This document shows positions 1 to 64,000 of a stretch of 64,000 nucleotides of DNA, piece after piece. The DNA is from Haliotis rubra. Lineage: Eukaryota. The stretch lies in assembly GCF_003918875.1 (NCBI RefSeq), contig NW_025766966.1:1116001-1180000 (forward strand), in the 5' to 3' direction. Both the position numbers and the translations under genes were made by a program. The notes below the pieces were generated by a model. That model did not search any database. It worked only from the letters and a program-made list of their open reading frames with translations, and had not been told where the DNA came from. Within the stretch, counting starts at the first letter, position 1. Every line of letters starts with the position of its first letter.

Positions 1-188
1 ACTATGAAATAGTGATGATACCAGGTGTTCGCCAAAAGGTGAGCGTATCCTGCCCCACCGGTGACATCCGTCATAAACATATGAAAGTCTAGTCATTTGT
101 TCACCTGAAATAATTTGGGAACGTATGGTACAAGTCAAAACAGGGAATTGCAAAAGAAGTTGCAGTTAACCTAAAATATCTGTTGTTA

Positions 189-520
189 GGGGCCGTTCAT
201 AATTTATGGCTAGGGGGGTGGGGGTGGGGTTGTGGTGATGATTTTTATGGAGAAGCATGTACAATGTGAATGCCCTCCCCCCTAAAATTTATGTACAAAA
301 TCAGTGACCCCCCGAATGTCATGTACAAAATCAATGAACCCCCCCCCTTCCGATAATTTCTGAGCATAATTTTAAACATTATTATGTACAAAATTGCTGA
401 CCCCCCTAGTACGTGTGTACAAAATTGCTGACCCCCCTTGCTCCCCAGAACAAAATGGGTGACACCCCTCACCCTTAAAATCATCATCAGCCCCCCTAGC
501 CATAAATTATGAACGGTCCC
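189..520. mobile_element. PIF/Harbinger-type MITE
   Basis: ~29-bp TIR GGGGCCGTTCATAATTTATGGCTAGGGGG / CCCCCTAGCCATAAATTATGAACGGTCCC with TTA on both flanks; internal gtacaaaat..gaccccc subrepeats. Confidence 0.8.
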
Positions 521-747
521 TTACTGTCGGAGGAACTCATCACCGTCCTTGTTGCGTACTATATTAACGTGTAAAATCCAGTCAACCTCATTTACCAGAA
601 ACTTTTCCCTTCTTGGATGTACTAAGTTGCCTAAATTCTTTTTTCATAGTATACATTTACACAACAGTAAAGTTCTGTCTGAATGTAGCTGTCAGTAATT
701 CGCGCGTCAGAGCAGCAGTTACCTCCCTTCCCACGGGATCTACCCAC

Positions 748-933
748 CTGCCGGAAACTTTCAGGGCACGACTTCCCCCATGGACGTCGTCGGTGGTTAC
801 GTCGAGTCTGCATCCAGATTCTCTCCAATTGTCAGAAAGGTCCAGACTCTCAAATCCCGGGTTTTTTAATAACTCGAGTCCATGCCCAGATGTTATTAAT
901 ACTATCAGCAGAGCAAGATAGTGAAAGAATCAT
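748..933 (-). pseudogene. Exon 1 of a second GH10 xylanase paralogue (frameshifted; gene would continue off the left edge)
   Basis: Reads YLALLIVLITSGHGLELLKNPGFESLDLSDNWRESGCRLDVTTDDVHGGSRALKVSG then AG|GT, matching exon 1 of the intact gene (GLEVLKNPGFESSDLSDNW...DDVHGGTRAVKVSG AG|GT). The ATG at 933 is out of frame (186 vs 188 nt). Confidence 0.8.
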
Positions 934-2942
934 AGCTGTATATCGACAATCTTACAACTGAGTGAAGAAGACTCTGGTATGTCAGTTGAGATAAGGTTGA
1001 ATATATTCGCCAATAACAGGGGGCGGCGTCTTCAAAATGTCACTCACACATTTGATGAACATTTCGTGCATTGGCAACAAGTAGTATAGGTAAGGGGTGT
1101 TCTGCATCAGGTCCGCTTATGGCAACATAGTATCTTGGTCACTGTGCACGGAACCTCTAGAGTCTCAGCTTCACATCATATGTGCCACGTGTTCCCGAGA
1201 ATCGTCCGAAGAAAAGGAAAGTGGCTGACACGAATGGAGCAGAGTTGTTTTCGTGAATGATAAGAAATAAAATACAGTTCATTCCTGCATTGGAATCGCA
1301 AACGAATAACACTTTCAAAATAAGCAGGTAAAGGCAAAAATGTTTGTATAAATTATGTCATTGAATTTTCAACAGCTGTCAAGAATCTTCAATCAGTACG
1401 TCTGTTTTTACTGGGAATATCAATACTTCGGTGAGTTATTATTTTAGATTTGTGATGCAATAGTACTGTATTAGAAATCTGTACTGTCATTCATTGTAAC
1501 CTTGTTTATTCAATATACAATTTAATATTATATTAGTCTGTGTTATATTTTGCTGGTTTAAAGGGGACAAGCCTTTTATCACAGCAATTTCTAAACTGTA
1601 ACAATGTGGCAAACACAAAGGGTGAAACTCACTAGTACTGTCCCAAACATCGTCTCCTCTAAAAGTTCACCCTGGCGCGGGTCTTCTTCATTACAGTTTT
1701 ATTTTTATGGCTGTAATGCCAAGGTATACATTGGTAACGGGGATATACCGTGTATCTACAAATAGTCTATGCAGGCTGACAGTGAAGACGTGTCTTTAAT
1801 GATGTCAGGTACACTTCTTGGTTAGTTGCTGAGTAGATGCTGCACCACCATCACCACCCCATTCCCAGAAAACTGCAGACATGAATGCGTCATAAACTCA
1901 CGCACGCACGCACGCACGCACGCACACGCATGGCCGGCAGATTCTGTTTGCGAATTACATTTACTCGGACGCGTACTTACACATACACTTACGGATAGAA
2001 AGACAGAACTGGGTATTGGCTTCGACGTCATGTGGATAATGGTGTATTCCTTCCATCATGCATGCAAATTGAGAATGGACCTTAATCCCTCAGAAAGAGT
2101 GACATTAGAATATCCCAGTGATGGCGTTCATCTGACGACAACGATTGACTTGACGTGTAGTAAACAATGGGATTGCACGACGTCGTGCATGCAGATGCCA
2201 TCTATGCAGACTACATGTATACTACACCGTCCAGGAAAGCCTGTTACAACCAGTACCTTATCCTAGTGGCAGTTTGCCCTCGCCTTCACTAAGTGAAGTT
2301 ATTGCCCTTTGGCGTGCGGAACCGCGTCGATCATCGACGTTATGTGTATGCTGGTATCAGGACGCCATCTGCTGACGACAGATTGAGCAACATGTACAAA
2401 TGTACATAATTTATTTTTGGAGCAGTTTTGCAAAACTGTCCATATTTCTTTAATTAAATTTGAAAGACATACTTAAAGGTGATATATAAATAGATACATA
2501 GATATTTAACGCTGCACTCAGCAATATTCCAGCTATATCGAGGCGGTCTGTAAATAATCAAGTCTGGACCAGACAATCCAGTGATCAACAGCATGGGTAT
2601 CGATTTACACAACTGGGATTCAAGTACATGTGTCAAGCAAGTCAGCGGGGATGACCACTGGATCCCGTTAGTCACCTCTTACAAGAAACATTGGTTCCTG
2701 AAGTGAGTGAGTGAGTTTGGTTTGACGCCGCTTTTAGCAATATTCCAGCAATATCGCGGCGGGGAACACCAGAAATGGGCTTCACACATCGTACCCATGT
2801 CGGGAATCGAGCCCAGGTCTTCAGCGTGACCATTAGGCTACCCCACCGCCCCCTCAAACAGATCGAAAAGTGTTATAGCAAAATATCCCTGAATGTATTT
2901 GGGTAAAACTGCAACTCGGCGTTTTAACCTGGTCTTCCAATA

Positions 2943-3110
2943 AGTGAGTGAGCGAGTTCAGTTTTACGCCGCTGGTAGCAATATTCCAGCAATATCACGG
3001 CGGGGAACACCAGAAATGGGCTTCACACATTGTACCCATGTGGGGAATCGAACCCGGGTCTTCGGCGTGACGAGCGAACGCTTTAACCACTAGGCTACCC
3101 CACCGCCCCT
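2943..3110 (-). mobile_element. tRNA-derived SINE family A (~165 bp, (CACT)n tail)
   Basis: A box gtagcctagtgg and B box ggttcgattcc. Other copies: 2702-2855(-), 4130-4260(-), 13016-13125(-), 17493-17625(-), 34745-34890(-), 35745-35925(-), 40231-40362(-), 44213-44370(-). Confidence 0.85.
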
Positions 3111-4414
3111 CTTCCAATTAGAGGCGACAGAATATTCATAATTAAATATTTAGAAAAAAATGTTTTATCAGTTTTGTGACAATGTATAACATGCAAAGAT
3201 GTTTCAGATGACGAAACGCAATGCTGGAAGTAGTCACTAACGGCCAGATTCCCTGCCTAACTCCAGGGCCACGCCCAATAGCAGGTGCGTGTTCGGTATA
3301 CTGCTCCCAAAGTGGACAGATCTAGTTTTTGACCATTTGACAGATCACCTGAGGTCATTCGTTTTATAATGACATGTGGTACTGGACATATGGTGCGATC
3401 GTGTTATACTATACAGGTGTTTACAGGCACCTGGGAGGCAGCCCAGTCAGTGTTTTTCCTCATTACAGATCGCCATTTTTTGAAAGGTTGCTATATCAGG
3501 ATTACAGTACAATTCCCAAGGTCTCGGTAATGCTATCAGTAAATCTCACAGCTGTGAGAAGAATGTCCTCGGTGTCGTGTCTTAGATAAGGCTTCGATCT
3601 TGTATTTGACTTCTTAGAGAGGTCGCTTGACAGCGGAAAATCGTGCGGACATTTGGTGCGATCGCGATAAACTGAAGTGTTACCATTACATGCAATATGA
3701 AGGCAAGCCAGTCAACGTCTTTCTTCATTATCAACACACTACTATCACTGAAACATAAAGCAACGTTTCACGTCTATGTTGAAAACACACGTTCAGTGAA
3801 TATATATGTATCACAGCGCCAACAGAATGCAAATGCAAATTACAACTGACAATATATAAATTTATATATACATGTATTGACTTTCTTTTTCTTTTTGTCA
3901 TATCATTTCAGTCACGAGGTGAATCCATTAAACATCAAAATGTTTGGCATTATGAATTGAAATACATGGACCGATTTGTCAGCCAATTTGTAAAATAAGT
4001 GAAATATCAGGCATGTTGTACATGACCTAAGTGGAAATGTCACTCAGTTTATACACTGACTATGGCACGTACACATGATATGATAAGCAAAATGAAAGAA
4101 CAACAACTGAAGACATACTTACGAAAGTAGAGATGGATTGATTGATTGATTGATTGACTTTAACAATAATCCAGCAATATGTCGGAGGTGCACCAGACTC
4201 GATTCCTGGTCTTCGGCGTGACAAGTGAAAGTTTTAACCACTAGGTCACTCCACCACATCCCAATATATGTTTGAAAAGTATAATGAATGAATAAATGTT
4301 TCAAATTTGTAATGAACGAATGTTGGAAAAGTAATAGTGCCAGCAATAAATTGCTACCAGTGTACAGGAATTAGGGATGAAAATATATCTTTTGTCGTGT
4401 CGTATAAAACGATC

Positions 4415-4707
4415 NNNNNNNNNNNNNNNNNNNNNNNNNNNNNNNNNNNNNNNNNNNNNNNNNNNNNNNNNNNNNNNNNNNNNNNNNNNNNNNNNNNNNN
4501 NNNNNNNNNNNNNNNNNNNNNNNNNNNNNNNNNNNNNNNNNNNNNNNNNNNNNNNNNNNNNNNNNNNNNNNNNNNNNNNNNNNNNNNNNNNNNNNNNNNN
4601 NNNNNNNNNNNNNNNNNNNNNNNNNNNNNNNNNNNNNNNNNNNNNNNNNNNNNNNNNNNNNNNNNNNNNNNNNNNNNNNNNNNNNNNNNNNNNNNNNNNN
4701 NNNNNNN
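4415..4707. other. Assembly gap
   Basis: N run. Confidence 1.
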
Positions 4708-5429
4708 TTCTCTCAAAGTTTAATTCCGCTGCCCTTACGGACAGTAGACAAGGTTGTGCGAACAATTGTGTTAGCCAGCAGATCTATCCAAAACGTCGAG
4801 CTACTCGTCAAGATCCGGGTTAGAATTGGTCTTCAACAAGCCATGTTCGTCGTAAAAGGCGACTAGCGGGATCTGTTGATCACTGGTTTGTCTGGTCCAG
4901 ACTTATTTACAGATCGCCGCCATATATCTGGAATGTTGCTGAGTGCAGCGTTGCAGCCCTGCTCGTTTCAGAGCTCCACTGTACCTTGGTTGTCTAACCG
5001 TCGAGAATCAGCCTCTAGACTCCATATCTCAGTGTAATGTCTGTTGAAACCGACTCGTATAAACTATTTTTAGCTCGGTCGTGTTTGCTCACGCAATACT
5101 TCCTGGCACCGTTATGCAAATATTTACGAAAGCTAACACCTGAATTCCTCTTCCTCTTATTTTGAATAGATAAAAAAATAACACAATATCATATACTACC
5201 GATTTTAGTGGGTTTGGCATTGGTTTAAAACGTATTTACAACGATTTTCAGGTTATAGCACCTCTCATTATAGCTTCATCTCGGCGGGGCTAGGGAGGAT
5301 GAACGACGTGTGCAATGTAGGTTTTCGGTGAATGTCTATAGAGTGTGTGTGTGGTGACAAGAATGAATGCTTTTGATTACTGTCAATACATTCTGTAAAC
5401 ATCTGTCATAGTGCAACATGGTTCAAGGT

Positions 5430-5832
5430 GACAAAAAAAAGACAAAAATACTCCACAAGATCAAAGGGGTTGATTTCAACTTCCCAATAGTCAACTTTCC
5501 TTTCATGCTGAGCAATATCCCAACAGCTCCAGCTTTTGAGGTACAATCGAGTATGCAGAGTTTTACCAAGAGTTCAAAGAGCGTCATACCACTCATGCTC
5601 TGAATTTGTTTGATCAAGGTGACAACATTCAAGGTCTCAGTAAAACCTTTAAAGACGTTTTATGGTAGACATGTGGAAGACATCAGAGACAAAAATGATG
5701 TCCGATATTTTGACAAATATGTTGTCGATATGTTCCCAAATTATTTCGGGTTGACTAAACTTTGCATATGTTTATGACGGGTGCCACCGTTGGGGCAGTA
5801 AACGCTCACCCTTTCGCGGACACCTGGCACCA
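5430..5832 (+). mobile_element. Penelope-like element RT C-terminal fragment plus terminal sequence
   Basis: DFNFPIVNFPFMLSNIPTAPA motif; the terminal block 5775-5830 recurs inverted at 20-75 and partly at ~16790. Confidence 0.65.
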
Positions 5833-6619
5833 GCGCTATTACATAGTGTTATAAGGTTAAAAAATGCGTCTGTTATACAAGAAAAGTATCACAAATCCAT
5901 TATTGAGAATTACGGTTATTTCTTGATAGAATTGACGCTATCACCGCTTGGTAATAAACCAATTGCTATAGAACATAATAACTGCCAGTAACAGAACACA
6001 AAAGACTCAAAAGTAGCAATTAACGGTGAATTACCGATGAGTAGTGGACAGTAATTTCCGATCACGCGGTACGACATGAGACCATGAAGTGATGTAACTT
6101 TAAACGAATCAGAAAGATTGTCTCTGGGCATGTGACAAGGGCGGAGCAGGCTCGAACAGCTTAAAAAGATACCGTCCGCGCTAGCAAGTGGTGTGGGTTG
6201 CAAAGTCAGCAGAACGTTCGCATCGCGATCGATCAGTTCCATATCTGGTAAAGAGCTTGCCCTGTCCTGTCCAGTCCAAGTCACCTTGTAATGAAGAGGG
6301 GGATCGAGTAAACCTATGTGAGCATAGAACCCGGTGTTGAGTTATTCATTGTATGCCAGAGTGCCAGTACTTGAATGCAATGTTGTAGTTAGGATTCCCG
6401 GTCGTCCGACCTCTCACTCCTAGACATAGCAGCCCCTGACGGACCAAGCGAGTATAACTTGAGCTGACATCACCCCAGACAATGTGGAACGGCCATGCTA
6501 ATAGCTGACTGTTAATAGGGTTAACTAACGCCTAAACCCCAGTGACGACAATAGTGATTCATAAACACATGTCATCGTATGGCACAGTATTGTCTGGTCT
6601 TTTTGTTTACAATCAACAT

Positions 6620-8143
6620 AATAAGGGGGAGGAAGATCAGGCCTACACCTATCTTGGAATGCAAGTTCGAGACAAACTCCAGAATGCCTAGATTCAAGAC
6701 AAACTTCGGGCCGAGTATAAGACTCGCTTAAAGAAAATCTGGAGCTCAGAGCAAAATGCTCGAAACAAGGTCAAAGCCACCAATACTTTTGCTGTGCCAG
6801 TCATTTCCTATTCCTTTAGAGTAGTTGATTGGACAAAACAAGACATCCAGAGTCTTGACCGCCTGACCAGAAGGATCATGTCTGATAACAGAGCCCACCA
6901 CCCTCGGTCCTCTCTTAATCGTTTATATATGCCAGTCAATTCTGGAGGGTGGGGTTTGATTAATGTGAAGGCTCTTCAAGATAGAATTTTATTGTGTACT
7001 TTTGCACATATTTATTTATCGGATTATCCTCTGGTGATGCATGTCAGGGCTCGTGATGAAAGCAAGGAATTCCACAGCTATTTTAAGCTTGCCAAGGTTG
7101 TTGGACAGAATCTTAAATTTGAGGTAGATTTTGTTGATGGCGATGTATTGATGGACAGTACAGCGATGGAGTAAACCAGGTGAAGTCCTTCACCAAGTCT
7201 GCCCAGAGTCGGTCCTTTGTGGAGAAGCCTTCTGAAAAACCACTGCATCGTGTATATATGCGGTGTGTGGAACAGAACAGTAATCCAACCGACTCCTTTG
7301 CCTGGATGACGTTGGCTGGTCTTAAATGTGGAACAGAGGGCTTCCTTTTGGCTGCCCAGAACCAGTCACTTCCCATTCGCAATCGTCTAAATGTGATTCT
7401 TAAAGAAAGTATTTGCATGAAATGTCGATTATGTAATGAATTTACAGAGACTGTCCAACACCTAGTGAGTGGATGCCCTTACTTGACACAAACAGCATAT
7501 GTTAAAAGACATGATGGCATGGCTCGTTGCTTCTACCATCGTCTTCGCCATGCCTGTGGCTTTGACTCCCAGGTCCATCCATCCATGGTACGACCCTGAA
7601 CATGTTCAGGGCGTCATGGCAAAAACAGCTTTAAACTTCTTTGGAATAGGCCCATATGCGGCCTCAGAAATATTCCAGCCAACAAACCTGATCTTGTCCT
7701 TTTTGAAAAAGCCAATGAATTTATTTATATTATTGAATTGTCTGTCCCTTCTAACAGCATCGTGACTGGCAAGATTCGGGAAAAGTATGCTACATATGCG
7801 GACCTCGCTTTTGAAATGTCTCGCTTGCATCCCAAGTACACAGTCGTCAGTTTCCCCATTTTTAGGAGATCAGGAGAGTGCCCGGGTTCTCCACCGGGAA
7901 CACAGCCCTTCTGACACTCTGGGTAATACAGAAGGCTGCAGTGTTGGGGAGTCTACAAAGTTCTTGGTGGGTTCGACTAGACAGCGTTTCCTGGGAGAAG
8001 TCCAACTCGCTGTCTGGGCTGCGTGTAGAAGGGGCAAGGGCCCTGAGCTGATAATAAGCCTTACCAGTCTGACTGTGCCAGGGTCACCTCAACCCTCTCT
8101 GCTGCATTTTCATCTCACTCTGAACAAAATAATAATAATAATG
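6620..8143 (+). mobile_element. R4/Dong-type non-LTR retrotransposon 3' remnant with restriction-like endonuclease
   Basis: RT-thumb remnant (NKVKATNTFAVPVISYS), CCHC (CRLCNEFTETVQHLVSGC), RHD, REL motif (NKPDLV...IELSVP); stops and frameshifts; ends in (TAA)n at ~8130-8142. Confidence 0.85.
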
Positions 8144-8186
8144 CAAAATATAATAACAAAATATGGTGAGCATGTAAACTATGGCT

Positions 8187-8192
8187 TTTATT
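8187..8192 (-). terminator. Candidate polyadenylation signal of the xylanase gene
   Basis: AATAAA on the - strand about 70 nt after the TAG at 8261-8263. Confidence 0.45.
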
Positions 8193-8213
8193 GACCTTTC
8201 TTAAGTATCAGTG

Positions 8214-8215
<2 letters not shown>

Positions 8216-8250
<35 letters not shown>
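8216..8250. repeat. (TA)n microsatellite in the xylanase 3' UTR
   Basis: Seen directly. Confidence 0.9.
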
Positions 8251-8252
<2 letters not shown>

Positions 8253-8260
8253 CACAGACT

Positions 8261-11200
8261 CTAACCGACGATACCTCCACCTTGGCCATTAAGCGAACAA
8301 CACGTGGCCACAGCCAACACCCCTTCTTCGCCAGTAAACTTATCTTCTCCATTCACGGCAATACACTGTTCTCCATTAGCCTTTGTCCCTAGAAAACAAA
8401 CAGAGAGATAGCATGACACATGGAACGACTCAGTATGCAGACAGGTAATAATAAATCTATTTTCCAAACATCTTTGAAATTCTTTACTTATAAGCATCGG
8501 AATATCTGTACGTCTTCACAGCAGTTGTTATTCAAAATTATCCAACTGGAATTTACGGGTCATCGATGATAGTGGGTGAAGTAGTGTAGGTTTGAACAGG
8601 TTGCTGAACTGAAAGAATCGCAACAAATACGTCCGTAATGCGCGATACCGAGGTTTAAATGTCAAGCTCTCGGAAGTGTCTGGAACTTGTAAAATACTCA
8701 ATAAATTAACTTCAATTCCTACATTTCCTGCTCTATCAGTTATAGGTAATTATTGTTATATGAAACCTCTCGCTGACAGGCGTGGTGGGGTAGCCTAGTG
8801 GTTATAGTGTTCGCTTGTCACGCCGAAGACTCGGGTTCGATTCCCACATGGGTACAATGTGTGAAGCCTATTTCTGGTGTCCCCCGCCGTGATATTGCTT
8901 GAATATTGCTAAAAGCGGAATAAAACTAAACTCACTCACTCACACTCGCTGATAATTCAGAATGGAGGTATATGTTCAAAGACATCATCAAATGTAGAAG
9001 ATGATACATCATTCTTTATCACCTCAACTTCTAAATGCCCAGCAAAGAAATGATCAAATGTAACTGATATGGGATTTTTCTGGAATCTACCTGTTCTTGT
9101 TCGTGATAGTGATATAAGCTTTTGTTTCTTCCGGATTTGAACCATAAGAAACATAACGCTTTCAGTGCGGTGTCCACGATGGTGAATGCCCATGGCTTCA
9201 TATAGAAGGTAAGTCTTTAGCTTCGACAGGAATGATTCATATGAGTAGTATTTAATTTCTTACGCAAGTACCTAGAAACGGGGCCGATGGGGTAGCCTAA
9301 ATCGTCCGCTCGTCACGCTGAAGACCCGGGTTCGATTCCCGACATGCGTATAATGTGTGAAACCCATTTCTGGTGTCCCCTGCGGCATTATTACTGGAAT
9401 GTTGCTAAAAGCGGCGTAAAACAATACTCACTCACTCTAAGAGAAACGTAATTACCTCCAATATATGCCCCAGCTGACTTTCCATAGTTGGCTCGGACGC
9501 TGCATCCCAGTAACTCCGTACCAGGTCCACAGGAGACAGTAGCCTTCTCTCCCTTGATGAGACCACTAGGTTTGGACACCACCGTCTTACAGGTCAGTTT
9601 GGGGGCAGTACAGCAGGCAGCATAAGACCACGTACCTAGAATTGAAATCACTTCTTTAGTTGGACACATTGATTGTATTGGTGTCAACCAATAAACCGCT
9701 TACTTCAAAAAAAAATTAACAAATATTGTTATCATTATTATGTTTGTTGAGAGGATGCGTAAATCATTTTCAGATATTTGCATTTGGAAAGAAACAGAAA
9801 GAGAACATTCAGATAACATTAAGCGGTTTATTTCTATAAATATGTAAGGGCATTAAACTAAGCTTCAACTATATAGTAGCTGCTTCAATAATATTATACT
9901 GACCAACGGTAGTGCCTTCATTTGAGGCAGTGCATCCCTTCTGATTGTCCGAAGGAAACGCTCCTATCATCTCGGAGTCCCATGTCCAGGCCGTACAGCC
10001 TGAATGGGAAGAGGAAGCAAATCGATGTACCATTTAGAATGAATTCATTGAGTAAAAAGTCGAGTCCCGTTGATTTTAAGTCTGGGGACCGGAGTAATTG
10101 TTTGACTTATCCAGAGTTCGAAACATCCGACGAAACGACCTTATTCCTATCAGCTCTGATTCCGGCATGGGTTCTTTCCTCGCCTTCTTAGTCTCAACAG
10201 AGCGAGTAACGACGTCCAGAAGATCACAGTATAATGATGATAAGTAGCGTAGTTACAACATTCTAACAGACATAATTCTCATTCACACTTTTTAATTGAA
10301 CGTTTACCTGTTAGTGTGATATTTTATATACCAACATGTCATTCGTAAAGTTTAAGCATTATACTCAAAGCTTTTAATGTTAAGCCGTCACAAGACCACG
10401 AACGGAAAGCGATGCCATTCTTTGTCCATGGATCATGATTGGTTTCTCTTTGATGCTTCAAAAGTTGTCATAGATCACATACAGTACTGTCAGCTGTGCC
10501 ATTCACAAATTCTGTCAACTCACCTGTGGCTATTTCACCATTCATACAGGTTGTTTCCACTCTGGCATCAACAGACTTAGCAGATGGACCTGAGCTTCTG
10601 TATGCACACTGCATGTTCTTTGACTTACAGCATCGGATGACTGCTTGAACACCTGGTATGGCGAGGTTCAACATAAGTTATGAAAATGACACATGAATCT
10701 GTCAATGAACCGTTTCTGACACTGTTTGGACAAGAAAATGCTACATCACAGCCAAACTATACCAAACAAAAGACTTTACAATTAAATTATAATATATGGA
10801 TTGCAAATGGCATAATGGCAAATATGGATGGTAACAAACATATCGTTTCGATTCCTTTTCTTAATACCTCGATTCCTTTAAGTTAGCCCAATATTTCAAT
10901 AGCCAGACTTAGACACCACACCGTAGTTAATGTCCTGTTAGCCATGGCAGCCCCAAAAAACCTTCAGTAATAATAATAATGATAATAGAAGATGAACATT
11001 GTGTAATTTGGACTATGTGTTTAAGAATTATTATCTAATAGTGATGATTACCGATGTACACTAAATAATTAGCCTTTCCTGACCTACCAATAGTCACAAA
11101 CACATGAAATGGCAAGTCAAGTGTTTGTCTATACAAACACGAGACCACATGATAAAAGTCAAAATAGGGAATCGCATTGGACGTCATTATGGTCATTAGA

Positions 11201-13961
11201 GCGTATAATTCGAAAATTGTCTTTTGTTTTGAAAGCCACCTTTGGTTTTGAGTGTTGCTATTCTGATCAAAATACTTTTGAGCACGTCCCTAGTGTACAG
11301 TACACAACCCTGTGCACTTAAAAGAACCCACGAATTCGTTGGTATATTACCAGATGATGATCACATGAATACGTGCAAACACCTAGTTGCGGGTACAACA
11401 ACGTGCAGTGAACTTGGACAAAGTACTGTAACTATGTGTCCCAGTCCACCCAGTTGTGAATGGGTACCTCGTAAGGATGGGAATGCCACAATATCTCGGT
11501 GCGCCTAGTGGCTGCAAGAGTTGTATGATCATCAGGGAGTTGAGATTGACAATACGAAGTGCCGTTGAGATTGACATCCAGTGAACGAGGGAAAAACAAA
11601 GCGCCTTTGAGCAGAACTGGATATCGGCGCTATACNNNNNNNNNNNNNNNNNNNNNNNNNNNNNNNNNNNNNNNNNNNNNNNNNNNNNNNNNNNNNNNNN
11701 NNNNNNNNNNNNNNNNNNNNNNNNNNNNNNNNNNNNNNNNNNNNNNNNNNNNNNNNNNNNNNNNNNNNNNNNNNNNNNNNNNNNNNNNNNNNNNNNNNNN
11801 NNNNNNNNNNNNNNNNNNNNNNNNNNNNNNNNNNNNNNNNNNNNNNNNNNNNNNNNNNNNNNNNNNNNNNNNNNNNNNNNNNNNNNNNNNNNNNNNNNNN
11901 NNNNNNNNNNNNNNNNNNNNNNNNNNNNNNNNNNNNNNNNNNNNNNNNNNNNNNNNNNNNNNNNNNNNNNNNNNNNNNNNNNNNNNNNNNNNNNNNNNNN
12001 NNNNNNNNNNNNNNNNNNNNNNNNNNNNNNNNNNNNNNNNNNNNNNNNNNNNNNNNNNNNNNNNNNNNNNNNNNNNNNNNNNNNNNNNNNNNNNNNNNNN
12101 NNNNNNNNNNNNNNNNNNNNNNNNNNNNNNNNNNNNNNNNNNNNNNNNNNNNNNNNNNNNNNNNNNNNNNNNNNNNNNNNNNNNNNNNNNNNNNNNNNNN
12201 NNNNNNNNNNNNNNNNNNNNNNNNNNNNNNNNNNNNNNNNNNNNNNNNNNNNNNNNNNNNNNNNNNNNNNNNNNNNNNNNNNNNNNNNNNNNNNNNNNNN
12301 NNNNNNNNNNNNNNNNNNNNNNNNNNNNNNNNNNNNNNNNNNNNNNNNNNNNNNNNNNNNNNNNNNNNNNNNNNNNNNNNNNNNNNNNNNNNNNNNNNNN
12401 NNNNNNNNNNNNNNNNNNNNNNNNNNNNNNNNNNNNNNNNNNNNNNNNNNNNNNNNNNNNNNNNNNNNNNNNNNNNNNNNNNNNNNNNNTCTTCAACAAC
12501 CCATGCATGTCGTAAGAGGCGGGTAACGGGATCGGGTGGTCAGGCTCGCTAACTCCGTTAAAACATGTCCTTGTATCCCAATTGTGTAGATTGATGCTCA
12601 TGATGTTGTTCACTAGATTGTCTGGCTCAGATTCAGTCATGTACAGATCACAGCCATATGTCTGGAATACTGGAATGCGGCGTTTAAAAAACCCCAGTCA
12701 AACAAACTAACAAAAAGCGTACTTTTGAGCATCTGTCCTATGGCGTGTTATGAGTATCATGCTCACCTTGCTTTGACCTCCAACCATTTACTGATTTACA
12801 AGCCACCCGGCCATTATTAACCTCGATGGTCTCTCCATCCCGGTACCACTCTCCGTCCTGAAGAAAACCAGACGTTATTCTTGTAGAAAATCGGTCATTA
12901 CCATTTGCGATTTCACCTTTGTTGCTCTTTGAATTACAGATAAAGCTGGAAAAATGAGTTCGATAGACGATAATCTGAAACACTCTTTGAAATATTTCTT
13001 GACGTTTTAGCGGAACAGTGAGTGAGTGAGTGAGTGAGTGTGGTTTTACGCCGCTTTTAGCAGTATTCCAGCATTATCACGGCAGGGAACACCAGAAATG
13101 CACTTTAACCATAAGGCTACCAACCGTCTCTTTTTCCCGGAACACAGGACTATAAGAAGTTGTCAACTTTACATGCAGATACATATTGTAATTAAATAGT
13201 ATTTATAGATTTCTTCCGTCTCCAGTGGTTCTAATATTTGTACATCGCTGAAAACACATACATCAGTTGTACTAATTTTCACAGTTTGTTTCATTTGATG
13301 GGAAAACAATATAGTTTTCATATGTATGATCGTCTAAAATTAAGACTGGTTATGGACTACCTGCAGAATATGTCTTGAAGTTTTACTAACAAAATATATC
13401 AGAAGAGAGAGAGAGTTCATTTTGCCTCAATTTGAATTGTATAAATTTTGTATATCACATCATACAAGCCACGTGTAGATGGGATTGCAAGACTTCGAAG
13501 TTTAGTGAAACCAACCAGTAGCCAGAATACAAATTTTAAAAAAATGCTAAAACTACTTAATTAGTCAATGCCATTTACCAGCCAACCAAAAAACCAACTA
13601 TCCAACCAACCAACCAGCCAGCCAGCCAACCAGTCAGCCAACCAACCAACCGGTGAGTGAGGTTGGTTTGAGGCTACCTGAATCAGTGTTATAATCATAT
13701 TAGGACCTAATCGTGTCGATTATATATATACCTTGTGATAACCGGAGCAGCTAGTCATCACTTCGTCACTCAGGCAGGAAGCAAATGCAGGCTTGTCATC
13801 TCCGACCTCCGACACCTGGGACGAGCGGGTCACACACTGGAGGTCGTTGTTGTTAGCATTGGATGACATTCTACCAACAATATGCTCGTTGTTATGGGAG
13901 ACTTGAATAGCTTGAGTGATGTGCACGAATGGATCAATGGTTGTTGGGAGTGTCACTTGAT
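8261..13961 (-). CDS. C-terminal exons 13-18 of the xylanase gene: linker plus three PCSK9-CTD/resistin-like modules
   Basis: DLQCVTRSS...FASCLSDEVMTSCSGY...RDGETIE...VACKSVNGWRSKQGVQAVIRCC / MQCAYRSS...TTCMNGEIATGCTAW...GCTASN...WSYAACC / LTCKTVVS...VSCGPGTELLGCSVR...QCIAVN...GVLAVATCC; six Cys per module, each ending in CC. Confidence 0.85.
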
Positions 13962-16900
13962 CTGAAAAGTTCAGGAATTATGTTTGACTTCTTTGAGTGG
14001 CATTTTGAAGTTGGTGTGATGATTCTGATAAACAACGGGAAGAGTTCTATGGATACACTACCTGCTTGATAACGGTGTTAGTACCTACGCTCATATTAAT
14101 AAATAATAATATTTGCATACAACGACTTTATCAATTGTCCCGTTACATGACAATAATGGACCATTTGTCTTGCAACAGTTTAGTATTTTCTAGATAAAAG
14201 TCCTGACTCCGTGGTGTAGAGGTTAGAGCGTCCGCCCGGAGAGCGGAAGGTCGCGGGTTCGATCCCCGACCGCGTCATACCAAAAAACGTTAAAATATGG
14301 TACTTGTTGGTCCCTGCCTGGTGCTCGGCGTTAATGGGTACAACAATGACTGGTTGGCTCGAAGTCAGTATAATGTGTCTGAGTTGGGTATTCATGCTTC
14401 ACTGCGGCATGGTATCTCAGTGGGCTAGCACTATAAAACCAGCTTGAGTCTGGGCTAGTACAAGCAACCGCACATACACATACACACGCATGCACGTTGT
14501 CATATGAGCGAAATATTCTCAAGTACGACGTTAAACCCAATTTCACCTCACCTCACCTAATATCTGTGAGCTTGGTAGCTAGGTACAGACATCGAAGAAT
14601 GTAGATAACATTGTCTGAAATAGTACAGGAGGTTATCCAACCCGTCATAGACATGAACATGCCGTACATTATATCACCACCATGGTATTCTATACTGGTG
14701 CAATATCTTACGTCCATCGCCACTGATGTCCAGGTTAAGCGTTGTATCTGTTTTCCCCAGGTGGAATTCCTGGTACATTATGGACTTCCCCTTGTAGTTC
14801 ACAACGATGTCATAGTCTCCATGGAAACCGTTCACAGTGAAGGACGATCCATCGGAGAGATTTTTAGCTACATGGGTTGACCATTCCTTCTGGACTAGAT
14901 CAAAGTAACGTTGACCAGCAGCGTTCACCTGCAAGAATATACTTTTTGTATTTCAGTATATTTTATCTAGTTTTTGTCCAGTACTAATTAGATGATGTTA
15001 TGAGTGAGTGAGTAAGCGAACTGATTTGGTTTTACGCCGAGTTATACAATGCTATGAAATGATGTATTTCAAGAAAAAAAGTAAATTAGTTATATAGGTT
15101 TAATTAATTGTTTTGAGTGTGTAATATATTCTTTCAGTATTATACTGTGGACATCTGGCTTCACAACTACGCGAATACAAGAATCGAACGGATGACGGGC
15201 GAACGCGGTAGCTGTTTGGCTTTACATTAAAGACCGTTTTGGTTTTTACATGGGTACAATGTATGAGTTATTGCTCAATTGTGTTATCTGTACCTGGTGT
15301 TGAGGTATCGTTGTGGTTTTATGTGTACCATGTCTTGAGATATCTTTGTTAATCTTTCTGTACCTGGTGTTGAGATATCGTTGTGTTATCTGTACCAGGT
15401 GTTGAGATATCGTTATGGTGTTATCTGTACCTGGTGTTGAGATATATTTGTTGTGTTATCTGTACCTGGTGTTAAGATATATTTGTTGTGTTATCTGTAC
15501 CTGGTGTTGAGACATATTTGTTGTGTTATCTGTACCTGGTGTTGAGACATATTTGTTGTGTTATCTGTACCTGGTGTTGAAATATCTTTGTTGTGTTATG
15601 TGTACCTGGTGTTGAGATATCGTTATGGTGTTATCTGTACCTGGTGTTGAGATATATTTGTTGTGTTATCTGTACCTGGTGTTAAGATATATTTGTTGTG
15701 TTATCTGTACCTGGTGTTGAGATATCGTTGTGGTGTTATCTGTACCTGGTGTTGAGATATGGGAATGATATTTGTATCTGGTGTTGAGATATATTTGTTG
15801 CGTTATATGTACCTAGTGTTGAGATATGGGTATGATATTTGTACCTGGTGTTGAGATATATTTGTTGTGTTATCTGTACCCGGTGTTGAAATATATTTGT
15901 TGTGTTATCTGTACCTGGTTTGATATATGGTCTGTTTCATCAGTAGACGTGTTCTTAAATCAACATTAATTTATCTTATTTATCCCTTTAAATACGGCCC
16001 GATTTTTACCTTTACACATATCTTACAGAGTGACATTTTACATTGACAAATATTCAGTAACAATACCATTTAAGAATATATTAAAAGATCGAGTTAATTA
16101 TGCTCACATAGAAGTTGTATCCATTGATAAGAGCGGCGTAAGGGCTTTTCATTTGATGATCCCAGAATCCCCAGAAAATGACGCCCTCCACTGCTGGGTG
16201 ACTGAAGTATGTCCTCAGAGCCCAGTCATACCAGTCCGCCCGGATGTTCTCGTCATGGTGCACCAGGTCCATCTCGGTAATCCACAGAGGTAGTCCCACA
16301 GACCCCAGTTTGTCCAGACGCCTCTGAAATATTATGTTGCCAATAGATATATATCGTGTCGTCAACGTTTTACTGATGTAACATTAAATACGACACCCGT
16401 TCGTTCTCAAAATGTCATTGATATTTATAGTACGTTTACATACAGTTAGTGGAAATGTAAAAGAGTACTTATATGTAGTAATGGTACTTGGCAATGTTAT
16501 GTTTGTCATTACGCAGTAGAATGAGAATGATTATTGACAATAATATAAACGTTAGCTAGAAAAGGCCTACTTTCAGAAGTGTGGGATCTGGAGGCGTATA
16601 GTCTCTGAAGTGACTCTGTAGACCAAGACCTCCCAGGCCAACATTGGCCTTTTTGAACTCTTTAGCCTGATCGACGTAAGCCTGGAAATACATATATCAT
16701 CACATACACACATATACCAAACAGATTCCATTGGGTGTAATAGGCAAAACAGTGGTGAAAAGTATATGAATAAATCAATGAAAGTCCGTGATGACACCAG
16801 GTGTTCGCGAAAAAGTGAAGTATGTCGCAGTTAACTCACACAATGTCCATACACAGCAAAGCACCAAACAATACTTGAACTATATACTGCGGGCGGGGCA

Positions 16901-19900
16901 ATTGTGTTGAGAATGGGGAGATGGTATGTAAATACAAACACATGGTATGTACAGTTCTCATGCTAGTTGTTATATAAGGGGAGTAAATATATTGTGTTAA
17001 GAGCAAACTCATGAGGTTCATTCCTAGCGTAGGGTATTTACCAGGATATTGGCATTGGCGACTCCATATTTATCAACACTGAAAGCTCTACCTACCCGAC
17101 ATCTCATACTTTCATCTTCATCCATATATGACACCGAAGGATACAATTTTATACCTTCATTTTATCCTTTAGACTACATGTAGATGGAGGTACTGCAAAT
17201 TTACATATTGACGTTGTTGTCATGGTGATTATTACGTGACACACATGGTAGAGTGAGGGCTACGATCATCATGTTTACGAAAAGTATTGTCAGCATACAT
17301 CAGTGACGGCTCCCACTGCGACGACATCGTAGTCGTTGAGAAAGAGCGTGGGCACCGGATCAGCCTTGTGTACCATATCGTAGATCTTCTCAGAGTACCG
17401 GGGATCGCCTGTTTTCTCCTCATATAACTGGCCATGGAGAAGTTCGTTGTTCACGTCCCAATGATCCAGTCTATAGCAGCAACATAACAATTGGTGAATG
17501 AGTGTTAGGGTTTAGGAATACTGTTAGCAATACTCCAGCAATAGGGGACACTAGAGATGGGCTTCATACGTTGTACCCACGTGGGGAATCGAACGGTTCT
17601 ACCACTAGGGTACCCCACCGCCCCTCAAAAATGATATTATACTTTCAAATATATTTTTATTCTCCTATCACCATCTGTTAATGGACACTAAATAGACGTA
17701 AGCACATGTTTTCTCCTATATAACTGACCATGGAAAAGTTCATTTTTTCAGATTCCAATGATCTAATCTAAAGTACAAAAAGTGATATTATACTTTCAAA
17801 TATATTCATTGATTCAGTCTATTAATCAGGCCTAAATAGACATGTATGAATAATTGGCTTCGTGTGTTCATTGTATATTTGATTTTACTGTTATTATTTT
17901 AAACGCGGTCATGGCGAATGATGCAGTTCACTTACATCCCCTTTGTGATGCCAGTCATAAATTTGACTCTGTCTGCAATGGCTGTTTTCAGCATCGGACC
18001 GTTTAAGGCTTCAACCCAGCTAGGCGAGCTCCCTGGAACCCCCCAGAACATATTGTGTCCTCGAACCTTCATGCTGAAAAATACCATACCAGCTGTGATA
18101 ACTTCCCTGGAACCCCCAGAACATATTGTGTCCTCGAACCTTCATGCTGAAAAATATCATACCAGCTGTTATAACTTCCCTGGAACCCCCAGAACATATT
18201 GTGTGCTCGAACCTTCATGCTGAAAAATATCATACCAGCTGTTATAACTTCCTTGGAACCCCCAGAACATATTGTGTGCTCGAACCTTCGTGCTGAAAAA
18301 CATCAGCTGTTTGTAACCCCCCTCTCAGCTGTTGTAACTTCTCTGATAATGGTAAAATAACACTGATCCGCATTTGTAAGACACGTACCCATGTTGTTTA
18401 AGCACCTTCACACCATTTGTAGCAGTTGTGTAGTCAGGATGGTCCTGTAGAAGACGGATAGCTACTATAATGTTTATCAAATATTTTGTCATAGTAAGTC
18501 TTGCATACATATTTGTGATGGTAATTTTTCGGAGAATTACTTTGCATGCAGAAATCTAATCCAAATAATGGACAATAATTCGATTTTACTTTCAGAAGGA
18601 ACAAATGAAGACATGAACAGACCTTGGTGCCTCTGTTATACTTCCACTTGAAGGACCCTGCTGTCGCCCAGTTAAACATGTCATACACAAAGTTTTGATA
18701 TTGTTTGTAACCAGGGTCGGTCATATAGTCCTCGTTTATCACTGACCCAAATCCAAAGAGATGTCTTTTGTGGTCAATCTGTAACTCAGAGAAGTACATA
18801 AAATGTCCTGAAGTACATATATCAAAGACATTCAACACTTGGGAATATACACTTTTTCGCTTCCGAATATTTTATGACTATAACAAGTGTACCATAGGTA
18901 TATGCAAAGAGGTTGTATACTGTATATATTTATATTATACTTCATCGAAATTGAGTATATTGAGTATTGGATGTTATCATATTTAAACAACATGAACAGA
19001 ATTATTATATCTAACCTTAATTTCAATATCAGCTGGGTTGAATGAAGATGAATGTGTCACTCTGTAACACATGATGATCCATGTACGTTTTAGTCACATG
19101 TTTGTTCAAGACAAGTAAATATAACACAGAAATGTCTCATATTGTGGTCCACACTATAAAAAACTTTTGTCTTCACATACATTCCATATCAAAAATATTA
19201 ATGCAATGCTGGTTCTTGATTAATCGTTTGAAATATATTCACACATTTTCAACCTTCAGGTCACTTGCCGGGATTCGACCACTTTTTAACAGTATGTCTT
19301 ACCTTAAGTTGAATTACTTTATGGTAATATGTTCAGCCCTTAAAAGTCATATAACTTGCAAATATGAATATCCATAGGCACAAGGCGTTTCGCTTTATAG
19401 TTCGTTCAGACTGAGTAATACATGTGGTGAGTATTGTATGACAAAACGACTATCAAACGGATTACTGCAAAGGTTCTGCTTGCAATTGGTTCGGGTATGT
19501 TCAGAGCAGAACGAGGTTAACAGTAGACAGGCTTACTGAACATTGATGTTGTTTTTCCTAATCTTCTGTATTCTGGCATCAGCCTCGGCCTTCCAACTCA
19601 TGTCCTCGTCCACCGTCAGGAGAGAAGCGTCGTCAACGATGAAGTCGATTCCTGCATCGGGGCCTTGGAAGTACAGGTTCGCCTTGCTGAAGTCTGGAGG
19701 TGAATGGAGAATAGTCATTACAGCATGACATATATTCAAGTATATGTCAATGGAAATCTTTATTGCACACCTTAAAAGCGGAAGCTTAATCACAGTTCAA
19801 GATCATGTCTGGAATTTGTCTACGAGAGATACAGATTGGCCTTATTGATGTCTTCTGGAGACTCAGACATTATTATATTAGGGTTGCGTTAATAGAAGCA

Positions 19901-22900
19901 ACAAAGCGATTCATGGTATCAGATATTACAAGTACCGCTCCATGAAATGTATGTGTTTGCCAAATACATGGACACACCCCTTGCATACACAATGTCTTGT
20001 GCTCCGTTTGTTGACTGAAAAATCGTTTAATTGACCGCCAGCCAAACATGAAAATATGATGATTCTGACTGACACTAGATATTGCTCGATGGTCAGTTGG
20101 TCAGTTGGTCAGTTGAGCTCATTATGTACGGTGAATAAATGGAGCAGCAGCACAAGCATGCTGGTATCCGTAGCTTCGCACACTTGCACCCAAGTGGACA
20201 TACACTTATGGGTCTTTGGCTTGACTTGACAATGTGGTCAAGCTACGAATTCGCCTCAACGATTACATGGAAAATGACAGTGCTGAATTTGTTTGTGTTA
20301 GTTTGTTGAGTGTCGTTCCAGCTATATGGCGGCGGTCTTAAAATAATATAGTCTGGACTAGACACTCCAGTGATCAACATCATTAGCATGGATCTACACA
20401 ATTTGGATGCGATGACATCTGTCATGCAACCATGTCAGCAAACATGACCAAGCGATCACGTCAGTCATGTGCAGACCAAGTCTAACCCTGATCGTCACGG
20501 GTGAATATCTATATTAGTTGGACTTACTTTTCAAAGGAGCGGTGAAATCCCCGTCTAGGCTGAACCATCCATTGGCAGACTGAACAAATGGGTGTTGAGC
20601 GATGTCGTAATAATCCGTTTTACCTACGTAGGGCAAAAATCGTCATTGGGTTAGGATATTTAGCATCGTGTCTCATAAAACACTCTTATTATTTACAGTA
20701 ATAAGCATGCATGGGCGGATCCAGAGACCCATCACCACCAGCGCCAACCGTCTCCCCCCAAATATTTCCCCTGAGGAGCATTTCCTCCTGACCATTAGGC
20801 TTCATATTTTATCTGCAATCCCACCCTCCCTATAATCCTGCATCCGCCCCTGAGATGGTAATCGCTATTTAGACATTTATATGACCTATGGAATCTATTT
20901 GATATTGGAGACAGATCATTGCTCACTGACGTTGGTATGCTGTAAATAACCTTCTTACTTAAACTCTTTGAATGTCGCTTATTCAGATCACATATCTATG
21001 AAAACTTAATGATAATATATATTTTTTCATTCCGCCAATCAGAAGTAAGCAGAACGTTAAAGTAGCAACCTCTGTTGCTGATATAAGACTAAATAGTTGA
21101 ACATACTGTGATCAAAACCTATATATATATATCTTAAATACTTATGGTGGCGAAGTATGACGAATCGTGACGGATCAGTGCCGAAAACAGAAGTGCCTTT
21201 TCCTCCCGCCACCACCCCGTTCTTTTTTCGCTTGTCCCCAACCTTAATTACACTTTGAATGCATTTTCAAAACTACTTGAAAGTGGAATTAATTTTGTAG
21301 TTTTGCTTCCCACCGAGTAGAATTCTGGGGCTCAAACTTCGTAAACCAACGTAGAGCGAAAAGTGTCCAGTCATCAGAGTGAGTGTGTGAGTGCAGCTTT
21401 GAATAGCATGTGACGTCACATTGCAGGATGACTGCTTGATATCGGAGGATAGCTCTACACCATCCTTGTCTTCGACGCTTACCAGTTTGTTGACACCCAC
21501 AACCAATGGGTATGATGAAAACTGATCAAGGCGAATCAGGGATTAGAACCTTAGACCACCCGTTTGAGACCTGAATAGAACAGAGATAGATTCTTCGCAC
21601 TACAGTACATACCGTCATCAGCCCATGTATATGCAATGGTGATCTTGATGGTCTGGAACAACGTTCCTGTGTGGTCATTCAGCTGTTTAACACTGGAGGT
21701 ATAGGAATAGCGGCCACCCGGCTGCAGCTGGACATTCTGAGCAGGACCTTGGTACGTCTTTGTTCTGAAACGCATATTACTTGATATTTACTTCACACAT
21801 ATTAGAGATTAAACGACCCCAACAGACAGTTCTTGCATAATTATGATCTTGAGATATATTTTAAGTATTTAGTACTGTAACGTGATAACATTGTTTGCTT
21901 TACATTGCATTTCATACGACCTAGTCTGATCCGAACTACATCGACTTATATTCTACATCATGCTGTGACTTGTTAAAGTTTCCGAAACAATTAGTGTTGT
22001 TCTTTATGAAAAGATTTACGACCAGATTATAAACTAAATAACACCAACATCCCAGACTTGATCATTTGTCCAAACGGATGATTATTGAATGCCTATATCC
22101 TCTTTCGCCAAGGAGAACAGTGATAACATTCTTAGCACAGCTAATGTGACCAGAGGATCATTTCACAAACATTTTGAGACAAGTGGAACATCCTTGTCGA
22201 AGACATCTCGCTTAATAATCAGATTCACAGAACACTATATTTCACTAACCTGATATTACCTCTGATAACTGCACATATATATGGAAAGTGTTTTGTCGGT
22301 TTTACTACTGTAAACATTTACAAAGAAAACACTCATGACGAACTGTTGTTGTTTTTTGAGCACTTGCTGTGTATTTTAGTCTAAAAATTAATGGTCACTT
22401 TGAGCTCTTTATGACTGAAGCTTACTCGTGCATGCGTGCGTGCGTGCGTGCGTGCGAGCGTGTGAAAAAATGACCTCGTACAAATGTCTCTACATTTGAT
22501 CCGTATACCTAATTCTTCCGTTCCAAATATTGAACCTTATCGCGAATATGATAATGCAATCAAGGTTCCTCAGACACTGACCTTGACATATTTAACCATT
22601 GCAGTTTATATTTAACTTCAATAAACAACTTTAATGCATACAAAGTACAATGGAAATATCTCTAAACTTCCTTTTCAGGTAAGAATTCTTGTAACTAGTG
22701 TACGTGTAGAACGGGACCTTTGTCATAGTCAAATAGTATTGTTATAATATATATTTATTATATCGCATTAGGCTGACCATTAACTCGTGTATGTAGGCGA
22801 TAAGATATACAGATTTCCTAATGTCAGATAAGCCGATTACCTCTGTGTCAATATTGAATTACCTTCCGGAGACTTTGACAGCACGAGTCCCACCATGAAC

Positions 22901-23050
22901 ATCATCAGTGATGCTCACAATGTTGAAACCCCATCCATTCCAGTTGTCTGACAGATCTGAACTCTCAAACCCTGGGTTTTTCAGCACCTCGAGTCCAGAT
23001 ACAATCTGGACAAGAACTAGAGCTAGAGCAAGAGCACTGCCTCGAATCAT
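8261..23050 (-). CDS. Secreted GH10 endo-1,4-beta-xylanase: signal peptide + CBM4/9-like module + GH10 + PCSK9-C-terminal-like Cys-rich triple module (18 exons, 852 aa)
   Basis: Hand-spliced exons (- strand): 23050-22863, 21764-21613, 20623-20528, 19693-19537, 19061-19016, 18778-18623, 18444-18389, 18073-17936, 17470-17299, 16681-16571, 16323-16108, 14928-14712, 13961-13732, 12857-12767, 10652-10524, 9999-9904, 9635-9456, 8388-8261. All introns GT-AG with consistent phases; 2559 nt, no internal stop. Signal peptide MIRGSALALALVLVQIVSG; CBM motif LKNPGFE; GH10 motifs RGHNMFW, WDVNNE (acid/base), LFLNDY, GLGLQSHF, LPLWITEMD (nucleophile), GVIFWGFWD. Confidence 0.92.
8778..8945 (+). mobile_element. 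SINE family A copy (another at 9280-9437)
   Basis: Same head, body and tail as 2943-3110, inside xylanase intron 17. Confidence 0.85.
11420..11635 (+). mobile_element. SINE fragment with L2-like 3' end
   Basis: ccacccagttgtgaatgggtacc core and aaagcgcctttgagc...ggcgctata end; truncated by the gap. Confidence 0.5.
11636..12489. other. Assembly gap (xylanase intron 14)
   Basis: N run. Confidence 1.
14205..14558 (+). mobile_element. tRNA-derived SINE family C (Meta-SINE-like, (CACCT)n tail)
   Basis: tRNA head then cgtcataccaaaa..cgttaaaatatggtac; near-identical copy at 35995-36372(-), partial at 33220-33340(-). Confidence 0.8.
15280..15920. repeat. ~35-37-bp minisatellite in xylanase intron 11
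   Basis: Unit gtgttatctgtacctggtgttgagatatatttgtt, roughly 17-18 variant copies. Confidence 0.9.
18031..18310. repeat. 73-bp tandem repeat (4 units) spanning the exon 8 acceptor of the xylanase gene
   Basis: Acceptor-plus-exon-start copies begin at 18073, 18146, 18219 and 18292. Confidence 0.9.
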
Positions 23051-23095
23051 GGCTGCTGCCCAACAGGTGTGACAATCTGTTCTCACATCAGATCC

Positions 23096-23105
23096 ATATA
23101 TATAT
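23096..23105 (-). promoter_or_regulatory. Candidate TATA box of the xylanase gene
   Basis: TATATATA about 50 nt upstream of the ATG at 23050; positional evidence only. Confidence 0.4.
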
Positions 23106-24529
23106 TCCTCGCTTATCTCCTTCGCAGACCTTGTGGTCCCTTATCAAGACACAATGACTCATGTCTACTCCGACGTCCAGATCGTCCAAGGTCGGAATTT
23201 ACCTTTTGAGATCTTTATGTTTGCAAATATTCACGTATTTAGGTATGATAATTGATATTTCATGTTATGATAGTTAAATGATACCCTTCCATGATTGGGT
23301 TATGATAGACAAACAAATAAAGACCTCATCACCCACCCCATCCTGAGGGACTTGAATGTAATAACATAATTTTTCATTTGAGCACATTCTTAAAACCCAT
23401 TGATGGGAGTGCAAACACAAACCAAAGTAGGTAACCCAGTACCAGTTGGACGGTGCCGGGACAGGCTCGCTGACTTGGTTGACACCATCGGTTCCTAATT
23501 GCGCAGATCGATGCCAGAATCTGGTCAGACTCGATTTTACAGACCGCCGCCATAGCGAATATTGCTGAGTGCGGCCAAATATAGCTACATGGCTAAGTGG
23601 GTTAGATCGCCGATTTTGTGTGCCTCACTCTCATGGATGCGACACACCAAAGAGTGCCAGAATAGCATAACCCCAAATATAACATTTGCACAACATAATT
23701 TGGTTTGTAAAGAAGCAAAAAAAAAAACAATTTGAAAGTAATAACGTATAACTTCAAAACTTGGAACCTCCAGAGAGATCAAAGCTTGATAAGCAGGGGT
23801 TCCAGGGCCGCCCTCCTCGGCCGGGTCCTGAAGCCCAACAGAAGCCAACGCACAATGGAAAATTCCTTTCTAAAAGCAGAAACTGAAAACGATGTAATCA
23901 TAACTGTTTGTGTGATTTTTACGAATTTTCATTTTCATTTTCACATGAACCTAGTTTTGCTTGAGATTTATCAGTTTTGTATTGAGATGAGTAATGAATC
24001 GCGTTTGTCTCAAGCCAAATGCGTGAGAGTTACCAGGTATGTAACTTATAATACCTTGTTCACGTGACTCAAGCACGAACCTCACGTTTATCTACACAGC
24101 TTTGCCCAGTACCACACACTTACCGTATTTATCCTGTTACTAAACATATGAGTTTCATAGGTTTATAGTGTTGGGTTTAGTATGTGGGTGTAGTTTAGCT
24201 AGACTAGATTCATTGACATTTCTTAATTTTGTCGATGATATATAGTTAACTGGTGTCCCCGCATTTGGTCGTCAGTGTTCCTGGTTATTTACATCTGGTG
24301 TGTAGGCGTAAAACAATTTCACATAGCTTATTTTTCATTAGATTAATCATTATCACCTAATTTAAAATGTTAGTATGTTGCATTTGTCACTCAGTCCGAT
24401 ACAGCTAACCTCATGTTTTACCTGTGGCGATAACTGTTTCCATATTTGAATTCAATGATTATTTCTCTTGCGTATCGAGACCAACGCAGTGTTGTGAACT
24501 ATGTGGACAGGCAATTGGAACAAATCAGA

Positions 24530-24680
24530 TTATACGGAGATGGTTTAGTTGGACGACCCAAGAGAAAACTTTATATTTCATTTATACGGAGATGGTTTAG
24601 TTGGACGACCCAAGAGAAAACTTTATATTTCATTTATACGGAGATGGTTTAGTTGGACGAAAACTTTATATTTCATTTAT
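24530..24680. repeat. 52-bp tandem repeat (~2.7 copies)
   Basis: ttatacggagatggtttagttggacgacccaagagaaaactttatatttcat. Confidence 0.85.
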
Positions 24681-25630
24681 CAGTTGGTTTAGTTTCATTT
24701 TAACAATGAAAATTGAATGGGTTATATTCAGCTGGCTGATTTCTCTCCTCTCCATCTTTGTAAAGTATTTCTGAATGTTTATGAAACGAGTTTCTGTCAT
24801 TACCGCAGTTCTAAACGTTTTGCATACGTAAATGTTACTCTATGTCATGTACCGGCTAGTGGAATCTCGGGTGATTGGACCTTGATGACTATATGCCTGT
24901 ATCAAGATGTAGTATCATTTGTAGTTTCCTCATGCCCGCTTAAGAACGGAAAATGTGTTTGTATGAATGCACACATGGAAAACGTATGGAATAAATGTAA
25001 GGGAACGCTAAGATAGTCGTAAGTTAATGTTTATGTATGACATTTACGACTATCTTTAGCGCTAAGAAAGCTTCGAAAATCAAGGCCCTGATCTTTTAAC
25101 ACCCATACTGCCAATTATAATCATATCATAATTATGTTTGTTTGTATGAATATTTTGACTCTTAGGGTGCAACATGCATTAATTTCATGTACATTGATTT
25201 GATTTCAGGTATACATGTGCTGCGAACAAAGTGCGCATCAAGTCATGAAGCAGATAGCAAGTATCAAATATCAGCCGATTGGTCAGAAAACATCAGCCAA
25301 ATAATGACGTCAAGGACCGTCAGCGTTCAAGTCGTCCACGAGTAACAACACCCAAGGAGGATACAGCCCTCAGAGTCACAAGACTTCATTCCTTCATGTG
25401 AAGTGGCAATCGGCTTCTACCAGAACGGTCCGAAGTCGCCTAACATCAGCCCTGGCACAATGCCAGACGACTTATCACACGTCCGTTGTTTTCCCCAGAG
25501 CTGCAAGCAGTACGACTACCTTGGTGTCACGGTCACTGTAATTCGACGTCGTGGGGAAGGGTGCACTGGTAGGACGAAAGTCGATTTCTTTAGTTCATGA
25601 CTGATCTTAGAGGTGTTATTGATGGCGAAA

Positions 25631-25852
25631 CCCGTGAAGATCCGGGTTAGAATTGATCTTCAGCAACCCATGCTTGTCGTAAGAGGCGACTAATGGGATC
25701 GGGTGGTCAAGCTCGCTGAGCTCGGTTCACAATTGCGTAGACCGATGCTCATCCTGTTGATCACTTGATTGTCTGGTCCAGACTCGATTGTTTACAGACC
25801 GCCGTCATATAGCTGGAATATTGCTGAGTGCGGCGTAAAACTAAACTCACTC
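25631..25852 (+). mobile_element. SINE family B (cccgtgaagatccggg...ctggtccagactcgat...; 3' tail like family A)
   Basis: Copies at 2505-2700(-), 4810-4950(+), 12490-12690(+), 20300-20503(-), 23460-23575(+), 28076-28317(-), 33770-33947(-), 35017-35262(-), 37118-37354(-). Confidence 0.85.
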
Positions 25853-26075
25853 TCTATTGATGGCGGAACTCGTGTTTGCATTGCAGAAACGTTGCAAATG
25901 CACAACGAAATATCTTGGAACAAGTACCGTTAGGCTGGAGTTCATTAATGGCGTGGTGTCTCACATCAGTGTGAACCCGACCTTGTGATGATTAGACAAA
26001 ATCTGAATGGACAACGGTAAATCGTGGACATCCTAGACAGGGTTGTTTTTACCATATTACGATGACCATTCTCTG

Positions 26076-26256
26076 TATAGAACACACTTTATGGGTAACA
26101 GCTTCTTTATTTCATGAGTGCGACGTTTCGATACAGATTCTTGTACCTTTGTCAGGGTACAAGAATGCAAGCCCCCTTGACAACGGTACAAGAATCTGTA
26201 TCGAAACGTCGCACTCGCGAAACAAAGAAGCTGTTACCCATAAAGTGTGTTCTATA
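26076..26256. repeat. ~80-bp-arm inverted repeat containing hammerhead-like cores
   Basis: Arms ~26076-26155 and ~26177-26256, nearly perfect complements. Confidence 0.8.
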
Positions 26257-26439
26257 TTGTACGTCTCAACTTCTAAAATTCCACTCAAACATCCTCAAAC
26301 TCATTATCCTCTGACCACAAGACCGACCAATGCTAGGCCATATCGTTTACGTGTCGTTGATGATTTCGTAGGCCAAAAGGCGGTAGCAACACTACCTTGG
26401 CCCGCCTGGTTTAATACCAGGATTAAAACACAAAGCTTG

Positions 26440-26577
26440 AACTCAACAAGAACATTTATTTTTATTTTACATGTATATTGTATGATTTGTATATAGAAGA
26501 CGTGCGTTCAGATGTACAGCCGGGTCGCTGATCTGGACCTCGGTGAGATGAAAGGATTCAGGATCTTACAGGTGCGT
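26440..26577 (-). other. Probable 3'-terminal non-coding exon of the PTP gene
   Basis: Donor GTAAGT at 27917, about 30 nt after the stop; acceptor tttctgtttccag ending 26578; AATAAA at 26455-26460. Confidence 0.5.
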
Positions 26578-27240
26578 CTGGAAACAGAAATGTCGACAAT
26601 CTCAAATCTTCCCATTCGCAGAGTAAAATATTCAACATGAATAATTTTCAAATAATTCATCACTAGCATATGATTAATTCTTGTTAACGGATCACAAACT
26701 TCACAAAACAGGATGATTACCTGAACAAACAAAGGTATATACCATCAAATGTGCTCGGATATTGTTATTTTGTGACTGTCAAACTTCTTTCCTATTGAAA
26801 GGGGAGTTTCAAAACATTTACATAAAATACTTCTGCCTATCGTCACATAAAAACTAAGTTGGGATGAAGTACAGTATATTTCGATTCACTTGATGTTATG
26901 TCCGTTTTATATTGCAGCAGCAGTGGTATATTGGAACCTTAAAGGGGACCACCCTTGGAATAGTTGCCAGTTCCAGCTAGTCCCCCATGAGTAGTTTTGT
27001 TTGGCTTCTACCTCCAGTTGTATCAGGTGTAGTTTAGCAATGTTCAGTATCAGAAAGAAGCTGCGCCTAATCCACTGACAGTGACTGCAGTAAAGCCTCA
27101 ACATTATCAAAGGGAGGTAACCCTGTATTCAATATGGTCTGTGTCAGGTTCAGTTTCTGAAACGATACCTCTCACGTGTTAGCGTTACTGCATACTTCCG
27201 TCTTTGCTGGTGATGACATTTTGTGAATATTATTATACAA

Positions 27241-27373
27241 CAGGGGCGGATACAGCTTTTTGGAAAAGGGTGTGTGCACACTTCATTTTCAATGGTCATT
27301 TAACACACTTTCAGCTCAAAAGGGGGGGGGGTGCGCGCGCGCATACCCCTGCACCCCCCTCTGGATCCGCCTA
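27241..27373. mobile_element. GGCGGATCCAG-type short MITE (related copy at 20713-20852)
   Basis: Termini caggggcggatacag / ctggatccgcct. Confidence 0.5.
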
Positions 27374-27946
27374 GGTACAACACAACACAACAGAGCAATC
27401 GAACCTAGTTCATATCACAACTGCCATACATAAACACTGACAAACACAGGCAACTTCCGATTTCATGTTTGTGTCAACTTTTTCAGTGTCATGGTATTAG
27501 TGAATTTGGACGAAAAACAACATTAACCTTAAAGAAAAAGAGAATATTTTCTCACTTTTTTTCAAAAGGGATTTTAAACGGCACAGCTATATTCCATTGC
27601 TACACGAAGTGTGATATTTACACAGCATGACTGTCGGTAACAAGCGTATGTCACTCCACAGGTCACACAAAATATACGCTTAACTAAACCCCACCATGCT
27701 ATTATTAGTGAAACTGAACATGAACCTTAATGTAACAGAGAATATTTGTTCACTTTGCAAAAGTGATTCTAAATGGCATTTGAACTATATATTCCATTGC
27801 TACACGAAGCTTAACTGTCAGTACCAATTGCAGTGTATGTCACTCCACAGGTGACACAAACTATACTCTAACTCAATCCTACCATGCTACACCCCTTGAG
27901 CTGCAGTAAGCACTTACCACTACAATGTCAAGGCCAAGGTTCAGGC

Positions 27947-30900
27947 TCATCTCCGAGTATGCCCGATACGCACTGTAGGCTCCGTTGTATATTCGTACAG
28001 CGCCTCGAACAGGAAAGCATACTGTTCCTGGAATCAAACACCGACACGCTTCACAATATTGTACATAAATACAGGGTGTGAGTGAGTTTAGTTTTACGCC
28101 ACACACAGCAATATTCCAGCTATATGGCGGCGGTCTAAATAATCGAGTCTGGACCAGACAATCCAGTGATCAACAGCATGAGCGTCGATCTTCGCAATAG
28201 GGAACCGATGACATGTGGCAACCAAGTCAGCGAGCCTGACCACCCGATCCCGTTAGTCGCCTCTTACGACAAGCATTGGTTACTGAAGATCAATATTCTA
28301 ACCCGGATCTTCACGGGTAACATAAATACAGGAGAACACATTGAAAACTAATGTAGGGTTCAGGACATGGTTTTTGGAGCCAAAAGAAACTTAATGTCTG
28401 CAAGTATTGGGCAATCAGCTACTGCTGACAACTTTCTTTTGGTAACGTGGGATACGGGATCTACTTAAAGGGTACGAACTAGGCTGTACGCATGAGGCCA
28501 ATATAATCGTATTTGGCACGCTAATTTATCAATAATATATATAAAGAAAATAATAACGGGTTATGGTTTTCATCTTAATAATTTCTTTCCCCGATATTTT
28601 GTCAGTAAGTTAACTTCAAATGATACCCCTTTCCCAAAGCTTCGTGTTGTTGGTATTGGGGAATCAGGGCTGAGCAAAGAGAGCGAAGAATATGATATAA
28701 TATGGATTCAGGAGGAGAGACACTTGACACCCTCGTCACAAAATCCAGTTCTGTCAGTTCTGCTTCTGTACCAACCTCTGTCTGGACCATCTCCATCCGC
28801 TGCTGTCTGAGCTGTGCCACACACCCGAAGACATCCACAATACCGTCAGCTTTAGCCTGAGACAGAAGGTAGTGCAGAGCGATGAATGTTCCAGTTCGGC
28901 CGATCCCAGCACTGTAAATGAATGGTAATGTGTTAGTACATCTTTGTTTTGAATCACCAAACTCAACGAACTTGATTCAGATAGCACAATGAAAGTAGGA
29001 TTACCTGCAGTGGACGATGACTGGTCCATGTACAGCTGACGCATCCCGGAACACCGCTGACCGGAAGTCGAGGAATGCCGACACATCACGTGGAGAATCA
29101 CAGTCAGGCCAGGCGGTGTAGTGGTAATGGAATATTTCCCTGGACATTTCTCCCGACTGGCACAAAAGAACGTGTTACTGTAAATGTAACGCAGGCAAGC
29201 GCGACGTTCATACGTGCGTCCCTTAAAAGTACATTTTTGTCTCTGATGCATTAATTTGGAAATGTTCTCCACATGTCTACCATAAAACGTCTTTAAAAAG
29301 TTTACTGAGGCCTTGAATGTTGTCACCTTGATCGAACAAATTCTGTGCAAGAGTGGTATGACGTTCTTTGTAATCTTGGTAAAAACAGCATACTCGATTG
29401 TACCTCAAAGTTTGTGAAATGTAAACTACAAAAGGCTGGAGCTGTTGGGATATTGATCAACATGAAAGGAAAGTTGAAATCATCCCCTTTATTATACATC
29501 CTTGTGGAGGATTTTTTTNNNNNNNNNNNNNNNNNNNNNNNNNNNNNNNNNNNNNNNNNNNNNNNNNNNNNNNNNNNNNNNNNNNNNNNNNNNNNNNNNN
29601 NNNNNNNNNNNNNNNNNNNNNNNNNNNNNNNNNNNNNNNNNNNNNNNNNNNNNNNNNNNNNNNNNNNNNNNNNNNNNNNNNNNNNNNNNNNNNNNNNNNN
29701 NNNNNNNNNNNNNNNNNNNNNNNNNNNNNNNNNNNNNNNNNNNNNNNNNNNNNNNNNNNNNNNNNNNNNNNNNNNNNNNNNNNNNNNNNNNNNNNNNNNN
29801 NNNNNNNNNNNNNNNNNNNNTCACACAATGTGCTCATGCGGAGAACCGTACCAAGGCTCTCAACGTGGTGAGCGAAAGCTTCAACTGCCTCACAGTGAGT
29901 GTATAAATAAATGTATGCGCTTGCGTTCGTGCGCGTGTGAATAATTCACATATATGATGTGTGATTTGTTTGAGGTCATGTGCATAATCAGTTAAATTAT
30001 CCGGTTACAGAGAAAATAAAACTCACTGACTTTCATATACTTACATCTTAACTGCATCCCTCTTTCATCAGTGGATTTTAACTAAAAGGTTTATTTTACA
30101 CACCTTGATGTTGAACGTCCTCTTTACATAGGAGTCGCTGACTTCTTCCAGCACAAACTCCACCGTGATGTCATCGAATACCTTTACTTCATCGATCTCG
30201 CCTGGCCAGTACTTGGCACACTTCATCTGAAACAACACAGTTTATGTTAGTATCTCAGTACTCTGTATAACGTGTCATTGTGTTAACCTCGTTATTACAC
30301 TGACATGGGTACCACACTCATGACAATAATCTTTTCAACGTTACGAATTTGTTTTACAATACATCAGCTCATGTGTTAAACAGTACCTTTAAACAGTATG
30401 GAATCTTTTGCAAAATCTAGTTTAGAACAGTTGACTGAAGTAAGTAGTTTACACTAGTGAGTCTAAACTATTGATGGGTAGTATATATCAAATGAATCAA
30501 TGGGCGTTTGTAACACAACCTTTCCGTCTTCGATGATGTTTGTAAGCATGACAATCTGTCGAGATTCAGTCTCCCAGACCATCCTCCAGAAGTCAGGAAC
30601 AACACGTAGAAATGGTCCTGAAAACATGAAGTCAATGTGATCAGTGTCATCTCATCCATGGTCAGGTCAGGACTCGGGTCATGAAAAGTGTGTGATTTAA
30701 GAATAGACAACACTTGAAGTGGTAGAAAAACAAACATGACAGTTTGGGTAAAATATTAGAATCTCATGCACAGTTTCCACGTTTGTACCAGCTACCTCTG
30801 CTGTGGAATGCTCGTATTATTAATCCCTTTCACAGAACTGTTGTAGCTCACCTTGAGCGGCTATGAACTTTTGCAGGCAGCCAACACCCTGGTGAGAAAT

Positions 30901-33900
30901 AAAATGCCATTAAAACTGCATTTATAATTGTACTCCTCTAAAGGAAAGAACATGTTTTTACTGTAAAGAGTTTATTGAAGATGAATGTCATGTTTTATTA
31001 CACTGTCCGCTTTATTCTTTGAAAGAGATGCCCTTTTTAGTTAATGAGAACAGCTTACTGTTAGTTTTATGTCATTTAGTGACATTGATAAGATTAGATT
31101 TTTACTGTCCAATCCACAAGTGTCTTTTGATACAGCCAAAACCTGCTTTCTTATCTTACGGCGGCGACATGCCCTTTTATACTCTTAACTTGGTTATGTT
31201 GGTAAATAATGTTAAATGTATCTTATATTCTTTTAGTTTTGTATTTTTATATGTTATATAGTCTCTCATAAGTCTGTAAAGATTGGTTCAACGTTGTATT
31301 ATTTTGTTCTATGTACATAGGTGTGAAGTTGAGGTGAGACTCAAATAAATTATATGTCTGTATGTCTGTCTATATTTGAACACAGTGAAACCAGTTATTT
31401 CGTCCTTCCAAGTGCAAACTTCCGTTTTACAAAGGTCAGGTATTACGTATAAGAGACGCGTAGTAATGTGATGATCGTCCACTGGGCGGGGATACCGTAT
31501 TAACGGGGTTTTCTGCACATTTATATACACGGTACTAGTACGTACCCTACTGGACAAAAGAAAGTGTATACTCCTGTATGATTGAGTCTTAAATGTAACA
31601 GAAAACGAAATGAGTATTCGTTATTGAGTGAATATAACGTCGCGCTGTGTTACAGTGTCGGCAGCATCCAAAGTGTTTATATTCTTTTCCCAGCAGTTTA
31701 TATTGGTTATACTCACTTACTGGACACAGTCAAATACACTCTGATGCAAAGGGTTATCGTTGTCAATGTGTATAGGGTATATACGGTGTATTGTGACTCA
31801 TATAAAGGTGAGGAAATACGTATAGTAGTTTTTAAACATTTACTGCTAAATTATTTGAATTCCCTTGTTTCTGATGTAATTATAAACTGTACAATATTTT
31901 GTTTGTTAAAGAATGATTACATATAACGTGGAATTACCTAAATGGCTAGGAGGGGTTCACCGCCATTGTGTTCAGTGTTTGTCGTGTGTCTAGTTAATCT
32001 TAGAGTGGAAACTTCAAACCATGAATATGATGCATGGAATTTAAACAGTCAGTGGAGACTGCTGTCTTGGAGACACTGCTTGAAACAAACTGTTACGGTG
32101 TTTGGAACACGACCTGCGCCCCGTGTGGTAAATAGCGCCATAAACAAGCTACATACCTGTATGTAATTAGCATTGATGTATCCGCTGAAGACGTTCTCGG
32201 CGACCGCTTTTAACACAACTCGACTGTTGTCATCTGAAATTGTAAGGTTTATTAACATAACATATGGGTAATATATTTCTCAGTGAGATTTACAGAAAAA
32301 GACTCCCGCATGTCAATGCCATTATATACTGGTGAAAATAGCCACATGTGCTTGTTGTCCGAGGCAGTTTAATTGATCGGACTCTAATGCACAGTAACAG
32401 ATGTTGTTGTACGTTGGCGATATGGCTCGTTGTTCATTTTAAGTAGCTTCCATTATTTACAGCAAACCGTCTGGAATAATGCTGACAAACAAGTTTTAAG
32501 ATGGTTTACCATCATAGAGTAAATCTTTGTTCACAAACCCGCTTTCTTTGACGAACACAAGAATGGTTTCGAGTACATGACGTTTTGACAATCATTTCAG
32601 TTTTCGCAGTTTTCACTGCTTAACGGGGCGGAATGTCCAAAGGCTCGAGCTCGCAACTCTTGGACGCTAACTGGGAAAACTTGTACTCATGATAAGGATG
32701 AATCTGGGATTCGAAAAGCTGAAAACAGGCAAGCCTAACGCTTAACTTTGTACATCAACCGGGCCACTCGCAAAATATATACATTGTAGTTTCATTTGGC
32801 GACAAGCAAATTATCTCCCCTGAATTGTTATCTCTGTCCACGCTGATTATATACAGATTATCTCCCTTGAGTTAGTTATCATGGTGTCTCTCATGAAGGC
32901 TCGCGATGAATTCACCAGGAACATATCAGTCACACTTCTGCCTTGTCCGGGTGTAATTGTGCATGGCCTACGGTACTCAGAGGCTACTTACAAGGAAGAA
33001 CATCCCGGTATCTGTTCTTGCAAATGTTATTTCCCTTCTGCGCTTCACAACACAGCGTGTAGTCGGCTCTGGGTAGGTCCTGAAAACACGTGGAAAATCA
33101 AACATTAAAGGCATTAATATATTTTAGACACAATTTGTTTATTTAGATTCAAAAAAGAATTTTGAAAGGAACCAATTGTTTTTTAACTATCACTTGCGCG
33201 ATGTCTTAAACATCCGAGCCACAAGTCCTTGGTTATGCCCCTAATGCCGAACTCCAGGCAGGGTAACAAGTACTTATATTTCAATGTCCTTTGGTATGAC
33301 TAGGCCGGGTCGGGGCATCGAGCACCCGACCTTCACCTCTCACGGTGTGGGTTGTGGAAGGGCGGTCTTCCTTGACCTACCAGGTCATGAGATGTATCGG
33401 ATGTTATTTGAGGTCAGTCATGGTCAAAGTATATTTAAGACTACTGAAGTCAATTTAAGAAAAATGATTATGTTTATGTCAAATGAAAAAAACAAACATG
33501 CATCAAACTTGCCAATCACATTTCAGTAGTAGATACGTTTGACCTGTGTATTTACCATGACACTTACTTCAAACTGCTTGAATAAACACTTGGTACTTAG
33601 GAAGAGCTGTAGACATCGCTTCATGTCTATCTCGTGGGGCTCTGTCGAAGGACGTCTATGGAGATGGCCACGTTGCAGGCTGAGGGAGTCGTACACTGTG
33701 TTGTCGACAGCAGCATTCCCGACTGACTGGAGCTCTAAAATAAACAGTTGGCTTTTGTAGTGTAAAGATGGTTGGTTGGTTGTTCGAGTCTGGACTAGAC
33801 AATCCAGTTATCAACAGCATGAACATCGATCTACGCAATTGGGATGCAATGAGTTGTGTCAGCCAAATCGTGACCACCCGATCCCGTTAGTCGCCTCTTG

Positions 33901-36679
33901 CGACAATCATGGCTTGCTGAAGACCAGTTCCAACCCGGATCTTCACGTATTTTAGTGTAAAGTCTGTCTTGCACTATCTTTGTGTCACTAACACGTACCT
34001 ATCGTGTTTCACAGATGTAGTTAGTTTAAATTTGATATCTTTCAATGGACAACAATCTTTCCTACTCAGAGTGTGGTTCAATACATAGTCTATCGTGTTT
34101 CACAGATGTAGTTAGTTTAAATTTGATATCTTTCAATGGACAACAATCTTTCCTACTCAGAGTGTGGTTCAATACATAGTCAAATTAACTCTGGTTAATA
34201 TCAATTATTCTGAATTACAACGATGCACGTGTATACACCAATTGATCGGCGGTCTGTCTATCGCAAGGTACTTATGAAACTTTCACCAATAATTATTATA
34301 TAATCAAATACCATACCGTTTACCGCTTCTAAACAAAAACTTTGGCTGCTTTCATTCCCTCTGGACAGGCAGCTCATCGAACCGTCACGAGAAGTAGTTG
34401 CCAACCTGGAACTGAACAAGGAAACGTACTGAGTACGTATGAGTACGTAGTGCTACGCAAATCTGACAATTGGCGCGTACGGATGAGTACGGGTAGTGGG
34501 TGAGTGAGTCCAAGCAGTCTTAACACGGTGTACTCATTGAACACCTGGTGTCATCAATGATTTTCAGTGATCCCTTCATAATATAATAATGTATATGGAT
34601 ATAATATATGGCTAGAACTAAGTGAGACATCCAGTTGGACTCACCGACGAGAGTTGGCCCTGACACGGCGACTGTTTCTGACGAGGCGATACCTGTGACT
34701 GAAAAACAGACAAAACATTGACCTAGGGGTGTCCTTATAACAGATGAATGAGTGAGCGACTATGATTGTACGCCGCTTTAAGCAACATTCCGGCAATCTC
34801 ACGGCGGGGGACACCTGAAATGGGCTTCACACTATGCACCCATATGGGGAATCGAACCCGGACGAGTAGACGCGCGGGTACACCGCCCCTCCAACAGATT
34901 ACTTTGGTCGGAACATTAACATATGTCTAGAATAAAGCCTGCATATAACACGAGTACGTATACACATATATCAACCAGGTGATTCAAACACACTATATGT
35001 GTTGTGATCTAGATGTGTGAGTGAGTGAGTGAGTTTAGTTTCACGCCGCACTGAACAATATTCCAGCCATATGGCGGTGGTGTCTAAATAATCGAGTCTC
35101 GACCAGACAATTCAGTGATCAACGAGCATGATCATCGATCTTCTCAATTGGGAACCGATGACATGTGTCAACCAAGTCAGTGAGCCTGACCACCCGATCC
35201 CATTAGTCACCTCTTACGACAAGCATGGGTTACTGAAGATCAATTCTAATCCGGATCACGGGTGTGAACTGGATGAATCGATAAATCATTGACTAACCCA
35301 TTTATAAAGAAAGGGGTTCCTAATCAACTTTTACTTTTTAACGTTTATATTTTTTTAAACTTCTGTCTGATAAGTTTTACTTCCGCAGAGATGGGCAGCA
35401 CACTGTGAAACTCCTTTTAACGTATTACGTACATGTTCAGTATACAGGCTGACGTAATGTAGGACTTACCGGCGTACACGGTAGATGCACGTGATGAGTT
35501 CTATCACAAATATAACCGCAAGCAAGCCACTTGATATAGATGTGACTATTCTGTGCACCTCTTCTGTTGAAAATAGTTGAATCAATATATTCACTAGAAG
35601 CAGATTTAAACCGCTGCATAAGCCAGCAAATTATAGGTTAAAATTAATTTATATTAAATTATATAACATTCACGTTTATCTATTAATTTATAAAGTACTC
35701 GCCGATAAATTGCTTTCAGAACAAATGAAACGTGAAAAGTGAACGTGAGTCAGTCTAGTTTTACGCCGCTTTTAGCAAAAGTCCAGCAATATCACCGGGG
35801 GGTGGGTGCTGGGTTTGCACCAGTAATGGGCTTCACACATTGCACCATGTGTGAATGTAGGGAATCGAACTCGGCACCGGCGTGACGAGCAAACACCTTA
35901 TCCACTAGGCTACCCAACCGCCCCAAAGGTGTAAAATCATCCTCGCTTCCATTACCCCTGCCAGCTGCCGGGATAAGTAGAAGTTTAACAATATAGGTGA
36001 GGTGAGGTGAGGTGAGGTGAGGTTGAGGTGAAATTGGGTTTAACGTCGTGCTTGAGAATATTTCGCTCATATGACGACGTGCATGCGTGTGTATGTGTAT
36101 GTGCGGCTGCTTGTACTAGCCCAGACTGAAGCTGGTTTTATAGTGCTAGCCCACTGAGATACCATGCCGCAGTGAAGCATGAATACCCCACTCAGACACA
36201 TTATACTGACTCCGAGGCGACCAGTCCTTGTTGTACCCATTAATGCCGAGCGCCAGGCAGGGACCAACAAGTACCATATTTTAACGTCTTTTGGTATGAC
36301 GCGGTCGGGGATCGAACTCGCGACCTTCCGCTCTCCGGGAGGACGCTCTAACCACTTCACCACGGAGGCGGTCTTAAGAATATAGGAGGGACGAATATAG
36401 GTCATATACAGTTCGTTATACTGGCACAACCTTCATTGCTTGTGAAATGTAAGTTCTCTGTAATCTCCATTGCCTCTGGTAGTGTTTCATCGTAATTCCC
36501 CACACTTTAATTACCTGTTTCATAAGTAAGAAGCAGGTGCAAGATGATGTAAAAAATTAACATTATCCAGGATACGTGTTTTGCATTCCGCTTACACTAA
36601 TAATGTTGAGGACACGTCATCACGAAACTGAAATTTGGTGATACGATGTTCACTTACCTGAGATTGTGCAGTTATTCAT
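27947..36679 (-). CDS. Transmembrane protein tyrosine phosphatase with one catalytic domain and minimal ectodomain (~407 aa, 13 coding exons)
   Basis: Exons: 36679-36658, 35563-35470 (TM), 34698-34645, 34411-34317, 33734-33568, 33079-32992 (KNRYRDVLP), 32233-32157 (YINANY), 30888-30852 (FIAAQG), 30617-30520 (DFWRMVWE, IVMLT), 30226-30104 (KCAKYWP), 29156-29005 (WPD, VHCS), 28911-28776 (AGIGRTG, MVQT), 28027-27947 (EQY, stop). Phases consistent; exon sizes 88/77/37/98/123/152/136 resemble the receptor-PTP D1 pattern. The start codon is inferred. Confidence 0.85.
29245..29518 (-). mobile_element. Second copy of the Penelope-like fragment (PTP intron)
   Basis: Reverse complement closely matches 5445-5690; runs into the gap. 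Confidence 0.65.
29519..29820. other. Assembly gap (PTP intron)
   Basis: N run. Confidence 1.
33999..34181. repeat. Perfect 91-bp tandem duplication
   Basis: Copies start at 33999 and 34090. Confidence 0.85.
35995..36372 (-). mobile_element. SINE family C copy in a PTP intron
   Basis: Matches 14205-14558; (GAGGT)n on the + strand at 35995-36030. Confidence 0.8.
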
Positions 36680-38761
36680 CCTAAAGGAATAAGTAAATGG
36701 TAAAGTGTTTTTTGTAGATTCACAATGTCTTCAACTGTGGGTTATTATGGCATCTGAAGAACCATGGTGAGCCCAAATACAATATGGCAAATGGTTCTCC
36801 CCCTTTAACGACAAATACAAATTCCCATGTATGACAATGAGACGTTAATATTTCTGAGTGTGAGGCTTTTAAGGAACGTTTGATGAATGAAATAGGCTGT
36901 TTATCTTATGAAACATTCTCATGCAATCATTAGAAATGCGAACTTACCCTGTCTTTCGCTGCTTATTCAGTGGAAGAACAGTTTTGTGGGGCACGTCCTT
37001 GTTTCACATCGATACCGATACTCCGTACGTCAGTACAACCTTCTATTTCCTGTCACACTTGTCACTGACACTATTGACTTGTAATTGAAGTAGATCTAGT
37101 TCATTGGACTTTCATGATGGTTGGTTGTTGTTTAACTCCGCATTCAGCAATATTCCAGCTATATGACGGCGGTCTGTAAATAATCGAGTCTGGACCAGAC
37201 AATCCAGCGATCAATACCATGAACATCGTTTTACGCAACCGGGATACGATGACATGTGTCAACCAAGTGAGCGAACCTGACCTCCCGATCCTGTTAGTCG
37301 CCTCATACGACAATCATGGGTTACTGAAGACCAATTCTAACCCGGATCTTTCACGAGTCTGCCCGAAACGAAGCACACGTGACACATGCTATCTCCCTTT
37401 AGGCAAGCGAGTTTGTTCAAAATTCTCAGGTCACCAAGCAAAAACGGGTACCCAGTGGGATTGGTACATATGACCATTAACCTTCTAGCGCCTTACAGGC
37501 AGCATGGGTTAACCGGGGTAATGATGTCCATTACGTTGTATGCGCTTCGAGCATGCCTGTGGGGCGTGGAGTTTAGCGTTATACAAGTGGCCTTATTATT
37601 TTATTATTGATATTCACAAATCCATTGGCATAGTAGTGATAACTGCGAATCAATGTTTCGAGTATATAATTAATTATGTCGGTAGTCGGTTTATGTTTCC
37701 AAGCATTGCGCGAGCGTGTTTGTATATGTTTCAGTGTTTGCAGTAGTGTGTGTGCGAGTATGCATGTGTGTGTGTTTTTCTGGACATAGAAAGTTTGCTT
37801 GTTTCGTCTTTCATAGAAAGAATGTGTTTTAACAGTAATCGCGGAAAATGATCTTATCCCTAACACATCCGGGATAATTAAAGCCCCGCCCCTTAACCGG
37901 TAATATTTCATAGTACGTAATGCCCTTACACGTGGAAAGCCGTTCATGTAGTCAGCAACATCCTCATTCAATCTCCATTAAAGTACACACTGGTCCACAA
38001 CTCCAGTGGTGTTGGCAGTGAGATTAAAATATGATCGGAATGTAAAGGTTGTCTTTCACGGGAAGCGAAACCGAAATTACATGCAGAATATTTCCTCCAT
38101 ATCGTTGTCAGTCGAATTTGTTGCGCTGTGTATTGTGAGTATATAGGTGACACATCCTTGTACAGAAATTACTTGCGCTAACAAACCAACTCAAATAAGG
38201 TTATGAAATATTTCCGTTGCTTCATATAGTCAAAATGTCGAAGATAATTCGCCGGTAGTTTCTAATCTCAGGTGATCGATGTTCAGGAAATGTTTGGATT
38301 TTGAAATTACGTTAACACTGGTATGATGTTTCCGGCCCTGAGATATCGAATGTTGACATGACATTCAGCGAACAAGTGGATATGAGTATCTCAGCTGAAT
38401 GTGTGAGTAAGTGCATTAATGATACTTAACACCATTTCCAAGACTGGTGTGAGTGAGTGAGATGGGTTTAACGGTTTTGGTGATCTATCAGCATATAAAA
38501 AAAATGCGATTTTTTCACGAAACCCAGGTCTACTGTTTCCATTGTGAACAATAATTATAACTGATGAGAGGTTTATTATACTATCACGAACAAATGAAAC
38601 AAAGAGGGGTGTAGTAACACAGCCATTTACTCACAGAGGAACCGTACAACACTTAACACGATTCTCATACAATATGAAGGAATACAATAGAAGCGACAAA
38701 ACCCTTTCCACATCCATAAGAAATCTCTGCTGAAAGCAGAGTCGATTGTACAATAATGCCC

Positions 38762-39727
38762 TTCCTTTCTGTTAACACGTAAAGTGTCAACATTCCAGCC
38801 TGTCTTCCACCTTTCTGTTAACACTTAAAGTGTCAACATTCCAGCCTGACTTCCACCTTTCTGTTAACACGTAAAGTGTCAACATTCCAGCCTGTCTTCC
38901 ACCTTTCTGTTAACACTTAAAGTGTCAACATTCCAGCATGTCTTCCACCTTTCTGTTAACACTTAAAGTGTCAACATTCCAGCATGTCTTCCACCTTTCT
39001 GTTAACACTTAAAGTGTCAACATTCCAGCATGTCTTCCACCTTTCTGTTAACACTTAAAGTGTCAACATTCCAGCATGTCTTCCACCTTTCTGTTAACAC
39101 TTAAAGTGTCAACATTCCAGCCTGTCTTCCACCTTTCTGTTAACACTTAAAGTTCAACATTCCAGCCTGTCTTCCACCTTTCTGTTAAACGTAAAGTGTC
39201 AACATTCCAGCCTGTCTTCCACCTTTCTGTTAACACTTAAAGTGTCAACATTCCAGCCTGTCTTCCACCTTTCTGTTAACACTTAAAGTGTCAACATTCC
39301 AGCATGTCTTCCACCTTTCTGTTAACACTTAAAGTGTCAACATTCCAGCCTGACTTCCACCTTTCTGTTAACACGTAAAGTGTCAACATTCCAGCATGTC
39401 TTCCACCTTTCTGTTAACACTTAAAGTGTCAACATTCCAGCCTGTCTTCCACCTTTCTGTTAACACTTAAAGTGTCAACATTCCAGCCTGTCTTCCACCT
39501 TTCTGTTAACACTTAAAGTGTCAACATTCCAGCCTGTCTTCCACCTTTCTGTTAACACTTAAAGTGTCAACATTCCAGCCTGTCTTCCACCTTTCTGTTA
39601 ACACTTAAAGTGTCAACATTCCAGCCTGTCTTCCACCTTTCTGTTAACACTTAAAGTGTCAACATTCCAGCCTGTCTTCCACCTTTCTGTTAACACCTAA
39701 AGTGTCAACATTCCAGCATGTCTTCCA
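38762..39727. repeat. 46-bp minisatellite, about 21 copies
   Basis: Unit ccagcctgtcttccacctttctgttaacacttaaagtgtcaacatt, with an internal hairpin tgttaacac/gtgtcaaca. Confidence 0.95.
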
Positions 39728-39851
39728 AACACGTATGGGACTTCCTGTCAGCCATGTGGTCAATGTGCTGGAGGTGTCCACTGTGACAAGAGATCTGGAC
39801 TTCGTCCAAATGGATGTCAGGATGGTTGGTCGGGGTCTTTGTATAGGACAC
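39717..39851 (+). pseudogene. Orphan MEGF-type EGF exon with two lost cysteines
   Basis: ttccag|...|gtgagt, 135 nt, phase 1-1: CLPNTYGTSCQPCGQCAGGVHCDKRSGLRPNGCQDGWSGSLYRT; expected Cys codons appear as CGT and TAT. Confidence 0.6.
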
Positions 39852-40691
39852 GTGAGTAAAATACACACTTACTGTAATTTCTTGTCATATGTTAATAGAA
39901 GTGACAAAACCCTTTCCACATCCACAAGATATGTCTGCTAAATGCGGAGTCGAGTGTACAATTCTGACTATATCATGAGCATATATTTGTTTAAGCAGTA
40001 TTACAGCTGTACGATGTTGTTTGTAAACAAATCGAGTCTGGACCAGACAACCCAGTGATTGTCACCACGCGATACGATGACAAAAACCTGCCAGGAGTAC
40101 GTAATTTTGTTATACATTTTGTAATTGTGTGTGTGTAAAAATGTATATACTTTTTAGAACGAATACAATCCCTGATCTGTCAGCATGGACACAATACTGA
40201 CACGTGAACGCCAATGTACCCTATTACTGCTAAGTGAGTGAGTTTAGTTTTACGTCGCTTTTGCAATATTCCAGCAATATCACGGTGGGGGACACCAGAA
40301 AAGGCTCCACACATTGTACCGATGTCGGGACTCGAACACTTTAACCACTAGGCTACCCTACCCCTAAACACCCCCACCCACCCACACACACACACCACAA
40401 CCCCCTATTACTTCTAAGTTTTGTTTGTTTAGAATAGCAACATAACCCCTACGGCATGTTGACATACATTATCACATTTACCATTTCAGTTAAAATTTAC
40501 ATCAATAACAAATCATCACAATCCAGACTACATGTGACTTTGATTAACCTGAATGCCCAGTTGCAATAGGATCAGTGCTAGTTAAATACAACACGCTTTT
40601 ACAACATAATCTGATATTTGTACTTAAATATTGAGTAACATTTTGTACATTCAGCCAATGCTTAGATTTACACCAGCCTTCGCAACTGCCA

Positions 40692-41246
40692 TCAAGGGGT
40701 CGTTTTATTGACTCTCCTCATTGTGTTTTGTAGGACTCTGTTGATGTCTGTGCTATTCCTTGCTGATATCTCGTAGTGGCCATGTTCCCATTCACAACTG
40801 ATGAACAGGTCCCTGTAGACACGCCGAGTCTTGTCCACGTTTTGAGCTATATCAGTCTTGTTGGCCACAAATATTATGGGGATGCTGTCTCCCTTCTGTT
40901 GAATGATCTGGTCCCTGACTGCCGTCACAGATTTGAAGGAATCTTCACAGACCATGGAATATACCAGAAGGTACGCATCACAAGACGGCAATCGTTGGAT
41001 GAAGGGGAAAGGTCGTTTAACTGCAGTTTCTATGACTTCAATATTGACATCCCTACCTCTGATTCCTAAATCATCAGTACGTTCGCCCTTCCTGCTACTC
41101 CTGCTTCTAAGTTCCGACCAATTCCTCTGTATGCCATCCACAAGCGTCTTCTTCCCAGCTCCTTGATAACCCATTACGACCATCTTCAGGGAGCTTTTGC
41201 CTTGGCATCCTGGCTCCTGGAGGAATCTTTCTGTTTCAGGATCCAT
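40692..41246 (-). CDS. Ras-superfamily small GTPase, RASD/Rhes/DIRAS-like, degenerate G1/G3 (probable pseudoGTPase), single coding exon
   Basis: 184-aa ORF: KMVVMGYQGAGKK (G1), ETAVKRPFP (G3 region), DAYLLVYS...EDSF, IPIIFVANKTD (G4), YEISAR (G5); no CAAX. Confidence 0.85.
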   Translation of the reverse strand: MDPETERFLQEPGCQGKSSLKMVVMGYQGAGKKTLVDGIQRNWSELRSRSSRKGERTDDLGIRGRDVNIEVIETAVKRPFPFIQRLPSCDAYLLVYSMVCEDSFKSVTAVRDQIIQQKGDSIPIIFVANKTDIAQNVDKTRRVYRDLFISCEWEHGHYEISARNSTDINRVLQNTMRRVNKTTP

Positions 41247-41444
41247 ATCAGGATGATTACATGGAGTAGATTTGTGTTCTTGTGTTGGCAGCTGTTATTC
41301 ATATGAGAAGTGACCTGATACCGAACAGAAATATGCAGTGCTGAGCGTCTTGTAGGTACGTTTAGCAACCACTCCTGTTCCATAGCAACAGCAACGTGTG
41401 GTGCGATCAACTGAAAAAGGGTGTCAGAAACAATCTTTGTGAGA

Positions 41445-41460
41445 TTTTATAGATTTTATA
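41445..41460 (-). promoter_or_regulatory. Two tandem TATAAAA boxes upstream of the GTPase-like ORF
   Basis: TATAAAA at 41460-41454 and 41451-41445, about 200 nt upstream of the ATG; positional only. Confidence 0.35.
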
Positions 41461-42603
41461 TTTAGAAACGACCTTTTTGCAATCCATCGTTTTGTTATAA
41501 CACGGCTTATTGCCTATTGCATATTGCGTTGTTAATATTATCAATGTTTGAAACACGAGTGTGCCACGTGGATGATATAAATTGTATTATCTTTTAGTTT
41601 ATACTCACCCAGCAGTCCGTGTTTCAAAACCTATAGGAGATGGTAGGAGGAGGCTACATGTGTTTCAACCACTGCTGTAAGACATACACGCATTTTGCAT
41701 TAAATATATATGGAAAAAATAAAAGCTTACATACGTCACCAGTTAGTTTGCTTCCAATGCTGTGATTTTGAACACTGACTGGGAGTGAAAGTGCACAGTC
41801 CTTCGGGACATAAATTATGACTTCGAAGCGGTAACGTCAATGTAAATCCTGCAAGAGTGTGTTAATATGATACCATGTACACACACTATTAAAGCTTCAT
41901 AAACATTTGGAACGTCATTTTGAATGAAAACATATTTATTTTACGTCATCATATTAATGTAAATACAGTGATGCAAGGAATAATATTGTTAGATCAATGG
42001 ACGGGCTCTTCGACATGCATTTGGTCATTGCTAGTGGTACCACGGGTACTCGAGTACTCGAGCACGAGTCGGGTTCAGCTGTCCATTTGACAGACTGTCT
42101 GTCTGACTCATTGCATATAACATGTCTTAGAACCTAGTCCCAAACATAAGGAGAATAAATTATTATTACACAATTCATAAAATGATTATTGAAAGCTAAA
42201 AAAACCAGGATGGAATGGACTTTTGACTGAAGTTACTTTTTCAGATGTGGACAAATATCCACAAAGTTCTCAAAAAGTGAAGCCCCGCAGCAGCATAGTC
42301 TCATTTCATCAGATTGTTTATTGAAAGATAACCATGGAAACTTAATATATCATGAAAATCTGTTGCCGTCATGTTTCTTGGCCGGTACGTTAGTGAGTAC
42401 ATTTCCCCGTACAGAGTTTGAACGTTTAAAGGTTACGTTTATCATATTATATATCTTTACAAACAATTGGCGTCATAGTTAGTCTATATAATACAGTATT
42501 ATCAATTAGGTATCAATGCATTTCACTAGACAGAATTTGAACTTATAAAAGTCAACTATATTAAATTTATATACATTAAGAAACAGTTGGTTCCATCGTT
42601 AGT

Positions 42604-43099
42604 CATTCTCTTCCTACAGAGGTTACTCAAGGTACCCTTTCCTGGTGTGAGTGTTCAGGATTCGTTATTGGTTGCAATCAGATTTAGTTGTACAATCAGC
42701 GACGTTGTTTCAAAAGTGAAAGTAATTTCCGTATGCTTCTGGAAAACTAGAACCTCCTCCCCTGTGCGATGCGCAAACGTTTCTTCTACACAGAACTCAT
42801 TCACGTAATGGCGGATCAATGGCGTCTCCATCGCCCTCGTTGCCAACGGACAATCTAGCCATTAAATGTCTTGTGTGTCATATCAACACAAGTCCCCGAC
42901 AGAGGAGGGATATTTGTGACCCCACATTTGCTTGTATTAGGTCGACGTAACACGTGTTCTGATTGGATAGAAAGAATGGAGATAATTCGTGTCGCGATTT
43001 TTTGCCGCTAGGGGATTTTACGAGAACCGAGCAATATGGCCGTATTAGAACAGAGGTTCATAGGAAGACATGACAAGTAACCTCTGTAGGAAGAGAATG
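42604..43099. mobile_element. hAT-like MITE
   Basis: 24-bp perfect TIR CATTCTCTTCCTACAGAGGTTACT; 8-bp flanks tcgttagt/tagttagt (7/8 identical). Confidence 0.75.
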
Positions 43100-44752
43100 T
43101 AGTTAGTATGTACTAGTAGACTTTGTATAATCAATAAATATGTAGCAAAACGATACATGGGAACAGGGTTACAGTTCTGTGACTAAGTATATGTTAATAC
43201 CAAATACCACAATCTGTGATAACTGTTCTGCTTGCCTCCGGTCGCAGCTTGTTGGAAGTATTCAGAATACTGGTGTTACTGTTCGTGTTTCAGTTTCAAT
43301 AGTTTGTCAGAACCCACGGGGGGTCCGGCTCTGCTAACTGTCATCACCAGGACATGCAAGTGTCACAAAAAGTGTGGCAAATATACGGACGAAGGCTTGC
43401 TGTTTCTGAATATTAAATAACATGGGGAATGATGATATCATTCATATATATATTTAGTGAATCATATCGGTAAAGCATAATGCAAAAAAATAAACAAATC
43501 ACAGTTGTAATATCGCATTAGAGTTTTCTAAAAATAAGATCTCAGTTTTATCAAGGTATGAGAGTTAATTGTATATATAAGATAAGTTCAAATTTGGATG
43601 AGTCCACAACCATTGCATCCTGACATGATTAAGGGAGGTCACTCTGTTCAACATATGCCATCTACTTACCCATAAAAATAAACTTATGTTTCTAAATACC
43701 AACGAGGAGAAAGCATAATTGACATGTTACATAAATATGCAGAAAGGCAAGGCAAGAGGTTTGACTTCTTTTGACAGTGTGGCAGGGAGGAATGTTATAG
43801 TCTACAGTCAAGAAAACATCAATAAAATTGAAGATGCAGAAGACCACTGGATGAATGAATATTTGTTAATTGTTATTTGTCGTACTCCGTTGGTGCTCTG
43901 GATGTACACCTCATCCAATCTAGATTTATAGAACGAACATCCATACTGTGGCTACTGCATGCTCAAAACAGAATAATAAACAGCTATGTTTGTTTTATAC
44001 AGGTTTCTACATTATTCACAGGTTCGGTTGCTCGTTCGTCCTCGATAATCTCTAGGGTATACAAGTGGAGATTTATCAAAATGTATTCCTTGGAGGATGA
44101 CTTTTTCTGACCGACATCGCAATTGTGCCAGGATCAGAGTAGGCCCGCCTTTCAACTACACTTCCCTTCTAGGCAGCAAGGAACTATCTGACGTGTGTGT
44201 CTATATCTAGCCAGTGACTGAATGAGTTTAGTTTTACGCCGCTTTTAGTAATATTTCAGCAATATCACAGCAGAGAACACCAGAAATGGGATTCACATAT
44301 TGATGGGATCGAACCCGGGACTTCGGCGTGACAAGCGAACGCTTTAACCACTAAGCTACCCTGCCTCCCCACACCAAATGGATTTTCCTAAGCTAATATT
44401 ACATGTCTTATGTTAGTTAGTGTAAACAATTGTAGCTTTAACTACTAGACCACCCTCACCCCCTATATCTAGCCAGAATGGAATCTGAACTGAACTTTAT
44501 TTACACTCCGGCCGCGTTCTGCGGCATTAGAGGTACAAGTTTACAACATAATGTACAACTTAAATACAAGTATGAAACATAAAGTGGTCATATATACTTA
44601 TCGCTTGGTTGCAAGAATAAACTGTCTGTACATACATTTAAACAGTTAAATAAACAATGTTACAATCACAGCCAGCGAGATCTGATCGTTATGACAGTGT
44701 GAGTGAGCGAGTGAGTTTAGATTTACGCCGCCTTTGGCAATATTCCAGCAAT

Positions 44753-45505
44753 AGCGCCAGTAAGTTTCGAGAAGCGCCACCAGTTATATTCGGACACTTG
44801 ACGTCATTTCCATAGACTTACATGTTATTTCAGTGTAGCATAAATAATGTTCATGAGGTGAGTTTAGGATAGATCTTTGTAAAATTTGACAGGCAAATTT
44901 GAAATCATCTCTGCTCTGCGCACAAAATTTCAGTTCAAGTTTCCGACCACTATTTAACTAATGACATCACATTTATCAACTTACGCATAGTTTCAAACAA
45001 TGCACAATCCCTTAGGCCGCCAAGTTAAAGGAGTTCACGGCACTGTACATATGTTGATTAAATTGTTGCCATTTCATAAATAAGAACGGAAAATTAAACA
45101 GAAATTATGTGATTGTAGGTAAGATGATTCCTCAAAAATGTGCAAAATTTGATTTGGATCATACGAAAATTAAATTCATGAAAATAATTTATGCGACACT
45201 AAATTAACAGTTATGTAAGTCTATGGAAGTTACTTTTTATGTGGCCGAATATAACTGGCACGGGTCTGCAGATTTCCGGTGACAAGCGAGTACTCAAGAA
45301 CCAGTTCTGGTTCCAACTTGCGCGACCGACACATATAACCTGTTATATGTAATAGTTTTCTGAGTCACATCCAGTGTCGGGTATGATTATCCAGGGCACT
45401 GTCCATCTAACACTGTTATCGCCATTGCCGTAAAACGGTGTTTGTCACCGGAAGTACTAAACAACGTAAAGTCTCGCGAAGTGCCTTGACCTACCTACGG
45501 GCCCT
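44753..45505. mobile_element. Non-autonomous DNA element inserted into a SINE
   Basis: Splits a family-A SINE (44696-44752 / 45506-45550) with AT duplicated; imperfect AG..CT TIRs; internal inverted repeat 44780-44823 / 45213-45258. Confidence 0.55.
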
Positions 45506-45855
45506 ATATTACGGCGGGGGACACAAGAAATGGGCTTCACACAGTGTACTCATTTTGACAGTGTTTTTGCCAAACGAAATGATCTAGCACATTAACAGTA
45601 CACATTGGGTAGTAACTACTGCGTCACAGTTGACGCAAATAATATATGAAAATGTGAGTTATTTGCGTCATATATGATGCAATAATTATTTTCCCTGCGT
45701 ATTTTGTGTCAGTTACGCAGGATCAAGACGAACCCTGGTGGTTCCAGGTGTACTTTAACGACCAGGTATCACTGTCTTTCTGCCGCCTCGAGAATTTCGT
45801 TCATGAGCGTAAATTCGTAGCTGGAATACTGGTGAAAATCTGTTTACTAATGTAA

Positions 45856-46269
45856 GGGACCATTCATTATTTAATGGCAAGGGTGGTGGGGCTGGGTGTG
45901 ATGATGACGATTTTAAGGCGGTGGGGTGGGTTGGGGTCACCAAGTTTGGTCTGGGGGTCAGCAATTTTGTACATAAGGGGTCTGGGGGGATGATGATCAT
46001 TCTTATGGAGAAGCATGTATAATGTGAACGACCCCTCCTAAAAGTTATGTACAAAGTAAGCGACCCCCCTGCATGTCATGTACAATATCAATTACCCCCA
46101 TTTCCCAAATTTTTAATCATTATCTTTCAATATCCATATGTGCAAAATTGCTGACCCCCAAGTACATGTGTACAAGATTGCTGACCCCCCTACCTCCCCA
46201 GAACAAAATGGGTGACCCCCTTCCCCTAAAATAATCATAACACACAAACCATAAGTTACGAACGGTCGC
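45856..46269. mobile_element. Second copy of the Harbinger-type MITE
   Basis: Same internal sequence as 189-520, degenerate TIRs, TAA/TTA flanks. Confidence 0.75.
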
Positions 46270-46598
46270 TTAGTAAGGGACGAAAGGTGTGAAGTGGCAT
46301 CAAGTCAGTTACTTCTCTTATGGCATGTGGGAGGCGCAAGGGGCCGATGAAAGAAGCGCAGGCAGACTGCAGCTGTAGTGTTCACAAACTAATTGATCGC
46401 GATTGACTAATATCTGCCTGTTACAACTTACCCTCGACATCAACTCGAGTATAACATTAACCATTCCTGACACCAAATGTGTCTTCAAATTCACAAAATT
46501 GCGCACTAGGAAAACAACATAATTCTTCAACTAAACTGATGACTCATCAGAAAATGGTGAACTACCATCCAAAACAAATTTTGAAGTGCACAGGTGTC

Positions 46599-46994
46599 TA
46601 GGGCTGCAACGATTCACCCAGACTTCGATTCGATTCGATTTTCGATATTGGACCTTCGATTCGATTTTCATACACTGAAAAACATCAGATTTCATTTAAC
46701 TCTCACAGTCGGCTTTTTTTATTAGCGTGAAATCCATCGTGAACTTGGCGATGTCTACTAACAATAATTCATATTGGATAATAAGCCCGGCGTCAACCAA
46801 TCGCGTTTCGCCTTATTTCAGCGCTCGAAACTGCTCAAGTTGGAGTCAAAATGACGTTCTGGCTGCGTGGAAATAGATGTAATTTGAATAAGTATTTAAA
46901 TATCGACTCGAAATACTGATAATGGTGATCGAAAATCGAAACTAAGGTGTCAGATTCGATTTTCGATGAATCGAACCGAATCGTTGGAGCCCTA
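46599..46994. mobile_element. hAT-like MITE
   Basis: TIR TAGGGCTGCAACGATT / AATCGTTGGAGCCCTA with subterminal ttcgat repeats; no clear TSD. Confidence 0.65.
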
Positions 46995-47296
46995 CTTTGA
47001 AGTGTCCCTCAAAACGGAAATTTTACTTTTAGCTGACACAAAACCTATACTAATATGACGTTGGTACTTCTCCCTCACAACAAAAGATTTTGATGTCTGG
47101 CCAACAAAAAAATCAACTCCTCAAAAGCCTAATCAGCAAAGGCATTGACTTAGCATTCAAAGAAGCATCTGAGGAAGCGCGAGCATTCAACATTAAGAAA
47201 TAATGTGCACTGGCTTGTGATTGTGTTTCCCACCGGGCTGAGGTTTAGGACAGATGCTAAATGTCAGTTTGATACCATTTCTACAGAACATTATGA

Positions 47297-47537
47297 CAGT
47301 GTAGGAAAGATGTAGAAAATCTAGCCTGTCCACAGGACTGGCAGGTCAAATATTTTATCAGTCCTGCCAAAATCTAGCCTGTCCTCCAAATATAAATAGA
47401 ACACCTCCGGCAGTAAATATTCAAAAAGGTTATAATCATTATATATATGTCATTGGTTTGCTAAAATTGACCGGACATGAGGACGGACTAGATATTTTTT
47501 TAACCCGTCTTCCACAAAATCTATCTTTCCTACACTG
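47297..47537. mobile_element. Short MITE
   Basis: 15-bp perfect TIR CAGTGTAGGAAAGAT. Confidence 0.6.
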
Positions 47538-48219
47538 TCTGATTATGTTTCTGATTCTGGGTGAACAGGGAAATAGAAACTATGATTAATTATAACAGCT
47601 GTGGTGTAGTGTAGTGGGATACAGTGTGTTTCTAGCCTAACCTTATTACAGTGACTACGCTGTCCACCAGAAAGGGAAGACTACATGTGGCAGGATATTT
47701 CGTGGCTGAGGAGTAGGAGAAGCATGGAGGTAATCCAGAGTAACGACTTAAACATGTACATACTGATCTTTACGTGTTATGAATCGAGTCAATATTTATA
47801 ATAAATCATAAGCTCCATCACCAAAGGATAGGATAATTTACTTAATCACAGTCTGTTCTTACGCTTGTCATTGCAAAAACCGTGAGCTTAGGATTCCGTT
47901 AACATTCTGACACTTGTTCATACAAACTGGCCAAAAATATACTGTAAAGTAAATATTTTAATGGAAATGTGATATCTTCCTGTTTCACAACTTTAATAAA
48001 ATTCTAAATGCGCACATATCCTATGCTTTTATAGGATACAAGGCTGTGAGAGAAATGGAAAATTCTACTTGCATGAAGAATTGTCACTGTTCTATAAGTT
48101 ATGACAGATAACACCGTGTCAGTGTTAATTAGCACTGAATATTCTAAATCAGACAGCTGTATATGGACAGCTAAGGGACTGACAATTTTACCAACGCTTC
48201 ATTTAATTCTGGTGACTGA

Positions 48220-48400
48220 CTGACTGAGTTTGGTTTTACGCCGCTTTTATCAATATTCCAGCAATATCACGGTGGGGGACACCAGAAATGGGCTTCACAC
48301 ATTGTACCCATGTGGGGATTCGAACCCTGGTCTTCGGCGTGACGAGCCAACGCTTTAACCACTAGACTACGCCACCGCCCAATGGGAAACAGAACCATTA
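48220..48400 (-). repeat. SINE A plus 20-bp flank: left arm of a perfect 181-bp inverted repeat
   Basis: Reverse complement identical to 52635-52815, including private substitutions and non-SINE flank. Confidence 0.9.
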
Positions 48401-48520
48401 TCATGTTATTGATATACATTATAATGACTTGACTATGCATACACTATATATAGTGTATGCATAGTCAAGTCATTATATAGTGTATGCATAGTCAAGTCAT
48501 TATAATGTATATCAATAGCA

Positions 48521-51500
48521 TAATAATAATAATCTTTATTTGCACTGAGAAGGCCACAGGCCTGTAGTACATAAAGTTATGTTACATTTGAGAGGAATTT
48601 AGATCGGGTAATCATAGCATAGTAAATGAACATTGAAATATTTTGTAGAAGAACTGGATTTTTACTACTTAACAATGAGGAGAATTTTATCACATTTGGA
48701 TGGACATAGTAATATCTTTTAATATATTTTGTTCGCAACCGGTCATAAAATGGACATATTAGGAGAAAATGTAATTCATCTTCTATTTCGTTTAAATTAC
48801 AAAGTGTACATATTCTATTTTCTCTTTTTACATTCATATATCTGCCTCTTTCAATCAACAAATCATGAGAAGAGCATCTGAATCGTGCCAGTGCTATTCT
48901 AAACTTTTTAACATTAACACAGGATAGATATGACTCAAGAACTATGGCATTTTTAAACAATGGATAATACATGCATTTATTTGATAAGGATATCCTTTCA
49001 CTCCATGTTTGAATATACATATCTTTTAATCTTGTCGTTAAGGATTGTATGAATAACGTAGGTGATTCGACATATTGTGTATTCCATGTAATTCCAAAAC
49101 CAATAGAATATAAAAGTTTTTACATTAGTTGCCCAGTTCTTTTGTCCACCTTTATCATATAACAACATCATATTATAACACTTCTTGGGTAAGCGATTTG
49201 AAGGCATAATCAGCAGTTTTAGCCAGTACTTAATAACTTTAATGCTTGTAAGAATGTGCATTGGGTACCTACCGCATTCACCATAAATCACTGCGTTAAT
49301 AGTGTTAATTTTAACTCCGAGGAACTTTTTGCATGCGTATAAATGGATTTTTTCAATTTCGTCAAATTTTGTTATTCCCCAAATTTCGGCCCCATATGAT
49401 AAAATTGGACTGACTTTGGCATCAAATATTTTAAAGAATGAAGAGTAGTTAATATTACCAAGTATACTCAACTGTTTCATAATTCCAATTAATGCTTTTG
49501 TCCCTGTAACGCTGCATATTTTACATGCCTCGTCCATGACAGGCCACTGGTGAAATATAGTCCCAAATATTTATAAAAGCCAATACACTCCAGCTGCATA
49601 CCTTTATATAACCAGTTTTCCTTTTTGACAATTTGCCTCCATTTTTGAATACAACAATTTTCGTTTTTTCTCTATTTACAGTTAATTTCCATTTATCGCA
49701 GTAATTTTCAAGTTCATTAATTTGATTCTGTAAGCAATTAATCGTGCTTGAGAACAAAACAATGTCATCTGCAAATAGCAATAGGAAAATATGAACTATG
49801 TCAGGGTGGAGTTGAATCCCGTGTACACAATTAGTTTCAATTTGTCGTGCTAACTCATTTATAAAAAAGGAAAATAGAAATGGGCTTAGTATACAGCCTT
49901 GTCTCACACCAAGTTGCAAGTCGAATGTTTCTGAATAATTATGATTACTTTTAATGCAAGACTTGACATTTTCATATATATTGCATAAAAGTTTACTCAT
50001 TTTGCCACTGAGACCGTGGGTATTAAATAGAAGCCAAAGTTTTTTTCGTTGTATTGAATCGAAAGCTTTTGAAAAATCTACAAATAGTGCGTAGAATTTC
50101 CCCCCTTTAGAGTTTAAATACCTTTGAATAATACTTTGCAGTATAAACATATTATCTACTGTCGTATATCCCTGTCTGAAGCCAGCTTGCGCTTCGCTGA
50201 TCTTATCCATTGAGTCTCCCCAGTTTACAAGTCTTTTATTTATAATAAAGGTGAAAGTTTTACTAAATATGCTCAGTAGTGTTATGCCTCTGTAATTATT
50301 TGGATTATTTATATTACCTTGTTTATGGATAGGAACTATTATGCCAATTGCCCAACATCTGGGGAACGTGCCAGTTTCTAATATCAAATTAAAAAGCAAT
50401 TCTAAGTACGGGACGATAAGATCTGCTGAGTATTTAAAAATTCAGATATCGTTTTATCAATTCCTGGTGATTTATTACATTTCAATTGGTTAATGCTAGC
50501 TAAGATTTCATCTCTAGTAATTGGGAATCAAGTATTACCGTGGTAAGCTCTGAATTCGGATCTGATGGGTTTTCATTCTCGAAATTATCACATGTTACAT
50601 CGTCATTTTCATTATGTAAAGAGTTAAACAGTGTCCGAAAGTGTTTTAGCCAGTCGTTCATTTCGATGTTGTTTTGAGCTTCATGTCTAGTATTCAGGTG
50701 TTTGAGTTCATACCAAAATTGTTTTGAATCAGATATACTGTTTTCTATTACTCTCTGCTTCTCTTTAAAATAATTAAGGCGTTTTTCCTTACAAATTGAG
50801 TTATATTTATTTCTTTTAGCGCAATATTGATCGTATGATTCTTTATCTTTCGATTTCCTAAACTTATTCAGAGCTCTACATCGGTCTGATTTTAATCTTT
50901 CACATTCAGAGTCGAACCATTTATTAGTAGTTGTTGTGGGAGGGCTAACTGTTTTCTTCATGCAAGAGGCGGCCAGACAGAGTGCCTCGGTCATATAGCT
51001 TATACTATCATCAATATTAACGAAAGCACAGTCAATCGATTTATCTAGTAATTTTTGTACGTTATCTGACAAAATATTTTCTCTAAACTGTTCTGATTTA
51101 TCGTTATCCCAAATGAACTTAAACGACTTATTCCTACAATTGGTAGAACTGTTGTACTGTTTTTAGTTTTAATGTAGTGGGAAGATGATCAGATTCAGTT
51201 CTCGTTTGTATGCTAAAATCTAGAATATAGTCAAATATTGTTGATGAAGAAATGATATAGTCAATAACACTGGTGCCAGTTGGACCAAGAAAAGTAAAGT
51301 CTCCAACTTCTGTGTCACTTCCACATCGGCCATTTAGTATATGAATGTTAAAAACAGAGCACATGTCAAGAAATGTTCTACCAAAGTTGTTAACGACCTT
51401 GTCGGCGGAGAAACGCTTCAAGTTAAAATAATCTATAAGAAAATCCCAGTAGGAATGATTTCTATTTTCTGTATATTCAAATAAGTCATCTTCAACAAAA

Positions 51501-52634
51501 TCTGCTTTCGTTCCGGTTCGAGCATTAAAATCTCCGCCACACAAGATATAACAATCTGGTAGAGATGAGATAATTTCTAATATAGAGTCCTGGAATATGC
51601 TAATACCATTTTTACAGTTAGGGGAAAATTTATCATACCATGACGATGACTCCGGTTGTAGATAGACACAGGAATATAGAATATCTTTATCAAAACCAAA
51701 CAGCGAACGGTCGAAAAGAACGAAAACAGCATTTTCTGTTACTTTAAACCACTTCAAGTATTTAAGTAAATGATTCTTTATTAAAACCACAATACCACCG
51801 GAAGATCGACCACCGCTTGGTATATTTTGTGCATGTTTCATAACATTCTTATAATCAGAAAAAATATCATTTAAATCTAGATTCTTTGACCATGTCTCAG
51901 TTAATCCAATTATGTCAAATGACTTAATATATTCAATAAAATCAGAGTCTGTTAGTTTCTGCGTAATACCAGAAATATTCCAAAATAATAAATTCATTGG
52001 GTTATAAGAGTCTTTAGTAGTATTTTTAACATCATCATCTTCATTATTTGCTTCACTTCGATGCGCCATAAAATGCCTATATACATGTTGGCCCTGGCCA
52101 CACCCCTACTTGTCACTGTCGACACGTCTGGATGTCGACCTCAGGGGGTATTTACCCCCCTGTGTCCTGGCTACCCCAGGATCTGGGTGTACGGTCAGTA
52201 TTTGTCGGTGAGGGACGGTGTGAGGCCGACGTACCCGCAGATCTACTAGTGTCTTCCCGGGGGAGTATGCAGCAACTTACTACCCTTGTAGTAGTATCGA
52301 GTTTCGGGGTTCTCACTGCGGAGTCGATACAGTTCTTGACGTTGATGGGAAGTAAGGTCATTGGCAATCCCCACTCCTTGTTCTTTCAAGACACTTCTCA
52401 TCTTAACCGAGTGCCACTTGTCTTCCCAATGACACATGCGGGCTATTATAGGTCTTGACTTGTCGTTCCGTTTGGTGGATATCCTATGGGTTCGTTCTAT
52501 GTCGCGAGGGATAAGGGGTGGGAGATCTCTCATTACTCGTGCTTTGTTAAGTACGTCTAGCCCTTTCTGTTTACTTTCAGTGTATGTCTCCTTGTCCCCA
52601 CTCTCAGGTACACCATACAACACCAAATTGTTGC
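48521..52634 (-). mobile_element. Non-LTR retrotransposon (APE-RT LINE, RTE-X-like), 5'-truncated and frameshifted
   Basis: ORF1 remnant (NNLVLYGVPES, IERTHRI, RPIIAR, IANDLT; 52246-52634); endonuclease (GLTETW, GDFNARTG, IDY, SDHLP; 51134-52069); RT (QAGFR, DFSKAFD, GVRQG, FADD; 49521-50399); C-terminal CCHC (RICTLC...EDELHFLLICP); AATAAA plus (ATT)n tail at 48521-48540. Clade assignment is from recalled motifs. Confidence 0.92.
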
Positions 52635-52815
52635 TAATGGTTCTGTTTCCCATTGGGCGGTGGCGTAGTCTAGTGGTTAAAGCGTTGGCTCGTCACGCCG
52701 AAGACCAGGGTTCGAATCCCCACATGGGTACAATGTGTGAAGCCCATTTCTGGTGTCCCCCACCGTGATATTGCTGGAATATTGATAAAAGCGGCGTAAA
52801 ACCAAACTCAGTCAG
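52635..52815 (+). repeat. SINE A plus flank: right arm of the 181-bp inverted repeat
   Basis: See 48220-48400. Confidence 0.9.
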
Positions 52816-53217
52816 GCCTCCAACCCAGAGTACATGTATATATATATATATACATGTACTCTGGGGTGGAGGCCTTTGGTACTGAATAAGGAATCTTGAA
52901 TCTTGAACCTTGAATCTTGAAGAATTGTCACTTCCACAAAGCGATTTGATGTGTATTTAATGAAAGTTGTTTTTGAGAGGGGTGAGCTGTTTGCTGATAT
53001 TTATTAATGATGTTTGCGACAACTATTCCATTCCAATCAGGCTGTCTAGCGTATAGTCATATTGGGGAGTTATTAATTGAACCATAGCTCCAGTTACCAA
53101 ACCAATCGTACCATATCAGTAGAAATGTTCACATCTGGGGGGATCTCCCAAGTTTCAGTCATCAAAATGAGCATATTTGAATATGAATATTTACAGCTAT
53201 GTCACGATGTAGGTAGC

Positions 53218-56200
53218 ATGGGTGCATGTCCGTACTTCAACAGTTTTGATACGTACGTTGTAGTGGGATATTGTTTACAATCAGGTAATCAGGTAATTTG
53301 TACATTCCCAATTCCAGATTGGCGTGATCGTATACTGCTGGATTGTGATCATTGCAAGGCACAGAGTAGGGTCGGGTACGTCGAATTAAATTGTATCTGA
53401 GCCGCTTCACGTTGGTAGTATAAGGCATATAGCCAATATAATTTACACTGATATAGAATATGCTAATTGAATTGTAGGTCACATATATATGAAACCGTAC
53501 TTTCAAAATTTAACGCATGTGTATTGGCCTAACATTCGTTATTGTAAATAAAACGATTCACAAAGGGTAACAGATGACAACCGGTGCTATAGCTGAGAAT
53601 GCTTAGTCACTGTACATGTATTGGCATAAAACAGCATACATTTAAACATTGCATTATCTAGAATCTTGTGTGGACAAAGAAGGGGACGCCTGCAAGACGA
53701 TTGATTGTTTACAGCCAGGAGTCGTTCACCTGTGTGCGAAGACGTGTGACATTTGTACGGAAAAAGGTTTGTTTTCACTGACTAAAACGTGACACGTAAT
53801 ACCAGTTCAGGCAGATCATTCCATAACGTGTTCCTCGTTTCTTAATTCTGCGGTTGACTGAGCCTCACCTGTACAATTTAGCAACACATTTATGAATCAC
53901 ATATCGTCCTCAAAGTACTTGAATGAGACGTTGATTTTCTTTTGATTTCCATGTGTGTGTTTGCAATTGTTTGACTAGGTTTTTTTCCATATACGTGATA
54001 TTCCTCTGTATCAACTGACAAGAACATGATTAGTCTGCATAATCTATCAAGATGTTAATGTCAGAAACAGATGCTTCGAACGGGTTCCTCATTGTCCGAC
54101 ATGATTGTGCAGGTTGCAAAGGGGGCGACTACAAAACAGTTGAGGGAAGGTGTGAATCCTGTGACGAGCCGCCGCCATTGACATCACAGGACACTGACTC
54201 CTACAACAGTTCATGTGGCTGTCCAGACGGCAAGTGGGGTCGTGACTGTAATGAAACTTGCGGCATTGGATGCACATCTACATGTCGCAGGTGGACTGGG
54301 GCCTGCCATTCTGGATGTAAACACTGTTACTGGGGAAGTCGTTGTACTCGGATATATGACAATTGTATCTGTGCTAAATCCCGTGTTTGCAAGTGTAAAA
54401 AGGGATATCTCGGAAGAACATGTGACGTGCCTTGTCCAGAGACATGTCTTAATGCTGAATGTAACAACACACGTGTATGTACAAGGGGATGTACAGAAGG
54501 CTGGCATGGGCTACAGTGTGGTTCTCCATGTGGACGAAACTGTGAAAACGCAACGTGCAGACGGAATACTGGATCTTGTGACAAGGGATGTACTTCTGGC
54601 TGGTATGGTGACAAGTGTGACATGAGATGTTCAGGAAACTGTGAAAGTGGAATGTGCATACGGGATACTGGATCTTGTGACAAGGGATGTACTTCTGGAT
54701 GGTATGGTGACAGATGTGACATGAGATGTTCAGGAAACTGTAAAAGTGGAACGTGCATACGGGATACTGGATCTTGTGACAAGGGAACTTCATGGAACAA
54801 GTGTGACATGAGATGTCCAGGACACTGTGCTTCAGTGTCGTGTAACAGAACTGATGAGGCATGTTCTCCCTGTAAGAATGGTTTCTCAGGTTTTAACTGT
54901 AGCACACCATGTCCACCCAATTGTGCAACAAACTCGTGTGCACAAAGTAGTGGTTCCTGTAACAAATGTACCACCCGCTACAGCGGATCTCACTGTAACA
55001 CATCATGCCCAGGCAACTGTGCTACTGAGTCCTGTGAACAACATGGAGCTCTCTGTACAGGATGCAAACCTGGCTACAGCGGTCCACGCTGTGACACCAG
55101 GTGTCTAGACACGTGTCTGAATGGTACATGTGACATAACTGATGGATCTTGCCTACTCGGGTGTAAAGTTGGTACCTATGGACATCACTGTCACCGCTCC
55201 TGTAATGTCAACTGTCTGAAGACCAACTGTTCCCGTGACTCTGGAAACTGTACACACGGATGTAAGGACGGCTGGTGGGGGTCTCAGTGTGATAGCAGGT
55301 GTCCAACACATTGTGCCAGGTGTGATAGGGTTGATGCTGGATGTCTGGGATGTGAGGAGAACTACTACGGAGACAACTGTAGCAGCAGGTGTTCCCCCAG
55401 GTGCGGCAGGTGTGACAGTACTGGATATTGTCTTACCTGTGCGGAAGGCTGGGAGGGAGACGGCTGCCATGGTAACCATACTTTTCAACTAACCTGACCG
55501 AAAGTATACTGACTTAATGTTATTGTTCACACACTTCCCTCAGTGATCACATCTCGGTTTGATCCAGGGGAGCGAATCTATAGCCATGTGAAACTTCTAC
55601 TTGTTCATTTCCGTGGGTAGCAGTAAGGATCAAAGTGTAGTTTATTTATTTCGACATTTTATAAAGTTAGATTTTGTTGTGACCATTCTGCATCAACCAC
55701 GCCTAAAGCTGATACATTGAATAGTCGTTAAGAAGCATTTGTCCTCAAAACATACAGTATATCTGCGATTTTTACACACGTGTGCGCACACACACATACA
55801 AATACAAATGAAATTTGATACACGTGTAGTTGTACAATGTCATATATTTCCTTCTATACATATGCTTTGTTATTTCGGATAAGTTCTATTATTCACCATG
55901 CTCTTATATTTCCTGTTAACCATTTTCCCTGTGGTAATGGTAGAATGGGACAATACGTATGTCCTAATGATGACTTCCTAGTAGTTTTTAATATAGTTTA
56001 ATTTGTGTGTTGGTAACATGTTTGAATATCAGTGGTGTCAGATAGGTTTTTCTGTAGCTGTATTTATTCCTTGTTTGCAAACATTGAAATATATCCAGAT
56101 GAGCCACCATGAGGTAACACTATTTTCAGGAACTCCTATTGATCCTGAACAACTGTTTGTGTATCTTTCAATACCCATGTCCTAGGGTGGGGTGTGAAAG

Positions 56201-57977
56201 TATCTACTAGATGTATGTAAGACCTTTGTTTTACAGGATAAACAAACTCATAAAAACAGTAGTAGTCTGAAATGTTTATCCAGGGAGTATAACGGTGCAA
56301 TTATGTTATTAGTAGCAAGAAGGTCAAATATATGATGAAATTAACATGAACGTACATGTATTCGAAATCAAATACACAAAATCCTATCACAAGTCTATTT
56401 AATAATTGCTACTGGTGTGAACTGGTGTACTATATGTCAGTTGTGTATTTTGCAAATAGACAAATTTACTGAACCATGTATATGAATTGATCAGATTGTG
56501 CACTTTTAACAGGATATCGAGCCTGGAAAAGACGGTTATAGATATTTTCATTATTGTTATTATAATTGCGTGCAATACCTAAAGCAAACAGCTGTTAAAA
56601 ATTCGTACCTGTCGGATACGTAGTTATCCTATACTCCAGCTAATATTATACAACTTACGAGTGGTCATCATTTAAAGAAAATGTATTTTAACAATAGTTC
56701 CACAATAGAAGGCCCGAATTTTCTGAAAAAGAATCAAATTATACGTGTGCGTTTATTCATCTGATAAATACCAGTCGTGTTTTTATATATACACTAAACG
56801 ATTATTGATGTTGTAGTGCAACATTACAATATGGTTGATGGTCATAAACCAAGAATGCTCTTGATCTTTTCATTATGTTTCAGAGTCGAAGAGTGTGAGT
56901 CCATCAATAATTGTACTGATTTGCGTCGTTGTAGCTCTGTTGCTTATCATCGTGATCATGACCATTAAGAGGTACGTTCGGGTTCTTTATAACAACTGTA
57001 GGCTTAGTAACTGAGGTAAATTCTGTTAAGTTGACCGTATAATTATCTGTTCTATTCGTATAAATACCCTTGACCTTTTTGTGTCGTCACAATCCAATTC
57101 TCTTATATTTAAGTTTACATAGATATCGTATTGCTCTTAATGTAATTGGACAGCTATTACTAGAAACAAAATGTATCATAACTAATGTTTCTATTAGACA
57201 CATAATTGTTTGGATAAGTAAGGATGGCCTTAGGTATTAAAACTGAAAGCTATGGTAACAATTAAGTTCTCCAATGATTAGATTAAAATTTGACAAACAT
57301 TCCTCATAGAGACTGTGTTTGCCTTAGTTCATTACCTTAATGATTACTTTGTAGCAACAGGTCTACCACTTTTGATGTCAGATATTTAATATTCTTACAT
57401 CTCAAAACTACTTCCTGCCGAGCGAATAATGCAATTTCTCAATTGTCAGTCATTGTCAGAACTGGTCTGAAAAATATTTTTAAGTCCCATAGTTCATTAT
57501 CTCGTTCAGTACATTTAATGACTCACTGGGTAACTGAATATAACCACTTTCGGTTTCGGGACAATAGTTTGATATGTGAGACACAATTATCACAAAGCAG
57601 ATATCTTATCTGAATATGACCTAAATAGTGATTGCATAGCACCCGTCTCTTATATAATTCATGTGCGCAATTTTGGCAAACTGTTTAAGGTTGGAGTTTT
57701 TCATTAATAGTTTTCATTCAATATTATTTTCAGTTTGTCTAAACGAGGAAGCACTGTGTATCTCACCCCCCAAATTGATGAAGAGGCTGTCTCTCCAGCA
57801 AATGATTTGCCACTGTTTCCACTGTATGAATTGGATGAAGCACGTGACAGTACAGGATCCCAGTATGAAAGAATCCCTGACACTGCAGTATCGGTGGAAG
57901 ACCGAGGCTACGAACAGTTGAGACAAGCTCCCCAATGCACGGGTTACACTTCTTTGAAAAGAGCAGAGGAGGTCTGA
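53218..57977 (+). CDS. ShKT + multiple EGF-like (MEGF/SCARF-type) single-pass receptor with ITIM/ITAM-like cytoplasmic tail (~620 aa)
   Basis: Exons: 53218-53284 (leader; start uncertain), 53662-53766 (ShKT: CVDKEGDACKTIDCLQPGVVHLCAKTCDIC), 54113-55471 (EGF repeats, e.g. CDKGCTSGWYGDKC), 56884-56971 (TM IIVLICVVVALLLIIVIMTI), 57734-57977 (tail, stop TGA). GT-AG, phases 1-1-1-2. Confidence 0.8.
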
Positions 57978-60409
57978 ACAATGACGTCATGTTCTGCTGG
58001 AAAACTTTGACATTTCAATTTAATTACATTGCTCTTTTAACTCGAGGTTATTGGTTTGTTTGATACTTAGAAATCATTGCATTTAATCTAAAAAATTAAT
58101 CCTTGGCGTGGTATTGTAACCTGCTGGTTAAAAGGTTTCGCCCATCACTGTAAGTGTCCACAGGGTCGTAATTAAAGCAAGGCTCTTCACAGATGCGTTC
58201 ACAGCCGATGTCTTTCGTTCGGCACAGCTCGGTCCAATTCGGCACAGCTCACATACAGGGAATTTTTTACCAAACATTGTTTTTATATAAGGTATTTCAC
58301 ATGTTTAGGCAAGTTTATCCATGAATTTGATTTTGATGCACTAGCGGTAATGTTCGGTACCATGTATATATTTCTCAAGTATTTGAGGTCATTTTTGCCA
58401 CCTCACAATTTGTACATATCTGGTTGTAAATGCTTATTAGTACCTTTGAGTGTATATGTTCAGCCCTATATCTTGATATCTACTCTTGGTTTAGCAGTTA
58501 GTTTGATACTCGTGTTTTCCATATTTTAGAAGACTCAAAACTGGTTAATTCTTGTGAATAGCCCAGGCTACCGCCTCTGACGTCGTGCGCTGGATTTACG
58601 TAAGAACCTTGGCCTTGACAGCTGTAACTATCGCCGGGCACATTCGTCACCCTTCGCCCCTTACCGTAACCGTAAGACGAAGAGGTATTCGGCTTGTCCC
58701 GAAATAACACGAGTTGGTCACGAATGCGCCAGGCAGAGCGAGACGGCCACGGGTCCTACTGGTACTGGGTGGTCAGTGCGAAACGTGTTCGCTAGAAAGT
58801 ATTTAAGAGCCGTATTTCACATGGTACTGACGTATATATCTGATGTTAATGAGCAAACCTTATTGGCTCTGATGTTACATTTCACTCCTTCAATTCTAGT
58901 AATCCGTGGGTAGCCAGTTTTCATATTTGCTAAATAGGATTGCCTAGTTTAGGTCACGTACGGTTTTATTGTCATGAGTCAAGTTACTTGTTAGGTCAAG
59001 TACCAACATGTTATAGAAGGCTAGAATTTCGTTGTTCTGTCCAGATGACTTCATTCTGTAAGACATATATCTGGGCGTGTTTGTAATGCAGCTGGTATAA
59101 AGCGCCACGTTAAAACCTGACTCGCTATAGTTCTCGGTTTATTCATAATATGTCGTCATGACTTTAGTTATAGCGTTGCAAACATATCACTGTCTAGTAG
59201 GAATGGTCATGCACTGGAATAAGTTTAGATAAATATCACTAAGTAGCTTATCATCATAAAATGTATTGGTTCTGTGATATCTAACAACCACACATGTACA
59301 TTGTTTTACTAACTACTCAATTGTCATTACACAAGGGAGTTAATGACCACACATAACATGTTATATTCACAACGAAAAGTTGTCAAACCAAGGGAGGTAA
59401 TCTGCTGCCAAATAACACGTTTTGCTTAGACACCAACAATTAGAACAGTATTTACACATATATCTAACATAGAAATAGCTCTATAAATAACAAACAAATT
59501 TCGATAGTATTTTGTAATCCTTACAGGATACACGAAAATCGTACATTAAAGTGAAATGTATAAGACCTAACCCATTGAGCGTATTTTACGACATCATGTT
59601 GACTCCACACACACCGGATTGTTTAAAGTCTGTACTTCTCAAACATCTTTCTTCATCAGTGATAGTGCATTAATGACATTCACCCAAAGAATACCATCGC
59701 AAATATACTAAGTCCTACTGACAACAGTCACTGTACTGAAGTTAATTAGTGTTAGAATGCCAGCCGTAACAACGGCATTTACTACGCCTGCCTAACTCAT
59801 CATGTAAGTTTAGCTTCAACTATAATAATAACATTATCGTTAAGATACAACCGAATTAATGAACTGTGAAAGACCTAATAACCCAAAACATAATTTAGTG
59901 TTAACTTCCAGGTGAAGATGGTATCCCCATAGAGATGTTAAAAATGCAATCTGCGATATCCATGCTATTTATCAACAGTGTGTTTAACCGTGTTTTTGAA
60001 ATTCGTAATTAGCATGGTATACGGTTAATGAATTAATTTGTTAATGTAGTTTTTCTAATTTCTCTATGAATAACACAATCAAATGAAACTAAGATAAAAT
60101 GATTGTACAACAGTTATGTAATTAACTCTGCGGTGATAATTTGTCACAGCCAACATAACTGACTGCCTAGTATGCATCTTGTCGGATATCTTGATTTAAC
60201 TTCAGTTATATTTGGTAACAGAGTTGATACCGTTGCTTGGCTAACCATCTTGAATATTTGCTCATGGTTTGACAATCAGAGATCCTTGTAATGTAGATCC
60301 CCTTGATCTCTTTGAATACACACTGCAATCCGGACAGTGGTCAAATGTAACATTTGCTATTTTGGGGATTAGACTTTCTTAGTAAAGTACTCATTCTAGT
60401 ACTTTTACT

Positions 60410-60497
60410 AGTCCGGTATTCGAACCCACACTCTCAGAGTCGGGCATCTAATCGCTAGCACACAGACTTAGCGATTTAACCCACTCAGCCATCGCAG
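60410..60497 (-). mobile_element. tRNA-Ser/Leu-like SINE head
   Basis: gatggctgagtgggttaa A box, long spacer, ggttcgaatacc B box; no intact cloverleaf. Confidence 0.45.
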
Positions 60498-62844
60498 CTT
60501 CCACATCAGTGGTGATCCCTTCGATTGCTTTTCTGCTTACAATAAATATGTGAACTTAAACTACGTTCTTATTTTATTAATGTGTAATGATAGTCTCAAA
60601 AGCACAGATCTATGATACAATGGCATGTGTTTAGTTCTCAACATTAACAAATGACGTTGCTGAAATATTACTAAATACATCCACAGATCTCCCTTAGGTG
60701 AGAAATACTTCAGTTATTTCATGTTACAGAGAACAGAAACTGTAGCATCACTTACTCACTTTAAACAGGTGCGCATGTCCAATAACCGTGCCACAACATT
60801 TGAAGTAATCAAGCAAACGTCCAAGGCCTCAGTAAATCTTTCAAAACTTTTATCAAGAAGATTTGCAACTTTGATGCATTAGTGAGAGACAAATAAGACA
60901 AATATGATGGTTGATGATTCTCCGTTCTGACATCTGTGATTACATATTCCTTGTTTTTCTCCCAGCTGAGCAACCGACTGGCATGTTTATGTTTTTGTGT
61001 TCGCTGCAGAATATCTACCAAACGGCGGTAATCAGTAATCACTCACTCACACTCGCATGTTTTGTAACAGGTGTCATCCTTTGGGCAGAACACGTTTACC
61101 GTTTCCCGAACACCCGGTGTCATTACTTTCTTATGGTAATTCGCGACACATGCACATGCCATGGTCTGAATCGTACAATGGACTCTGTCGTATTCGGGAT
61201 TTTTTTATGATTTTCGTACTGGTTTTGTCATTTTATTTGCAAATACCTTTCAAACAATGTATATATGTACGATCTATCCATAAGGTATAATTATAATTCT
61301 GAATTCTGAATGTTTCCACTGATATTATGTATATTCAGGATACACCCATCCCATACCCCGCCTTTAGATTAATGGAACATATTCCTGATGGCATGCCGAT
61401 AGATTTGATATCTAGTTCACTTAATCACATGGAATTGTGTATTTTGCTTGCATGATTCAAGAAAATAAACTTCTTTCTCTTCATTTTGGTTGTTCAGTTC
61501 AACAGTTCCCGAAAAAACTTGAATACGTTATGATTTTGTTGAGAAAGTAATATTTCCAGCAGTGCATGAGTGATACAGTTCACCTTTTACACCCGTTTCC
61601 TGGTGGTCCTGATAGGTTCATGGAAAGAACGCTGACCAACTGTGTACAGTTAGGTTCATATCCGTTTGGTCATCCAGGGACAGTGTGGTATACTCAACTA
61701 CCCCTTCATGACAAGTGTCTGAAGCCACCAACCAATATCGGCTGATGTTTAAAATGTGTTGAAAGGGAATGTACATGACTGCTTTGTTTCCTTGGGACTA
61801 AAGAAATGTAGCATTCACATGTCACCATATATCGTATTTCCTCCTTTTTCAACGGACTTCCAGACCCGGCGCTTATTAGAGTCCCGGCTCCCATACATAT
61901 TTGTGTACATGAAACCAACTCTTTGTAGCTTCGACGATTACACAACTACCATCAACCCGTATCATGAGGAGGACAGGAAATTATGACTACAGCCACGTCT
62001 TATATATTCAATATTATCATTGGATCTTGTGCAGTTATCTCCCTTGCACTGCATGGCCCTTCTCGTAGTAAAATAGAATTGATACATTTGGGCATATACG
62101 GGTTTCAACGTGGCTGTTATGTTGAGCCAAGTATCAATATTGTTTGGACTCTGTTATGAATATTTCAGAAGCTTATATTTACCATTGATAGCAACTGTTC
62201 ACAAATAATATCATGCAATAACTTTAAACTCACTGCATTTTCTTCACTGTACTCTGATATGTCAATGAATTAACACATATTGCGAACTGATTCAAGGCAA
62301 AACTCACGTATAGGCTGGTACAGATGAAGTGTCGCCTGATGCGCTTGAATCGAGCTTGATTTCATGTTTCAGAAATCCTTCGTCTATATAGGGCATTACT
62401 CTCTTTATATATACGATTTTTATTTTGATATATCATATATTTTTGGTCACAAACATTTATGGAGCAGTTTATGTAAAATGAGAAACATGCTCTTAGTAAT
62501 ACCCTCTTTTATATGCTGTGTCATTTCTCTCCGATACTTTTTATGTGAGGGTGATCTGGAATACCCTAAGTTACAATACACTAGTAAATATCTAAACATT
62601 CAACCGTTATGATCATATCAGGTGTGACTGGGACAACTATGTAACGTTTCAGTTCGGTTGTGTAATTACCTCTATTATACTGCATCTCAATTGAGAATGG
62701 CAGAAACAGTAATTTCGTGGAAAATAAGTAGTCATAATTGTTTATCATATGTTTCCATCAGGCCCATGTGTGCACTAAAACAACACAAATTAGTCATCTT
62801 TTCGCTTCATTAGGCTATCCTACCCAACAACACCAACTAAAATA

Positions 62845-63608
62845 TACTCTACACAAAAAGGAAACGCAAGGTTGTTTTCAGATGTATGCTCTATGTATTA
62901 TAAATTTATATTATTAATAATTCAACGGATCATAATATCCTGTACAGATTTGGTACACGTCACTGTCACTGACCGGGGTTCATCATGAAACAATGAAACA
63001 ACCCAATGTCTTGGTGAAGCTCATCTGTTTAATCTGTGTAACGTTGAGCCGTTAAATTGTCCTGGACGTGTACCAAATCTGTTCTAAAGGTAAAGGTATG
63101 GTGGCCCACACTATTACCCTATCGCCACCAAACCTGACCCTCCCTGTTGGCAGTTTAAAACATAAAGTTCCCCACGACGTCTAACCGTCTGAACGGAGCA
63201 GCAAAAATCGTGACTCGTCACTAAACCAAACACGTCTCCATCGTTGTGGTGGCCATGCTCTGTGTCCTTGACCCCACTGACGTCGCAGCCGACGATGCTG
63301 ATCAGTCAGAATGACGCCTCCAACTGGTCGTCTCCGGGACAATACCTCCGGCGCGTAGCTAAACGGTTCATCGCTGTCTGGGCTGAAATCCTTCACAGTC
63401 CTGGTACTGCTGTTGTAGAGGTGACCGTGGTGAGTCTATCAATTAAGTGACGGACCGGTATGAACAAGTCTTGGTCGACGGAATCTGGAGAGGTCACGTC
63501 TTCTGCGGTCCACAGTCTTGTCATGGTGGAGAAACCCGGATACGGAGAGTCGCCTGTCTGGAGCTGGCCAATGGCGTTGTTGCGTTGAGCTTCTGTCAGT
63601 CGTGGCAT
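62845..63608 (-). mobile_element. Tc1/mariner transposase relic
   Basis: MPRLTEAQRNNAIGQLQTG N-terminus and WRRVWFSDESRF (first catalytic D); frameshifted and deleted; boundaries approximate. Confidence 0.8.
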
Positions 63609-64000
63609 GTTTTCATTTTTTTACCGGCTGTACAATTGTGATGACAGACAAATGAAAACCCATCGTTTTCAAAGCCAAAGATGTCATGATGCACGTGCAT
63701 TTAATGTTTTTGTGGTTGCAAACCGAAACATGAGTCTCATTAGCCTATTTCTCGTGTGAAAGTGAAAATAGACATCCGAAACAACTTTGGTTACACTGAA
63801 TTCCAATTTCGTGTATCATAAGAAAATGGTATTTACAAATTAATTTTAATTTTAAACTTTAATAACATCGTATTTCTATAATTTATGGCGAGGTGTAGGC
63901 AGCATGACCTTAACTAAGACGTCACAGACAACCCCAGTTTGATGAGGCCGTAAAATGATTCACAATGCATATGGCTAACTGGTAACAGCTGTTATGTGTT

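What the first reader, a model, noticed from the sequence alone, without database searches (positions are those of the whole stretch)
8261..23050. Animal GH10 xylanase fused to a complete PCSK9-type C-terminal Cys-rich domain
Seen: the last GH10-region exon (14928-14712) ends at a phase-1 donor, not a stop, and six more in-phase exons add a linker and three 6-Cys modules ending VIRCC, YAACC and VATCC. Established: this spacing is that of the PCSK9 C-terminal (resistin-like M1-M3) domain. As I recall the human sequence, module 1 aligns closely: CAPDEELLSCSSF..RRGERME...VCRAHN...GVYAIARCC versus CLSDEVMTSCSGY..RDGETIE...ACKSVN...GVQAVIRCC here. That domain is best known attached to a subtilisin protease. 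Inference: exon shuffling moved it onto a glycoside hydrolase, where it may bind algal polysaccharide, mucus or a gut-surface receptor. That would suggest an older, general binding role for the fold. I do not know of a characterised enzyme with this architecture but cannot exclude automated database entries.
Basis: partly seen in the sequence, partly recalled or inferred. Interest (0 to 1): 0.9.

Follow-up and report, generated by a model that had tools for sequence, protein, structure and literature searches.

The report
Abalone xylanase carrying a PCSK9-type domain
A real, expressed abalone-type digestive xylanase gene ends in the same three-part cysteine-rich domain known from the human cholesterol regulator PCSK9; the fusion is old and widespread in molluscs and a brachiopod and is already in sequence databases, but its function has not been studied.

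Summary
An 18-exon minus-strand gene (23050-8261) has GT-AG at all 17 introns and gives one 852-aa ORF: signal peptide, CBM_4_9, GH10 with both catalytic Glu, a small beta domain, a conserved linker, then three 6-Cys modules. The N gap (11636-12489) lies inside intron 14 and no exon is missing. RNA-like contigs splice 14712|13961, 13732|12857 and across the gap intron exactly as modelled.

The Cys-rich part is a true homologue of the PCSK9 C-terminal domain:
- One exon alone hits PCSK9 in the PDB (E 3e-11).
- A profile built only from protease-attached domains scores the window protein at 113 bits.
- All 18 Cys columns are shared.
- The AF2 model of the 91%-identical Haliotis asinina orthologue matches 7anq_A at Z 28, rmsd 2.0 A.

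It is not unique. The same architecture is in automated entries for over 15 molluscs and Lingula. These form one clade on both the catalytic-domain tree and the Cys-domain tree. Exon structure is conserved, and one phase-1 intron is shared with PCSK9 itself. The domain is under purifying selection (dN/dS 0.14).

Function is untested. I infer a non-catalytic binding module. No paper in the searched library describes it. Interest is moderate.

The parts
22863..23050 (-). Exon 1: ATG at 23050, signal peptide (res 1-19), start of the CBM_4_9-like domain; phase-2 donor
   Evidence: orthologues hit CBM_4_9 at 64 bits
21613..21764 (-). Exon 2 (res 63-114), CBM_4_9
   Evidence: same intron positions in H. 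asinina and Lingula
20528..20623 (-). Exon 3 (res 114-146), CBM_4_9
19537..19693 (-). Exon 4 (res 146-198), end of the CBM and the helix leading into GH10
19016..19061 (-). Exon 5 (res 198-213), 46-nt micro-exon
   Evidence: conserved in H. asinina and Lingula
18623..18778 (-). Exon 6 (res 214-265), GH10
18389..18444 (-). Exon 7 (res 266-284), GH10
17936..18073 (-). Exon 8 (res 284-330), GH10; preceded by 73-bp tandem copies of its own acceptor
17299..17470 (-). Exon 9 (res 330-387), GH10; WDVNNE motif with the acid/base Glu339
   Evidence: (Glyco_hydro_10 19.5 bits for the exon alone)
16571..16681 (-). Exon 10 (res 388-424), GH10
16108..16323 (-). Exon 11 (res 425-496), GH10; WITEMD motif with the nucleophile Glu441
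   Evidence: (20.8 bits for the exon alone)
14712..14928 (-). Exon 12 (res 497-569): small beta domain that is the C-terminus of the short animal GH10s; ends in a phase-1 donor instead of a stop
   Evidence: short GH10s end at res 564-569; spliced to exon 13 in RNA contigs
13732..13961 (-). Exon 13 (res 569-645): conserved linker plus the first half of module 1 (Cys 611, 631, 640)
   Evidence: (PCSK9_C1)
12767..12857 (-). Exon 14 (res 646-676): middle of module 1 (Cys 665)
11636..12489 (.). Assembly gap (N), wholly inside intron 14; no coding sequence is missing
10524..10652 (-). Exon 15 (res 676-719): end of module 1 (CC 683-684) and start of module 2
   Evidence: (loose end)
9904..9999 (-). 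Exon 16 (res 719-751): middle of module 2; its 5' intron (phase 1) is shared with PCSK9 genes
9456..9635 (-). Exon 17 (res 751-811): end of module 2 (CC 758-759) and most of module 3
   Evidence: PCSK9_C1 30.7 bits; PCSK9 in the PDB, E 3e-11
8261..8388 (-). Exon 18 (res 811-852): end of module 3 (CC 840-841), Gly-rich tail, stop TAG 8263-8261

Best explanation
Shown. This is one intact, expressed gene for a secreted multidomain endo-beta-1,4-xylanase of an abalone (Haliotis-type) genome. Its parts in order are a signal peptide, CBM_4_9, a GH10 catalytic barrel with both catalytic glutamates, a small beta domain, a conserved ~40-residue linker, and a C-terminal domain.

That C-terminal domain is a genuine homologue of the PCSK9 C-terminal (Cys-rich, resistin-like) domain. 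It has three tandem six-Cys beta-sandwich modules in a pseudo-threefold arrangement.

The fusion arose once, before chitons, gastropods and bivalves diverged, and probably before the mollusc-brachiopod split. A multi-exon, phase-1-bounded domain cassette was joined to the last exon of a complete short GH10 gene. The fusion has been kept under purifying selection ever since.

The cassette is an ancient bilaterian extracellular module. It also occurs free and in other multidomain proteins in hemichordates, and on the subtilase that became PCSK9.

Inferred, about 0.4-0.5 likely. In the xylanase the domain is a non-catalytic ligand-binding part of the enzyme body rather than a loose tag. It would hold the enzyme on a polysaccharide or glycoprotein surface in the gut or digestive gland, much as carbohydrate-binding modules do. 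No binding was tested.
For: Gene and transcript.
- 18 exons, 17 GT-AG introns, one 852-aa ORF.
- RNA-like contigs of two runs are spliced exactly 14712|13961 and 13732|12857 and run on into exon 15. DNA-like runs of the same study are colinear with the introns.
- Relatives are represented by 2.5-2.6-kb contigs holding uninterrupted 841-846-aa ORFs.

Homology of the domain.
- Exon 17 alone hits PCSK9 chains only, E 3e-11.
- A profile of 44 such domains against the PDB hits PCSK9 only, E 5e-35, end to end.
- A profile built from protease-attached domains alone scores the window protein at 113.5 bits.
- 18 of 18 Cys columns are shared.
- The orthologue's domain model has pLDDT 93.7.
- Foldseek's top 30 are all PCSK9, and VIA-align gives Z 28.3, rmsd 2.0 A over 216 of 222 residues.
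- Pfam gives CBM_4_9 + Glyco_hydro_10 + PCSK9_C1 + PCSK9_C3 above gathering score in seven homologues.

One old fusion.
- Domain-bearing GH10s form a clade on a catalytic-domain-only tree (SH-aLRT 98).
- Their Cys domains form one side of a 98% branch on the domain tree.
- Intron positions and phases are identical in H. asinina and nearly so in Lingula.
- Short GH10s end at residue 564-569, which is the exon-12 donor.
- One phase-1 intron in module 2 is shared with Saccoglossus, Ptychodera and Xenopus genes.

Selection and structure.
- dN/dS is 0.14 for the domain, against 0.054 for GH10 and 0.37 for the CBM.
- The full-length model has pLDDT 91 and pTM 0.86, with the linker at pLDDT 78-95. 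This suggests a fixed domain arrangement.

Binding-type context.
- In a hemichordate the domain sits with C-type lectin, F5/8C, CUB and Kringle modules.
- The nearest non-homologous AlphaFold DB cluster is named 'Lectin' (TM 0.72).
Against: No ligand, activity, localisation or mature protein size is known for any member, so the function is inference only.

- All documented partners of the PCSK9 domain are proteins (annexin A2, CAP1, HLA-C, LDLR repeats; reviewed in PMC9113161), not glycans.
- The lectin-like matches are fold analogies at 9-16% identity with automatic names.
- The structural tests used the H. asinina orthologue (91% identical in this domain), because a spliced window protein cannot be passed to the tools.
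- Only contig-level RNA evidence over exons 11-18 was obtained, not a full-length cDNA.
- Lingula and one chiton paralogue sit on long unresolved branches, so a single origin including brachiopods is likely but not proven.
- Inter-domain contacts could not be inspected. Only pTM was returned.
Confidence: 0.8

Rival explanations
1. The domain works as in PCSK9, as a protein-protein docking or trafficking module. It would bind a cell-surface receptor or escort protein of digestive-gland cells, so that the enzyme, alone or with bound substrate, is taken up or routed to endosomes and lysosomes, where much molluscan digestion takes place.
For: The domain is homologous to the PCSK9 domain over all three modules. 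Every documented ligand of that domain is a protein, and it is required for lysosomal routing of the LDLR complex (PMC9113161). The domain is under strong purifying selection.
Against: The His-rich, pH-sensing character of PCSK9 module 2 is absent: there is 1 His in the whole domain. Identity to PCSK9 is only 27-30%. The acidic S-x-x-S...GDD-type loops conserved in the invertebrate domains are not conserved in PCSK9. No partner is known.
Confidence: 0.25
2. The domain has no ligand. It would be a disulfide-rich stabilising or protease-resistance cap, or a maturation segment that is cleaved off in the linker, so that the working enzyme is the ~60-kDa short form.
For: The protein's 18 cysteines are all in this domain. 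Most molluscan GH10s work without it, as short forms of about 565 aa. A few members of the long-form clade lack it.
Against: dN/dS of 0.14 over about 240 residues, retention for more than 500 Myr, and conserved non-cysteine motifs are more than a removable segment needs. The linker is conserved and modelled with pLDDT 78-95. No dibasic or other obvious processing site was noticed in the linker.
Confidence: 0.15
3. The fusion is a gene-model artefact: two neighbouring genes, a short GH10 and a free PCSK9-like Cys-rich protein, read together.
For: Short GH10s end exactly where exon 12 ends, and free Cys-domain proteins exist in hemichordates.
Against: Exon 12 has no stop codon, only a consensus phase-1 donor. 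RNA-like contigs join exons 12-13-14-15, with zero RNA depth just past the donor (bin 14563-14643). There are end-to-end orthologous models in over 15 species and intron-free 2.5-kb transcript-like contigs. No signal peptide or ATG-led exon lies upstream of exon 13.
Confidence: 0.02

Closest known systems
PCSK9 C-terminal domain (CHRD / V-domain; Pfam PCSK9_C1, C2, C3; e.g. PDB 7anq, 2qtw)
   Same: Both have three tandem modules with 6 Cys each. All 18 Cys columns align. Profile homology runs end to end (E 5e-35). The predicted fold superposes at Z 28, rmsd 2.0 A. Both sit at the C-terminus of a secreted enzyme behind a phase-1 intron. One phase-1 intron inside module 2 is at the identical position.
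   Different: It is attached to a GH10 glycoside hydrolase, not an S8 subtilase. It is not His-rich (1 His, against 14 in human PCSK9 according to PMC9113161). Identity is only 27-30%. Module 2 is not recognised by the PCSK9_C2 model at threshold. The other intron positions differ, and the GH10 type shares three with the free hemichordate genes instead. It has conserved acidic loop motifs that PCSK9 lacks.
Short molluscan and other animal GH10 xylanases (about 565 aa, CBM_4_9 + GH10; e.g. RefSeq 'endo-1,4-beta-xylanase 1-like', Rapana venosa 'cellulase')
   Same: They share the N-terminal CBM_4_9, the GH10 barrel, the catalytic motifs and the small C-terminal beta domain. They belong to the same animal GH10 radiation.
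   Different: They stop at the position of the exon-12 donor (res 564-569) and have no linker or Cys-rich domain. The long forms are a separate clade.
Free 'PCSK9-like' Cys-domain proteins of hemichordates (Saccoglossus XP_006822820.1, Ptychodera, Glandiceps)
   Same: They have the same three-module domain with 18 shared Cys. Identity is 35-38%. They share four phase-1 introns with the GH10-attached domain, one of them only approximately placed.
   Different: They consist of a signal peptide plus the domain only, with no enzyme attached. On the domain tree they group with the protease-attached domains, not with the GH10 ones.
Resistin / RELM head domain (PDB 1rgx, 1rh7)
   Same: A single module resembles the resistin head, a disulfide-rich six-stranded sandwich. 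The pseudo-trimer mimics the resistin trimer.
   Different: The match here is only weak (Z 3.6 over 65-70 residues). Resistin trimerises three separate chains through a coiled coil. No sequence-level hit was found.

Membership tests
PCSK9 C-terminal Cys-rich domain (PCSK9_C1/C2/C3) | Significant profile-level sequence similarity over the whole domain | tested here: met
   The window protein scores 113.5 bits against a profile of S8-attached domains only. Exon 17 alone gives E 3e-11 against PCSK9 chains. The family profile gives E 5e-35, positions 5-237 against 7anq_A 3-230.
PCSK9 C-terminal Cys-rich domain (PCSK9_C1/C2/C3) | Three tandem modules, each with six cysteines at conserved positions | tested here: met
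   Each of M1 610-684, M2 685-759 and M3 760-843 has 6 Cys. 18 of 18 Cys columns are shared with Xenopus, Ambystoma, Dipodomys and Ptychodera proteins.
PCSK9 C-terminal Cys-rich domain (PCSK9_C1/C2/C3) | Pseudo-threefold assembly of three six-stranded beta sandwiches | tested here: met
   Tested on the AF2 model of the H. asinina orthologue (91% identical in this domain): pLDDT 93.7, 18 strands; Foldseek TM 0.77/0.86; VIA Z 28.3, rmsd 2.0 A. The window's own spliced sequence could not be submitted.
PCSK9 C-terminal Cys-rich domain (PCSK9_C1/C2/C3) | Pfam gathering thresholds for C1, C2 and C3 | tested here: inconclusive
   Homologues pass C1 (45-77 bits, cutoff 31.3) and mostly pass C3 (cutoff 26.7). 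C2 is absent or at 16.8 bits, below its 26.1 cutoff; module 2 is covered by second stretches of C1/C3. For the window only single exons could be scanned, and the best is C1 at 30.7 bits.
PCSK9 C-terminal Cys-rich domain (PCSK9_C1/C2/C3) | Disulfide connectivity 1-6, 2-5, 3-4 within each module (as stated in PMC9113161) | not testable with these tools
   Model coordinates are not returned. The claim rests only on the conserved Cys positions.
PCSK9 C-terminal Cys-rich domain (PCSK9_C1/C2/C3) | Histidine-rich module 2 (the 'H' of CHRD) | tested here: not met
   There is 1 His in the whole domain and none in M2. This is a trait of mammalian PCSK9 rather than of the fold.
PCSK9 (the protein: proprotein convertase of family S8) | Inhibitor_I9 prodomain and Peptidase_S8 catalytic domain upstream of the Cys-rich domain | tested here: not met
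   The upstream part is CBM_4_9 + Glyco_hydro_10. The protein is not a PCSK9 orthologue, although database fragments of this family are auto-named 'PCSK9-like'.
Glycoside hydrolase family 10 | Profile match to Glyco_hydro_10 | tested here: met
   Orthologues score 85-163 bits. Window exons 9 and 11 alone score 19.5 and 20.8 bits (cutoff 22.1 for a whole protein). The catalytic part is 95% identical to H. asinina P0057.
Glycoside hydrolase family 10 | Acid/base Glu (..N-E..) and nucleophile Glu (..T-E-x-D..) | tested here: met
   WDVNNE at 334-339 and WITEMD at 438-443. Both Glu are invariant in 30 long-form proteins. That these motifs carry the catalytic pair is established knowledge of GH10.
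Glycoside hydrolase family 10 | Xylanase activity | not testable with these tools
Resistin / RELM | N-terminal coiled coil trimerising three single-module chains | tested here: not met
   This is a single chain with three modules and no coiled coil. The structural match is only Z 3.6.

The most novel reading that the evidence does not exclude
The PCSK9-type domain may be an ancient bilaterian module for capture and endolysosomal routing. Under this reading the mollusc and brachiopod xylanases use it as PCSK9 does. It would bind a surface receptor of digestive-gland cells, for example an LDLR-family receptor, so that enzyme and bound algal polysaccharide are internalised for intracellular digestion. 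The cholesterol-regulating role of PCSK9 would then be a vertebrate re-use of an old digestive uptake mechanism, and the invertebrate proteins would offer a tractable way to identify the long-sought routing partner of the domain.
Probability: 0.08. Interest if true: 0.8.

Novelty: new variant of a known kind. Interest (0 to 1): 0.5.

Why it matters
For PCSK9 biology, the finding shows that the C-terminal domain is not a vertebrate or protease-specific invention. This is the part of PCSK9 that is least understood mechanistically and that is needed for LDL-receptor degradation. It is an old, mobile extracellular module with at least four contexts: free, on a multidomain lectin-type protein, on a subtilase, and on a xylanase. 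Residues conserved across these contexts could point to its ancestral ligand site.

For carbohydrate-active enzymes, a whole clade of animal GH10s carries a 240-residue accessory domain that is strongly conserved and uncharacterised. If it binds glycans, it would be a new carbohydrate-binding module family.

On the practical side, fragments of these genes are auto-named 'PCSK9-like' in mollusc annotations, which is misleading.

Tried and rejected
- The window's own protein is not in the protein collections (best match 91%, H. asinina). Pfam scans of whole proteins and structure work therefore used orthologues. The window's spliced sequence was tested only locally and exon by exon.
- Two large hits of the exon search, P0003 and P0031, are Sushi-repeat proteins. 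I rejected them as false positives of a Cys-rich query.
- A word-indexed search with the domain alignment found only 4 proteins, which was too insensitive for a phyletic survey.
- The ESM Atlas look-up gave only its own mollusc cluster plus unrelated bacterial clusters below the trust level.
- AlphaFold DB cluster hits ('Lectin', H-type lectin and many bacterial proteins, at 9-16% identity) and the TgPLP1 APC-beta domain (Z 6.2) are fold analogies. I did not use them as evidence of homology.
- RNA runs X1-X4 hold words from the 1197-nt stretch (exon 12, intron 12, exon 13) but not from exon 13. They were probably drawn in by the intronic repeat, so I did not use them.
- Literature searches found no description of this architecture. 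The searches were PCSK9 + xylanase, PF18459/PCSK9_C1, PCSK9 + invertebrate + resistin, abalone xylanase, and mollusc GH10. The molluscan GH survey PMC7560691 does not mention PCSK9.
- I considered and rejected a mis-joined gene model (see the rival explanations).
Full report
**1. The gene**

On the minus strand between 23050 and 8261 I assembled 18 exons from the stop-free stretches and their splice sites. Every intron is GT...AG. The phases are 2,1,1,2,0,0,2,2,0,0,0,1,0,1,1,1,1. The joined sequence is one ORF of 852 aa ending at TAG 8263-8261.

- Exon 12 is 14928-14712 and ends in a phase-1 donor.
- Six further exons follow in phase.
- The three modules end VIRCC, YAACC and VATCC.
- The protein is 852 aa long.

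**2. The assembly gap**

The N run 11636-12489 lies between exon 14 (donor after 12767) and exon 15 (acceptor before 10652). Three independent checks show that it is purely intronic.
- Aligned with ten homologues, the protein is continuous across residues 675/676, with no insertion or deletion.
- The H. asinina orthologous gene has a single 914-nt intron at the same codon position and phase.
- An RNA-like contig that covers exons 12, 13 and 14 runs on, beyond exon 14, with the first 30 bases of exon 15, differing at one base (loose end before 12764).

**3. Transcript evidence**

Two small RNA-like runs of 'organism A' (X25, X26) hold contigs of 579 and 1298 nt that skip exactly 13962-14711 (750 nt, CT..AC on the plus strand). 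They also skip an 874-nt stretch placed at 12857-13730. That placement fits equally one base to the right, as the tool notes, which is intron 13 of my model (12858-13731).

The 1298-nt contig extends 153 nt beyond exon 12 on the upstream side, towards the GH10 exons. It extends 604 nt beyond exon 14 on the downstream side, enough for exons 15-18 and a short 3' UTR.

Two large DNA-like runs of the same study (X15, X16) show no such joints and are colinear with the introns. RNA depth is zero just past the exon-12 donor (bin 14563-14643), so no read-through or short isoform is visible in these runs.

The contigs differ from the window by about 1-2%. They share these differences with the DNA runs, so they represent another haplotype or individual of the same locus.

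**4. What the Cys-rich part is**

- Exon 17 alone (59 aa) finds only PCSK9 chains in the PDB (E 3e-11). It aligns in register with module 3 and more weakly with modules 1 and 2.
- Exon by exon, Pfam gives PCSK9_C1 and C3.
- The spliced window domain aligns over about 240 residues with Xenopus and Ambystoma PCSK9 at 30% identity.
- It scores 113.5 bits against a profile that I built only from subtilase-attached domains.
- A profile of 44 GH10-attached and free domains hits nothing in the PDB but PCSK9, at E 5e-35 and end to end.
- All 18 cysteine columns are shared with vertebrate and hemichordate proteins.
- The AF2 model of residues 600-848 of the H. asinina orthologue (91% identical to the window in this part) is confident (pLDDT 93.7, pTM 0.89). 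It has 18 strands, six per module.
- Foldseek's first 30 PDB hits for that model are all PCSK9. VIA-align gives Z 28.3 and rmsd 2.0 A over 216 of the 222 residues of 7anq_A. Resistin follows only at Z 3.6.

The second refutation criterion, no profile or structural match, is also not met.

Differences from PCSK9:
- The domain has only one histidine.
- Module 2 is not recognised by PCSK9_C2 at threshold.
- It has conserved acidic loop motifs absent from PCSK9.

**5. The rest of the protein**

Homologues give CBM_4_9 (res ~20-165) and Glyco_hydro_10 well above threshold. The window has WDVNNE (334-339) and WITEMD (438-443). Both Glu are invariant in 30 long-form proteins, so nothing argues against catalytic competence.

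Residues 497-568 (exon 12) form a small all-beta domain in the full-length model. No Pfam family claims it.

The full-length model of the orthologue has pLDDT 91 and pTM 0.86. The linker reaches pLDDT 78-95 and contains a strand, and it is conserved in sequence. This points to a fixed multidomain body rather than a floppy tether. I could not inspect the contacts.

**6. A family, not a one-off**

An exhaustive HMMER search with exon 17 returned 39 representatives. Local BLAST showed that nine of them are colinear with the window protein through both GH10 and the Cys domain.

Word-indexed searches then listed the same four-domain architecture, with precomputed Pfam hits, in these taxa:
- Abalones: Haliotis rufescens, H. 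asinina, H. rubra.
- Other gastropods: Patella, Aplysia, Elysia, Lymnaea, Biomphalaria, Bulinus, Bradybaena, Candidula, Pomacea, Babylonia. A Batillaria entry carries only CBM_4_9, GH10 and PCSK9_C1.
- Bivalves: Mactra, Mya.
- A chiton: Liolophura.
- A brachiopod: Lingula.

The nearest proteins are H. asinina P0057 (91%) and H. rufescens P0056 (85%). The window therefore comes from an abalone or a very close relative.

Several relatives are known only as 2.5-2.6-kb contigs that hold the whole ORF without introns. These are transcript-like.

Most molluscan GH10s are short (about 565 aa) and lack the domain.

**7. Origin**

On a tree of the catalytic domain alone (121 rows), the domain-bearing proteins fall into one clade (SH-aLRT 98). 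It contains 41 with the domain and 5 without, the latter being losses or truncated models. Lingula and one chiton paralogue sit on long unresolved branches just outside.

On a tree of the Cys domain alone, a 98% branch separates all GH10-attached domains, Lingula included, from all deuterostome ones. The deuterostome side holds the subtilase-attached, free and multidomain forms. Both trees were built with the quick search.

The 17 intron positions and phases are identical in H. asinina. In Lingula 16 are present with the same phases, and the one inside module 1 is missing. Short GH10s end at residues 564-569, exactly where exon 12 ends.

Within the domain:
- The phase-1 intron before the third Cys of module 2 is at the same alignment column in the window, H. 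asinina, Lingula, the free Saccoglossus gene, the Ptychodera subtilase gene and Xenopus PCSK9.
- Two more phase-1 introns, and probably a third, are shared with the free Saccoglossus gene only.
- PCSK9-type genes have two phase-0 introns of their own.
- In both fusions the domain is entered through a phase-1 intron.

Together this fits capture of a pre-existing multi-exon cassette at the DNA level. That is exon shuffling in the broad sense, happening once in an early lophotrochozoan. It does not show descent from the protease-attached copy.

**8. Selection**

Nei-Gojobori estimates for the window against the H. asinina orthologue:

| Region | dN/dS |
|---|---|
| GH10 | 0.054 |
| Cys domain | 0.141 |
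| - module 1 | 0.09 |
| - module 2 | 0.11 |
| - module 3 | 0.16 |
| Linker | 0.30 |
| CBM | 0.37 |
| Exon-12 domain | 0.38 |

The Cys domain is thus the second most constrained part of the protein.

**9. How it probably works**

What is shown is a secreted, probably active xylanase with an integral, conserved, disulfide-locked pseudo-trimeric C-terminal domain. What the domain binds is not known.

I favour a ligand-binding accessory role on a polysaccharide or glycoprotein surface, at about 0.4-0.5. The reasons are these:
- Accessory modules of secreted glycoside hydrolases are usually substrate-targeting.
- In a hemichordate the domain keeps company with lectin-type modules.
- Threefold pseudo-symmetric beta folds are common lectin architectures, and the nearest AlphaFold DB cluster is labelled 'Lectin'. 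This is an analogy only.

The main rival (0.25) is a protein-docking or trafficking role like that of PCSK9, whose known partners are all proteins (PMC9113161). A purely stabilising or removable segment (0.15) fits the conservation less well.

**10. Novelty**

The architecture is plainly visible in automated database entries. Some fragments are even auto-named 'PCSK9-like'. The gene is therefore one more member of a catalogued but uncharacterised family.

I found no paper in the searchable library that mentions the combination or the Pfam families concerned. The genome-wide survey of molluscan GH families does not mention PCSK9, and the domain types listed in its domain-architecture legend do not include this one (PMC7560691). 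Subscription-only literature could not be searched.

**11. Limits**

- The structural and whole-protein Pfam tests were done on orthologues.
- RNA support is from assembled contigs of two runs and covers exons 11-18, not the whole mRNA.
- Both trees used the quick search, and no AU test was run.
- Organism names of the runs are coded.
- No functional experiment exists for any family member.

Noticed in passing
window 18031-18310 (intron 7 / start of exon 8): A 73-bp unit holding the polypyrimidine tract, the acceptor AG and the first ~40 nt of exon 8 is repeated in tandem. The acceptor motif TTTTTCAGCATGAAGG occurs at 18227, 18154 and 18081. tblastn sees the pseudo-copies at 59-79% identity. 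Intron 7 of the H. asinina orthologue is only 190 nt, against 315 nt here. Another first-stage note (s1-354023) covers the same repeat.
   Followed up: partly
window 660-929, minus strand: This is the first exon of a second, tandem GH10-type gene. It encodes a signal peptide plus a CBM start (LELLKNPGFESLDLSDNW...KVSGR followed by a donor). It is 45% identical to residues 7-109 of the studied protein. It lies about 7.3 kb downstream on the same strand, and the rest of the gene runs off the window's start.
   Followed up: partly
window 14158-14562 (intron 12); also 13024-13104: A very high-copy interspersed repeat. Summed contig depth in the DNA-like runs reaches 10^5-10^6 there, against about 15-60 for the flanks. 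It probably explains why unrelated runs, other species and a peat metagenome share words with this stretch.
   Followed up: no
window 15249-15936 (intron 11): A minisatellite. A unit of roughly 100 nt is repeated about 6-7 times. It shows up as repeated HNKYISTPGTDNTT-like strings in all three minus-strand frames. GC skew is strongly positive in 14001-16000.
   Followed up: no
proteins P0011 (H. rubra XP_046546510.1), P0176 (Biomphalaria), P0007 (Pomacea XP_025077929.1): [quoted passage not shown] P0007 lies on the same contig as the Pomacea GH10 long forms, and P0011 on the same contig as H. rubra long forms. They are probably fragments of GH10 long-form genes and not PCSK9 relatives.
   Followed up: partly
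protein P0002 (H. asinina isoform X2, 714 aa): This predicted isoform belongs to the other Haliotis long-form paralogue group. It lacks the part matching window residues ~259-387, which includes the acid/base Glu region of GH10, but keeps the CBM and the full Cys domain. It could be a non-catalytic splice form or a model error.
   Followed up: no
protein P0028 (Glandiceps talaboti XP_077990235.1, 1467 aa): In this hemichordate protein the PCSK9-type domain follows C-type lectin, Kringle, F5/8C and CUB modules. This is a fourth context for the domain.
   Followed up: partly

Follow-up and report, generated by a model that had tools for sequence, protein, structure and literature searches.

Is a PTP that consists of a very short extracellular stub, one membrane helix carrying a glutamate and a single catalytic domain a subunit recruited by partner receptors, or simply an enzyme anchored to the membrane? 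This question is raised by a gene on the minus strand of a 64,000-nt stretch of the Haliotis rubra genome (GCF_003918875.1, NW_025766966.1:1116001-1180000; hereafter, the window), which a sequence-only reading had likened to the adaptors DAP12, FcR-gamma and CD3-zeta. In our opinion, the simpler answer is probably the right one: a stand-alone abalone gene would code for a membrane-tethered, catalytically competent classical PTP without a functional ectodomain, anchored in the same way as PTPROt.

The gene and its phosphatase domain

The gene rebuilt from the sequence runs from 36679 to 27947 on the minus strand, comprises 13 exons, all 13 with GT-AG borders, and encodes a protein of 407 aa (Table 1). 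This protein is identical to the H. rubra RefSeq entry XP_046574244.1/XP_046574245.1 (407 aa, named "RPTP mu-like"), which corresponds to two transcripts with one identical protein product. When the RefSeq protein was threaded onto the window, the same exons were obtained, the sole difference being an exon 4 start 6 nt earlier (34411); the alternative acceptor at 34405, a second AG located 6 nt downstream, was ruled out, since both the RNA contigs and the RefSeq protein use 34411. The 50-residue spliced N-terminus proposed by the sequence-only reading was reproduced exactly by the rebuilt model, and the acceptor at 34411 adds two residues after it. The interval originally assigned to the gene (33568-36679) holds exons 1 to 5, and the phosphatase domain falls outside it, at 33079-27947. 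An extra exon within the run of N at 29519-29820 (intron 10) is not needed, because exons 10 and 11 adjoin in each of the three orthologues and the encoded protein has no gap. No further 3' exons of the H. rubra gene were found in the window; the orthologues carry one additional short last exon in comparison with H. rubra.

Table 1. Features of the abalone PTP gene, in window coordinates (or protein residues where stated).
Feature	Position	Strand	Content and support
5'UTR	36680..36871	-	RNA-supported, contiguous with the genome; two short uORFs in other frames
Coding exon 1	36658..36679	-	Residues 1-7 plus 1 nt, MNNCTIS; ATG, NCT sequon, Cys4
NCT sequon	36673-36665	-	Sequence
Exon 2	35470..35563	-	Remainder of 12-aa stub and hydrophobic helix; Glu29, conserved Cys33; RNA joint 34698/35470
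Hydrophobic helix, residues 13-35	35549-35481	-	Best 19-residue hydropathy window 2.32
Glu29 codon GAA	35501-35499	-	Inside helix
Exon 3	34645..34698	-	Part of polybasic juxtamembrane stretch; RNA joints 34411/34645 and 34698/35470
Polybasic stretch	residues 36-57	-	Sequence
Exon 4	34317..34411	-	Acceptor 34411 by RNA contigs and RefSeq protein threading
Exon 5	33568..33734	-	Linker with TVYDSL and conserved helix leading to PTP domain
TVYDSL	33699-33682	-	In the ~100-aa linker between polybasic stretch and PTP domain
Exon 6	32992..33079	-	PTP domain start, KNRY motif
KNRY	33019-33008	-	PTP motif
Exon 7	32157..32233	-	DNSRVVL and YINANY motifs
Exon 8	30852..30888	-	FIAAQG motif
Exon 9	30520..30617	-	DFWRMVWE and IVMLTN motifs
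Exon 10	30104..30226	-	KCAKYWP motif; Pfam E = 9e-05 from exon 10 alone
Exon 11	29005..29156	-	WPD loop and beginning of catalytic HC motif; Pfam E = 2.9e-09
WPD	29111-29103	-	PTP motif
HCSAGIGRTG	29012-28890	-	P-loop, intron-split
Exon 12	28776..28911	-	SAGIGRTG P-loop and beginning of Q-loop; Pfam E = 2.2e-13
QTEEQY	28784-28019	-	Q-loop, intron-split
Exon 13	27947..28027	-	PTP domain end and stop codon

The gene is real and expressed. Spliced RNA contigs from three runs (X1-X3) confirm exons 2 to 4, the two joints listed in Table 1, both with GT..AG ends, being present in X1-X3. These RNA data are assembled contigs from a single study, and the exon 1-exon 2 junction is deduced from the coordinates of the contig pieces.

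Residues 162-392 match the Pfam Y_phosphatase profile (PF00102) with E = 1.6e-77, covering positions 1-233 of 234. All the columns that are invariant in 32 PTP domains are kept in the abalone protein, including D303, C335, R341, and Q379; furthermore, the domain has a pLDDT above 90 in the AF2 model, and Foldseek aligned it with PTPRT, PTPmu, PTPepsilon, and PTPalpha D1 (TM 0.93, rmsd 1.5 A). The full set of catalytic motifs, together with the PTP fold, places the protein among the class I Cys-based classical PTPs. The domain is intact, in agreement with the sequence-only reading, and from sequence and model it is probably catalytically competent, enzyme activity and substrates being predictions. 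The absence of a second PTP domain (D2) was also confirmed: none occurs anywhere in the window, and D1 and D2 of tandem PTPs map to one exon set. Moreover, the length of the X3 contig (1468 nt, matched to the gene by its 5' 430 nt) is roughly that of a 168-nt 5'UTR plus the complete CDS and some 79 nt further, too short to hold a D2 as well. As for subtype, the PDB bit scores of the domain are 227 for PTPRK, 211 for PTPRO, and 194 for PTPRA D1, with ranges of 220-227 for R2B, 195-211 for R3, and 185-194 for R4 D1; neither these scores nor the fold matches assign the domain to R3 or to another subtype.

H. asinina, H. rufescens, and H. cracherodii each possess a syntenic orthologue with the same exon pattern; in these species, too, the Ras-like gene is followed by the PTP gene, and a downstream xylanase gene is seen in H. 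asinina. The dN/dS of the PTP domain is about 0.14, with a dS of 0.45-0.52 between the two clades, and these comparisons indicate that the domain is under purifying selection. Expression and conservation, whose absence the sequence-only reading had regarded as fatal to its proposal, are thus both found, with spliced RNA in three runs and orthologues in three species. A word search limited to sequences of 0.55-1.75 times the query length retrieved no relative from outside Haliotis for the first 150 residues of the protein. The gene stands alone and is known so far only from abalones.

The stub, the membrane helix and its glutamate

The N-terminal stub is 12 aa long in H. rubra, and the predicted extracellular part ranges from 8 to 17 aa among the four abalones, with neither a signal peptide nor a folded ectodomain built of Ig, FN3, EGF or similar modules, and no upstream coding exons. 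The start codon is displaced by five codons among the abalone species. Where H. rubra has Cys4, H. asinina has Ser, and in both Pacific species the aligned position belongs to the 5'UTR; the Cys residues of the other stubs sit at non-homologous codons; the NCT sequon, located nine residues from the helix in H. rubra, is present in two species out of four. The start-codon shift and the lack of conservation of Cys and sequon suggest that the ectodomain is unconstrained. On the cytoplasmic side, YDSL is lost in H. cracherodii, which has YDGH.

One membrane helix, preceding the catalytic domain, is predicted from hydropathy, from the AF2 helix (residues 5-57, with pLDDT 86-92 for residues 11-40), and from the flanking charge. 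The net charge is -1 N-terminal of the helix and +8 C-terminal of it, which by the charge rule predicts an N-out/C-in orientation, consistent with the type III topology proposed earlier; topology, glycosylation, and plasma-membrane location of the protein are all predictions. According to the scenario that we favor, the N-terminal hydrophobic helix would work as a reverse signal-anchor (type III), leaving 8-17 poorly conserved residues outside the cell; all the rest, from the polybasic stretch through a mostly disordered linker to the sole PTP domain, would be cytoplasmic. Such a protein would act like vertebrate PTPROt/PTP-oc, i.e., as a constitutively membrane-proximal phosphatase, and its targets would be set by the place and time of expression and by the cytoplasmic linker rather than by ligand binding.

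Glu29 lies two thirds of the way toward the cytoplasmic end of the helix. The residue (GAA) is invariant in all four species, whereas neighbouring helix positions vary. Being conserved, the Glu is no recent damaging substitution, the alternative that the sequence-only reading had considered; of the two residues whose conservation was in question, the Glu is retained in 4/4 species and the extracellular Cys is a codon specific to H. rubra. The sample consists of four congeners with a total dS of about 0.65, a sample in which it says little that any one residue has been kept. The Glu may serve to bring membrane helices together, either of the protein with itself or with a partner.

Concerning the former, Glu29 might, together with the invariant Ser18, Thr32, and Cys33, which share its face of the helix, drive a self-association regulating activity, by analogy with PTPRJ. 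Polar residues in membrane helices drive self-association, and S18, L22, I25, E29, T32, and C33, all invariant, lie within 60 degrees on the helical wheel. The activity of PTPRJ is regulated through membrane-helix homodimerisation (bioRxiv 10.1101/672147; PMC10461461), which provides a precedent. However, the distribution of residues by helical face does not reach significance (p = 0.12), and the helix has no GxxxG-type motif; we regard self-association as possible, but doubtful.

Concerning the latter, a partner receptor that binds ligand could offer a basic residue for Glu29 to pair with in the membrane, and would so recruit the phosphatase as a DAP12-like subunit. That receptor complexes assemble by pairing acidic with basic residues inside the membrane is well established (bioRxiv 10.1101/2020.12.22.424036; PMC4141757). 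Besides the invariance of the Glu among variable neighbouring positions, a charged residue in a moderately hydrophobic helix (2.32) is costly, and hence its retention hints at a use. Nevertheless, an estimate from dS indicates that on this small tree a Glu codon would be unchanged in about one case in five under neutral expectation, and the tendency of variable helix positions to lie away from the Glu face is weak (6/8, permutation p = 0.12). DAP12, FcR-gamma, and CD3-zeta do resemble the abalone PTP in exposing very little outside the cell and in having an acidic residue within the membrane helix, but they possess a signal peptide, a conserved disulfide Cys, ITAM tails, and a helix Asp. The abalone protein has no signal peptide and an enzyme as its tail; no extracellular disulfide Cys is conserved among the four species, and neither an ITAM (two YxxL/I, 6-8 residues apart) nor a YxxM tail is present, the linker having a single YDSL. 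In addition, the acidic residue of DAP12 and CD3-zeta is in the outer half or the middle of the membrane helix, whereas Glu29 is near the inner leaflet. The adaptor analogy of the sequence-only reading is not supported, given the lack of an ITAM and of conservation of Cys, sequon, start codon, and YDSL. The sole receptor gene in the window, the neighbouring EGF-stalk receptor, was rejected as a partner, its membrane helix lacking any basic residue. Recruitment by a partner is in our view unlikely, and quite unlikely is its broader version, i.e., an "inhibitory adaptor", a phosphatase subunit that would assemble within the membrane with ligand-binding abalone receptors bearing a basic helix residue, as a catalytic mirror image of DAP12 in invertebrate immunity.

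The two ends of the gene

The alignment with the three congeners revealed a 1-nt deletion in exon 13 of H. rubra, between 27985 and 27984, which alters the C-terminal tail; if the reference frameshift is real, the H. rubra copy differs from its orthologues in this region. Since the deletion swaps out a tail conserved in three congeners and shortens the protein, it might represent a step toward a pseudogene, the H. rubra copy being in decay. However, it is located 3' of the last conserved PTP motif, and the Pfam match still spans nearly the whole profile; the gene is expressed and correctly spliced, and no other defects were found in it. Moreover, the shifted frame still encodes the tail, with 21/21 residues identical to H. 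rufescens, suggesting either that the deletion arose very recently or that a run of A was misassembled. Decay of the gene appears very unlikely.

At the opposite end, contig pieces 36675-36828, 36675-36871, and 36677-36847 (X1-X3), belonging to the same records as the spliced exons 2-4, show that the transcripts are unspliced from the ATG region for about 190 nt upstream and read straight through the AG preceding the ATG; once translated, the 5'UTR contains an in-frame stop 18 codons 5' of the ATG. These transcripts, therefore, have no upstream signal peptide or ectodomain, and both the start at ATG 36679 and the lack of an ectodomain advanced by the sequence-only reading are borne out. In the exon 1 region, the RNA contigs are three letters shorter than the reference. 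A truncated gene model, with the true start in upstream exons coding for a signal peptide and an ectodomain and spliced to AG 36681, could appeal to a good acceptor (pyrimidine tract plus AG) directly 5' of the ATG and to a CAG/GTAAGT donor at about 36949, but it is largely refuted and retains almost no probability, since that AG is read through in the contigs of three runs and its site is GG in H. rufescens, an in-frame stop precedes the ATG in the genomic sequence and in the candidate upstream exon alike, a distinct Ras-like gene of the same orientation has its end 4 kb upstream in 4/4 species, and the RefSeq models from four species all begin at the helix. An additional isoform in which an upstream exon joins AG 36681 may nonetheless exist.

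Relationship to known phosphatases and significance

The closest parallel to the anchored enzyme proposed here is PTPROt/PTP-oc/PTP-phi, the truncated isoform of vertebrate PTPRO (R3), which has a tiny stub, one helix, one active PTP domain (activity being predicted in the abalone protein), and a length of about 400 aa (405 aa for PTPROt). PTPROt has been described as having an ectodomain of 8 aa (PMC8645932) or none (PMC8799702). Its promoter lies in an intron of a gene whose other product is a full receptor with fibronectin repeats, whereas the abalone gene stands alone, with no larger isoform; an origin from within a full-length receptor gene does not apply to it, the Ras-like gene lying 4 kb upstream on the same strand in four species and all the RefSeq isoforms being short. 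Furthermore, a helix Glu such as Glu29 is not described for PTPROt. The architecture is less unusual than the sequence-only reading assumed, given PTPROt/PTP-oc (PMC8645932, PMC8799702): the layout was already known, and only the conserved helix Glu is mildly unusual.

RPTP epsilon and alpha (R4) have short ectodomains too and are the top matches of a length-limited search, with 40-45% identity over the PTP domain, the fold of RPTP epsilon D1 matching with a TM of 0.93; however, R4 RPTPs have a signal peptide and tandem D1-D2, and the abalone protein has neither. A protein of Crassostrea virginica (XP_022313216, 392 aa, "RPTP alpha-like") is laid out like the abalone one: a stub of about 16 aa leads into one strongly hydrophobic helix, followed by basic residues and by one PTP domain, which contains WPDC. 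The two share 42% identity in the PTP domain but are dissimilar in the N-terminal 150 residues, and the oyster helix has no acidic residue; judging from these sequences, the oyster protein probably came by this layout independently.

On the whole, the abalone PTP is an ordinary addition to an already known kind of protein. Wider interest for invertebrate immune signalling would arise only if partner receptors turned out to be recruited through the conserved Glu. Provided that the simple reading holds, the gene would supply a stand-alone invertebrate example of a layout known from the vertebrate isoform PTPROt, and this, in turn, would mean more than one origin for "anchor-only" receptor phosphatases; the abalone PTP would also offer a small, tractable protein for asking what the membrane helix itself contributes to RPTP function.

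Gene structure and phosphatase domain

The phosphatase gene was modelled as 13 minus-strand exons from open frames and splice sites, and the Haliotis rubra RefSeq protein P0151 (XP_046574244.1 / XP_046574245.1, 407 aa, named "receptor-type tyrosine-protein phosphatase mu-like"), to which the gene product is identical, was then threaded onto the window and recovered all of them. The protein is already present in RefSeq as an automatic prediction, and a literature search found no paper on it. The sequence-only reading had located an adaptor-like membrane phosphatase at 33568-36679; its N-terminal sequence matches the rebuilt gene model exactly, and the interval covers exons 1-5, while the phosphatase domain lies outside it, further down the gene.

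Exons of the phosphatase gene and neighbouring genes (window positions)
Feature	Position	Strand	Basis or remark
Exon 1	36679-36658	minus	P0151 threading
Exon 2	35563-35470	minus	P0151 threading
Exon 3	34698-34645	minus	P0151 threading
Exon 4	34411-34317	minus	P0151 threading
Exon 5	33734-33568	minus	P0151 threading
Exon 6	33079-32992	minus	P0151 threading
Exon 7	32233-32157	minus	P0151 threading
Exon 8	30888-30852	minus	P0151 threading
Exon 9	30617-30520	minus	P0151 threading
Exon 10	30226-30104	minus	P0151 threading
Exon 11	29156-29005	minus	P0151 threading
Exon 12	28911-28776	minus	P0151 threading
Exon 13	28027-27947	minus	P0151 threading
Ras-family ORF, single exon	40695-41246	minus	Pfam Ras, E = 1e-16; terminates about 4 kb before the phosphatase gene
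EGF-repeat receptor gene	54052-57977	plus	Only receptor gene in the window

The run of N at 29519-29820 (intron 10) hides no exon, because exon 10 joins exon 11 directly in the orthologues. Exon 4 has tandem acceptors at 34405-34411 (cag|ttccag|), of which both RNA and RefSeq choose the upstream one at 34411, adding Ser-Arg. In exon 13, one base that H. asinina, H. rufescens, and H. cracherodii all have is missing from the H. rubra reference between 27984 and 27985 (minus strand; ACAA-CGG vs. ACAAACGG / ACAACTGG in the congeners), so that the C-terminal tail is read in another frame and ends at a stop 15 codons on. The shifted frame (27983-27921) still encodes the conserved tail (21/21), and the following donor GTAAGT is intact; these data suggest that the missing base reflects either a very recent change or a misassembled run of A.

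The single, intact phosphatase domain without D2 claimed from the sequence was recovered in full. Residues 162-392 match Pfam Y_phosphatase (E = 1.6e-77), and all the columns invariant among 32 PTP domains are retained, including Asp303, Cys335, Arg341, and Gln379. No D2 exists within the window, since D1 and D2 of tandem phosphatases align with one and the same set of exons. The AF2 model of the domain (pLDDT above 90) superposes on the D1 of PTPRT, PTPmu, PTPepsilon, and PTPalpha with a TM of 0.93 and an rmsd of ~1.5 A. Among PDB sequences, the closest are R2B D1 (PTPRK, 227 bits), followed by R3 (PTPRO, 211) and R4 D1 (194), a spread too flat to assign a subtype.

Start codon and transcripts

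The ATG at 36679 lies directly 3' of a good acceptor (pyrimidine tract + AG), which makes an upstream exon a fair worry. RNA contigs assembled from four H. rubra runs of one study were placed on 34250-40249. Single contigs of 1005, 815, and 1468 nt (runs X1, X2, and X3, respectively) each span exons 4, 3, and 2, with exact joints at 34411|34645 and 34698|35470 (plus-strand CT..AC, i.e., GT..AG); hence, these runs contain spliced RNA. The same contigs read unspliced across the ATG region, up to 36828, 36871, and 36847. In this 5'UTR, the frame of the start codon is closed by a stop 18 codons ahead of the ATG and lacks any earlier ATG; the junction between exons 1 and 2 in RNA was inferred from the coordinates of the contig pieces. 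An in-frame TAA would likewise come from a candidate non-coding upstream exon (CAG|GTAAGT donor near 36949). The length of the 1468-nt contig, whose 5' 430 nt fall within the placed stretch, corresponds to about 168 nt of UTR, the entire CDS, and about 79 nt, leaving no room for a second domain. The unspliced passage of the contigs through the ATG and the in-frame stop thus argue against an upstream signal peptide or ectodomain. Neither of these, nor a joint lack of expression and conservation (the outcomes named beforehand as contrary to a membrane-anchored phosphatase), was found.

In the part of exon 1 that separates 36675 from its final three bases (36661-36674), the X1-X3 contigs count 11 letters against 14 in the reference, probably because of an in-frame allele that lacks one Asn. 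Two short uORFs, in frames differing from that of the main ATG, lie within the RNA-supported 5'UTR (36735-36830, minus strand). SINE-like repeats, intronic or upstream, occupy 34650-35250, 36050-36450, and 37050-37450; their summed RNA-contig depths reach thousands, vs. 6-11 for the gene exons, and the read table contains many false joints between their copies.

The predicted membrane anchor and its variation among abalones

Relatives were retrieved by a full-library search with exon 11 and by a word search, which yielded one clear orthologue group: P0151 of H. rubra, P0001 and P0271 of H. asinina, P0152 and P0274 of H. rufescens, and P0275 of H. cracherodii. The next nearest PTP domains outside it are only 42-49% identical, and in the word search the N-terminal 150 residues had no match outside Haliotis. 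The exon pattern is conserved among the orthologues, as is the upstream same-strand Ras-like gene, called in the three other abalone genomes at the same relative place (184-198 aa); a downstream GH10 xylanase is visible in H. asinina.

The H. rubra protein begins with a stub of 12 residues (MNNCTIS...), followed by a hydrophobic segment (residues 13-35, best 19-residue hydropathy 2.32) embedding Glu29 and by a strongly basic stretch (residues 36-57). AF2, run on a 32-sequence alignment, models residues 5-57 as a single long helix (pLDDT 86-92 for residues 11-40), and residues 57-121 are of low confidence. The net charge changes from -1 ahead of the helix to +8 over the 15 residues behind it, from which the positive-inside rule predicts an N-out/C-in, type III anchor, the topology already proposed in the sequence-only reading. 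The glycosylation enzyme requires 12-14 residues between sequon and helix; the NCT sequon of H. rubra, being only nine residues away from the helix, is probably not used.

The features that had been called adaptor-like vary over the four species, and that part of the claim does not hold. Cys4 of H. rubra (TGC) corresponds to AGC (Ser) in H. asinina and to an untranslated AGC in H. rufescens and H. cracherodii; an early Cys occurs in three out of four species, in non-homologous codons. The start site is AGG|ATG in H. rubra and H. asinina (36658-36680 in the window; around 5990-6040 in L001, L002, and L003, the orthologous loci of other abalones). H. rufescens and H. cracherodii, the two Pacific species, have GAT in place of the H. 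rubra ATG and begin translation at an in-frame ATG five codons downstream, which leaves exon 1 with only 7 coding nt; in H. rufescens the AG before that GAT is missing as well. The stub is 12, 17, 8, and 8 residues long in the four species, the sequon is present in two of them, and YDSL has become YDGH in H. cracherodii through an 18-nt deletion. The phosphatase contains no ITAM.

In the codon-aligned sequences of the four species (dS of 0.45-0.52 between the two clades), dN/dS is 0.14 for the PTP domain, 0.31-0.46 for the linker, and about 0.7 for the 23 helix codons (few sites, noisy). This regional pattern indicates that the gene is functional and under constraint. From the SGLL to the CIY segment, the helix core hardly varies, and all four species retain Glu29 (GAA), which rules out the fallback proposal of a recent damaging substitution. 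On so shallow a tree, about one neutral codon in five is estimated to remain unaltered, which makes this conservation a hint, not a proof. The invariant S18, L22, I25, E29, T32, and C33 lie on one helical face and six of the eight variable positions on the far side (not significant in a permutation test, p = 0.12).

Neighbourhood, known parallels, and possible function

A satellite at 38764-39727, in which a 46-bp unit is repeated 21 times with 97% likeness between copies, separates the Ras-like gene from the phosphatase gene. Long open frames at 48580-52105 (minus strand), named by eye from their translations as a non-LTR retrotransposon (endonuclease and reverse-transcriptase-like), separate this neighbourhood from the EGF-repeat receptor gene, whose EGF part shares ~30% identity with the extracellular part of P0049 (1363 aa, two phosphatase domains).

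The abalone phosphatase is most likely an active enzyme constitutively tethered to the membrane, which would work like PTPROt (PTP-oc, PTP-phi). The latter has an extracellular region of eight residues, with the same helix and single PTP domain as PTPRO (PMC8645932), and has been described as an atypical RPTP without a significant extracellular domain (PMC8799702). The layout of the abalone phosphatase is also seen in an oyster protein, P0013 (392 aa).

As for the conserved Glu, its helix face might mediate self-association, an unlikely but conceivable role given that PTPRJ, also an RPTP, is regulated by membrane-helix contacts (bioRxiv 10.1101/672147; PMC10461461); this makes it at least as plausible as recruitment of a DAP12-like partner. 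DAP12-type adaptors possess a signal peptide, a conserved disulfide Cys, and an ITAM tail, whereas the abalone phosphatase lacks all three and shares with them only the acidic helix residue. Recruitment of a partner through Glu29 appears quite improbable. Pairing of acidic with basic residues is a known principle of such assembly (bioRxiv 10.1101/2020.12.22.424036; PMC4141757); the helix of the sole receptor encoded in the window (within 56895-57014) has no charged, and thus no basic, residue.

An RPTP cut down to a membrane anchor is already known and not new. PTPROt is transcribed from an intronic promoter (PMC8645932), whereas the abalone phosphatase is encoded by a stand-alone gene without a long isoform; this organization, together with the conserved helix Glu, is what is distinctive in the abalone protein.
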